Shown one piece after another: positions 1-64,000 of a stretch of DNA of 64,000 nucleotides. This stretch comes from Macrostomum hystrix. Taxonomy: Eukaryota; Animalia; Platyhelminthes. Position 1 is the stretch's first letter, and each line of letters opens with the position of its first letter. The position numbers and the translations under genes were made by a program. Where the stretch lies: contig CATNEN010000005.1 in the NCBI GenBank assembly GCA_950097015.1, positions 372,001-436,000 of the forward strand, read 5' to 3'. The notes beneath the pieces are model-generated. The model had not been told where the DNA came from, ran no database searches, and saw only the letters and a program-made list of their open reading frames with translations.

Positions 1-352
1 TTTCCAAACTTTCCAAACTATCCCCCTCCTTCCCAAACTACCCCTCCCCTTACCAAACTACCCCTCTCCTTCCCAAACTATCCCTCTCCTTCCCAAACTA
101 CCCCTCTCCTTCCCAAACTACCCCTCTCCTTCCCAAACTACCCCTCTCCTTCCCAAACTACCCCTCTCCTTCCCAAACTACCCCTCTCCTTCCCAAACTA
201 CCCCTCTCCTTCCCAAACTACCCCTCTCCTTCCCAAACTACCCCTCTCCTTCCCAAACTACCCCTCTCCTTCCCAAACTACCCCTCTCCTTCCCAAACTA
301 CCACTCTCCTTCCCAAACTACCCCTCTCCTTCCCAAACTACCCCTCTCCTTC
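1..352. repeat. 20-bp minisatellite (TTCCCAAACTACCCCTCTCC)n, cnn intron
   Basis: Direct inspection. Confidence 0.95.
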
Positions 353-379
353 ACAACAACTCCAAGAAACTTCACTCAC

Positions 380-1022
380 AGTTAAATTTGAAGCGACAGG
401 CGGCAATTCGCGAATGGAGAATTTTTCTAGCATTCTCTTCCTCTGCTCAGAGTAGCACTGCATAGCGGCTAGTTCGCGTCGCAACGATCGCAGCAGATTG
501 TAATCGGCGCTCTGAGCTCGCTGCAGTACAGGCAGGCTGGCGTAGTGACGCAGTCGGTTGTCGATGCGCAACAGGGCTGAATCTAATTCAGCGCAGCACT
601 CGCGATTCTGACGTTTAAGTAGTTCAAGATCCTCTAGGCTGCCGATGCAGTGGAGGCGGTAGGACTCCTCGCGACTTTGGCAACGGGCGAACCGCTGCTG
701 CTGCTGCTGTTTCGGTAGCTGCTTTTCAGTTGGAGGATCTGCGATTAGGGCATAATCAAGGACAGAATTAAATTAACGAGTCAAAATAATAAAAAGAGAG
801 ACAGAGACAGGCAGGCAAAGACAGACAGACGGACAGAAAGACAGAAAGACAGAGAGACAGATAGACAGACAGACAGACAGACACACAGACAGACAGGCTG
901 ACAGACAGGCAGACAGATAGACAGACAGGCTGACAGATAGACAGACAGGCTGACAGACAGACAGACAGATAGACAGACAGGCTGACAGGCTGACAGGCAG
1001 ACAGACAGACAGACAGACAGAC

Positions 1023-1053
<31 letters not shown>

Positions 1054-1200
1054 TAGGTTGACAGGCTGACAGACAGACAGACAGACAGACAGACAGGCTG
1101 ACAGACAGGCAGACAGACAGACACAGACAGACAGGCTGACAGACAGGCAGACAGACAGGCTAACAGACAGGCAGACAGATAGACAGACAGGCTGACAGGC

Positions 1201-1239
<39 letters not shown>

Positions 1240-4200
1240 TAGTATAGGAGATGCATGTAATTTTGAAACAACAGATGCAAAATAAAGGAAACTTAAAGCG
1301 AGGAAATAACTAGGCAATTATTTAAATCTAAAAAAACAAAAGACAACCTAATGATATTAAGCAATTTAACTAACCCCAAAAGTTACAAAGGAAAATAGAC
1401 GTGCAAACAACACTAACTGAACTACTAGCATGCCCGAGACATGCTACTTACAATCGTCAATTTGAACTAGATCGCGTTTTAAAGACTTAGGCCAAGGATT
1501 TGGCAATCGTTTGTAATATAGCCACAGCATGTTGTTACTGCTGCTGCTGTTGCTGTGACTCTCAGCTTTAAAAAGAAGACAAGTAGAGTGATAATTAAAA
1601 AATATAGTTTAAAAAATGATTTTTAAAAATACGATAAAAAACTCACCAGTTTTGGGACATTGTTGCACAGTCTGTGAAGCAGTCGATTTAGTAGCGAATT
1701 GGCAGATTCTATTCAGCCTAGTATTATTATCCGATTGTCTCAATTGTTTAACTAGCTGATCGGTGTCTAGAACAGCGGCAGTTAAACTGACTCGAAGACG
1801 CGCCAAAGCCGACGTCATGGTCAATAATTCGTCGCAGATTCCATTGTCGACTAATTTGTTATTATTTCTGTTGCCATTAGAAACCTGAGTTAGCAAAGGC
1901 AGAGGCGATAGGCTAAAATAATATGAGCCAGAAGAGCGAGACGACGAACTTGAAGTCGACGAAGAGCAAGACGACGAAAACGACGTGTCTTCGCCGTGAA
2001 TGCCGGCATTATCGCAGCCCGCTAATCCGCTGGGAGATAATCCGCTATCTTTACTAATAGCCGGCGATAATGGACTGTGACGAGCTGAACAAGCCGCCAG
2101 AAGGTCGATACTGACGTGACGAGGCCGACAACTTAAGGGCAGGCGATGCTGCTGCTGCTGCTGCGGTTTAGGACTAGAAGTAGCTCTTGGTTGTTCTTCA
2201 ATATTAGCCGGACAATTTCTATTAGCTACTAATAGTAGTAAAGATTCGGCTATGCTTGTTAAACGATGATTCAACTGTTCGATTGACGACAATAGACTGG
2301 CTGGAAGCTGTTGGCCGTTCGAGTTTAGTCTGAAAATGGTTATTGCATCAATTAGTAACTGCAACTCTGGGTTGAGGAGAAGCGAGTCGCCTCTTGCGCC
2401 AAGGTTCCTGCGCTCGATTCCGCGGCGAGGCCACATTTATTTGAGGCTTGCCGTGCAATTTAAGCTATTGAGGGCCAACCTCCAAGGCACAGTGAGAGTG
2501 TACACACCCCTACAGTATGTGTGCTCACGTGTGCTCAGGAGTCAGCGGAATGGGCAGAATTGCCTGCCATTGCCCTCAGTAGAAATGTCAATAGAAATGG
2601 AAAACGAAGCTTAAAAAGTGAAGAATTACCCATCTAGCTGGTGACGAAATCGGTCGCACTGCTCGCTAGACGCTGTCAGCTTCACCTGCAGGCGATGAAC
2701 TTCTTCGCGACTGCTCAGAGCCTCACTGGAAACAATTGTTTGAACTTTTATTAAGTTTATTTGATCTTAAATTTTGGCTCAAAAGTTTCTTTCTAATCCC
2801 TTTCTTTTGCCGAATCCATTTAGTCTCAAATCTAATCATTCAGTCCCTTTCGAAATCTACCTGTCTCATCCCAAATACTTTCGTCACATTTCTTATCTCC
2901 GAGTCTCATCACCAGCTCTTCAATCTCTTCTCAAATCTCGAAGTCTCATCCCTTATCCTTTAGTTTTATCCCAAATCCCGTTGTCTTACCACTAATCCGT
3001 TAGTCTTATCTCAAATCCAGTTGTCTCATCCCAAATACTTTAGTCTGGTTTCTAATCTGTTAGTCTTATCCCAAACCACACAGTCTTATCCTTAATTCTT
3101 CAGCCTCTTCTCGAAACGCCCACATAATCTATAATCCATTATTATCATCCCAAATACTAAAGTCCCATCACTAATCCGTTAGTATCATCCATAATTCGTT
3201 AGCTTTATCCCTAATCCATTAGTCTTATTCCTAATCCAGTAGTTTTATCCCTGATCCGTTTGTTTTATCCCTAATCAGCAGGTCTCATTACTAATTCGTT
3301 AGTTTTATCACTAGTCCGTTAGTTTCATCCCTAATCCGTTAGTTTCATCCCGAATCCGTTAGTATTATCCTTAATCTGTCAGTATTATCCCCTAATCATT
3401 CGGTAACATTCCTAAATCTCCCAGAAACATCGCAAATCCTTCTTCAGTCTCATCCCTAATCCGTCGGACTAATCCAAATTCCCTCAGACGTTTCTCTAAT
3501 CCCTCAGTTTTGTAAGTCAATCAGCCTTACGCAGTAGCCGACAAAAGCTCTGCTTTCAGACGCTCGTTCTCAATCCGAACATTGTCTTTCGGATTTCCAG
3601 TGGCTGTCGCAGCAGCAGCAGTAGCCGTAGCGGCATGCCGTTTCTCAGTTCGCATTGCGTCCAGCTGCGCCTGTGCAACAACTCTGGCGTCATCTGACTG
3701 GGCGGCTTCCAGCTTCCACCGCTCGGCCAGGCCGCGCCAAGTGTCCAGCTCGGTGCGGAGTCGGCGAATCTGACGCTCCGCCCGACTGGTTGCTGCGTCA
3801 GTGGCGACAGCTTCGTTGTGATTTGATAACGGCGAGGCGGCGACAATGGGAGCCGGCGAAGATTTGGCTCGAAGATTAGCCGATGCTAAGAGTTCCTTGG
3901 CAAGCGATTCCATTCTGTTGCGGGCCAGCACTTCCGCTCTCTCCTTGGCGATTTCTTCCGCTCTCTCCTTGGCGATTTGTTCCGCTCTCTCCTTGGCGAT
4001 TTGTTCCGCTCTCTCCTTGGCGATTTCTTCCGCTCTCTCCTTGGCGATTTTTTCCGCTCTCTCCCTGGCAAGTACTTCCGCTCTCTCCCTGGCAAGTACT
4101 TCCGCTCTCTCCCTGGCAAGTACTTCCGCTCTCTCCCTTGCAAGTACTTCCGCTCTCTCCCTTGCCAGTACTTCCGCTCTTTCCCTGGCGATTTCTTCCG

Positions 4201-7200
4201 CTATCCTTCTCGCAATAATTTCGGCCTTCTCATTGGCTAGTTGTTCCGCTCTCTCCTTAGCTAAATCTTCTGCCAGTTTCAAAGCCATCGCGTTGGCCTT
4301 CTGATTGATCATAGCTTCAGTTCTCTGCATAAAGTCCGCCTTCTCCTTGGCTAGAGTATCAGTCAAGCTTCTGGCTAGGACAGCAACTCGGTCTCTGGCC
4401 ATTGTCTCCGCTCTGTCCCTGGCTAGCACCTCGGCGCGTCGCCTAGCAATAGACTCGGCCCGATCTGTCACAATGGCTTCGGCTAGAACTTCGGCTCTAC
4501 CGCGCGCGATAATCTCGGCCCGATCGTTGGCCATACACTCGGACCATTGTCTAGCGAGTATTTCGGCTCGTTGGACTGCCAGAATTTCTGCCTGCTCGCG
4601 AGCTAGACCCTTGGCTAGATCTCTGGCTAGTGACTGGGCGCGCTCTCTAGCTAAAACATTGGCTCTAGCTTCTACAGCATCAGTCAGCTGCTCAGCTATG
4701 GATCTCTGTTTGGCAAGCTCTTCTACTAGTTGCTGCACCTCTTCTAGCCGTTCTATGGCCGGTGTCTGCGCCGATGCGTCAGCCTTCTTAACTGGGATAG
4801 ATTGATTTGCAGCTGGGTAATTTCTGTCTTGGTGACGCTCTGAGCTGCTGGAAGTCTCAGATGGAGTGCGAACTAGAAAATTAAAATAATGGGTGGCATT
4901 TTTAAATTGGTACGCTCAAATAATCCCAAAAAGGATAACAGTCAATGCGCTGAAATATCCCACAGACAATGCTGATAATTGACGATAGACTAAATGATCC
5001 TATATGGGGATTATTAACGATAGACTAAATGATCCTATATGGGGATTATTAACGATAGACTAAATGATCCTATATAGGGATTATTAACGATAGACTAATT
5101 GATCCCATATGGGAATAATTTACGATATACTAAATGATCCCGTAAAGGGGATACACGACGATTTGCTCAGTGATCGCAAAAGGGGATAATAAACTATAAA
5201 ATCAATGATCCTAAAGGAGATAACTAAAATATCCCCGAATGCCAATTCCACGATTGGGATGGGAACATGCGAATATAAAATTAACCTATTCAGAAAAGTA
5301 TTAAAGAGTTAGATCAGGCTCACCTCTAGCATCGCCAAACAATTGAGCCAGCTGACTACACAGTAGTTTAGCAGCCAATCGAATATCGGCAACCTGACGC
5401 CTCAGATGAGATTCGCCAGTCTCGTTATGATCATCGCCGAGTAGACTGTCGTTATCTTCACTCCGTCGGCCACTCTCGCCGTTGTCGTCAAGGCTGCAGC
5501 CGCTGAAGCTATTATTAAGAGCAGCTCCTAGGGCAGTTTGGCTAGCCAGTATTCTGGATAATAGATGGCGCAGAGTTTGAGCAGCTCCAGCTGTGCCCGA
5601 ATCGGTGATGGGATTATTGGGAGAATCGCCGGCGCCACCCAGATCGGCTAGGGTCAACAGCGGCGGCTCATTTGGCAGGTGTAAAAGAATATTGAAACAG
5701 TTGTCAGCATCTGTGGCTGCCTCTGATAGCTGCGGACTTGTCTGACAGCTGTTGTCGCGCTGCGGGATCGGAGTGACAGTGAGAAGCCGATAATGTGATG
5801 GAGTGACATTCATAAGGTGATGGAGTGACATTCATTAGGTGATGGAGTGACATTCATTAGGTGATGGAGTGACATTAATTAGGTTATGGAGTGACATTAA
5901 TTAGGTGATGGAGTGACATTCATTAGGAGATGGAGTGACATTAATTAGGTGATGGAGTGACATTCATTAGTTGATGGAGTGACATTCATTAGGTGATGGA
6001 GTGACAGAAATATAGTGATAGTGTGAAAGTAATAAGGCGATAAAGTGACTGTCATAAAGTGATAATTTGACAGTAATAAGATGGTAGAGTGACAGTAATA
6101 AGGTGATAAAGTGACAGTAATATGGTGATGAAGTGACAGTAATATGGTGATGAAGTGACAGTAATATGGTGATGAAGTGACAGTAATATGGTGATGAAGT
6201 GACAGTAATATGGTGATGAAGTGACAGGAATATGGTGATGAAGTGACAGGAATATGGTGATAAAGTGACAGTAATATGGTGATGAAGTGACAGTAATATG
6301 GTGATGAAGTGACAGTAATATGGTGATGAAGTGACAGGAATATGGTGATAAAGTGAGAGTAATATGGTGATGAAGTGACAGTAATATGGTGATGAAGTGA
6401 CAGTAATATGGTGATGAAGTGACAGTAATATGGTGATGAAGTGACAGTAATATGGTGATGAAGTGACAGTAATATGGTGATGAAGTGACAGTAATATAAG
6501 TGATAAAGGGACACTGATTATGTGATAGAGTGACAGTTATTAGGTGATAAAATAGAGTAGAGGGACAGACAGAGTCCCAGTATTATGACTGACTAAATAT
6601 GTGACCCCAAGCGCCAGACTAGTAAGAAAGAACGAAGTCGTATGTAAAAAAGTTTGCCTAAAGCAAAGCACACAAGACGGCTCTTGCTGGTATTTACTGA
6701 AGCAAGTAATTACACTTGACTTGTTCAAAGTCAAAGTCGTCCTTTCCCGTCAGTCGGAAAGCAATTTTTCAAGACTTGTTTATTAGCTTTTTTACTTAGG
6801 CAAACAAATTTTCAACTTTTAGTATAGTTCAAGGATAGTTTGCTATGCAGTTAGAAAATTAATAACAGTATTAAAGATGATAGAATTATAGATTGATACT
6901 AAAAAGACTATTATTGTCTTTGTGTCTCACGACAATGCGAGGCTTGACTTTTTATAGTAGTCAAGTAGTGAAGTTCAAAACCAGTATTTTTTCTAATTGT
7001 TAAATACGAAGCTGTTCCATTGACCGACTTTGAAAGCGTCACTTAACAACGGCTTAGGAGTCAGATCGTAATAGCCGTGATAACAATCTCCTTTACTGTT
7101 GAATCCTCCGATTGCACCAGCATAGAAATGCACAATGCGACACAGGGGATTAGTTGAACATCTGAAGACGCATTCTACTCTACTCATAGTAGCAGAGGTA

Positions 7201-10200
7201 ACACTTTGTTTAATCAACACAGCTTTAGATTCTTTAGAGCCGGGCGCGTCAATAGAACGAGCGTAACGTGAACCCAGTCGTCCGATTCGCTTAGCAACCG
7301 ATGGATCGTATCGGCACAATAGCCCGTCAATACCTGCCGAACCGTGGCTAGTACAATTCGGCATAGACAATAGTACACGCAAGCCAGACACTGTGTACAT
7401 AGCAACGCAACCAGACCCAGATTTGGCGGCGGCGGCTCCTGACGGTAGAGTACCGTCGCGTTGCCAATAGCGACTAATATCTAGGCCGAATTTAGCCGCG
7501 CCGGAACTAAGCCAACGATAACTATTATCGCTATTGGAGAGGCCACCAGTAAGTCCAATCCAAACAGTGGCACCCATTGGTGCGGTGGCAGACCACACGG
7601 CCTCCAATTGGGCATCGGATCCCACAAGGTCGCCTTCGTAGGATCTGCATAGATCTTGGGCGCCGTTGAATGTCAACGGTGACGAAGGCGGAAACGGCGA
7701 CGATAAGTACAGGGCGCACAGATCGCCGTAAAGATCGTAGTCGGATCGACCCGGAGCGCAAGCCGCACTATAGCCGATTGTTAAGGCGAGAATAACGGCG
7801 ACGCAAGAGGTTGCGAATGTCGAATTTCTTAACGACAGCATTTCCTTTTTTGAAAGCTAGAAAGCGTCTATGTTTGCAGTGGACGGAATCCAGTTCTTTA
7901 AAGTGCTTAAACCACTGAGTCAATGGGTCTAGCCAATGGGTGAAGCGTTGGTCATGATTGGTTGGTTGCAATGGAGCTAGGAAAAATATTTTTTACATTA
8001 ATAAAGGAAATTGTAAATTAGAATTTATAGAGTTTTTTTCATTTCGCATATCACTTTGTGGTGTATAACCCAGTTTTATGATCAGTTAAAAAGTTAGCAA
8101 AATTTCCGAGTTTAATTGATGTCGGAAAAATTACGGATTAACGAACATTTTCCTGATTTTTTTTAATTCGAATTATTTATGAAATTTCTTCTGCATTTCA
8201 ATCAAATTAAAACAAATTTTAAGGACTTTAAATAAATGTTTCGTATAGGTTTGAAGAAAAAAATTTTTTTATATACGGTCACTTTTTTCTTACCAAATCT
8301 TGCGCAAATCATGACATCGTGCTAACAATAGTATTTCAGGCACCCGACCTATAAAACGCGCTAAAACTCACCAATGTCGCCTGTGTCTCGCGAAGATTCC
8401 CTTCACGATTGGCTGTATTGCTGTCGCTAACTGCGCAGCCGGTCATTGTTAAGCCGCTGCCGCTTCTGCAACCCTGCTGACTAGCCTTGGACCAGGGAGT
8501 ACTGCTGCTTGGTGCGTACTGCTGGTTTAGACCGTCACCTGTTAGAGGCGACTCTTGATGCTCCCACTGTGGGATGATTTAGCGAGCAAGAGATTAGCCA
8601 CAACAGTCCCTAACTGAGGATCTTAACAGCTAGAGTGGGCCTCAACTGAGGAAAGGTTAATTATTACTAATTAGGTAACTAACACAGCTTATATTTACCT
8701 TATGCAGCATGTCCCGCAGGTGAGAGTTATCCGACTGCAGCGAGTCTCGCTCTGCAGCCATCTGTCTGAGTCTGCTGTCCTGGTCGCGCAATTCTTGACG
8801 CAGCCGCCCGGTTTCCTCCTCCCAGTAGGCCTGTTGGCTCTATGGGGAATGGACATTGGGAGGAAGAAATCAGATGGGAAATGGGAGACATTGGGAGTGG
8901 GAGGCAGTGGGAGAAGGTGGCGAAGGGGAAGACGAGGGAAGTGGGAGAATGTGGCAAAGGGGAAGAGGGAGGAAGTGGGAGAATGTGGCAAAGGGGAAGA
9001 GGGAGGAAGTGGGAGAATGTGGCGAAGGGGAAGAGGGAGGAAGTGGGAGAATGTGGCAAAGGGGAAGAGGGAGGAAGTGGGAGAATGTGGCAAAGGGGAA
9101 GTGGGAGGAAATGGGAGAATGTGGCAAAGGGGGAGAAGGAGGAAGTGGGAGAATGTGGCAAAGGGAAGTGGGAGAATGTGGCGAAGGGGAAGACGAGGGA
9201 AGTGGGAGAATGTGGCAAAGGGGAAGAGGGAGGAAGTGGGAGAATGTGGCAAAGGGGAAGAGGGAGGAAGTGGGAGAATGTGGCAAAGGGGAAGAGGGAG
9301 GAAGTGGGAGAATGTGGCAAAGGGGAAGAGGGAGGAAGTGGGAGAATGCGGCGAAGGGGAAGAGGGAGGAAGTGGGAGAATGTGGCAAAGGGGAAGAGGG
9401 AGGAAGTGGGAGAATGTGGCAAAGGGGAAGTGGGAGGAAGTGAGAGAATGTGGCAAAGGGGAAGAGGGAGGAAGTAGGAGAATGTGGCGAAGGGGAAGAC
9501 GAGGGAAGTGGGAGAACGTTGGGAAGGGAACGACAGGAGGGACAGGGAAAATGACGATATTGGGATAATCTGATTAACTAAGGTCGAAGAATAAAAAAAA
9601 CATAAAAGGTACATTTTAATATAAAGACAAGGGAATAGTTGCCTAGGAGGACAAGAAAAGCAGAAGAGTAATTCTAGAAATACGAGCTACAGCCAGTAAT
9701 AAAATGACACTAAACGGACCTTCAAAGATTATAAACGCATCCACTGCAGGCGACTATGTCGATAATTATAAACCAGAATTATAAACAGTAAATTCTAGTT
9801 GTCAAGCATAAAGTTTTAAACAGTCTTAAAGTCAATCTATAAGCCAAGTTGATATCTAATTAATGCGAAATCAAATCAAATGTAAAAGCTAATCTGTAGG
9901 TTCTGGTCGAGATTTCAATGTGTTTATATCGGTAGGCCGATATGTTTTGAAAAATGCTAATAAGCTCAATACCTAATTTGCAGAAAATATGATTTCTTCA
10001 GTCATTATACACTGGGACAGGACTTAAAAAACTAAAAGTATTTTAGAGTGCATAATTTCCCGATGGTTCCAATTACAATAGTTCTCTTCAGGGATTTCTG
10101 ATTAATTTCTATAAGCAAATATTTGCATAGCAAATTGATTTCTAGTTGGTCCAACAATAGCTTCAAGATTGCACAAACTGTAATCGGATAGTTGAAAACT

Positions 10201-13200
10201 GGAATTAAAGCCTCACCGAATCCAACTCAGCGGAGCGACTCTGACTCTGGCCCAGCCTGTCCAGCTTCTCCTTCAGGTGATAGCAGTGTAGGCGCAGGTC
10301 GAAATTCTCTTGGTTTAATTTGACCATTTTCTGCGATTTGAATTTGGATATTTTTCGGCTAAGTCTCGAATGGGGATTCTAGGAATTGGCATTTCTAGGA
10401 CTCGGGGATAGGGTATTATTTCAGGACTTCATGGATAGTGATTTCTAATAGATTTAGGGAAAGGAATTTAGGATGGGATTTCGAGATTCATTAATGAGGC
10501 TGATCAATGGATTTCTATGATTTATGGATGTCTTCAGGGAAATTATTATTTAGGAATAGAGGATTCATGAAAATCAGGGTTAGGGATTTTTATAGGATTC
10601 CATGAGTAACATTATATCCCAAAACTTGATAGTAATAATAATAATTGCAGGAGGGCTGCGGGCAATGACACATAGTTTGGTGACACTAGACCCGCAGCCA
10701 GCGAGGAGGCAATTCTGCCCATTTCGCTGACTCCTGAGCACACACGCACACAGATACCGTACGCAGGCATACGCTCACACAGGTGTGTACATCTGCCCTG
10801 ACTTTCTCATCGTCGGGCAGTGTACACTCGAACTGTGCCTTGGAGGTTGGCCCTCAAGGGCGTAAATTGCACGACAAGCCCCCAAGCCTTCTCTCCGCGG
10901 CTGCGCCCCAAATAAATGTGGCCTCGCCGTGGAATCGAACTTAGGGACCGTGGTGCGAGAGGCAAACGCGTTAACCGCTCTGCCACCGACCCCCCAAAAC
11001 TTGATAGATAATTTTAAGGATTCTCCTATGGGATTATTTTAATCCAATGGAAAGCAATTTCCTTAACTCGCTGTTAGGGATTAGTGAGATGAAGATGAAA
11101 TTTCTAGGAATTAGTACAAATATTTCTGGGATTAATAAATTTCTGAACTGGCGATAACTACGGAATGTAAATTAAAATAGCTACCCAAAGTTAGTTCATC
11201 ACGATTTTTAAAGAGCCTGATTATGGATAAGAATCTAATTAGATAATGATTACAAATCAATCAAACCTCAACAGTGTGCTGCAAATCAATTCCATTATGG
11301 AGCAGCTGCTCAGCATTGTGCTCAAACTGTTGTCCATTGCGCAGACAATTCGGGCAGAGCATTATCAATTGTGTGGGTGCGTAATCCTGGTCTGGGGAAT
11401 AATAGTCGCTATCGTAATCGCCATGAAAACTATCCATGGCTTATCTTAGTTTGTGTTGTGATCACTTTTTATTCCGCAGTATTCGGGCCAACACTCACTG
11501 ACTGGGTAAGGCAATATTCCTTGAAATTCTAAAATTTATACACAGTTAGAGCTATACAGAAAATGTACAGATAAAATAGATTTAGGCACAGATATAAAAA
11601 TTGTGTACAACTGAGCGTAGAGACACTTAATAACAGTCACAGGATGCTTGACGTAGGAGGGGGTGAGGAATGCTCGCTAGCATCTAGGGGAATGATTTTA
11701 GATGCACATCTTCACTCACATCTTTGCAATTGACGCTGCCGGCGAGTGGACTGTTGGCGTTGGCTGTACGGCCGGTACAGTTAGTCATCTGGGGGGCCAA
11801 GCTCGCACTGCCGGGCTGTACACTGCGGACCGATTTGAAGGAAGAAAACGGGATTGAAGGATAGAAAGGGAATTAGAATATACGCGTGTAGAGGGGGATG
11901 AGAAGTTCGGCACATTGGGACGAGTTTTAGATGTAAAAAGGGAAGAAAAATCGACGCCGAATGGTCCCAATCGTCCACTCATTCTGGTCTAGAAAACTAT
12001 CCCTCGGGCCCAATTCACTTCTATCTCAACTGTACAACTGTGCTTGATGGGTGCAGTGCTGCACTTTGATATATTCGTCCAACTAAAAAAGCTATCTATT
12101 CGTAGTTTTATCTGCTAAATTTTAAGACGACTACTAAAAGTAGACATGTAAGAAATTGACGCATAAATTGACAACAAAACGGTGTTTTATTAACTTAACT
12201 AGGAAAGTGGAATATTAAGGTTCGAGGAGAAAATAACTGATGACCTTTTGTTAGCTTTTATTTCAATGTTAGCTTAATTTTAAAATTAAGTATGCAGCAT
12301 GAAATATACGAGGGCTGTCCCAAAAGTAGTGTTACTTTTGATTATATCTTTTCTTCTGATGGTTCAAATAACGTGATTTTACAGTCTTATATCGGCAAGT
12401 CTCTTCTTTATATTAATTCAAATCTTTTTTCTAACAGACTAAGGAAAGAGAAGTTATCAACGAAAAACTAACAGGACCTCAACCGTAGACTTACAGTAAA
12501 TCAACAAGCTATCGGAATGCTACGAAAGTGCTTTCGACTGAGGACACTATTTCAACCAAAATTTCTGAATTTCTCAATCTGTGAGAAAGATATGTCTCTA
12601 GAAAAATCATAATGAAGTTATAATTTGAAAGTTGTCTCTGGAAAAGATGGAATGAAATCTTCATATCTCTCACTGGGACTTGGCTTCAGTACGAGCATTT
12701 TTGTTCCCATTTCTTGCTGTGCCAAAGATCATGGATGTGCATTCAAGTTTTGCCCAGAGGAGTGTGATTTACACCCTTTAGAAGACAGGGCACAGTGCAG
12801 CCGAGATTCACGCGCAACATTCATCAGCTCATGGGTCTAGCGCTGTCAGTAAAATGACCATCTATCGTTGGATAGAACAGTTTCGAGCGGGAAGGACGGA
12901 CCTTGCTGATCAGCTCAGGACAGGTCGCCCTCATGTTCGAGACTGACATCCTGGCTGACGCTATCCTGGAACTTCTTGATGAGGACGCACGAATGACGAT
13001 CAGAGAGATTGCTGACAGGCTGAATACTCCGCGATCAACGGTTCATCGAAGTCTCACCAGCATGGATTATGTGAAGCTGAGTGCTCGCTGGATTCCACGC
13101 CTTCTGACACCAGACCTGAAAGAGCAGCGGCAGCGAGTGTGCCAGGAGAATCTGGAGCTCGTCAGGCAACATGGTGGATGGGAAACATTTCGGCAAATCG

Positions 13201-15275
13201 TTGTTACTGGTGACGAGACGTGGGTGCCTCACTTCGATCCCCCCACCAAACAGGAGTCCAAGGTTTGGACAATCAGGGGTTCAGATTTAATATAAATATA
13301 AAGATTAATAAAGATTTGAATTTAAATCTTTAATATAAAGATTTGAATTAATATAAAGAAGAGACTTGCTGCTATAAGACCGTTAAAATCACTTTATTTG
13401 AAACATCAGAACAAAAGATATAATCAAAAGTAACACTACTTTTGGGACAGCCCTCGTAATAATATTTAATATACTATAATTTCTTAATATAATATAAACA
13501 TACAAGTAAGCTACTCAATAAAAGCTATTTAAAAAAATTGACAAATAAGGCTATTGATTGCACCAATCTTCCTGAGCTTTATTCTGTTACAAGGCCACAT
13601 TCATTTGGGGGGGCATCTGTAGAGAGAAGGCTTGGTGGTTTGTCATACAATTTATGCCCCTGAGGGTCAACCTACAAGGCACAGTGAAGTGTATATGGCC
13701 TGACAATGAGAAAGTCAGGGCAGATATATGCCTATGTGAGCATATGCTTACACATAGTATCTACACATGAATATGCTTAGGAGTCAACAAAATGGGCAGA
13801 ATTGCCTCCTAGATTGTTGTAGGCCTATCTAGTGTCACTAACTAGTGTGCCATTTCTAGCAGCCCTCCCTAGAATGATTATTATAATTTAGCGAGCCACC
13901 AAAAATGTTCCTCTCCTTCCTTCCTAGTCTTAGGTTTAACCTACAGACAATAGCAATAGACAAACATATATGGTTTTGGCAAAATAGATAAACCTACACA
14001 TTGCCTTGCCATGCCATTGCAAAGTTACTACTTACAATGAGTAATAAAATAGTTTATTTGTACAAATTAATTAATTGTACAAAACTATAAAATTGCTAAA
14101 TACTCAAGTACACATAGCTATAAGGTTAACTTTGATCTTAGACATAGGTAAAATATATTGGCATGAAAAAAAATGTTTTCATTGATATTATGTTTTCTGT
14201 ATAGACCCCTGTCTACATTGCATTTTCTCTAATAGTTTTGTAATAATAAAAAGGTAGTTGTTATTTGTCCGGTTAACCGGTTAACCACCCAAGGACTTTT
14301 CTCCCCTTTCAATGAGCAGGAGCAATGATCCTCCCAAAGACCACTCTTGCCCTGCTAATAGCCATCTTGAGTCTTTGACCTCACAAAGACCAAACTATAC
14401 CCTTGAACTAAGTTAGTCCCTGAAACAACCGAATTTCTGGAAAAGGTTTTAATTTTTTTAATTAGTTGATAAACGAAAATAATTTGAGACACAAACTTCA
14501 AATCTGAATGACTGTCCTTTTGCAGCTTGTTAATTATTTTATCTTACAAATGATAGAGGTTCTCGTGGTAGCGCTATACAACCCTTACAACCTCAGTTAA
14601 CCGGACGAATAATCAAACCTAATAAAAATGGCTGTTTAAGTGTTAGGCATACATGCACAACACCCGGCCAAACCGGCCGAACCGGCCAGGTGAAACGAGG
14701 GGCCAAGCAAGGTAAGTCGCAAAAACTAATCGACCAAGCACAAAAAATCAAAGGGGGGACCAAGGGACAAAAAAGGAAGGCGTGAAGAAAAGGATAAAGG
14801 GGAGAGAAAAAGAGAGCAAATGAGAGCAAACTAAGTTGTAAATAGAGCAATGAAATGAACTAAGTTGCAAATGAGAGCAAAAACTAAGTCGCAAGGCCAG
14901 CTAAGATTTGGGAGGTTGCGCATGTATGGTGTTAGGTATTACTTAACTAGCATTAGGCCTAATTAAAAGAAAACACTAACAGTCAAGACAAAAATAGTTT
15001 TTGCTTTATAAAATGAAGCATACAAAAGAATCAAACCACAATATTAGCATGTTAGTACATTACCTTTATCTTGTGAATTGATCTTGCAAGCTAGGGCCTA
15101 CTTTAATTGATTAACCAAGAAAATTTTTATTTGTTTGTAAATAAAATATTCTTGAAACAATCATACAAACCTACTTACCAGATACAAAAATACCAATTTC
15201 ATATATATGTACATATATAAGTGTAAACAAAAATTCTTACTTCTCCTTTGATACTCCACTAGAAGTGAACATCAT
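380..15275 (-). CDS. cnn: Centrosomin/CDK5RAP2/myomegalin-family gamma-TuRC-recruiting coiled-coil protein; multi-exon, 3' end beyond the left edge of the window
   Basis: Phase-consistent GT-AG exons (transcript order): 15241-15275, 11720-11822, [alternative first exon 11267-11437], 10217-10330, 8699-8830, 8372-8566, 5324-5759, 3531-4872, 2630-2725, 1647-2329, 1452-1565, 380-738. Exon 10217-10330 encodes [23 protein letters not shown], matching the CM1 motif (LKKENFNLKLRIYFLEE type). Exon 380-738 ([17 protein letters not shown]...[11 protein letters not shown]) resembles the myomegalin HVIGHIDDYSALREQ...LLTMFWRAALP block. The 5'-most exons are less certain. Confidence 0.8.
795..1242. repeat. 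(AGAC)n microsatellite with AGGCTG variants
   Basis: Direct inspection; produces the spurious ORFs 768-1280 and 781-1317. Confidence 0.95.
2369..2585 (+). mobile_element. tRNA-derived SINE family A, partly deleted copy
   Basis: Degenerate B box CTCGATTCC; shared body GAGGGCCAACCTCCAAGGCACAGT and tail CTCAGGAGTCAGCGGAATGGGCAGAATTGCC. Confidence 0.8.
2780..3500. repeat. Degenerate ~20-bp minisatellite (CTAATCCGTTAGTTTTATCC)
   Basis: Recognisable, decayed units. Confidence 0.75.
3531..4872 (-). CDS. cnn: Large cnn-like exon with tandem 8-aa (K/R)ERAE(V/E/Q)(L/I)A repeats
   Basis: ORF 3527-4738 extended to the acceptor ttttctag|4872; donor GC|gtaagg at 3531; 24-bp coding repeat most regular at about 3930-4210. 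Confidence 0.85.
4982..5160. repeat. 35-bp minisatellite, about 5 copies
   Basis: ACGATAGACTAAATGATCCTATATGGGGATTATTA. Confidence 0.9.
5800..6500. repeat. Two related 22-bp minisatellites (GATGGAGTGACATTCATTAGGT grading into GATGAAGTGACAGTAATATGGT)
   Basis: Direct inspection. Confidence 0.95.
6993..7841 (-). CDS. Secreted C-type lectin-like domain protein with C-terminal PAN/apple-like Cys domain; intronless, nested in a cnn intron
   Basis: Hydrophobic signal peptide; CTLD pattern (AQDLC...L...VWIGL...YRW...CVAM...C...LLC); C-terminal [17 protein letters not shown]...C; AATAAA on the minus strand at 6779-6784. Confidence 0.8.
   Translation of the reverse strand: MLSLRNSTFATSCVAVILALTIGYSAACAPGRSDYDLYGDLCALYLSSPFPPSSPLTFNGAQDLCRSYEGDLVGSDAQLEAVWSATAPMGATVWIGLTGGLSNSDNSYRWLSSGAAKFGLDISRYWQRDGTLPSGAAAAKSGSGCVAMYTVSGLRVLLSMPNCTSHGSAGIDGLLCRYDPSVAKRIGRLGSRYARSIDAPGSKESKAVLIKQSVTSATMSRVECVFRCSTNPLCRIVHFYAGAIGGFNSKGDCYHGYYDLTPKPLLSDAFKVGQWNSFVFNN
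8880..9515. repeat. 34-bp purine-rich minisatellite
   Basis: GTGGGAGAATGTGGCAAAGGGGAAGAGGGAGGAA. Confidence 0.95.
10217..10330 (-). CDS. cnn: CM1 (centrosomin motif 1) exon of the cnn-like gene; not in the ORF track
   Basis: cgcag|AAA ATG GTC AAA TTA AAC CAA GAG AAT TTC GAC CTG CGC CTA...TCG|gtgagg; 114 nt, phase 0-0; ENFxL core conserved. Confidence 0.85.
10632..10996 (-). mobile_element. tRNA-derived SINE family A, most complete copy
   Basis: On the minus strand: A box TGGCAGAGCGG, B box GTTCGATTCC, shared body, internal hairpin CTGCCCGAC-gatgagaaa-GTCAGGGCAG, (ATT)n tail. Confidence 0.88.
12309..13456 (+). mobile_element. Internally deleted Tc1/mariner DNA transposon
   Basis: About 120-bp imperfect TIRs CGAGGGCTGTCCCAAAAGTAGTGTTACTTTTG... 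at 12309 and inverted at 13337-13456; TA on both sides (12307-8, 13457-8). Confidence 0.92.
12731..13270 (+). pseudogene. Mariner transposase remnant
   Basis: [18 protein letters not shown]...[13 protein letters not shown]...GRP (in-frame TAG at 12779), then a frameshift, HTH TIREIA...[12 protein letters not shown] (WVPHEL-like) and IVTGDETW (first catalytic D); the remainder of the DDD domain is deleted. Confidence 0.9.
13590..13885 (+). mobile_element. SINE family A copy, 5'-truncated and fully CpG-decayed
   Basis: Collinear with the 10632-10996 copy from AGGCCACATT to the ATT tail; contains no CG dinucleotide. Confidence 0.8.
14255..14621. mobile_element. Probable hAT-like MITE
   Basis: Imperfect TIRs TAGTTGTTATTTGTCCGGTTAAC / inverted GTTAACCGGACGAATAATCAAACCTA; GGTTAACCGGTTAACC palindrome; near-match flanks ATAAAAAG / ATAAAAAT. 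Confidence 0.45.
14648..14928. mobile_element. hAT-type MITE (281 bp)
   Basis: 14-bp TIR CATACATGCACAAC / GTTGCGCATGTATG; exact 8-bp TSD GTGTTAGG at 14640-14647 and 14929-14936. Confidence 0.85.
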
Positions 15276-17074
15276 CAGATACAAAGACAGCAATGAATTA
15301 TGAATAGCCCAGCAGCTTGGCTGTTTAAATTATATGTGTGTTAAGTGATTAGCAAATAGAAACAGTAGATCTGAACTAAATTTATAACTATAAATTGAAG
15401 CGACAAGAAACCTATTGACTGGCAATAATTATTTTTCTGAACTATCTACACAAATAAAACAATGGTCTTAAAAATATTAGACAATTAAATTGTAATGTAG
15501 CAACGTTGAGATAATAAGTAAAAAAACAAGAGATAATAGTCTAATCTAAAAGACAAAAGAGGGATAGTATTAACTTTGAAGATAGAGTGAACGAATTAAG
15601 CGTATAAAATGTGCGATATGACTATTAGGATAATGAAACAAGACTAAGCTCAGTCCACGCTGTGGTCTAGTATATATTTTTAAACTATTTCTTAAAATAC
15701 TAGTTGTTTTATAACTTAATCGGCTTATATTTTAGAACTGAAACAAAAATAAAAAAACTAAAAAAGTGTAAAATACTCTAGTTTTATTTGAATATTAGAG
15801 TTCAAATTGTCCAGATTGTTTTAGTGAACCAAATTACGTACTTTCGGCATATTAGAATTTGCATATCGGCATTTCGGCATATGCACAGGATCGATCCGTA
15901 TGGATGAAAAACTGTACTTTCGTCTAGAAAATATATAAACGAAGATAACCTAAGCATGGACATTAAGTGCACGAGTACATAACAGAATTAGTCTACTAAA
16001 AAGAGATTTTGAATTTACTGGGCCTCTGCATGGTTTTGCGCTAAATTGAACTGCTAATGTGCTACAAGGACCACTAGTAGGAGTACACTACTCCTAGTCT
16101 AGTCTCCTCTACAACTCTACTCCTAGTGGTTCTTGCTGTGCTAATCATAGCTAAACTAATATATTTAGCGATCGATTAATATTTTATGTCAATGCCAATG
16201 TCATGACATAATTGGCATGACATGACATGTCATGGCAATGCCAATGTCAACTAGCGTACTGGTCATTGCCGACACTGATCGTCCTGCAAGCATCTTTAGG
16301 CTTCTCATTGAATACAGTAAGTTTTGATGTGCTTGAAATTTAACTCTGATCCGCTAGCTTAACCTACACCAGCCGGGTTCGCATATTAATTTTGACAGCC
16401 GATTCTGTTTAAAATAAAGAACAAACCTTTGTGGCGATTGATTAGTTGCGTATCATGCAGTTGCGGACTGAGCGCTAACAGTTGTGTGAATATAATTAAG
16501 GTCGTGGAGGATGATTTCTGTGATCATGTACTTTTTGACTAATTAGCTAATCCCAGAGGGCGCTGGAGCTGATAGCAAGAACTTCCGGAGAACCGAATAT
16601 TGAGCTACGTGCCGTTGTGCTGGGAGGTAGCAACATATAATTCTCCCTTGAACATAAGCAGTAGTTAAAACCAGAGACGAAATTGATTTGTCTTCTGACA
16701 TCTCGTGCTCCAATACTGTCTATATATTATTATTTTCAAGTAAATTATATTATATCTTCATTTTCTTTGAGAGAATCAATTACTTAGCTTAATTGTATTG
16801 ATCGAGTCTTTTATATAATTATTTTATCAGTTTTTACCTTTAAATGCGAATCTCAAAACAAAACTTGTCAGATTTTAATCAAAGTGTATAGTTAGTTTCA
16901 GGTGATTTTCAGTCTTAAATGTAGAAGCTTTAATTTGTTTGATTTTATCCTGCATGATGGAAAAAATAATAAGCACACATCACTAAAGTCTACGGATTTA
17001 GTCTTGAGTCTGCCCTCAATTACAAATGATAAAATAGCTATGAGCTCAATGAGTTAAGCAAGCGATTGAGGCAT

Positions 17075-17330
17075 GCTTCAAGGTAGACTGTGGTTTACAG
17101 ATAGATAACTATTGCACACCTAGGTTTTACCATGCAGATGTACATCTATGAGTGGCGCAGTCTCAGCCGTTGCATGCTTTTTGTGGTCCTAGAGTCCATG
17201 GACAGGTGATTGCCACAATTCACTGGACACTGGAATAATTTGTGCACCCAGCCACCCAAGGTAACATTTTTCTCGTGGACTGAAATTCGAACCCTTGACG
17301 TTTGCTTTACACGTACATTAAAAATAGTTT
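17075..17330 (-). mobile_element. Degenerate tRNA-derived SINE-like element
   Basis: B-box-like GGGTTCGAATTTC on the minus strand at about 17283-17295, followed by a GC-richer body. Confidence 0.35.
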
Positions 17331-17739
17331 AAACTTGAAGGTCGGAATGGCTTAACAGTTAGTTAATAACTGAACTACTGTGCAGCTGCATTCACAGCGG
17401 TTTTTATTAGTAGCCTTGTGTCGATTGTATATTTTAAATAGCCATAAATAATAGAATGATGATCACAAATCTGAAGCATTAGTCAAGGCGCCAGTGTGTG
17501 TCTGTGTTAAAGTGCATTGAACGCAATTTCTAGAAGGTTACAAAAAACACAAAAACGACAAAAAAGCTGTTTCAGACCTGGAACTTGGTACATACCTGGT
17601 GCCAGATTTTTAATTAAAATTTAAGCAACAAAACAGGGCAAAAAATAGCTATTAGCTTTTGCTTGGTACAGCATACGCATAAATTACCTAGTCAACTAAA
17701 AAAAATCTGGCATTCAACTTCTACCGCCTTATGATTCAA

Positions 17740-18120
17740 CCCTGTACATTCAGTCGCAACAACAGGACAGCCTTTGTGCAATGTACATTCAACTTCTTCC
17801 CCCTCATCGATTAAACCGCTGTACATTCAGTCGCAACAACAGGACAGCCTTTGTGCAATGTACATTCAACTTCTTCCCCCTCATCGATTCAACCACTGTA
17901 CATTCAGTCGCAACAACAGGAAAATCTTTGCTATGTACATTTAACTTCTACCGCCTTATCAATTCAACCCTGTACATTCAGTCGCAACAACAGGAAACTC
18001 TTTGCTATGTACATTTAACTTCTACCGCCTTATCAATTCAACCCTGTACATTCAGTCGCAACAACAGGACAGACTTATGCAATGTACATTTAACTTCCAC
18101 CTCCTTATCGATTCAAACCT
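17740..18120. repeat. 74-77-bp tandem repeat, 5 copies, two TGTACATT per unit
   Basis: Units start at 17743, 17820, 17897, 17971 and 18045. Confidence 0.9.
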
Positions 18121-19042
18121 GTAAATTCGAAATGAAGCCTGTAATTTATAGAAAATGTGTGAAGTTGACGCAGAATAAATCTGACTGAGCGACATCTAAA
18201 CTTTTGTTACGACAGTGGGAGAAAAAAGCACAAAAAACTAGGCAAAACGATTTCAAAACACTAATATCAGTAGCTAGTGAGTGATGACAGCTTAGCTCTG
18301 GGGAACCGTCTATCCTGCTAATTAAATATTTTTTGTGGAACAATTTGAGCCAGCTCATAATCGCGTTGTTGTTTTTTGTTTAAATGCTTAAAAAGATGTG
18401 TAATCTAGCTGCGAAAATAAGCTAGTTGAAAAACAATTCTAGAAACAAAGGAGTTAAAATAGCATACTCGGGACTATCAAGAACAATTCAACATACTTTG
18501 AATTACGATAAACTTCAATGGTAATTAGAGCATTTTAGCACCAATCTAGCGCCTAAAACTATAACGGGTAAATTTTTCAGTAATAACCTAATTTCATACT
18601 ATATTAACTGAGAAATTTAACTACTACTAGTGACAATAGTCAAACAGTAGTAACAAATGGATATTTAATAAAACGTGACGCTATGCAAAAATTGGTTAAT
18701 AAAATTATTGGAGACGAGATAAATATCGTTAGAAAAGCGAATAAATATGGTTGTCTGCTGTTTGCATCATTTCATAGATACTAATTAAAGCCATTGAGAT
18801 TAATTCTCAGACCGCTAAAATCTAAATACTTAAAAATGCTTCATTTTCAGTTACATAGAAATTTCACTGGTGTGTTTTCTATGTGTTTGTAAAATAAAAT
18901 CTCTAACATAACATTTGTAAATTCATCGAAGTCATTTAAATTATGTTTATAAAAGTTTAAATCTAAAATACGCTCGTTTAGAAAGACTGAAATTCTACAC
19001 TACTAAGCTAGCTATAAGTAGTAGCTGCAATTGAAAATAAAG

Positions 19043-19985
19043 AAGGGATGAGAGAGTAGATAGAAGGGATGAGAGAGTAGATAGAAGGAATGAGAGAGTA
19101 GATAGAAGGGATGAGAGAGTAGATAGAAGGGATGAGAGAGTAGATAGAAGGGATGAGAGAGTAGATTGAAGGGATGAGAGAGTAGATAGAAGGGATGAGA
19201 GAGTAGATAGAAGGGATGAGAGAGTAGATTGAAGGGATGAGAGAGTAGATAGAAGGAATGAGAGAGTAGATAGAAGGGATGAGAGAGTAGATAGAAGGGA
19301 TGAGAGAGTAGATAGAAGGGATGAGAGAGTAGATAGAAGGGATGAGAGAGTAGATTGAAGGGATGAGAGAGTAGATAGAAGGGATGAGAGAGTAGATAGA
19401 AGGGATGAGAGAGTAGATTGAAGGGATGAGAGAGTAGATAGAAGGAATGAGAGAGTAGATTGAAGGGATGAGAGAGTAGATAGAAGGAATGAGAGAGTAG
19501 ATTGAAGGGATGAGAGTAGATTGAAGGGATGAGAGAGTAGATTGAAGGGATGAGTGAGTAGATTGAAGGGATGAGTGAGTAGATAGAAGGGATAAAAGAG
19601 ATTGAAGGGATGAGAGAGTAGATTGAAGGGATGAGAGAGTAGATTGAAGGGATGAGAGAGTAGATAGAAGGAATGAGAGAGTAGATTGAAAGGATGAGAG
19701 TAGATTGAAGGGATGAGAGAGTAGATAGAAGGGATGAGTGAGTAGATTGAAGGGATGAGTGAGTAGATAGAAGGGATAAAAGAGTAGATTGAAGGGATGA
19801 GAGAGTAGATTGAAGGAATGAGAGAGTAGATTGAAGGGATAAGTGAGTAGATTGAAGGGATGAGAGAGTAGATAGAAGGGATGAGAGAGTAGATTGAAGG
19901 GATGAGAGGGTAGATTGAAGGGATGAGTGAGTAGATAGAAGGGATGAGAGAGTAGATTGAAGGGATGAGAGAGTAGATAGAAGTG
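19043..19985. repeat. 21-bp purine-rich minisatellite (GAAGGGATGAGAGAGTAGATA)
   Basis: Direct inspection; lies 3' of the ENPP stop codon. Confidence 0.95.
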
Positions 19986-20075
19986 AGTACCTGATTAGAG
20001 AGGATTAGAAGAGACGGGGTTTAGAAAATATGCAGCTCAATTAAGCTCCTATTAAGCCAACAAACGGGGGGGCAG

Positions 20076-23000
20076 TTAAGCAAACAAAGCATAGAAGCTA
20101 GCAAACCCGGCCAAAGTCAAGCAAAGCACGGCGGCCGGTTGATCAGCAGCTGGAGCAGCACTGGCGGCATCCATCGTTAAATAGGCCGCTTCAGGAATAT
20201 TCTTAGGACTCTGTTTATCCTCCTGCAGCAGCAGCAGCAGCAGCCGGTCATTGATTAGCTTCGGCATTGACTGGCGAATTTTCCAATCTCGATAATCTAA
20301 TCCTAGCAGATGAAGCAACAGCGGATAGAGGTCTAGAATTTCGATAGCGTCAAAGTTGAGACTGGCATTGTTAAACAGATCATAGCCGCTGTGAACTAGC
20401 GGTCCGGCAATAATTGCGGCCGTGTGCATATCCTTAGCAGCTGGATCGTAGCCGTGCCAACCCTTGGCCGGGCCGCTGCTGTATCCCGGATAGAGACGGT
20501 CGAATGTTTCAACAAAGACGCCAGGCTCGGCTAGTAGCGAAAACGGTGGCAACCGACTTGTCACTGTCGGCTGCTTGGCCGCTTTAACTAATCTGGGATA
20601 GAAACGGCTGATTATTTGGGCGTCAGTTAGCACTTCCACGTGCGGATGCTTGCTCTGCATCAGCTGCGGATGGAAATGAACGAATGAATGCTGGACAACC
20701 TGATGCTCAGGCTCTATTACCTGACACCCTGATGCTCAGGCTCTATTACCTGAAACTCTGGAGCTCAGGCTCTATTACCTGACACTCTGGAGCTCAGGCT
20801 CTATTACCTGACACTCTGGAGCTCAGGCTCTATTACCTGACACTCTGGAGCTCAGGCTCTATTACCTGACACTCTGGAGCTCAGGCTCTATTACCAGACA
20901 CTCTGGAGCTCAGGCTCTATTACCTGACACTCTGGAGCTCAGGCTCTATTACCTGACACTCTGGAGCTCAGGCTCTATTACCTGACACTCTGGAGCTCAG
21001 GCTCTATTACCTGACACTCTGGAGCTCAGGCTCTATTACCTGACGCTGACACTCTGGAGCTCAGGCTCTATTACCTGACACTCTGGAGCTCAGGCTCTAT
21101 TAACTGACACTCTGGAGCTCAGGCTCTATTACCTGACACTCTGGAGCTCAGGCTCTATTACCTGACACTCTGGAGCTCAGGCTCTATTACCTGACACTCT
21201 GGAGCTCAGGCTCTATTACCTGACACTCTGGAGCTCAGGCTCTATTACCTGACACTCTGGAGCTCAGGCTCTATTACCTGACACTCTGGAGCTCAGGCTC
21301 TATTACCTGACACTCTGGAGCTCGAGCTCTATTACCTGACACTCTGGAGCTCAGGCTCTATTACCTGACACTCTGGAGCTCAGGCTCTATTACCTGACAC
21401 TCTGGAGCTCAGGCTCTATTACCTGACACTCTGGAGCTCAGGCTCTATTACCTGACAATCTGGAGCTCAGGCTCTATTACCTGACACTCTGGAGCTCAGG
21501 CTCTATTACCTGACACTCTGGAGCTCAGGCTCTATTACCTGACACTCTGGAGCTCAGGCTCTATTACCTGACACTCTGGAGCTCAGGCTCTATTACCTGA
21601 CACTCTGGAGCTCAGGCTCTATTACCTGACACCCTGAAGCTCAGGTTCTATCACCTGACACCCTGAAGCTCAGTTTTTGTTACCTGACACCCCGAAGCCC
21701 AGCTATACCTGACTATCTGAGACCCAGATAGGATAAGCAGGATCCCAGCCGCTCACCTGCATCATATTCCACAGGCTCTGGTTTTTTCCTGGAGCCGGCC
21801 AGACGCCGACAGCTGCGCCGACGTGCACCACCTTCAGCACATCGTTGTGCATTGCGAACAGTTCCAAGGTTGTTCGATCAACGCGGTCGATATTAGACAT
21901 GCCGTGATCGCCCATCACGGCCAAATGCGCCCCCGCGTGGGCACCCCAATCGCTGTTAACAATGCGACTCAGAGCTAGATTAATGAGAACGTCAACTTGA
22001 CGCAAAAGTAGACGCCGATTAGTAACGGAATCGGGCCCATAGCGATGTCCGCTCCAATCTAGCAGGTCAACATAAAGCACTACGAGATCAGCGTAGCCGC
22101 TTCGCATTGACTCGGCGCCTGAAATGATCAGCTTTTTGGTTGTTTTATCTGGGGATCTGGGTAAGGCTACAGTTTAATCTGAGGATCTGGGTAAGGCTAC
22201 AGTTTAATCTGAGGATCTGGTAAGGCTACAGTTTAATCTGGGGATCTGGGTAAGGCTACAGTTTAATCTGAGGATCTGGGTAAGGCTACAGTTTAATCTG
22301 AGGATCTGGTAAGGCTACAGTTTAATCTGGGGATCTGGGTAAGGCTACCGTTTAATCTGGGGATCTGGGGAAGGCTACAGTTTAATCTGGGGATCTGGGT
22401 AAGGCTACAGTTTAATCTGGGGATCTGGGTAAGGCTACAGTTTAATCTGGGGATCTGGGTAAGGCTACAGTTTTATCTGGGGATCTGGGTAAGGCTACAG
22501 TTTAATCTGGGGATCTGGGTAAGGCTACAGTTTTATCTGGGGATCTGGGTAAGGCTACAGTTTAATCTGAGGATCTGGGTAAGGCTACAGTTTAATCTGG
22601 GGATCTGGGTAAGGCTACAGTTTAATCTGAGGATCTGGGTAAGTCTGGGTAAGGCTACCGTTTAATCTGAGGATCTGTGGAAGGCTACAGTTTAATCTGA
22701 GGATCTGGGTAAGTCTGGGTAAGGCTACAGTTTAATCTGAGGATCTGGGTAACTCTGGGTAAGGCTACCGTTTAATCTGAGGATCTGTGGAAGGCTACAG
22801 TTTAATCTGGGGATCTGGGTAAGGCTACAGTTTAATCTGGGGATCTGGGTAAGGCTACAGTTTAATCTGGGGATCTGGGTAAGGCTACAGTTTAATCTGA
22901 GGATCTGGGTAAGGCTACAGTTTAATCTGGGGATCTGGGTAAGGCTACAGCTTTATCTGGGGATCAGGGGAAGGCTACAGTTTAATCTGGGGATCTGGGT

Positions 23001-26000
23001 AAGGCTACAGCTTTATCTGGGGATCAGGGGAAGGCTACAGTTTAATCTGGGGATCTGGGTAAGGCTACAGCTTTATCTGGGGATCAGGGGAAGGCTACAG
23101 TTTAATCTGGGGATCTGGGTAAGGCTACAGTTTAATCTGGGGATCTGGTTAAGGCTACAGTTTAATCTGAGGATTTGGTTAATGCTACCGTTTAATCTGG
23201 GGATCTGGAGAAGGCTACAGTTTAATCTGAGGATCTGGGTAAGGCTACAGTTTAATCTGGGGATCAGGGGAAGGCTACAGTTTAATCTGGGGATCTGGGT
23301 AAGGCTACAGTTTAATCTGGGGATCTGGTTAAGGCTACAGTTTTATCTGGGGATCTGGGTAAGGCTACAGTTTAATCTGGGGATCTGGGTAAGGCTACAG
23401 TTTAATCTGGGGATCTGGGTAAGGCTACAGTTTTATCTGGGGATCTGGGTAAGGCTACAGTTTAATCTGGGGATCTGGGTAAGGCTACAGTTTTATCTGG
23501 GGATCTGGGTAAGGCTACAGTTTAATCTGAGGATCTGGGTAAGGCTACAGTTTAATCTGGGGATCTGGGTAAGGCTACAGTTTAATCTGAGGATCTGGGT
23601 AAGTCTGGGTAAGGCTACCGTTTAATCTGAGGATCTGTGGAAGGCTACAGCTTTATCTGGGGATCAGGGGAAGGCTACAGTTTAATCTGGGGATCTGGGT
23701 AAGGCTACAGCTTTATCTGGGGATCAGGGGAAGGCTACAGTTTAATCTGGGGATCTGGGTAAGGCTACAGTTTAATCTGGGGATCTGGTTAAGGCTACAG
23801 TTTAATCTGAGGATTTGGTTAATGCTACCGTTTAATCTGGGGATCTGGAGAAGGCTACAGTTTAATCTGAGGATCTGGGTAAGGCTACAGTTTAATCTGG
23901 GGATCAGGGGAAGGCTACAGTTTAATCTGGGGATCTGGGTAAGGCTACAGTTTAATCTGGGGATCTGGTTAAGGCTACAGTTTTATCTGGGGATCTGGGT
24001 AAGGCTACAGTTTAATCTGGGGATCTGGGTAAGGCTACAGTTTAATCTGGGGATCTGGGTAAGGCTACAGTTTTATCTGGGGATCTGGGTAAGGCTACAG
24101 TTTAATCTGGGGATCTGGGTAAGGCTACAGTTTTATCTGGGGATCTGGGTAAGGCTACAGTTTAATCTGAGGATCTGGGTAAGGCTACAGTTTAATCTGG
24201 GGATCTGGGTAAGGCTACAGTTTAATCTGAGGATCTGGGTAAGTCTGGGTAAGGCTACCGTTTAATCTGAGGATCTGTGGAAGGCTACAGTTTAATCTGA
24301 GGATCTGGGTAAGTCTGGGTAAGGCTACAGTTTAATCTGAGGATCTGGGTAACTCTGGGTAAGGCTACCGTTTAATCTGAGGATCTGTGGAAGGCTACAG
24401 TTTAATCTGGGGATCTGGGTAAGGCTACAGTTTAATCTGGGGATCTGGGTAAGGCTACAGTTTAATCTGAGGATCTGGGTAAGGCTACAGTTTAATCTGG
24501 GGATCTGGGTAAGGCTACAGCTTTATCTGGGGATCAGGGGAAGGCTACAGTTTAATCTGGGGATCTGGGTAAGGCTACAGCTTTATCTGGGGATCAGGGG
24601 AAGGCTACAGTTTAATCTGGGGATCTGGGTAAGGCTACAGCTTTATCTGGGGATCAGGGGAAGGCTACAGTTTAATCTGGGGATCTGGGTAAGGCTACAG
24701 TTTAATCTGGGGATCTGGTTAAGGCTACAGTTTAATCTGAGGATTTGGTTAATGCTACCGTTTAATCTGGGGATCTGGAGAAGGCTACAGTTTAATCTGA
24801 GGATCTGGGTAAGGCTACAGTTTAATCTGGGGATCAGGGGAAGGCTACAGTTTAATCTGGGGATCTGGGTAAGGCTACAGTTTAATCTGGGGATCTGGTT
24901 AAGGCTACAGTTTTATCTGGGGATCTGGGTAAGGCTACAGTTTAATCTGAGGATCTGGGTAAGGCTACAGTTTAATCTGGGGATCTGGTTAAGGCTACAG
25001 TTTAATCTGAGGATTTGGTTAATGCTACAGTTTAATCTGGGGATCTGGAGAAGGCTACAGTTTAATCTGAGGATCTGGGTAAGGCTACAGTTTAATCTGG
25101 GGATCAGGGGAAGGCTACAGTTTAATCTGGGGATCTGGGTAAGGCTACAGTTTAATCTGGGGATCTGGTTAAGGCTACAGTTTTATCTGGGGATCTGGGT
25201 AAGGCTACAGTTTAATCTGATGATCTGGGTAAGGCTACAGTTTAATCTGGGGATCTGGTTAAGGCTACAGTTTAATCTGAGGATTTGGTTAATGCTACAG
25301 TTTAATCTGGGGATCTGGAGAAGGCTACAGTTTAATCTGAGGATCTGGGTAAGGCTACAGTTTAATCTGGGGATCAGGGGAAGGCTACAGTTTAATCTGG
25401 GGATCTGGGTAAGGCTACAGTTTAATCTGGGGATCTGGTTAAGGCTACAGTTTTATCTGGGGATCTGGGTAAGGCTACAGTTTAATCTGAGGATCTGGGT
25501 AAGGCTACAGTTTAATCTGGGGATCTGGTTAAGGCTACAGTTTAATCTGAGGATTTGGTTAATGCTACAGTTTAATCTGGGGATCTGGAGAAGGCTACAG
25601 TTTAATCTGAGGATTTGGTTAATCCTACCGTTTAATCTGGGGATCTGTGGAAGGCTACAGTTTAATCTGGGGATCTAGGTAAGGCTACAGTTTAATCTGG
25701 GGATCTGGGTAAGACTACAGTTTAATCTGGGGATCTGGGTAAGGCTACAGTTTAATCTGGGGATCTGGGTAAGACTACAGTTTTATCTGGGGATCTGTTG
25801 AAGGCTACAGTTTAATCTGGGGATCTGGGTAAGGCTACAGTTTAATCTGGGGATCTGGGTAAGGCTACAGTTTAATCTGGGGATCTGGGTAAGACTACAG
25901 TTTTATCTGGGGATCTGTGGAAGGCTACAGTTTAATCTGGGGATCTGGGTAAGGCTACAGTTTAATCTGGGGATCTGGGTAAGGCTACAGTTTAATCTGG

Positions 26001-27005
26001 GGATCTGGGTAAGGCAACAGTTAAGTCGGACAATTTGATTAATCTAAAAAACTCACCTTCTAATAGTGCAGATTTTACCTCCTCCAAAGGTGCTAGGCTT
26101 CGATAAGGCCTAGCGCAAACCGTTGAAGTCTTGTCCATTCCAGCATTGTGGGAGCCGGTTCCCCCGCAACCTGGCAGATAGTACAACAGACTGCGTCTGC
26201 CAACTTTTGCTAAACTGTCCCACAATGGTTCGATGCCCAATTCAGTGTGAAGATGAGACATGAGACCCGGCGAACTCTTATTAAATGTTACATTTAATAA
26301 CGGATCGTAGTTCTCGTTTCCAATTAGACCGTGATGAAGAGGGTAGACGCCTAAATATATTTGTTTAGATAAAAACGTTAACTTTGTTATTTAATCCATA
26401 GATAAGAACTCTCATTAGGCCATAGATAAGCACACTTATTAGGCCATAGATAAGTACTCTCATTAGGCCATAGATAAGCACACTTATTAGGCAATACATA
26501 AGCACACTTATTTGGCCATAGATAAGCACACTTATTTGGCCATAGATAAGTACTCTCATTAGGCCATAGATAAGCACACTTATTAGGCCATACATAAGCA
26601 CACTTATTTGGCCATAGATAAGCACACTTGTTTGGCCATAGATAAGCACACTTATTTGGCCATAGATAAGCACACTTATTTGGCCATAGATAAGCACACT
26701 TATTAACACATAAACAACAACTCACCAGTGAATATAGAGTAGATATTGGGCAGGCACAAGCTGGGATAAACTGGTCTCAATGGGATAATAGAGGCTCCTT
26801 GTTTTCGCAGTCGACTAAATCCTGTCAGGCCGTCATCCAACGGATAATCCCAGCGAAGTCCATCTAGCAGCATGACAAATAGTGGTGCCGGAGTAGCAGC
26901 CGGTAGCTTCTTCGCAGCTGTTGCATGGAAACTGCCTAGCAACCAACAACAGGCTAGTAGAAGGAAATATTCAATGTTAGAAAAAGCCAGCTGTTTGCGA
27001 AGCAT
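20076..27005 (-). CDS. ENPP6: ENPP6-like ectonucleotide pyrophosphatase/phosphodiesterase (alkaline-phosphatase superfamily) with signal peptide and GPI-type C-terminus
   Basis: Exons 26726-27005, 26057-26350, 21757-22118, 20076-20663 (phases 1,1,0). Motifs LLDGLRWDY, YPSLCLPNIYSIFTG, HGLIGNENYDP, YYLPGC, ADLVVLYVDLLDWSGHRYGP, MGDHGM and GWHGYDP; YYxPGC and ADLxxxY are ENPP6-like. Hydrophobic C-terminal tail. Confidence 0.85.
20700..21690. repeat. 29-bp minisatellite filling ENPP intron 3
   Basis: ACCTGACACTCTGGAGCTCAGGCTCTATT. Confidence 0.95.
22145..26010. repeat. 30-bp minisatellite with higher-order blocks, filling ENPP intron 2
   Basis: GGGATCTGGGTAAGGCTACAGTTTAATCTG; identical variant blocks 640 bp apart (23182 and 23822). 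Confidence 0.97.
26395..26705. repeat. 24-bp minisatellite in ENPP intron 1
   Basis: CCATAGATAAGCACACTTATTTGG. Confidence 0.93.
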
Positions 27006-27474
27006 TTAAGATCAAATCGATCCCTTTTAAACCGTTAGGGATCAATGTTAGGACGCGAATATCTGAAAAGATCGAAAATTGAAAGAGAAAAAACTTTTGC
27101 TAAGCAAAGCTAATATACAGACACTCAGCAGACACATAAAACTTGCTACAAGCAAACTTGCTATCATATAAATAAAATCGATTCCATATAAATTTCTTTT
27201 CAACACCAGTCGATAACACTGAAAATAAGACAATATCTCATATCACAGCGATATAGCGAAACTGTAACTTTTTCTTAGCAAAATATTATTGCTTATAATC
27301 CTACTATACACTTGCTAGGCAAAATAAATGGCTTGACAAACGCTGGCGCCTATAGAACCAAGGAACGATAAAAACCCTTGATGCAATTCTAACCACGAGT
27401 ATTGAAGCATTTCTCGAGATAAGGCTAATTTTAATTTTAGCAGTCAGACGTTGTAATGATAGCTTGGGTTTTGC

Positions 27475-30400
27475 CTGTGATTCTTGCCGCTACGATTCCT
27501 GCTGCGATTCCTGATGCAATTCTAACTACGATTCTAGCTGCGATTCTAGCTACGATTCCTGCTCCGATTCTAACTACAATTGCTTCTACGATTCCTGCTA
27601 CGATTCCTGATGCGATTCTAACTACGATTCTAGCTGCGATTCCAGCTACGATTCTAGAGCTACGATTCCTGCTCCGATTCTAGCTACAATTGCTGCTGCG
27701 GTTCTAGAGCTACGATTCCTACCGCAATTATAGAGCTACGATTCCTGCTGTGATTCTAGAGCTACGATTCCTGCTGCGATTCTAACTACGATTCTAGCTA
27801 CGATTCTAGAGCTACGATTCCTGCTCCGATTCTAACTACAATTGCTGCTACGATTCCTGATGCGATTCTAACTACGATTCCTGCTGCGATTCTAGAGCTA
27901 CGATTCCTGCTGCGATTCTAGAGCTACGATTCCTGATTCGATTCTAACTACGATTCTAGCTGCGATTCCAGCTACTAGAGCTACTAAATCTAGAGCTACG
28001 ATTCCTGCTCCGATTCTAACTACAATTGCTGCTACGATTCCTGATGCGATTCTAACTACGATTCCTGCTGCGATTCTAGAGCTACGATTCCTGTTGCGAT
28101 TCTAGAGCTACGATTCCTGCTGCGATTCTAGGGCTACGATTCCTGCTGCGATTCTAGAGCTACGATTCCTGATTCGATTCTAACTACGATTCTAGCTGCG
28201 ATTCCAGCTACGATTCTAGCTGCGATTCTAGAGCTACGATTCCTGATTCGATTCTAACTACGATTCTAGCTGCGATTCCAGCTACGATTCTAGCTGCGAT
28301 TCTAGAGCTACGATTCCTGCTCCGATTCTAGAGCTACGATTCCTGATGCGATTCTAACTACGATTCTAGCTGCGATTCTAGCTACGATTCTAGAGCTACG
28401 GTTCCTGCTCCGATTCTAGCTACAACTGCTGCTGCGATTCTAGAGCTACGATTCCTACTGCGATTCTAGAGCTACGATTCCTGCTACGATTCCTGATGCG
28501 ATTCTAACTACGATTCTAGCTGCGATTCCAGCTACGATTCTAGAGCTACGATTCCTGCTCCGATTCTAGCTACAATTGCTGCTGCGGTTCTAGAGCTACG
28601 ATTCCTACCGCAATTATAAAGCTACGATTCCTGCTGCGATTCTAACTACGATTCTAGCTACGATTCTAGAGCTACGATTCCTGCTCCGATTCTAACTACA
28701 ATTGCTGCTACGATTCCTGATGCGATTCTAACTACGATTCCTGCTGCGATTCTAGAGCTACGATTCCTGCTGCGATTCTAGAGCTACGATTCCTGATTCG
28801 ATTCTAACTACGATTCTAGCTGCGATTCCAGCTACTAGAGCTACTAAATCTAGAGCTACGATTCCTGCTCCGATTCTAACTACAATTGCTGCTACGATTC
28901 CTGCTGCGATTCTAGAGCTACGATTCCTGTTGCGATTCTAGAGCTACGATTCCTGCTGCGATTCTAGGGCTACGATTCCTGCTGCGATTCTAGAGCTACG
29001 ATTCCTGATTCGATTCTAACTACGATTCTAGCTGCGATTCCAGCTACGATTCTAGCTGCGATTCTAGAGCTACGATTCCTGATTCGATTCTAACTACGAT
29101 TCTAGCTGCGATTCCAGCTACGATTCTAGCTGCGATTCTAGAGCTACGATTCCTGCTCCGATTCTAGAGCTACGATTCCTGATGCGATTCTAACTACGAT
29201 TCTAGCTGCGATTCTAGCTACGATTCTAGAGCTACGGTTCCTGCTCCGATTCTAGCTACAACTGCTGCTGCGATTCTAGAGCTACGATTCCTACTGCGAT
29301 TCTAGAGCTACGATTCCTGCTACGATTCTAGAGCTACGATTCCTGCTCCGATTCTAACTACAATTGCTGCTACGATTCCTGATGCGATTCTAACTACGAT
29401 TCCTGCTGCGATTCTAGAGCTACGATTCCTGCTGCGATTCTAGAGCTACGATTCCTGATTCGATTCTAACTACGATTCTAGCTGCGATTCCAGCTACTAG
29501 AGCTACTAAATCTAGAGCTACGATTCCTGCTCCGATTCTAACTACAATTGCTGCTACGATTCCTGATGCGATTCTAACTACGATTCCTGCTGCGATTCTA
29601 GAGCTACGATTCCTGTTGCGATTCTAGAGCTACGATTCCTGCTGCGATTCTAGGGCTACGATTCCTGCTGCGATTCTAGAGCTACGATTCCTGATTCGAT
29701 TCTAACTACGATTCTAGCTGCGATTCCAGCTACGATTCTAGCTGCGATTCTAGAGCTACGATTCCTGATTCGATTCTAACTACGATTCTAGCTGCGATTC
29801 CAGCTACGATTCTAGCTGCGATTCTAGAGCTACGATTCCTGCTCCGATTCTAGAGCTACGATTCCTGATGCGATTCTAACTACGATTCTAGCTGCGATTC
29901 TAGCTACGATTCTAGAGCTACGGTTCCTGCTCCGATTCTAGCTACAACTGCTGCTGCGATTCTAGAGCTACGATTCCTACTGCGATTCTAGAGCTACGAT
30001 TCCTGCTACGATTCTAGAGCTACGATTCCTGCTCCGATTCTAACTACAATTGCTGCTACGATTCCTGATGCGATTCTAACTACGATTCCTGCTGCGATTC
30101 TAGAGCTACGATTCCTGCTGCGATTCTAGAGCTACGATTCCTGATTCGATTCTAACTACGATTCTAGCTGCGATTCCAGCTACTAGAGCTACTAAATCTA
30201 GAGCTACGATTCCTGCTCCGATTCTAGAGCTACGATTCCTGATGCGATTCTAACTACGATTCTAGCTGCGATTCTAGCTACGATTCTAGAGCTACGGTTC
30301 CTGCTCCGATTCTAGCTACAACTGCTGCTGCGATTCTAGAGCTACGATTCCTACTGCGATTCTAGAGCTACGATTCCTACTGCGATTCTAGAGCTACGAT

Positions 30401-30500
30401 TCCTGCTACGATTCTAGAGCTACGATTCCTGCTACGATTCTAGAGCTACGATTCTAGCTGCGATTCTAGAGCTACGATTCTAGAGCTACGATTATAGCTA
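27475..30500. repeat. Complex 12/14-bp CpG-rich satellite with higher-order structure
   Basis: TACGATTCCTGC, TGCGATTCTAGC and TACGATTCTAGAGC units; marker GCTACTAGAGCTACTAAATC at 27971, 28831, 29493 and 30179. Confidence 0.95.
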
Positions 30501-31774
30501 AAAATTGTGCATCTAGACTTCAGTCTTTTAACTTTAATAAAGAGATGAGTAATAAAACTTACTAAACTTAGAAAATGAGTAAAAATCTGGCAAAGTTGCA
30601 ACTGGCCAAATTAATAATAGGTAGTCCATGTGTTTAATATATTTTCTAACAATTTCGTATTACTCGTCAATGATACTGAAGAGCTGGATTTGTAAATCCG
30701 GTTAAACAATTATTTAATATATCTTTATCTATAATAGGGAATCAGACGAAAACTTATTAAATATAATATTACAAAACACCTTTGGACCTGAATACAACAG
30801 GACGTGCATACTGTGGCATGGGCATACAATGTGTCTTATTTCAATTTGTATACTTTATACATTCAGTGGTATAAAGAACACGTTGGCAATTTGAAAATAA
30901 AAAACAGACCCACACAGATACTAATAAGCAAATAAACAAACTTCAACAATAGTCCTTAAAGTGGCTGCATGATTAAAAAGCTACAATACAAGCCAATGAT
31001 CTAGTGTCTACTTATATCAGTAGGTACAATTTTATTAAAAACGCTACCGAAGCGCATATTCTCAGAAAACAAAAAAAAACTGTATATCGTCTCAATACTA
31101 CTTAAAGTAAAAATATTAGAAAATTATGTAATTTTTTGGTCAATATTAAACAACGGGTAAGATTAAGTAAAGGAATAAAACAATATAGTTTAAGTAGGCC
31201 GGCTTCAAAACTGGGACAAAAAGGACGACAGAAATTGTCGTACAATGGTCTGGACTGGCCGAATTGAAAAAAAAACAACGGAAAGCCTCGTAGAAAAAAA
31301 CGAATATTCTTAAGCTACAATCATGGACAAATTGGGAGGGGTAATGGAAAAAAAATTTACGATTTTTACCGAATAAACATTTATAATAAATTATTTTCAT
31401 TTGTGTAAAAATAGAATATTATGGAAAAAATCTGCATATATTAGAAATGGAACAACAGGGCAAAAAAGGATTAAAACAAAACACTTGGAATTGGTTGAAG
31501 TAAAACAAAACAATAAGTGGTCGCTTGCGTCTTAACAAAATCAATGGAATTGTTGATTTTCAAAAAAATCGATTAAGTTGAAATCGCCGATTAAAAAATG
31601 CCCGAAACACAGTTTTAACAGGCAAGCGGAACACAGTCTGTAGCAAATGACACACGTGGATGAAATATTGTTTGTTGGAAAATGTACTTTTATAAGCAAT
31701 AGACTTTTAGTTTTATAAGGGCCAGTGTACATTGATTAGTGTACATTACACTTGGGAGGGCGGCTGGGTGGGGA

Positions 31775-32320
31775 GGGTATATTGTACATTCGGTTTCGCA
31801 GTGTACATTGGGGTTGGGTGGGGAGGGCCAGTGTACATTCGGTTTTAGCAGTGTACATTGGGGTTGGGTGGGGAGGGCCAGTGTACATTCGGCTTTAGCA
31901 GCGTACATTGGGGTTGGGTGGGGAGGGCCAGTGTACATTCGGCTTTAGCAGCGTACATTGGGGTTGGGTGGGGAGGGCCAGTGTACATTCGGTTTTAGCA
32001 GTGTACATTGGGGTTGGGTGGGGAGGGCCAGTGTACATTCGGTTTTAGCAGTGTACATTGAGGTTGGGTGGAGAGGGCCAGTGTACATTCGGCTTTAGCA
32101 GCGTACATTGGGGTTGGGTGGGGAGGGCCAGTGTACATTCGGCTTTAGCAGCGTACATTGGGGTTGGGTGGGGAGGGCCAGTGTACATTCGGTTTTAGCA
32201 GTGTACATTGGGGTTGGGTGGGGAGGGCCAGTGTACATTCGGCTTTAGCAGCGTACATTGGGGTTGGGTGGGGAGGGCCAGTGTACATTCGGTTTTAGCA
32301 GTGTACATTGGGGTCGGGTG
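31775..32320. repeat. 50-bp minisatellite, each unit carrying a G-quadruplex motif
   Basis: GTGTACATTGGGGTTGGGTGGGGAGGGCCAGTGTACATTCGGTTTTAGCA, 10 full units from 31801. Confidence 0.95.
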
Positions 32321-32424
32321 CTAATAAACCTTGAGCACAGAGTCTGTAATGTTCTCTATTAATTATTGTCCCTCCTACCTATCTAGATCTGTCTCATGTT
32401 AGTCTAATAAAAAATATCGGAATC

Positions 32425-38256
<5,832 letters not shown>

Positions 38257-38920
38257 CTAACCTAAAGGCTGGAATAGATTTTAAGTCAATTTAAGTTAAT
38301 CGAATTTTACCAAATATATATTAATACAACAATTATTAAAGTAAAGACAACAATTATTATATTTAATTTTTTTTAAATCATTGGCCTCCTCATTGTTCTC
38401 ATGCCCAGTCTACACATTGAGTTGGTTGGCTGCCCTTGTGTTTGGCTAACCTCATTTGTTTTACCCTTATTGGTTAAAGTGTAAATCCATTTCATTTGTA
38501 CTCTAGCTGCATCCCACTGTCTACTATTTAAGCCTGCATACTATATTTACACCATTTCTGGCTTTGTTTAAAAAAAATTATTAAAAAATACCTGTATTTT
38601 AGCAAGGTACTTTTTTGCTTAAATTATGCTAACAGAAAGATGGAATAAGAAATGGCTTTACAATATTTTATAGATAGACAATCAGCCAGTTTATCTAAGT
38701 ATATTGTTCCTTGTTGCAATAGTCAAATTTATAATCAGTTAAGATTTTAAAGATATGTTGGCCCTATCTTAACAAAAAATCTGTAACAAAAATACTAGTA
38801 GCAGCACTTGTTATAGGGGCCTAACATATTATTGAACGTTATTTTATGAGCTTAGCAACTTTGTCCAACTCGGAATATTATGACACTTCTTCCTACAGTT
38901 AATGTATTATACATTACCTG

Positions 38921-39206
38921 TCGGCATATTCCAACAGTTATTCAGACTCGAAAGTCAGTTTGTTTAAATACACGCTCAGACAGTTTTTCCGACTACGAAT
39001 TACACGCATACATCTAATAAGCTCTCAGACAGTTATTCCGACTCGAAATTAACTGTCAGAATTAACATTTTATTAGTTTCTTAACTAGCTTAATAGCTTA
39101 ACATCCGACAGTTAATTTTGAGTCGGAATGACTGTCTGAGAGTGTATTTAAACAAACAGACTTTCGAGTTGGAATAACTGTTAGAATAACTGTCGGAATA
39201 TGCTGA
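38921..39206. mobile_element. Foldback/MITE-like long inverted repeat upstream of coronin
   Basis: Left arm TCGGCATATT...ACTCGAAAGTCAGTTTGTTTAAATACAC...ATTCCGACTCGAAATTAACTGTC is mirrored by 39105-39206; AT-rich spacer. Confidence 0.7.
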
Positions 39207-39745
39207 TCTAATGAGGTCTCACTCTCATAGTCATGATATGACAATACAATGACTATATTACACACACCTTTAAAAGCAAAAATAAAAGAGTAACTGTAAA
39301 TACGACATTCATAAATAATAGATACTGTGCTTTAATAGGAAATTCTGCATTTTCGGGTTACTGCCGTCAGAATCAAAGATAAAAAAATAACATCTAAGCC
39401 AAGGCTACAATAGGTAGTTCCCGATGGCGGTACACAGTTTCTTGATTCTTCATGTTTTAAAAAAGATGTGGAAAATGCCTCATATTATTACTTACAGCAG
39501 TTCAAGCATTCAGATTTGTTTATGTGATACAAAAGTTGTGTGTTTATTATATACAATAAAACGAATATACGAAAAAAAAATACATTTTTGTTCTAATGAA
39601 CTGTCAACGGCGTTATGACACCAAACTCGAAGCATGTAGTTATTTTAATATTGCTAAAATTAATTAAATTACATAATATTACTTAGTTAGTTTACTGGAA
39701 CAGCTAGTAAACGACGTTAAGGGGTTGTAAACTTATGGGTGCATA

Positions 39746-40355
39746 TTGACTTAACTTTTGACTTAGCTGCAGGGCGGTCCCATAGAGGGACTCAGCGGGA
39801 AGACGATGCCGCCCATTCCGCTAGTCCCTGAACGACCGACGCACTGTCACAGACGAGGAGTTGGCGTCGCCCAGGGAGGTCCCTCGGAGTCGCTCTCCGC
39901 AGCCACGTCGCTCCCTGGAAGAGGGAGTTCAGCTCTGCGGGGGGCCCGAAGGTATAGCGCATATGAGTTTTCGGGTTTACATGCTTCCTGGATGGAAATG
40001 TGTGGCCCGAGATAGGTCATTCTGTCCCGCATGAAGGCGAAGCAGATGCTGACAAAATGTTCAGCGGTTTTGTCACCTGAGTTGCAAAAACTACAGGTAG
40101 CGTTGGTAACATTGCCCTGCAGGTATTGGTGCCTGCATGGTGAAGCACCCATGCCCAGATAGGGTCATGGTGGCCGCTCGGATGTCCTTGCGCGGGAGAC
40201 GCAGAAGGAGGTTCCGGAGTTTGCGGGAGGGCTGCGGAACAGCCTCTCTAGACTGCCTGCAGTTGTTGCAGTTCGCCCAGAGCGAGTAGTGCTGTAGTTT
40301 TCACCGACGCTTTGATGCGCGAGGTGATGACACAGTTTGGGACCGGAAAAATATA
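39746..40355 (-). mobile_element. 5'-truncated non-LTR retrotransposon (I/R1/Jockey-like ORF2 C-terminus plus 3' UTR)
   Basis: Frameshifted WANCNNCRQSREAVP...LLRLPRKDIR...LSGHGCF...YLQG...TCSFCNSGDKTAEHFVSIC (CCHC knuckle); short AAGTCA-type terminal repeats. Confidence 0.8.
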
Positions 40356-41871
40356 GGTGCATATTTTTGCGTTACTCAATAGCTTCAATGGGCGTGATGA
40401 TGACAGAAATCAAAAGCACACACGTTTTTTGTTTTGTAATTTGATTTCCTTTTTCAATAATCGATCAGCACCCACAGAGAAAGCTCAAATTTAATTATGA
40501 ATGCTTTAATTCAGCGGCTATCAACGAAATTCAACACATTCAGGACAACGGTTCATGGGGATTGTATTACAACGTGTGTAAAGATAACTGTAATGGGTTT
40601 ACTTATCGTCAACTTTTGTACGTAATTGATTTTAAAAGTTCTTTTAATTTGTAGGGACATGACGGATCGACATCCGTACGGACATTATATTTAAGCTGTT
40701 TTCTAAACTTATTATAATATCGCATTAATACACATTAATTAGGCCACTGCCGCCGCAACTCTTCTAAAAAGTTGCGTTTGTTTACAGAAACCGCTGTAAA
40801 ATGTACACGTACTAAAAAATTTATTATTGAGGACATATAATCGTTTATGCAACATAATTAGCATTTTGTCTTCTCCTGAACACGTTTTATAGGCGCTTTA
40901 CTACATAGCAGCATAAATTTATAACTTCCGTTGGACGTATTCTTTTGGATAAGTACAAGGCTTTGCAATCTTCCAGCAAACTAACGCTAACACACGTGTG
41001 GGTGAGAAAATCACTGATGCAATCAATAAAAATAGGCAGTTTAAGCCCCTCTTATAAAAATGAAAAGGTTTGACCTTTGAAAATCACTGCAAAAAAACAT
41101 GTTTTTCGAGTATTTAACCATCTTCCTTTTCGATTTAAACAAAGATCCACAAGTACAATAGTACAAGAATTTTCAATCAAATAAAATAAAGCAAGTTGGA
41201 AGCGATTTCGTGTTTTAGTGGTTTTGTACTTTTAATTAAAAGAAAACAACAGTAGTCATGTGTCTTTATCTCAACTGGCGTTAAAGAAAACATCTTGAAC
41301 TAAAAAAACACGCTGTGACAAAATAAAGCTGCAGTTTTGTGGGCTTGGGCTATAAACGAATAGATTATATAATTTTTTTTATTTTTAAACTGACTAAGAA
41401 AGGGGGCTGTGATGTGCACTACTAAAACTTATCGATCCGTTTCGGTGGATATTTCTTCCTTGCTTCATTCGGAGGTGTGTTGTGTGCTTTGTTGGCCCTC
41501 CTATTAAGTTGAAGTCGCGATAAACAACCCCACGCCGCAATCCAATTATATTGGCTGGAGCCTTAAGCACATCATCGGGGTTAGAAAAATGGGGTGGTGG
41601 GTTCTGGTGGCTCCCAACCCTTGTCCTTCAGTCCAGCCACGTTAATAAACCGATCAACTTTATAGGCATAGCCTAAACCTAAAGCAACGTTTAAGCTGGG
41701 GTGAGGTGGTGGGTGGACTTGGCGCGCACAAACTGAGAATTGAGAATCGCGTTTATATCTCTTGAGCTCAGCCCCTTATTTGTCAATTACAAAAGCCGCT
41801 GAACTAAGGCATTAGACTAGGCATTATTCCGCGACTGCCGCTTTAATTGTCGATAAAAAGTCGAAAACAAC

Positions 41872-44800
41872 ATGAACGAATCTAAGCTGTTGTCTTCTGA
41901 AGAAGACTGCCTTGATGGTCACCAAGAATCATTTCTGCACCGGTCATCGTCTGTAGAACTTGCCAGCAGTGCCGACCTTGTGCCAGATGATGACAGTAAA
42001 TTCTTTCTACTGGCTCCTGGGGCCGAAACACCCCTAGGCCTACCAAAGCCTCGCACTTCTTCTCTAGCCGACCTGCCGGATCCCGATGCCGCATCTGCAG
42101 CGACGGCGTTGCACAACAGCGACTGCCTGTTTGGAAGCACACCGCCGCCTGATGTGATCTCTTCTCATCGGCTGCACGAGCCAGACCCCAATGCATACTG
42201 CTGCGTGCCCGGCACTTCGTTCATCTTCGAATCTGTTCAAGACTCCATGCTGTGCAAGGCTGAGCCGTCCGCAATCACCGTGGACTGCACTTCGGGCCTG
42301 GACTCTTGGGCTGCCGCAGCGGTAGCCGCTAACCAGTATCTGCCTCGCATAGTTCAATCTCAAAGCATTCATCAACAAGCGTATCTGGCGCAACAGCAGC
42401 CGCAGCACCCCCAGCACATGCAGCATCATCCAATTTATCAGCATCATCAACAGCAGCAGCATCATGATGTTGTCTCAGTAGATCATCAGGCCAAGTTTGT
42501 TTTACAGCTGCCAAATTTGTCATCTAACATTGGCGTTGTGCCAGTTAGCAGCACTAATCACTGTGTGAGCCAAAACGGCTACGGTCATTTGATGGACGCG
42601 CCAAAGCGATCGCGAACCAACCTGACAGAGGAACAAAAACTGGAATTGGAGAAGACTTTTGTTAAATCGAAATATCCCGACTATCCCATTGTGGACGAGC
42701 TCAGTAGGTGCATCGGCCTGCCGTATAAGAAAGTTCTGGTGAGTTTTTAAGTATAATGGAAATTTATTATCAATTGCAAATGAATTAAGTAAAATAATTG
42801 CTTCGTTTATTAAGAATTGAAATTCGCCTCCATTAGACTATAAGCAGTCACTCTTATCTTCAAACCAAAACCCCTTTTTGTGATTTATCTATTGGTAGAC
42901 CTTAGGCTTAAGATAAGATAAGACAAAATGATGAAATCGTAGGACAGGCAGCTGAGATGCCGGGCGATGAGGAGAAACGGGATTTAGAAAACTGTAGGGA
43001 CTGAGGAAGAGAATCTAGGTAGCTGAGATGAAGGGACTGACGAGAGAGGCTGGATACGGCAGCTGAGATGAAGGGATTGAGAAAGAGAAGCTAGGTAGCT
43101 GAGGTGAAGGGACTGAGAAAGAGAATCTACGTAGCTGAGATGAAGGGACTGAGAAAGAGAATCTAGGTAGCTGAGATGAAGGGACTAAGAAAGAAGATCT
43201 AGGTAGCTGAGATGAAGGGACTGAGAAAGAGGATCTAGGTAGCTGAGATGAAGGGATTGAGCAAAAGGATCTAGGCAGCTGAGATGAAGGGACTGAGAAA
43301 GAGGATCTAGGCAGCTGAGATGAAGGGACTGAGAAAGAGGATCTAGGCAGCTGAGTTGAAGGGACTGAGAAAGAGAATCTAGGTAGCTGAGATGAAGGGA
43401 CTGAGAAAGAGAATCTAGGTAGCTGAGATGAAGGGACTAAGAAAGAAGATCTAGGTAGCTGAGATGAAGGGACTAAGAAAGAAGATCTAGGTAGCTGAGA
43501 TGAAGGAACTGAGGAAGAGAAGCTATGTAGCTGAGATGAAGGGACTGAGAAAGAGGATCTAGGTAGCTGAGATGAAGGGACTAAGAAAGAGGATCTAGGT
43601 AGCCGAGATGAAGGGACTGAGAAAGAGGATCTAGGTAGCTGAGGTGAAGGGACTGAGGAAGAGAAGCTAGGTAGCTGAGGTGAAGGGACTGAGGAAGAGG
43701 ATCTAGGTAGCCGAGATGAAGGGACTGAGAAAGAGGATCTAGGTAGCTGAGATGAAGGGACTGAGGAAGAGAATCTAGGCAGCTGAGATGAAGGGACTGA
43801 GAAAGAGAAGCTAGGTAGCTGAGATGAAGGGACTGAGAAAGAGGATCTAGGTAACTGAGATGAAGGAAGAGAAGCTAGGTAGCTGAGATGAAGGAAGAGA
43901 AGCTAGGTAGCTGAGGTGAAGGAAGAGAAGCTAGGTAGCTGAGATGAACGAAGAGAAGCTAGGTAGCTGAGATGAACGAAGAGAAGCTAGGTAGCTGAGA
44001 TGAACGAAGAGAAGCTAGGTAGCTGAGATGAACGAAGAGAAGCTAGGTAGCTGAGATGAACGAAGAGAAGCTAGGTAGCTGAGATGAACGAAGAGAAGCT
44101 AGGTAGCTGAGATGAACGAAGAGAAGCTAGGTAGCTGAGATGAACGAAGAGAAGCTAGGTAGCTGAGATCAAGGGACTGAGAAAGAGGATCTAGGTAGCT
44201 GAGATGAACGAAGAGAATCTAGGTATCTGAGATGAAGGGACTGAGGAAGAGAATCTAGGTAGCTGAGATGAAGGGACTGAGGAAGAGAATCTAGGTAGCT
44301 GAGATGAAGGGACTGAGGAAGATAATCTAGGTAGCTGAGATGAAGGGACTGAGGAAGAGAGGCCGGATACGGCAGCTGAGATAAAGGGACTGAGGAAGAG
44401 GCCGGATACGGCAGCTGAGATAAAGGGACTGAGGAAGAGAGGCCGGATACGGCAGCTGAGATAAAGGGACTGAGGAAGAGGCCGGATACGGCAGCTGAGA
44501 TAAAGGGACTGAGGAAGAGAGGCCGGATACGGCAGCTGAGATAAAGGGACTGAGGAAGAGTTACTGAACTACTGTAAAATTCTGGCAAGTTACTAATGTG
44601 CTACATTTGATTGTTTTCTGTTTTCTAATTTCACCTAATTCATTATCTGCTGGGACAGGTGTGGTTCAAGAATCGGCGTGCCAAAGAGAAGCGCACCCAC
44701 AAGGCCGATTTTGATCCCTGCTCAATTGAGCACATGCACCAGCATCAGCAGCACCTTCATCAGCAGCGTAAGAGCTTCGGTTCTAACGGCTCCAGCTCTG

Positions 44801-45402
44801 TTGTCAGCGAAGCCTCAACGTCAGCCGCCTCGCTGTCAGCTTTCAACGCAGCAGTTGCCGCCGCTGCGGCCGCCGCAGTTACTGCTACTCAGCAGCAGAA
44901 TCCAATCTCGCAGTTTCCCTACGCTCAATACTCTATGCGCAAGCGTCTTCTGCCGCCAACTGCTCAGCAACAGCAGCAGCAACAGCAGCAGCAGCAGCTC
45001 ACGGAGCTACACGAGTCTTCGCTGCTTCACCACCAGCCGATAACCATTGCAACTAACGGAGCTACGATTCATTATCAACAGCAGCTGCCAGTGGCACCTG
45101 CCGCAGCCACCTACTGGATCGAGCGATCCGATTTGTCTTCGAGTCTCTATCACTATCATCATTATCATCCGTTTCCGCTGCTGCCGGCTCCGCATCCGCC
45201 GCCACCGCTGCCACCGCCGCAGCCACCGTGTCGACAGTCTGCAGCGCAGCCTCGAGGGCATCCTGGCTTTGCCTACTCGGGCGAGAACATCGCCACCCAG
45301 ACTTCGCCGCCGATAATGATGTTGGATGATTTTAGCGACCGAGTTGTTGAAGATGCCGATGCAGTGTTCGGCCTTGATGATGGCGCGCATATCTCCTTGT
45401 AG
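41872..45402 (+). CDS. Divergent PRD-class K50 homeobox transcription factor (Gsc/Dmbx/Pitx-like)
   Basis: Exons 41872-42738 and 44659-45402; homeodomain PKRSRTNLTEEQKLELEKTFVKSKYPDYPIVDELSRCIGLPYKKVL|VWFKNRRAKEKR; intron at the PRD-class 46/47 position; polyQ/polyA/polyP flanks. Confidence 0.9.
42950..44550. repeat. 36-bp/28-bp minisatellite filling the homeobox intron
   Basis: AGCTGAGATGAAGGGACTGAGAAAGAGGATCTAGGT, with a 28-bp deletion-variant block at about 43860-44165. Confidence 0.95.
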
Positions 45403-46247
45403 GCGGGGCGTGTGTTCTTCTGCAAGACATATTTAATTGTGTCTTCCTAATTTGGGATAATTATGCCGGCCTAGTGCATCGAATATTCATTTTATTTTCT
45501 ATCATGCATACACGTAGGTTGTGTTAAGTTCAATTTAGTTTCTTTATTCTTATCTTAGATTAAAGCAACAAAAGAATGCTATTATATATTACTTTATAGT
45601 TCAATTTCAGGCTTTATGACAAATGACAGCTAGGCTTATTGTCAGTCTGTTTTGTGTGCTGCTATACGCTTGTTAGCTCGGATAGTTCCCTGCTACGCAA
45701 TGAGCTTATCATTAATGAATTTATTGTCGTTTTGGATTAGAAAAAAAACTTTAAGATTTGTGAGTCAAGAATTTTTCTGTGGCTCTTTTTTTGATTAAAC
45801 TTCAGTTTTGTTATGCCTTTTAATTTTGCCACTGAATGGGACCCTGAGTCGGTCAGAGGGAAATCTGAAAACCTGGAGCATTTAGATGGTGCATTAAGCT
45901 CCCATCAATTTAGACAAATGGAAGCACAAATTATTCAGATGGATGTACACCATATTCTGACAGCAGAACAAAACCTAAAACCAGACAGATGGACACCTAA
46001 TAATTTACAAAGATTGACTCTGCTACTGCAAATTGCAGACCCTTGCAATCATAGCGAACAGACAAGCAAAATTCCCTTGGGTGTGCTTTCGGCGACCATT
46101 AAGAAAATCCGTTATTTAAAACTGTGACTGTGAATGTCATGTCTCTCGACTCATGTGCAAACTATACAGTTGTGTACATGTCGGGCTTCAATACAGTTTT
46201 TTTCTGCTACGATTTGTAGCTTGGAGAGTAAGAAACAGTACTGTGTT

Positions 46248-46720
46248 GGGTCCCAGGTCATTTCGGTGACAAGACATTTCGGTGACAGTCATTTCGGTGA
46301 CAACTCAAGTCATTTCAGTGACATAATTAGTCAGATTGGTGACAATTCTATTTTTGCACCTAAATATGCTAAAAAACAGCCTTCCATTTTAACTATGCAC
46401 ACTTATAAAGTATTAATTAAATAATGCTATAAGTATTAGGCCTAATAAGAAGCTGCATCGCTCTGATTAAGTCTGGGTTTTACTTTAAATGAGTTAAATT
46501 ATAAATTATTTAATGAGTAGTCAATAGTTTCAATAGTTATTCGTTCCTAATTAAATGTGTATAAAAATCATTTTTCAAGTTTTGGATTGACAAGGCAAGT
46601 GCAGGCTTTAAGCAGCTGCTGGATCGTGGAAGGCTGTTTTCTCAGCATATTTAGGTGCAAAAATAGTTGTCAACGAACTGACCAATTCTGTCACCGAAAT
46701 AACTGTCACAAATAACAGTC
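46248..46720. mobile_element. MITE-like element with long imperfect TIRs and subterminal ATTTCGGTGACA repeats
   Basis: 46330-46386 (..TTTTTGCACCTAAATATGCT..AACAGCCTTCCA) is inverted at 46627-46720; tandem CATTTCGGTGACA motifs. Confidence 0.7.
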
Positions 46721-48801
46721 AAACAACATACTTCTGAATCCAACAATCCTTTGAAAATAAAAGCAAAAAGAGATGTGTCGGGAATCTTATTTAGTTGCAC
46801 TAGCTTTAGAGTTAGGCCTAGGCAAAGATAAAAAGTTTTTGTTATAAATTTTGCCTATTTTCCTAGAACGAATGAAAAAATACTTATACTTTATTAGAGA
46901 AGTTACTTAGAGTTCGACTAGGCCTAGTACTAGTAGGTGCCTTAACCAAATAAAAAAACGGAAAAATGCACAAAGGCTAAAAATCAAAGCAAAATATTTT
47001 CTGGGTGACCAATATATATATGCAATTGTATTCGATTCGATGACGTATAGCGACAGGGCCTAAATTCCTAATCTCTATGTTTTAATTTAATTGGGCGTAC
47101 CCGCTAGCATGCCTAGCTAGCTAGTACTAATAGCCTACCACCCTAGCTTGGTCTAGCTAGCCTAATAGTAAAATGAAAGCGGGTGTAGAGTTATTAGAGA
47201 TATGTCTAGGTCTACTAGGTCAACTAGCTTGTTTAACCATTACTCGTATATATCAATAAAACATGATAGGCCTAAGGAAATTCACTGTTATTTACCTAAT
47301 TTAGGGGACCTGACTTTTTAGGCCTAATCATATCCTTAGCTATTGGTTTTAAACTTCAATTTCGCCTGGTGACTCTCTGGCTGGCATTAGTAACTTTGAT
47401 TTCAGGGCTGAGGGGTGAGGGCCGAGGGGGGATACTTGTGTATACTTGATTAGTAACTTCAATTTCATCCAGGATACCAGTCTGCCCAAGCTAGAGTAAA
47501 TCTATTTCACAAAAAGTAACTACTATTTTGTCTCTCTAGCATACTGATTTGTGTTTGCACCCACTCTCACTCTGCAAAATATAGACTTTGTCCTTGCCTT
47601 TGATCTTTGCCAACACTACCAGAAACTCTGCTACAATGCAATTATAATAATTGATTTATGATTTATGACCCTATATTAATGTCACAGAATCAGCAAATTG
47701 GATAGCCTCAACATTTTTACATCTAGCTGCTCTTGAAGCTCCAATCTTATCATAGTATAATCTAGTATAAGGCCCTAGTATAATCTATTTAATAAAAATA
47801 TTATATATTTATAGCAAATGAGATCTCTAAATCATGTCACAGAACTTTGCCGAAGTCACAGAAATTACAGAAATGTGCCAGCAACAACATTTTCTTCTGA
47901 CGATGGAATCATCACATTTGCTTCTGTCAATGTTTTTAGCAAACATTTTTTGTCAATTTTAATTATAGTGTTTATCTATAGCTTCCAATAGCATATTTAA
48001 ATTTTTTTAAATTTAATTGGCAGTTTCATATTTCTACAAAGGTTTTAGAATGTACCTAAAATTGTACTTTTTCTCAAGGTAAGCAAATCAAAAGAAATTG
48101 TTTACCCTCTAAGAAAACTATACATATAGCCAACAAATTTTTGCTAGGGTACACACTTTTGTGGTATTGTAGGGTAGGCTAGCATCCCTAGACACTTGAG
48201 TTATAGACATAATAGGTAGTCTTATCAGCCTATTATTCAATAGATATGAGATAAAATAAGAATTTCTAGGTGTTGTGATAAGTTAGAATCAAAATAATAT
48301 TAATTATATTTTATATCAGAAATTTAAATTTCAGATTTGAAGTTTGAACCAAGGGTAAAGCTAGCAAATATTTTTTCTGACCAACCCTTTGCTAAATAGA
48401 AATTTAGAATATGAAATTTGGTGTTGTGGTAAGGTTCTTTTAGAGAATTAAGTTTGATGATTAATTTGATTGCTAGGTAAACTTATGTGCCAGGCTAAGT
48501 AATATATTGTCATTGTTTGTGCAATCTACCTCTTATCATGGCAATAATAAAATTTTACATGAGTTTTAATTAAATGACAGCCCTTTTGAAATATTTGCTG
48601 TCTAAATATTTGGATACATTTGTGCCACAAATGTCTTATATTCACAGCTAATTATTAGTAAAAAAAATTTCTCCTTAATTTTTCTAGCATTTAACTAACC
48701 ATTTTATTCAAAGGTCTTCAATCATAAATAGACAACTCAGAAAATTGCTTGCAATAAGCTACAACAGTAAGAATCAGAAGTAAATAAAAAAACTGATAAT
48801 T

Positions 48802-51800
48802 ATGGCTGTAAGTCAGCCAGTAATCCAGACAAATAATGCTGGCCTACTTGGCTTCTTTGATGGCACTGAATCATCGTCAGCTGGTGGTACAGCCACAGCT
48901 GCACTAGCTGCTGACCTTGGGCCAGCATTGTCAGTAGTGCTCGGAGATCAAGATAATGGCAGTGTCGGCTTTGAAGAGCTGTCACACAGAGGTGTCAAGT
49001 AAGTAGCAGTTACTTCTCTTGTACAGGCACAGGTACAGTTGACATATTCTTAACTCTCTCCTATTACATCATAACGCATATTTAGTCGGATTCACGTGCA
49101 ACGGATATCAAACAGACTGGATGAAGATGATATTAATTATCGATTGCATCATCTGCCCTGGGTGGCACTAACTGAATCAGACGCGCACGTCCTAGAATCA
49201 ACATTGGTATCGTTGAAATCGCGTTTATGCGCCAATGTACTGTCTGGCGCCAGATTCTTTAAAGATGTTCTAGCCAGAGATTTTCCAGCCGAAGTGTTTC
49301 TTCAACGAAGCGGATTGCTTGCCTGTTTAATTGGCCTAGCAGCTGGTGGCAGCGGGGGAAAAGAGAATTCCACAGAACTGATTGCGGCTGAAATGGCTGT
49401 CGATGCTTTGCTGTTGTTTAGCGATCGACTAGCTGAACGAATCAGACAGGTCTGCCTGAGTTATTGATTTCAAAAGTTTGTTGTTACATCAGCTTGTTTG
49501 TACTAGATCTATCTTAGGTTTACCTTTAGATTTCAGTTGTTTATCCGCGGGATTTAACAAAAAGGTATTAGATTTCATTTAATAATCAGTCTAGATTTCA
49601 TTCAGCAATCATTCTAGATTTCATTCATTCAGCAATCAGTCTAGATTTCATTCAGCAATCAGTCTAGATTTCATTCAGCAATCAGTCTAGATTTCATTCA
49701 GCAATCAGTCTAGATTTCATTCAGCAATCAGTCTAGATTTCATTCAGCAATCAGTCTAGGTTTCATTCAGCAATCAGTCTAGATTTCATTCAGCAGTCAG
49801 TCTAGATTTCATTCAGTCAGCAATCAGTCTAGATTTCATTCAGCAATCAGTCTAGATTTCATTCAGTCAGCAATCAGTCTAGATTTCATTCAGCAATCAG
49901 TCTAGATTTCATTCAGCAATCAGTCTAGATTTCATTCAGCAATCAGTCTAGATTTCATTCAGCAATCAGTCTAGATTTCATTCAGCAATCAGTCTAGGTT
50001 TCATTCAGCAATCAGTCTAGATTTCATTCAGCAATCAGTCTAGGTTTCATTCAGCAATCAGTCTAGATTTCATTCAGCAGTCAGTCTAGATTTCATTCAG
50101 TCAGCAATCAGTCTAGATTTCATTCAGCAATCAGTCTAGATTTCATTCAGTCAGCAATCAGTCTAGATTTCATTCAGCAATCAGTCTAGATTTTATTCAG
50201 CAATCAGTCTAGATTTCATTCAGCAATCAGTCTAGGTTTCATTCAGCAATCAGTCTAGATTTCATTCAGCAATCAGTCTAGGTTTCATTCAGCAATCAGT
50301 CTAGATTTCATTCAGCAATCAGTCTAGATTTCATTCAGCAATCAGTCTAGATTTCATTCAGCTATCAGGTCTTCTAGATTGCATTCAGCAATCAGTCTAG
50401 ATTGCATTCAGCAGTCAGTCTAGATTGCATTCAGCAGTCAGTCTAGATTGCATTCAGCAATCAGTTTAGTTTTGACTGCTTGCCAATCCACCCAGGCTCT
50501 GGATCCTGACTGTCACGTCCCACCGTCAGCGTTCCTATCTCGACGAAAGAATGAGCATTGTGAAACGGCTGCGGCGGGTGTCGACGAAGAAGAAGACAAT
50601 GGCAGCGCTGCCGATGAAGCCGAAGAAGAATTTGACCAGTACAATGACGAACTACTAACAGTAGACTCTGAGCTGCAATGGTCAGTGCCCAGGTGCGCTA
50701 TTGAACTAACCAGCGTGGCCATTAGTTGGCTAGGTCGAACATCGACTCCTAGTCTTGTGGAAGCTGAGCCTAATTCTACTAGACCTAGCCATTCGTCGTC
50801 CTCTTCACCGTCAACTCGTCGCCTACAATTAGCCCTAGCCGGGGCTCGCCTATTAACAATGTGCCTACCAAATTCATCGAATGCGTCAAATTATTCAACA
50901 ATGATCCTGTCCGATCGCCTTGTTGGCCTTTTAGATTTGTGGTCTATTGTGCTTTATCAGCGTAGTATGCGAGACGAAGTAGCTGCGCCAGCTAGTGTGG
51001 CATTGGCCTGGCGTAGAATCTATGCGGCCCTATTGCCAGCCCTTATAGACATTGCTGCCCGTCTAGTGTCCAATACCAATGGTGGCTGCGTCAGCGAAGT
51101 AGTTTGGCAACGCCTGCCACGTTCAATGCGTCAGGAACTGTCCGAGGTGTGCAGATGCGAGGCTAGCCTATTGGGCCTGTCCAATCATCGCAGGCGTCAA
51201 TTATTAAGCCTATTGACAGCGTCTAGCTTAGGATTGGCCACTAGCGATTGTCTAGTTGAACGGCGTCAATTGGACACTCTGGCCGTGGCTATGTCTGCCG
51301 TTTGTCGTTTCCTTCGCCGGGCTCCGTTGGCTACGAATGCGGAACTAATAGAATTGCTGGAAGTGTCCGCGCCATTGGCCCTGCCGGCTGTTGGTGTGGC
51401 TGGCTGTGTTGGCTTTGTTGTCCAATTTGTACAGGCCTATTCTAGAGCTGTTGCTAATTTCATTGGCGACGATGCGTTCTCGTGTACTGCCGGACGCAAT
51501 GTACTATTAGGCCTGTTGGCTCACAAGCAGGCCACGCTGCGTAAGCGAGCCTATGCTACTTGTCTGTTTGTACTTCAGACTGCCCTGTCTGTTGATGCCG
51601 CTCTTCAACCGGGAAGCTGCGAATTTCGTCGTGCCAGATTTCTGCTAGATAGGGATGTTCTGTATCAGGTAAGTAATGAATACATAGCTTTTGTTAAAAT
51701 TATTAATGTTTTTTTAACGGGAAGGCAAAATAAAAAAACGCTTGTTATACTACTGCACAACCACCCTCAATTACCCCAGCTAATGTTGGTACCCATTAAA

Positions 51801-54800
51801 CAACAGTTTGAGAGTTGGGAATCGAACCCCCGACCTTCAAGTCGTAAGACCGATGCTTTAACCACTAGGCTACTAGCCCCAAGACATTATACAAATTTAA
51901 ACTAGTGCTTGCAATGCAATAGATCAATTGCCCTAGACTATAAGCCAATACAAGTCATGGAATTAGGGGGTTGGACCATAGACAATAGAAATTAACTTGC
52001 TACCTAAGTAATAGAAGTATAAAAGTATATTTATCTAGTATTTTTACGTATAGCATCAATAATTGTTCATCACTATATCAATGTCCATATATACTTGCAA
52101 TCTTATTACATAATAATTTCAGATTTCAATGTTCGGCCTAGATTCTGACGGGCCGCCTGAAGTCCGCGAGATGGCTCAGGAGCTGCTGTGTCGTGTGCTA
52201 GAATCCAGGCCCTATACAGATGCTGATACTTGGCGTAAAGTTGTTGATACTTGCCTGCTAGTTCTGCCAGCGTTGCAGGTTAATATTTTTGCGCGTTTTA
52301 ACGTCTTATAAAGAAATTTGATAGCTGTTTATAAGGCCTCAATGAATGTAGTTAGAGGGATGTTTAACGCCAATGTCCCCGGGATTGCATCCTCCATCAA
52401 TGGATTTCACTTCACTAATTATCATATTCCATAAAATAAAAAAATCCTCATATTCCATAATCTTTAAATTTCATAATCCTTGGATTTCATTATCCTTGGA
52501 TTTCATTATCCTTGGATTTCATTATCCTAGGGTTTTATAATCTTTGGATTTCATAATCTTTGGATTTCATAATCTTTGGATTTCATAATCTTTGGATTTC
52601 ATTATCCTTGGATTTCATTATCCTTGGATTTCATTATCCTTGGATTTGATTATCCTTGGATTTCATTATCCTTGGGTTTTATAATCTTTGGATTTCATTA
52701 TCCTTGGATTTTATTATCCTTGGATTTCATTATCCTTGGATTTCATTATCCTTGGATTTGATTATCCTTGGATTTCATTATCCTTGGATTTGATTATCCT
52801 TGGATTTCATTATCCTTGGGTTTTATAATCTTTGGATTTCATTATCCTTGGATTTCATTATCCTTGGATTTCATTATCCTTGGATTTCATTATCCTAGGG
52901 TTTTATAATCTTTGGATTTCATAATCTTTGGATTTCATAATCTTTGGATTTCATAATCTTTGGATTTCATTATCCTTGGATTTCATTATCCTTGGATTTC
53001 ATTATCCTTGGATTTGATTATCCTTGGATTTCATTATCCTTGGGTTTTATAATCTTTGGATTTCATTATCCTTGGATTTCATTATCCTTGGGTTTTATAA
53101 TCTTTGGATTTAATAATCTTTGGATTTCATAATCTTTGGATTTCATAATCTTTGGATTTCATTATCCTTGGATTTCATTATCCTTGGATTTCATTATCCT
53201 TGGATTTGATTATCCTTGGATTTCATTATCCTTGGGTTTTATAATCTTTGGATTTGATTATCCTTGGATTTCATTATCCTAGGGTTTTATAATCTTTGCT
53301 TTTCATTATCCTTGGATTTCATTATCCTTGGATTTAATTATCCTTGGATTTCATAATCTTTGGATTTCATTATCCTTGGGTTTTATAATCTTTGGATTTC
53401 ATAATCTTTGGATTTCATAATCTTTAGATTTCATTATCCTTTGATTTCATTATCCATTGATTTCATTATCCTTGGATTTCATTATCCTAGGGTTTTATAA
53501 TCTTTGGATTTCATTATCCTTGGATTTCATTATCCTTGGATTTCATTATCCTTGGATTTAATTATCCTTGGATTTCATAATCTTTGGATTTCATTATCCT
53601 AGGGTTTTATAATCTTTGGATTTCATAATCTTTAGATTTCATTATCCTTTGATTTCATTATCCTTTGATTTCATTATCCTTGGATTTCATTATCCTTGGA
53701 TTTTGTTATCCTTGGATTTCATAATCTTTGAATTTCATTATCCTTGAATTTCATTATCCTTGAATTTCATTATCCTTGAATTTCATTATCCTTGAATTTC
53801 ATTATCTTTGAATTTCATTATCCTTGAATTTCATTATCCTTGAATTTCATTATCCTTGAATTTCATTATCCTTGAATTTCATTATCTTTGAATTTCATTA
53901 TCCTTGAATTTCATTATCCTTGAATTTCATTATCCTTGAATTTCATTATCTTTGAATTTCATAATCCTTGGATTTCATTATCCTTGGGTTTTATAATCTA
54001 TGGATTTCATTATCCTTGGGTTTTCATAATCTATGGATTTCATATTCCTTAGATTTCAAAATCTCCTAATTTTATTGTCTCTAAATTCCATAATCCTAAA
54101 CTTCCTATCACAAACTCTGACAAGATCTTTCGCCGGATATCAAAAAGTTCTTACTAAGTTCTATTTGGTGGATAAGCAGATATCAAGTTAGTTTCCTGGT
54201 TTAGAAATTATAAAGCTTGAGGTTCAGTGTTTTATGTAAATGCGGTAATGCGGTTCTTGATTAATTTTTCTTAAGTTTTATTTAATCTGAAGTTAATGCG
54301 TTTTTTAATGCTTCCAGTTCTAGAGAGTTTCGCGGATTTGAATCTAATAAAAAACTAGACCGAAAAGCCTAATATCTTTAGCTTCACTATATCCGATATG
54401 TTGCGAAAAAACCCTAAATGCATAATTTTCTCCAGGCTCACACTGACCTAGAAACCGGATTCGGTCGCTGTCTGCTATCGTTCTGCGGCACCAAATCGGG
54501 TCCCATAGCCGATGCCATGTCTAGGCTGCAAAGAATGCGAGCCTGCCTACGTCTGCTCTACTCGCCAGATGTCGACGTGCGTCGCGAGGGCATAGCCAGG
54601 GCCTGTACATTTTTAACCGCAGAAACCGATTCCGATGCTAAACAGCCGGTATTTCTCGATGTCAATCTAAAGCACATGATGAACCTAGTCTATGTTGACC
54701 AGCAGGCTAGACAATTGGAGTGCCCTTCCACACTGGAGCCAACTACGCAAATCGACGGATTGAATAAAGTCTACGAGATATTTCGACGCAGCCAAGCAGA

Positions 54801-57800
54801 GGGTGGCGTCGACCCGGCTGTGCGAAAGAGCGCAGGAGAACAGGTTAAAGCGGAACTGCTTTTTGGGGGACTATTGTCTGATCATTTCGGGACTATTGTC
54901 AAAGAATGTCAGGACTATTGTCGGAAAATATTGGGACCATTGTCGAAAAATCTGGACTTCTGTCCAAATCGTCGGGACTATTGTCGTAAATATCGGGCTA
55001 TTGTCGAAAATTTCGGGACTATTGTCAAAAATATCGGGTCTATTGTAAAAATTGTTAGGATATGCGAAAAAATTCGGGGTTTATATAAAAAGAATCGGGG
55101 ATATTTTGCAAGAATATTGTTACTATGGTAAAAAAATTTGGGACTATGTATAGCAAAAAATAAGAGGCCGAAAAAAGAAACAATTTTGGAACTCATGGGA
55201 GCCTTTTATTAATTATTTCTTACGAGCTTATATGTACACAGTTCTTATAAAATATGCACTCCCAATCGTTGTTGTAGTCTAGCGGTTAGAGCGACTGACT
55301 CGCTACTTAAGGGTCCAGGGTTCGATTCCTGACTCGAACCACAAAAATAGGTACCATTTAGCTCTTAAAACTGAGGGTTTCTGTGAAAGTTAAACGAGTG
55401 TTAATTTAAAGTGATGACGCGACTGGAGTCTGACCCGCCCGCCTCGCTCATCCGTCATCAAAATTGACAGGTGAGCATATTCCTGCAGAATCCCGGCCTG
55501 CATAGGCATTTCATAGTTAACCTAGCCGGACTGCAGTACACGCTGGATCTAATGCAACAATGCCTACGGCGAGATGAGGCCTATCTAAGCATGGTACTGC
55601 CAGCTTGCGTGTCTATTCTACGCCGACTAGCCCTATTAAATAGGGAGATTCGTCGCCTACTAGCCGAAGACTACTCAGTCTATTCTACCTGCGTCCGTGC
55701 CGCTCTTCATTTAAACTACGACTCAGCTTTCAAATCGGATATAAGCCAATTATTAGCTCTATTATTATTCGACGAAATGACGCCGGCTGTGCCTAAAACA
55801 GTTCCCGGAGCTAACGATTTCTGCCTACCAGCCGGATTAACGCGTCGTTTTCGTCTGCCATTCCGTTGCTCAACCTACGATTTAGCTAATCCGCACACTA
55901 TAGCCAGCGATAGTTCAGCTGCGGCTATTAGTTCACTAACTGGTCAACGGTCTCTGCGCCTGCTGTGGAATCTGGCCTGGCAGGCTGGCGGAGATCCTAA
56001 ACTGCTATTGTCTATGGCCGACAAGCAGCCCAACGTATTGGAAGATTATTCGGAGCTAATGCGTCTCAGCGAACTAGACTGGAATATGCTGCGCGCCAGC
56101 TGGTCCGATAGTCTAGCTATTGAAGCTATTCAACATCTGGCATCGGCTACTGATCATTATTCTGCTGGCTGCGCTGTTGATAAACTGACCGTCTGTCGGT
56201 TGATGACGCAGACTGCCACATTAGATGAGGCCGATGCTAACGATGCCGTTGCCAATGGTGACGATGACAATCAGTGGGATGACGAGATGACGGATGAGGA
56301 AGACGGTGAGTTTGGTTTGATTTTATTCTGGTTTTATCTATAGGGAGGTCCGGGAGGGTGTGGCAGAGCAGTTTTCGCGTTTGCCTCTCGCACCAAGGTC
56401 CATGAGTTCGATTCCGCGGCCACTTTAAAATTGGCTTGTCGTGTAATTCACGCCCTTGATGGTCAACCTCCAAGGCACAGTGAGAGTGTACACTGCCTGA
56501 AGATGAGAAAGTCGGGGCAGTTGTACGCACCTGTGTGAGCGTAGGCATGCGTACAGTATCTGGGTGCGAGTGTGTGCTCAGGAGTCAGCGACTGCCATTA
56601 CCTACAGCCCGCCAGCAAATTTTTTTTAATTATCAGCGAGGTCCGAAGTTCGAATCTCAGCCAGTATTATTTGCTGGGGTAGAAATTTAGGCGGTAGCGG
56701 CAGGCAGCTCCTCCCCTATTCGCAACACCTGCCGTGTGAAAAGTTATTATTATCGTCGATTAATCGTACATTACAGACAACAACAATGAAGCCGATCAAG
56801 ATGACGCTGCTGTCAATGATGATAAGGTCCAAACTGTTGGTGGCAGCAATTCGCCTAGCTGGACAAACGCCGCTGACAGATTTGTCCGTGTTCGTCCAGC
56901 GTCAAGCGCAGACTATCGCCTACTATGTCGCCTGCTTGACCTACTACTGTCCGACATGGCGTCGAAGACATTTGCTGAGAATCGGCACCTGTTAAATTGG
57001 CTTTTAGTTCGTCTGGCGCCGCCCGACGGTGTCCTGCTGTACATAGTTGCCATGGGGGATGCTCTGGTTTGCGACACTGACAGCGAACGATTAGCCGAGG
57101 CGAAGCGCGGTGCCTGGCGAGCCTCCGTAGCTTTAGCCGGAGCTGTGGCCGATTGTCTAGCCGTACGGGATGACGACGATGACAGCGTCGATGTCGACGC
57201 TGCGTCGACATTTGTGTCCACCATGGCTTTCTATTTAGTTCGCCGGTTGCTGGCTGGCAAGCATCTGACTCAGCTGGCCCAGCTGCACGACTGTTTGTCT
57301 GCTTTGCGCCGGCTTACCTCTGCTGCAACTATTGATGGAGCTTCTAGTAGCAACGGAGTCTGGAACTGGGCTAGTGCGTGCCCGCTGCAATCGGAGGACG
57401 CGCTGAGACTGGCTTGCCTAGATGCTGCTGGACAGGTGATTGCATTGCTTACCATGCTAATGACACTTACGACCTCAAGCTGCTCTTACTGATAGACTTA
57501 GCCCTTCCACTAGGAAACATTCAGCCACTACCTCAGGTATCATTTTACCACCTTAATAAGGCTCTCTTAATCCTTTCCTTCAGGCCTTTATTAGCAGATC
57601 CCTCTGGCTTCATTCAGCCACTCCATGAGGCCTCATTCAGCCACTTCCTCATGCCTCATTCAGCCACTCCCTGAGGCCTCATTCAGTCACTTCCTTAAGT
57701 ATCATTCAACCTTTCCTTCAGGCCTCATTCAGCCACTCCCTCAGGCCTCATTCAGCCACTCCCTCAGGCCTCATTCAGCCACTCCCTCAGGCCTCATTCA

Positions 57801-60800
57801 GCCACTCCCTGAGGCCTCATGCAGCCACTACCTTAAGTATCATTCAACCTTTCCTTCAGGCCTCATTCAGCCACTCCCTCAGGCCTCATTCAGCCACTCC
57901 CTCAGGCCTCATTCAGCCACTCCCTCAGGCCTCATTCAGCCACTCCCTCAGTCCTCATTCAGCCACTTCCTCAGGCCTCATTCAGCCACTACCTCAAGCA
58001 TCATTCAGCCTTTCCTTCAGGCCTCATTCAGCCTCTCTCTGAGGCCTCTTTCAGCCAGTACTTTCTCAGGCCTCATTCAGCCACTCCATCAGGCATCATT
58101 CAGCCACTTCCTCAGGCCTCCACTTCAGGACCTGTTAATCTTCACCTCAGGGCTTCTTCAGGCTCTACCTTAGGCCTATTATTTCATTTCTTTGTCTCAC
58201 TTTTTGTGCAGGTGATGGACTCGCTATTGCGCGATCGTGCTGATATTCGCGACTCGTTCATGGGCCACGGCAGTATTCTATGCGTGCTAGGCCTGTTGCG
58301 CAACCTAGCCGCCGATTGTCAAGGTCAAGGTCAACAACTGCCGCTAACAGTGTGGAAAATTCCAATCAATTGGACCTGCATTCTAGTTGCTAGCCGGCAT
58401 CAGCTATTGACAGCGGCCTCGTTAGATCTGCTGGCCTGCCTATGCAGAATCTCTGACGCATTCGCCGCTGCCGTACATGCCGCCCTGGAGACGGCCGAAG
58501 TCAGCGCTGACGGTGCCTGGGGCCTTGGCCTGGCTCTTCTTCGGCCAGCCGCTCTAGGCTGCAGTCCGCTAGTTCGCAGTCAGGCTTGCGATCTACTGGC
58601 ATCGTTGGTTGCCATGGCAACGCCGGCCGATAATGTCGAACAACGGTTAGCAACGGAAGGCTCTACATTAGTACGCTCATTAGCTCGCCAGCTGCTAGCC
58701 TACTGGCCGGAGTCGGAGCTGCCGCCGCGCGCCATCGTCCTGCCAGCCGGCAGAGCCGTCAGACAGGAAGCCACGCCTGGCGTTTGCACTCCGAGATTAT
58801 TGGCTAGCATTTGCAGATTGTTGCAGAATCTGTGCTGCTTTATGCCGAAAATATGGCCTGCCGAATTGGCTGAATTAAAGGTTAGCGGAGTTCTAGCTCG
58901 TAACCCTACACAACTGTTTTTCATCCTTCAAAATCATTGCCAGCCTTTCACTGTCATTGTCAACCCTTCACCATAATTGCTAAACTTTCTAAATATGATT
59001 TCCAAACCTTCGCAATCATTTCTAACCCTTCAAAACCAGTGCCGAACCTTTCGTAATAATTATCAACCCTTCACAATCACTGTCAACCCTTCACAAACAC
59101 TGTCAACCCTTCACAATCACTGTCAACCCTTCTCAAACACTGTCAACCCTTCACAAACACTGTCAACCCTTCACAATCACTGTCAACCCTTCACAAACAC
59201 TGTCAACCCTTCACAAACACTGTCAACCCTTCACAAACACTGTCAACCCTTCTCAAACACTGTCAACCCTTCACAAACACTGTCAACCCTTCTCAAACAC
59301 TGTCAACCCTTCACAAACACTGTCAACCCTTCACAAACACTGTCAACCCTTCTCAAACACTGTCAACCCTTCACAAACACTGTCAACCCTTCACAAACAC
59401 TGTCAACCACACAATCAGGTGACATCCCTACTCATCGGCCTACTGGATCCCGGCCTCTTAGAGCAGTGCGCCCGCGCCGGCCAGCCGCCGGATCGTCTGG
59501 CTCAGCCTGCCTGCGCGGTTCTTCGGCTTCTGCGCCTCCTGGCCTGCGACGATGTGCATCTGAGAGCTCGCCTGCTGCACGATGACAGATTGCTTGGCCG
59601 TCTTGTTCGTCTGCTGCGACTACGATGGGACGCCATGGATGCGCTCGACACGTCCGACAAACGTCGTCGTCAGCGTCGCCGGCGACGTCGACAAAGGCCG
59701 CCTCAGGCTACAATGCTGCGACTGTGGACTGAAGCCTGCCAGACACTGACTCTGCTGACCTATGGGCGCGATTTAGGTGAGCTTCTAGTGTGTACTTTTA
59801 GTTTTTATAGAAGGGTTTATAGCCTAGTGATTAGCGTCGGACTTACGTCTTGAAGGTCGGAGATTTGATTCCCGAATCCACTGGAATAGATGGTGTCCTT
59901 TAGATAAACACTTTACTGTGCATTGTTTCAGTTCACAAAGCTGTTAAAGGGGTACCAGCATCAGCTGGGGTAATCAAGGGTGGTTGTGTCCCCAGTCCAC
60001 GCAGCCTTCAAATGCGTCACGCGGCTGTGTTGTCGGCTTGACATCTGGCGCCAATCGGGGCAGGTGTTATTAATTCTTATAAAACTAAACAATAATCAAT
60101 TACTATTTTAACTTTTTTTGTTAGGTCGCGTTGATCCCGGCGCTGTGAATCACGTGGCTGCTGCTCTAGCCAATCGTCTGCCAGCTTGCCTGTCGGCGTT
60201 GACTAGCCTGTTGAACAGTAGCGGCTCCGACGACAGCTCGGTTGACAACCAGCGATTGGAGGGCTCTCGATCGGCGCTGCTGCTGTGCCACGCGGTGTTT
60301 CATTCTCCGGATTTGCGACCTCTGCTGGACGCACCCAGGAGCCGAAGCAGCGGCGAGGGCGAAGCTGGCGAGGATGGCGAAGGCGTGAGTCTTTTTTGCG
60401 TGGTGTGCTAGCTGAGGATGGGGTGGTGTGCTAGCTGAGGAAGGGGGGTGTGCTAGCTGAGGAAGGGGTGGTGTGCTAGCTGAGGAAGGGGTGGTGTGCT
60501 AGCTGAGGATGGGGTGGTGTGCTAGCTGAGGATGGGGTGGTGTGCTAGCTGAGGATGAGGTGGTGTGCTAGCTGAGGATGGGGTGGTGTGCTAGCTGAAG
60601 ATGGGGTGGTGTGCTAGCTGAGGATGGGGTGGTGTGCTAGCTGAGGAAGGGGTGGTGTGCTAGCTCAGGAAGGGGTGGTGTGCTAGCTGAGGAAGGGGTG
60701 GTGTGCTAGCTGAGGATGGGGTGGTGTGCTAGCTGAGGATGGGGTGGTGTGCTAGCTGAGGATGGGGTGGTGTGCTAGCTGAAGATGGGGTGGTGTGCTA

Positions 60801-63800
60801 GCTGAGGATGGGGTGGTGTGCTAGCTGAGGATGGGGTGGTGTGCTAGCTGAGGATGGGGTGGTGTGCTAGCTGAGGATGGGGTGGTGTGCTAGCTGAGGA
60901 TGGGGTGGTGTGCTAGCTGAGGAAGGGGTGGTGTGCTAGCTGAGGATGGGTGGTGTGCTAGCTGAGGATGGGTGGTGTGCTAGCTGAGGATGGGGTGGTG
61001 TGCTAGCTGAGGTTGGGGTGGTGTGCTAGCTGAGGTTGGGGTGGTGTGCTAGCTGAGGATGGGGTGGTGTGCTAGCTGAGGATGGGGTGGTGTGCTAGCT
61101 GAGGATGGGGTGGTGTGCTAGCTGAGGATGGGGTGGTGTGCTAGCTGAGGAAGGGGTGGTGTGCTAGCTGAGGATGGGGTGGTGTGCTAGCTGAGGATGG
61201 GGTGGTGTGCTAGCTGAGGATGGGTGGTGTGCTAGCTGAGGATGGGTGGTGTGCTAGCTGAGGATGGGTGGTGTGCTAGCTGAGGATGGGGTGGTGTGCT
61301 AGCTGAGGTTGGGGTGGTGTGCTAGCTGAGGATGGGGTGGTGTGCTAGCTGAGGTTGGGGTGGTGTGCTAGCTGAGGATGGGGTGGTGTGCTAGCTGAGG
61401 ATGGGGTGGTGTGCTAGCTGAGGATGGGGTGGTGTGCTAGCTGAGGATGGGGTGATGGGAAAGCTTAGAAATGTTATAGCTTTGATGATGAAGAAGCACA
61501 TATGCATTAAGTATGAGGTGGCAACAGCAGGATAAAAATATCTTTTGATTCCAGACTTCGTCAGCCAGTGTCGCCAGCTCTGACAATCTGGGAGCTCGAT
61601 TCGCTCATCGTCTATTGCGTCGCTACGATGTCCTCTGGACGCTGCCGTCCTCATCAGCAGTCATGGCTGTTGGCATCGCTGAAGATCGCGCAGTCCTCAC
61701 AGCCGCTCTGAAAATGCTTCTGCTAACATCCCGAACAGCTAAAAGTGCCGCCCTTAATGCTGGCTTTGTTGAAGCCCTGCTAGAGACTCTGCGGAGGCCG
61801 AATTTGACTTGGCAGGAAGCCAGGCAGACGGCTGAACTATTGCAGAATCTAATGCACTCGATGCCTGAAGCTAAATTAGCGGCTGCTTCGTCTGCCAATA
61901 GTCTGGCTGATCGGCTGCATCGGCTGTGGCCCATCGCTCTGACTCAGCCGGCTCTCATGCTGGCTTTTCTGCGCCTTCTAGCAGTGCTCACCGCTCCTCC
62001 GCCGTCTCGCTGCTCCGGCCTCACTGCCGGACTCATCCAGGCCCTGCTGCGATTAGCTGGCCAGGATAATCAGCTGTGGCGCGAGGCCGATTTGGTAAGA
62101 AGCAAACTAGCGCTTCTAATGTACATCATTTTCTGAACAACCACCTCATCAGTCCGAATGTACATTCCTTCCTAACCAACCACAAACCTGCTCGAATGTA
62201 CATCCTTTACTGAACAACCACCTCATCAGTCCGAATGTACATTCCTTCCTAACCAACCACAAACCTGCTCGAATGTACATCCTTTTCTGAGTACTTACCT
62301 CACCATCCGGAATGTACATACTTTCCTGACCAATAAGTGTGAATGCATGTTTCTCACCAAACAACCCCCGAGTGTACATCCCTTCAACTAACAACATAAA
62401 TTTTACTGTCTGAAATGCGTAACCAATGTATAACGCATTAATCCGACTGCACATTCGAGCTCGACTGAAAACTATAAGTACAATTTTGTTGCCAGATTCG
62501 TCGCGCCTGTTTCTCAGTACTATCTAACGCCGCCCTGACTAGTTCTGAGCTTCGTTCTAGCCTAGTTAAAAGCCGTTTTCTTGATCGCTTCTACACTCTA
62601 CCCTCTGGCGAACAGCAGCTGTCTAAGGCAGCAAAATCGGCCGCCGCTGATTGGCTGCGACTTCTAGCCAATCTGAGCGTCTCCCCTGAAGGTCAAGTGG
62701 CGCTATTGAGCCAGCCGGCCTGTCTACAGAAACTGTGCGAGCTGGCAACGACTAACGATTTGAGGCGACAGGTGTCTACTTACGTGCTTTTGTTCTTAGT
62801 ATACATATCATGAATCATTTTTTAATATCTACAAACCTCATCTGGGTCACAAACCCAGCCTCAGCTAGGACACCACCCCATCCTCAGCTAGCACACCACT
62901 CCATCCTCAGCTAGCACACCACCCCATCCTCAGCTAGCACACCACCCCATTCTCAGCTAGCACACCACCCCATCCTCAGCTAGCACACCACCCCATCCTC
63001 AGCTAGCACACCACCCCATCCTCAGCTAGCACACCACCCCATCCTCAGCTAGCACACCACCCCATCCTCAGCTAGCACACCACCCCATCCTCAGCTAGCA
63101 CACCACCCCATCCTCAGCTAGCACACCACCCATCCTCAGCTAGCACACCACCCCATCCTCAGCTAGCACACCACCCCATCCTCAGCTAGCACACCACCCC
63201 ATCCTCAGCTAGCACACCACCCCATCCTCAGCTAGCACACCACCCATCCTCAGCTAGCACACCACCCCATCCTCAGCTAGCACACCACCCCATCCTCAGC
63301 TAGCACACCACCCCATCCTCAGCTAGCACACCACCCCATCCTCAGCTAGCACCCCACCCCATCCTCAGCTAGCACACCACCCCATTGTGTCCCGCAGTGC
63401 CGCGCCCTGCTATGCCTGCGCAACTTGGCCTGCCACCCCGGCTTGCGCATGCGCATCCTGGCCTGTCAGCAGCAGCTCACCGACTGCCTGCAATCGGCTC
63501 TGCAGGCCTGCCAGCGTCTGTTGCGTAATCAACGCCAGCCCAACAGGCCTAAGCTTCGTTCCGTTCAGCAACAACAGCAGCAGCAGCCCGTCAGTTTACG
63601 ATCATCAACTAGCCAAGCCGCTGCTCGCGAGACTCGAGTCCTGGCCCTCACAGTGTCCCTGCTCCGATCGCTGATGCACGCCAATCAGCGAGCTCGCGCA
63701 CAGTTGCGCAATGTTGCCGGCCTAAAAGAAACCCTGGCTAGCATTTTCGAGACACTGCTTGCCTCTGTGTCAGTTTCAACAGGCCATCAGCTGCTAGATG

Positions 63801-63871
63801 GCTTATCGCCGGAGGAAGCCGCTATTCTGATGCGAGATCTAAAACTGGCACTGGCCGCATTGCAGCCGTAG
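48802..63871 (+). CDS. RTTN: Rotatin (centriole/basal-body ARM-repeat protein)
   Basis: Exons 48802-48998, 49086-49449, 50496-51668, 52123-52278, 54436-54843, 55471-56305, 56777-57435, 58212-58880, 59419-59776, 60125-60384, 61555-62094, 62496-62771, 63398-63871, all GT-AG and phase-consistent. LPWVALTESDAHVL...KDVLARDFPAEVFLQRS matches the rotatin FPWLPLTTTDRHVL...QDFPAEIFLQRP block. RKSAGEQ, LLLFDE and LLANLSVSPEGQ also fit. AATAAA at 63943. Start codon uncertain. Confidence 0.92.
49590..50470. repeat. 23-bp minisatellite, rotatin intron 2
   Basis: CAGTCTAGATTTCATTCAGCAAT. Confidence 0.95.
51790..51880 (-). mobile_element. tRNA-derived SINE head (family B)
   Basis: Minus strand GGGGCTAGTAGCCTAGTGGTTAAAGC...GGTTCGATTCCC; acceptor stem does not pair, so not a functional tRNA. 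Confidence 0.7.
52470..54050. repeat. 16-bp minisatellite, rotatin intron 4
   Basis: TTTCATTATCCTTGGA and variants. Confidence 0.95.
54865..55050. repeat. GGGACTATTGTC motif cluster, probably a transposon subterminal region
   Basis: About 8-9 imperfect copies with variable 10-12 bp spacers, just inside rotatin intron 5. Confidence 0.55.
55268..55450 (+). mobile_element. tRNA-derived SINE
   Basis: TAGTCTAGCGG A box, GGGTTCGATTCC B box, non-tRNA body. Confidence 0.65.
56348..56620 (+). mobile_element. SINE family A copy
   Basis: TGGCAGAGCAG A box, GTTCGATTCC B box, GTCAACCTCCAAGGCACAGT body, CTCAGGAGTCAGCG tail. Confidence 0.82.
57540..58130. repeat. 23-bp minisatellite, rotatin intron 7
   Basis: AGGCCTCATTCAGCCACTCCCTC. 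Confidence 0.9.
59080..59410. repeat. 20-bp minisatellite, rotatin intron 8
   Basis: CACTGTCAACCCTTCACAAA. Confidence 0.93.
59815..60060 (+). mobile_element. tRNA-derived SINE with CORE-like central domain (family B)
   Basis: Head resembles the 51790-51880 copy; GGTGTCCTTTAGATAAACACTTTAC...TCAGTTCACAAAGCTGTTAAAGGGGTACC resembles the GTGTCCTTGGGCAAGACACTT...TGTAAATGGGTACC CORE-type consensus as remembered. Confidence 0.6.
60400..61455 (+). repeat. 23-bp minisatellite (GATGGGGTGGTGTGCTAGCTGAG), rotatin intron 10
   Basis: About 45 units. Confidence 0.96.
62115..62400. repeat. ~38-bp degenerate repeat anchored on AATGTACAT, rotatin intron 11
   Basis: Two alternating spacers followed by divergent spacers. 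Confidence 0.8.
62865..63385 (-). repeat. Reverse-complement copy of the intron-10 23-bp minisatellite, rotatin intron 12
   Basis: CTCAGCTAGCACACCACCCCATC, about 22 units. Confidence 0.96.
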
Positions 63872-64000
63872 AAATACTGCCTGCTCTCTTCTGAAATCTA
63901 TTGTATTTGATTGCGGTATTGTTAATGCCAAATTCGTTTTACAATAAATGGTGCTTCTTTCTAGCTTGTAACATTGCCAGCAGTTGTAGGAAAAACTGAC

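Follow-up and report, generated by a model that had tools for sequence, protein, structure and literature searches.

What does it mean that a flatworm gene of the ENPP6 type encodes cysteine at the position of the catalytic nucleophile? The alkaline-phosphatase superfamily is a classic example of the co-evolution of nucleophile, metal and pocket, and the nucleophiles known in it are, to our knowledge, Ser, Thr and formylglycine, with Cys recorded from a laboratory mutant only. In the window analysed here (the whole stretch of 64 000 nucleotides of Macrostomum hystrix DNA), the initial annotation had reported such a cysteine in an ENPP6-like enzyme, with an intact metal site and no sign of general decay. 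Within the ENPP family the nucleophile is Thr in all members but ENPP6, where it is Ser (PMC8808174).

The ENPP6-like gene was modelled from open reading frames, Pfam matches and splice sites on the minus strand (27005..20076), giving four exons and a product of 507 residues (Table 1). Exon 1 ends in ...PVYPSL-C-LPNIYSIFTG (minus strand of 26790-26726), followed at once by a GTGAGT donor, and the two split codons of the gene each read GGC. The M. lignano gene model P0064 (BOX15_Mlig033181g2) likewise has four exons, with junctions and phases as in the window gene. The joints between exons 2 and 3 and between exons 3 and 4 were based on GT-AG borders, reading frame, the P0064 junctions and the 1623-nt contig X2 described below, the transcript alignment covering 26700-27300 only.

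Table 1. Features of the ENPP6-like locus and its surroundings in the window (window coordinates).
Feature	Position	Strand	Remarks
SL trans-splice AG acceptor	27063..27064	-	mRNA body from 27062; polypyrimidine tract and CAG; contigs X2, X6 and X10 stop matching here
5' UTR, 57 nt	27006..27062	-	sequence reading
Exon 1, coding part	26726..27005	-	ATG at 27005; D48 and Cys84; ends in phase 1; Pfam Phosphodiest E 1.2e-08
Cys84 codon TGC	26754..26756	-	column of ENPP6 Ser71 and of the NPP Thr nucleophile (PDB alignments)
Intron 1, GT..AG	26351..26725	-	nearly all 24-nt minisatellite (26396-26705, 13 copies)
Exon 2	26057..26350	-	Asn105 at 26316-26318; Cys155 and Cys172 in an insertion loop of the ENPP6 type; N-x-S/T twice; Pfam and PDB alignment
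Intron 2, GT..AG	22119..26056	-	filled with 30-nt minisatellite (22142-26022, ~127 copies)
Exon 3	21757..22118	-	Y207, D209 (= ENPP6 E190), ligands D212, H216, D262, H263; top PDB match 5ege, E 5e-14
Intron 3, GT..AG	20664..21756	-	filled with 29-nt minisatellite (20705-21690, ~34 copies)
Exon 4 and stop	20076..20663	-	H382 (GWHGY); low-complexity linker; 17-residue hydrophobic C-terminus without tail (GPI-signal-like)
3' flank minisatellite	19041-19983		21-nt unit
Coronin-like gene (DUF1899/WD40)	~32640-38260	-	upstream of the ENPP6-like gene, same strand
Open stretch	12876-13292	+	downstream of the ENPP6-like gene; resembles a transposase DNA-binding (helix-turn-helix) region

All introns and the 3' flank of the gene were almost wholly minisatellite, each array with a different unit (24, 30, 29 and 21 nt) and that of intron 2 spanning 3.9 kb. 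In the M. lignano homologue, arrays with units unrelated to those of the window were located in introns 1 and 3 and in the 3' flank (L001 10434-10729, 12181-12521 and 13421-14122), with none reported in intron 2. Such turnover of introns in minisatellite form seems characteristic of either the genus or this locus.

By sequence inspection, made without a predictor, the N-terminus of the product resembles a signal peptide. Four N-x-S/T sites are present, and the hydrophobic C-terminus resembles the GPI signal of ENPP6. The product is probably a GPI-anchored ecto-enzyme of the secretory pathway.

Cys84 was placed by phmmer searches against PDB chains in the same column as Ser71 of mouse ENPP6 (5ege, PSLSYPNYY) and the Thr nucleophile of Xac NPP (2gsn, PSLTFPNHY); these alignments and the minus-strand reading of TGC confirmed the reported cysteine. 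The other catalytic residues were present and aligned with their ENPP counterparts, namely D48 (LLDG), N105 (GNENYDP), D212 and H216 (DWSGH), D262 and H263 (GDHG) and H382 (GWHG), in agreement with the metal site of six ligands plus Asn described at the outset. Exons 1-3 each scored above the gathering cut-off for Pfam Phosphodiest (PF01663), and P0064 matched the full profile at 146.7 bits. The spliced model was searched exon by exon, and the structure considered was that of the homologue P0064 and not of the window product. The AlphaFold model of P0064 had a pLDDT of 81 overall and 94 around residue 84; its best match was ENPP6 5EGH (TM 0.88 by target), with NPP structures at TM 0.8-0.88. 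The proposed ENPP6-like identity was upheld by the best PDB sequence match of exons 1 and 3, by this structural match and by the tree described below. The resemblance to ENPP1-5, ENPP7 and Xac NPP extends to the fold, the metal ligands, the Asn and the distances between motifs (nucleophile, TG, HG..N), but these enzymes have a Thr nucleophile (PMC8808174) and are without the insertion-loop disulfide of ENPP6 (PMC4757880).

Contigs of four other public runs were aligned to 26700-27300, a stretch comprising exon 1 and the 5' flank and keeping clear of the intron minisatellites. The X2, X6 and X9 contigs departed from the genome at 26725 and continued with the first letters of exon 2, and are therefore spliced transcripts. 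X2, from a different study than the best DNA source of the window, showed 0 differences across 339 nt including the Cys84 codon, as did X6; the latter was identical at a depth of 2.0 and, as possible carry-over, was not counted as independent. X9, which carries another organism label, had 1 difference (position unlisted) in 68 nt including the codon region. The spliced contigs thus showed TGC where the initial annotation had asked whether reads might show TCC.

On the far side of 27063, the X2, X6 and X10 contigs carried 23-24 extra letters, identical on the mRNA strand to the 3' end of the M. lignano spliced leader (SL), which has been published as 35 nt (PMC8629364). The X2 contig, at 1623 nt, has the summed length of the SL, the 5' UTR and the four-exon coding sequence plus 18 nt. 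The ENPP6-like gene is transcribed, and its mRNA is trans-spliced to the SL. The terminal ATG of the SL is out of frame with the open reading frame and opens a 5-codon upstream frame that stops at TAA 42 nt before the true start. In the organism D run, five nucleotides (ATCAA) are inserted shortly before the start codon, within the 5' UTR (place 27010).

Homologues were recovered by HMMER with exon 3 against 1.84 billion representative proteins, by two word searches and by cluster look-ups. The 120-residue exon 3 query gave 39 significant matches. The word search with exon 1 returned one fragment only, owing to the length window; that with an alignment query, in which fluke words prevailed, returned no cestodes or Macrostomum, and that with P0002, a UniRef M. 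lignano model, returned M. lignano isoforms and bacterial NPPs only. ENPP6-like proteins were recovered from M. lignano, Schistosoma japonicum (including a cDNA-derived entry), S. mekongi, Clonorchis sinensis, Opisthorchis felineus, Paragonimus westermani, P. skrjabini miyazakii, P. kellicotti, a cluster containing Dicrocoelium dendriticum, one transcript assembly and the tapeworm Anoplocephala perfoliata. The sample thus covers Macrostomum, trematodes and one cestode, with planarians, polyclads, monogeneans and other cestodes unsampled.

Three UniRef M. lignano models (P0001, P0002 and P0065) were mis-spliced, part of exon 2 with the HG..GN segment of the catalytic Asn being missing, and P0064 alone fitted the exon structure. 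Annotated fusions of the ENPP6-like protein with eIF2B-alpha (662-851 aa) occurred in Fasciola gigantica (P0010), Dicrocoelium dendriticum (P0068) and Schistosoma japonicum (P0074), which suggests that the neighbouring gene is conserved and that these gene models are read-throughs. In the bivalves Mizuhopecten yessoensis (P0003) and Dreissena polymorpha (P0005), proteins of ~2,200 residues carry NPP catalytic domains as a tandem triplet, each with Thr as its nucleophile; in the Dreissena protein, the second of the three is divergent in the region of the catalytic Asn.

The nucleophile column held Cys in 10/10 full-length flatworm sequences, and in every recovered flatworm sequence spanning the site, against Ser in 6/6 ENPP6-like sequences from outside the phylum (vertebrate, the brachiopod Lingula, thrips, millipede and two transcript assemblies); the other NPP domains recovered had Thr. 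The private allele that the initial annotation had considered was thereby set aside, Cys being found across Macrostomorpha, Trematoda and Cestoda. That the cysteine is an assembly error or a private allele is regarded as next to impossible, and this explanation was ruled out by the transcript TGC from another study, by TGC in M. lignano and by Cys in the independent genomes or cDNAs of at least 10 other flatworm species.

A maximum-likelihood tree placed the Cys sequences in one clade (support 99/98), with Macrostomum branching first, then the cestode, then the trematodes, as in flatworm phylogeny. This clade joined the Ser-type ENPP6-likes at 88/94, moderate support from a small sample, apart from the Thr-type NPPs. 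The simplest history, as read from the alignment and tree, would be a single change from Ser to Cys on the flatworm stem, retained since in Macrostomum, flukes and a tapeworm; given the unsampled groups, a Ser-type copy may co-exist in flatworms.

The closest database proteins are M. lignano entries, and the M. lignano proteome contains no more than a homologue, P0064, which shares ~65% identity with the window gene (56-76% by exon). Nei-Gojobori counts summed over exons gave dN 0.27 and dS ~1.9, the latter saturated, and dN/dS ~0.14. Selection on this pair is purifying, whether P0064 is orthologous to the window gene or a long-separated paralogue. Both genes encode the Cys by TGC, and the two loci are syntenic: the same coronin-like gene lies upstream in M. 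lignano (L001 1-5870), so that the window and M. lignano loci are homologous segments. A decaying copy or pseudogene was ruled out by the intact frame, the GT-AG borders of all introns, transcription and the dN/dS of ~0.14, and the view that the gene is not in general decay held.

Around the nucleophile, the alignment was compared with the ENPP6 structure, in which Ser71 is the nucleophile, Tyr75 and Glu190 are choline-pocket residues and Trp139 is an insertion-loop residue that packs on the pocket tyrosines, the C-beta of Ser71 itself packing on Tyr75 (PMC4757880). The six metal ligands were invariant in the flatworm clade at 24-28% overall identity. At the column of Tyr75, the non-flatworm sequences have Tyr (Trp in the thrips) and the flatworm sequences Ile, Leu or Val (Ile in the window gene); at Trp139, Trp is replaced by Leu or Phe (Leu in the window gene); at Glu190, Glu is replaced by Asp, D209 in the window gene, or by Gly in the tapeworm. 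Tyr72, which is Tyr or Phe outside the phylum, is variable within it (Leu, His, Phe or Tyr; Leu in the window gene). Tyr188 is retained throughout, and Tyr157 in 7/10 flatworm sequences and the window gene, both being Tyr in the non-flatworm set. In 14 columns, a residue common to at least 5/6 of the Ser-type sequences occurred in no flatworm sequence, and the columns of Ser71, Tyr75, Trp139 and Glu190 were four of them. As judged from these columns, the replacements of Tyr75, Trp139 and Glu190 together with the nucleophile are coordinated and not random.

By descent, the protein is placed in the ENPP6 subfamily, while departing from it in two defining features. The nucleophile is Cys84, neither the hydroxyl residue (Thr or Ser) of the NPP family nor the Ser of ENPP6, and the full choline pocket (Tyr72, Tyr75, Tyr157, Tyr188 and Glu190) is reduced to Tyr157, Tyr188 and an Asp at 190. 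With ENPP6 itself, a choline-specific glycerophosphodiester phosphodiesterase (5EGE/5EGH), the flatworm proteins share the one-domain PDE architecture, the six ligands without change, the catalytic Asn, the insertion-loop Cys pair, the two tyrosines, an acidic residue at 190, the hydrophobic C-terminal anchor signal and the same group in the tree. They differ by Cys for Ser and by the changes at 72, 75, 139 and 190, and their substrate is therefore uncertain. Without Tyr72, Tyr75 and Trp139, a large part of the cation-pi cage is missing and the choline cage is reduced by half, so that the ENPP6 substrate may not apply, and the automatic database name 'glycerophosphocholine cholinephosphodiesterase' given to these flatworm proteins may be wrong. 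Literature linking ENPP6, or the enzyme name, with Platyhelminthes, helminths or Schistosoma was sought, and none that was relevant was found.

The loss of these aromatic residues would also fit a pseudoenzyme or binding protein, in which the Cys thiolate is locked on zinc without catalysis and the cell-surface site only binds a phospho-ligand or a metal. The ENPP6 variants S71T and S71A are almost inactive (PMC4757880), so little change is tolerated at the nucleophile site, and the Cys of the E. coli alkaline phosphatase mutant S102C ligates zinc, unlike the native Ser (PMC8938923). The phosphate-binding Asn (N92 in ENPP6, N105 in the window gene), which is Asn in the non-flatworm sequences, was found as Thr or Pro in Schistosoma, in Clonorchis/Opisthorchis and in two transcript-derived fluke sequences, suggesting that in some lineages the catalytic machinery has been relaxed or modified. 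It is nevertheless retained in Macrostomum, Paragonimus and Anoplocephala (one residue out of register), and seven active-site residues are invariant phylum-wide at 24-28% identity, a pattern still compatible with a conserved binding role; the coordinated pocket changes and the low dN/dS also speak against a catalytically dead protein, which is considered unlikely, though it is the alternative to which most weight was given. Seven residues frozen across the phylum, with neighbours changed in step with the nucleophile, favour a working catalytic centre over a relic. Of the three options offered in the initial annotation, these computational data speak rather for a thiol that works as nucleophile in an altered pocket than for a pseudoenzyme.

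Cysteine at this superfamily position is typical of sulfatases, and the protein takes the secretory route, where the formylglycine-generating enzyme acts. The Cys might accordingly be converted to formylglycine in the ER, with the aldehyde hydrate as nucleophile. This is the chemistry of type I sulfatases and phosphonate monoester hydrolases, which belong to the same superfamily and encode Cys at the homologous position, followed by x-P, but which need CxPxR and use one metal. The established formylglycine target motif is CXPXR (PMC10185571), whereas the window gene reads C-L-P-N-I and the clade C-[LHYF]-[PS]-N-[ILV], with Arg in no sequence and Pro absent in the tapeworm, so that the missing Arg pointed out in the initial annotation is a clade-wide trait. 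The ligands correspond to those of the two-zinc NPPs and not to those of the sulfatases, which bind one metal. Pfam Sulfatase matches of 16.8 and 28.9 bits, the one further point in favour, were weak against 147-152 bits for Phosphodiest, and the sulfatase-type reading was rejected on these scores and on the lack of CxPxR. Conversion to formylglycine is judged very improbable.

The conserved insertion-loop Cys pair, Cys142-Cys154 in ENPP6, corresponds to Cys155 and Cys172 of the window gene, and a disulfide is predicted between them. No conserved disulfide partner for Cys84 was found in the ectodomain of the clade: the conserved ectodomain cysteines are three only, the nucleophile Cys and this pair, and the nucleophile Cys is therefore unpaired. 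An unpaired extracellular cysteine could serve as a redox or metal-exchange switch on a water-mediated hydrolase, regulated by reversible oxidation or metal change, and the alkaline phosphatase mutants S102A and S102L retain some activity without a nucleophile (PMC8938923). There is no specific pointer to regulation, however, and the Cys occupies the very position of the nucleophile, in a pocket that has adapted along with it; a switch of this kind is held to be improbable.

The preferred reading, on balance somewhat the better bet, is an active bimetallo ecto-phosphodiesterase derived from ENPP6, in which a zinc-bound thiolate would be the nucleophile and the substrate pocket has been rebuilt. 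The analysis establishes the gene model and its expression, the Cys codon and its conservation, the intact ligands and the descent from ENPP6; catalysis, the binding of metal, attack by the thiolate and the substrate are inferred. In an ENPP6 ancestor, Ser would have changed to Cys on the flatworm stem, with Tyr75, Trp139 and Glu190 replaced and the six zinc ligands kept. The reaction would follow the usual two-metal double displacement of NPPs, with the zinc-bound Cys thiolate in place of the alkoxide; an S-phospho-enzyme intermediate would form and would then be hydrolysed by a metal-activated water. The substrate would be a small phosphodiester, with a head group that is perhaps no longer strictly choline.

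The E. coli alkaline phosphatase mutant S102C offers a comparison for such a centre, being of the same superfamily, with a two-zinc site and Cys in place of the hydroxyl nucleophile; zinc in the flatworm site is predicted. This mutant is reported to carry out transphosphorylation with retention of configuration, its Cys being bound to zinc, and the zinc-ligated Cys may not follow the wild-type mechanism (PMC8938923). It is, however, an engineered variant of a monoesterase, and its pocket has not adapted to the change, whereas the flatworm proteins are natural, ancient and of a diesterase family.

The flatworm-wide cysteine points to an undescribed thiol version of the ENPP active site. A stronger proposal, to which slightly less than an even chance is given, is that the flatworm phylum possesses a natural 'thiol-NPP', which would be the first two-zinc enzyme of the alkaline-phosphatase superfamily with an unmodified Cys thiolate nucleophile and an S-phosphocysteine intermediate, having arisen once from ENPP6 with a rebuilt pocket and been kept as a surface enzyme in free-living worms as well as in flukes that parasitise humans. 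A phylum-wide Cys whose neighbours have co-adapted would amount to a natural experiment comparing thiolate and alkoxide in phosphoryl transfer at a two-zinc centre. In Schistosoma, Clonorchis, Opisthorchis and Paragonimus, the protein is a probable surface ectoenzyme whose active site is unlike that of host ENPP6 at a key residue, and it is therefore a candidate for parasite-selective chemical probes. The flatworm enzyme also bears on how the worms obtain choline or related head groups.
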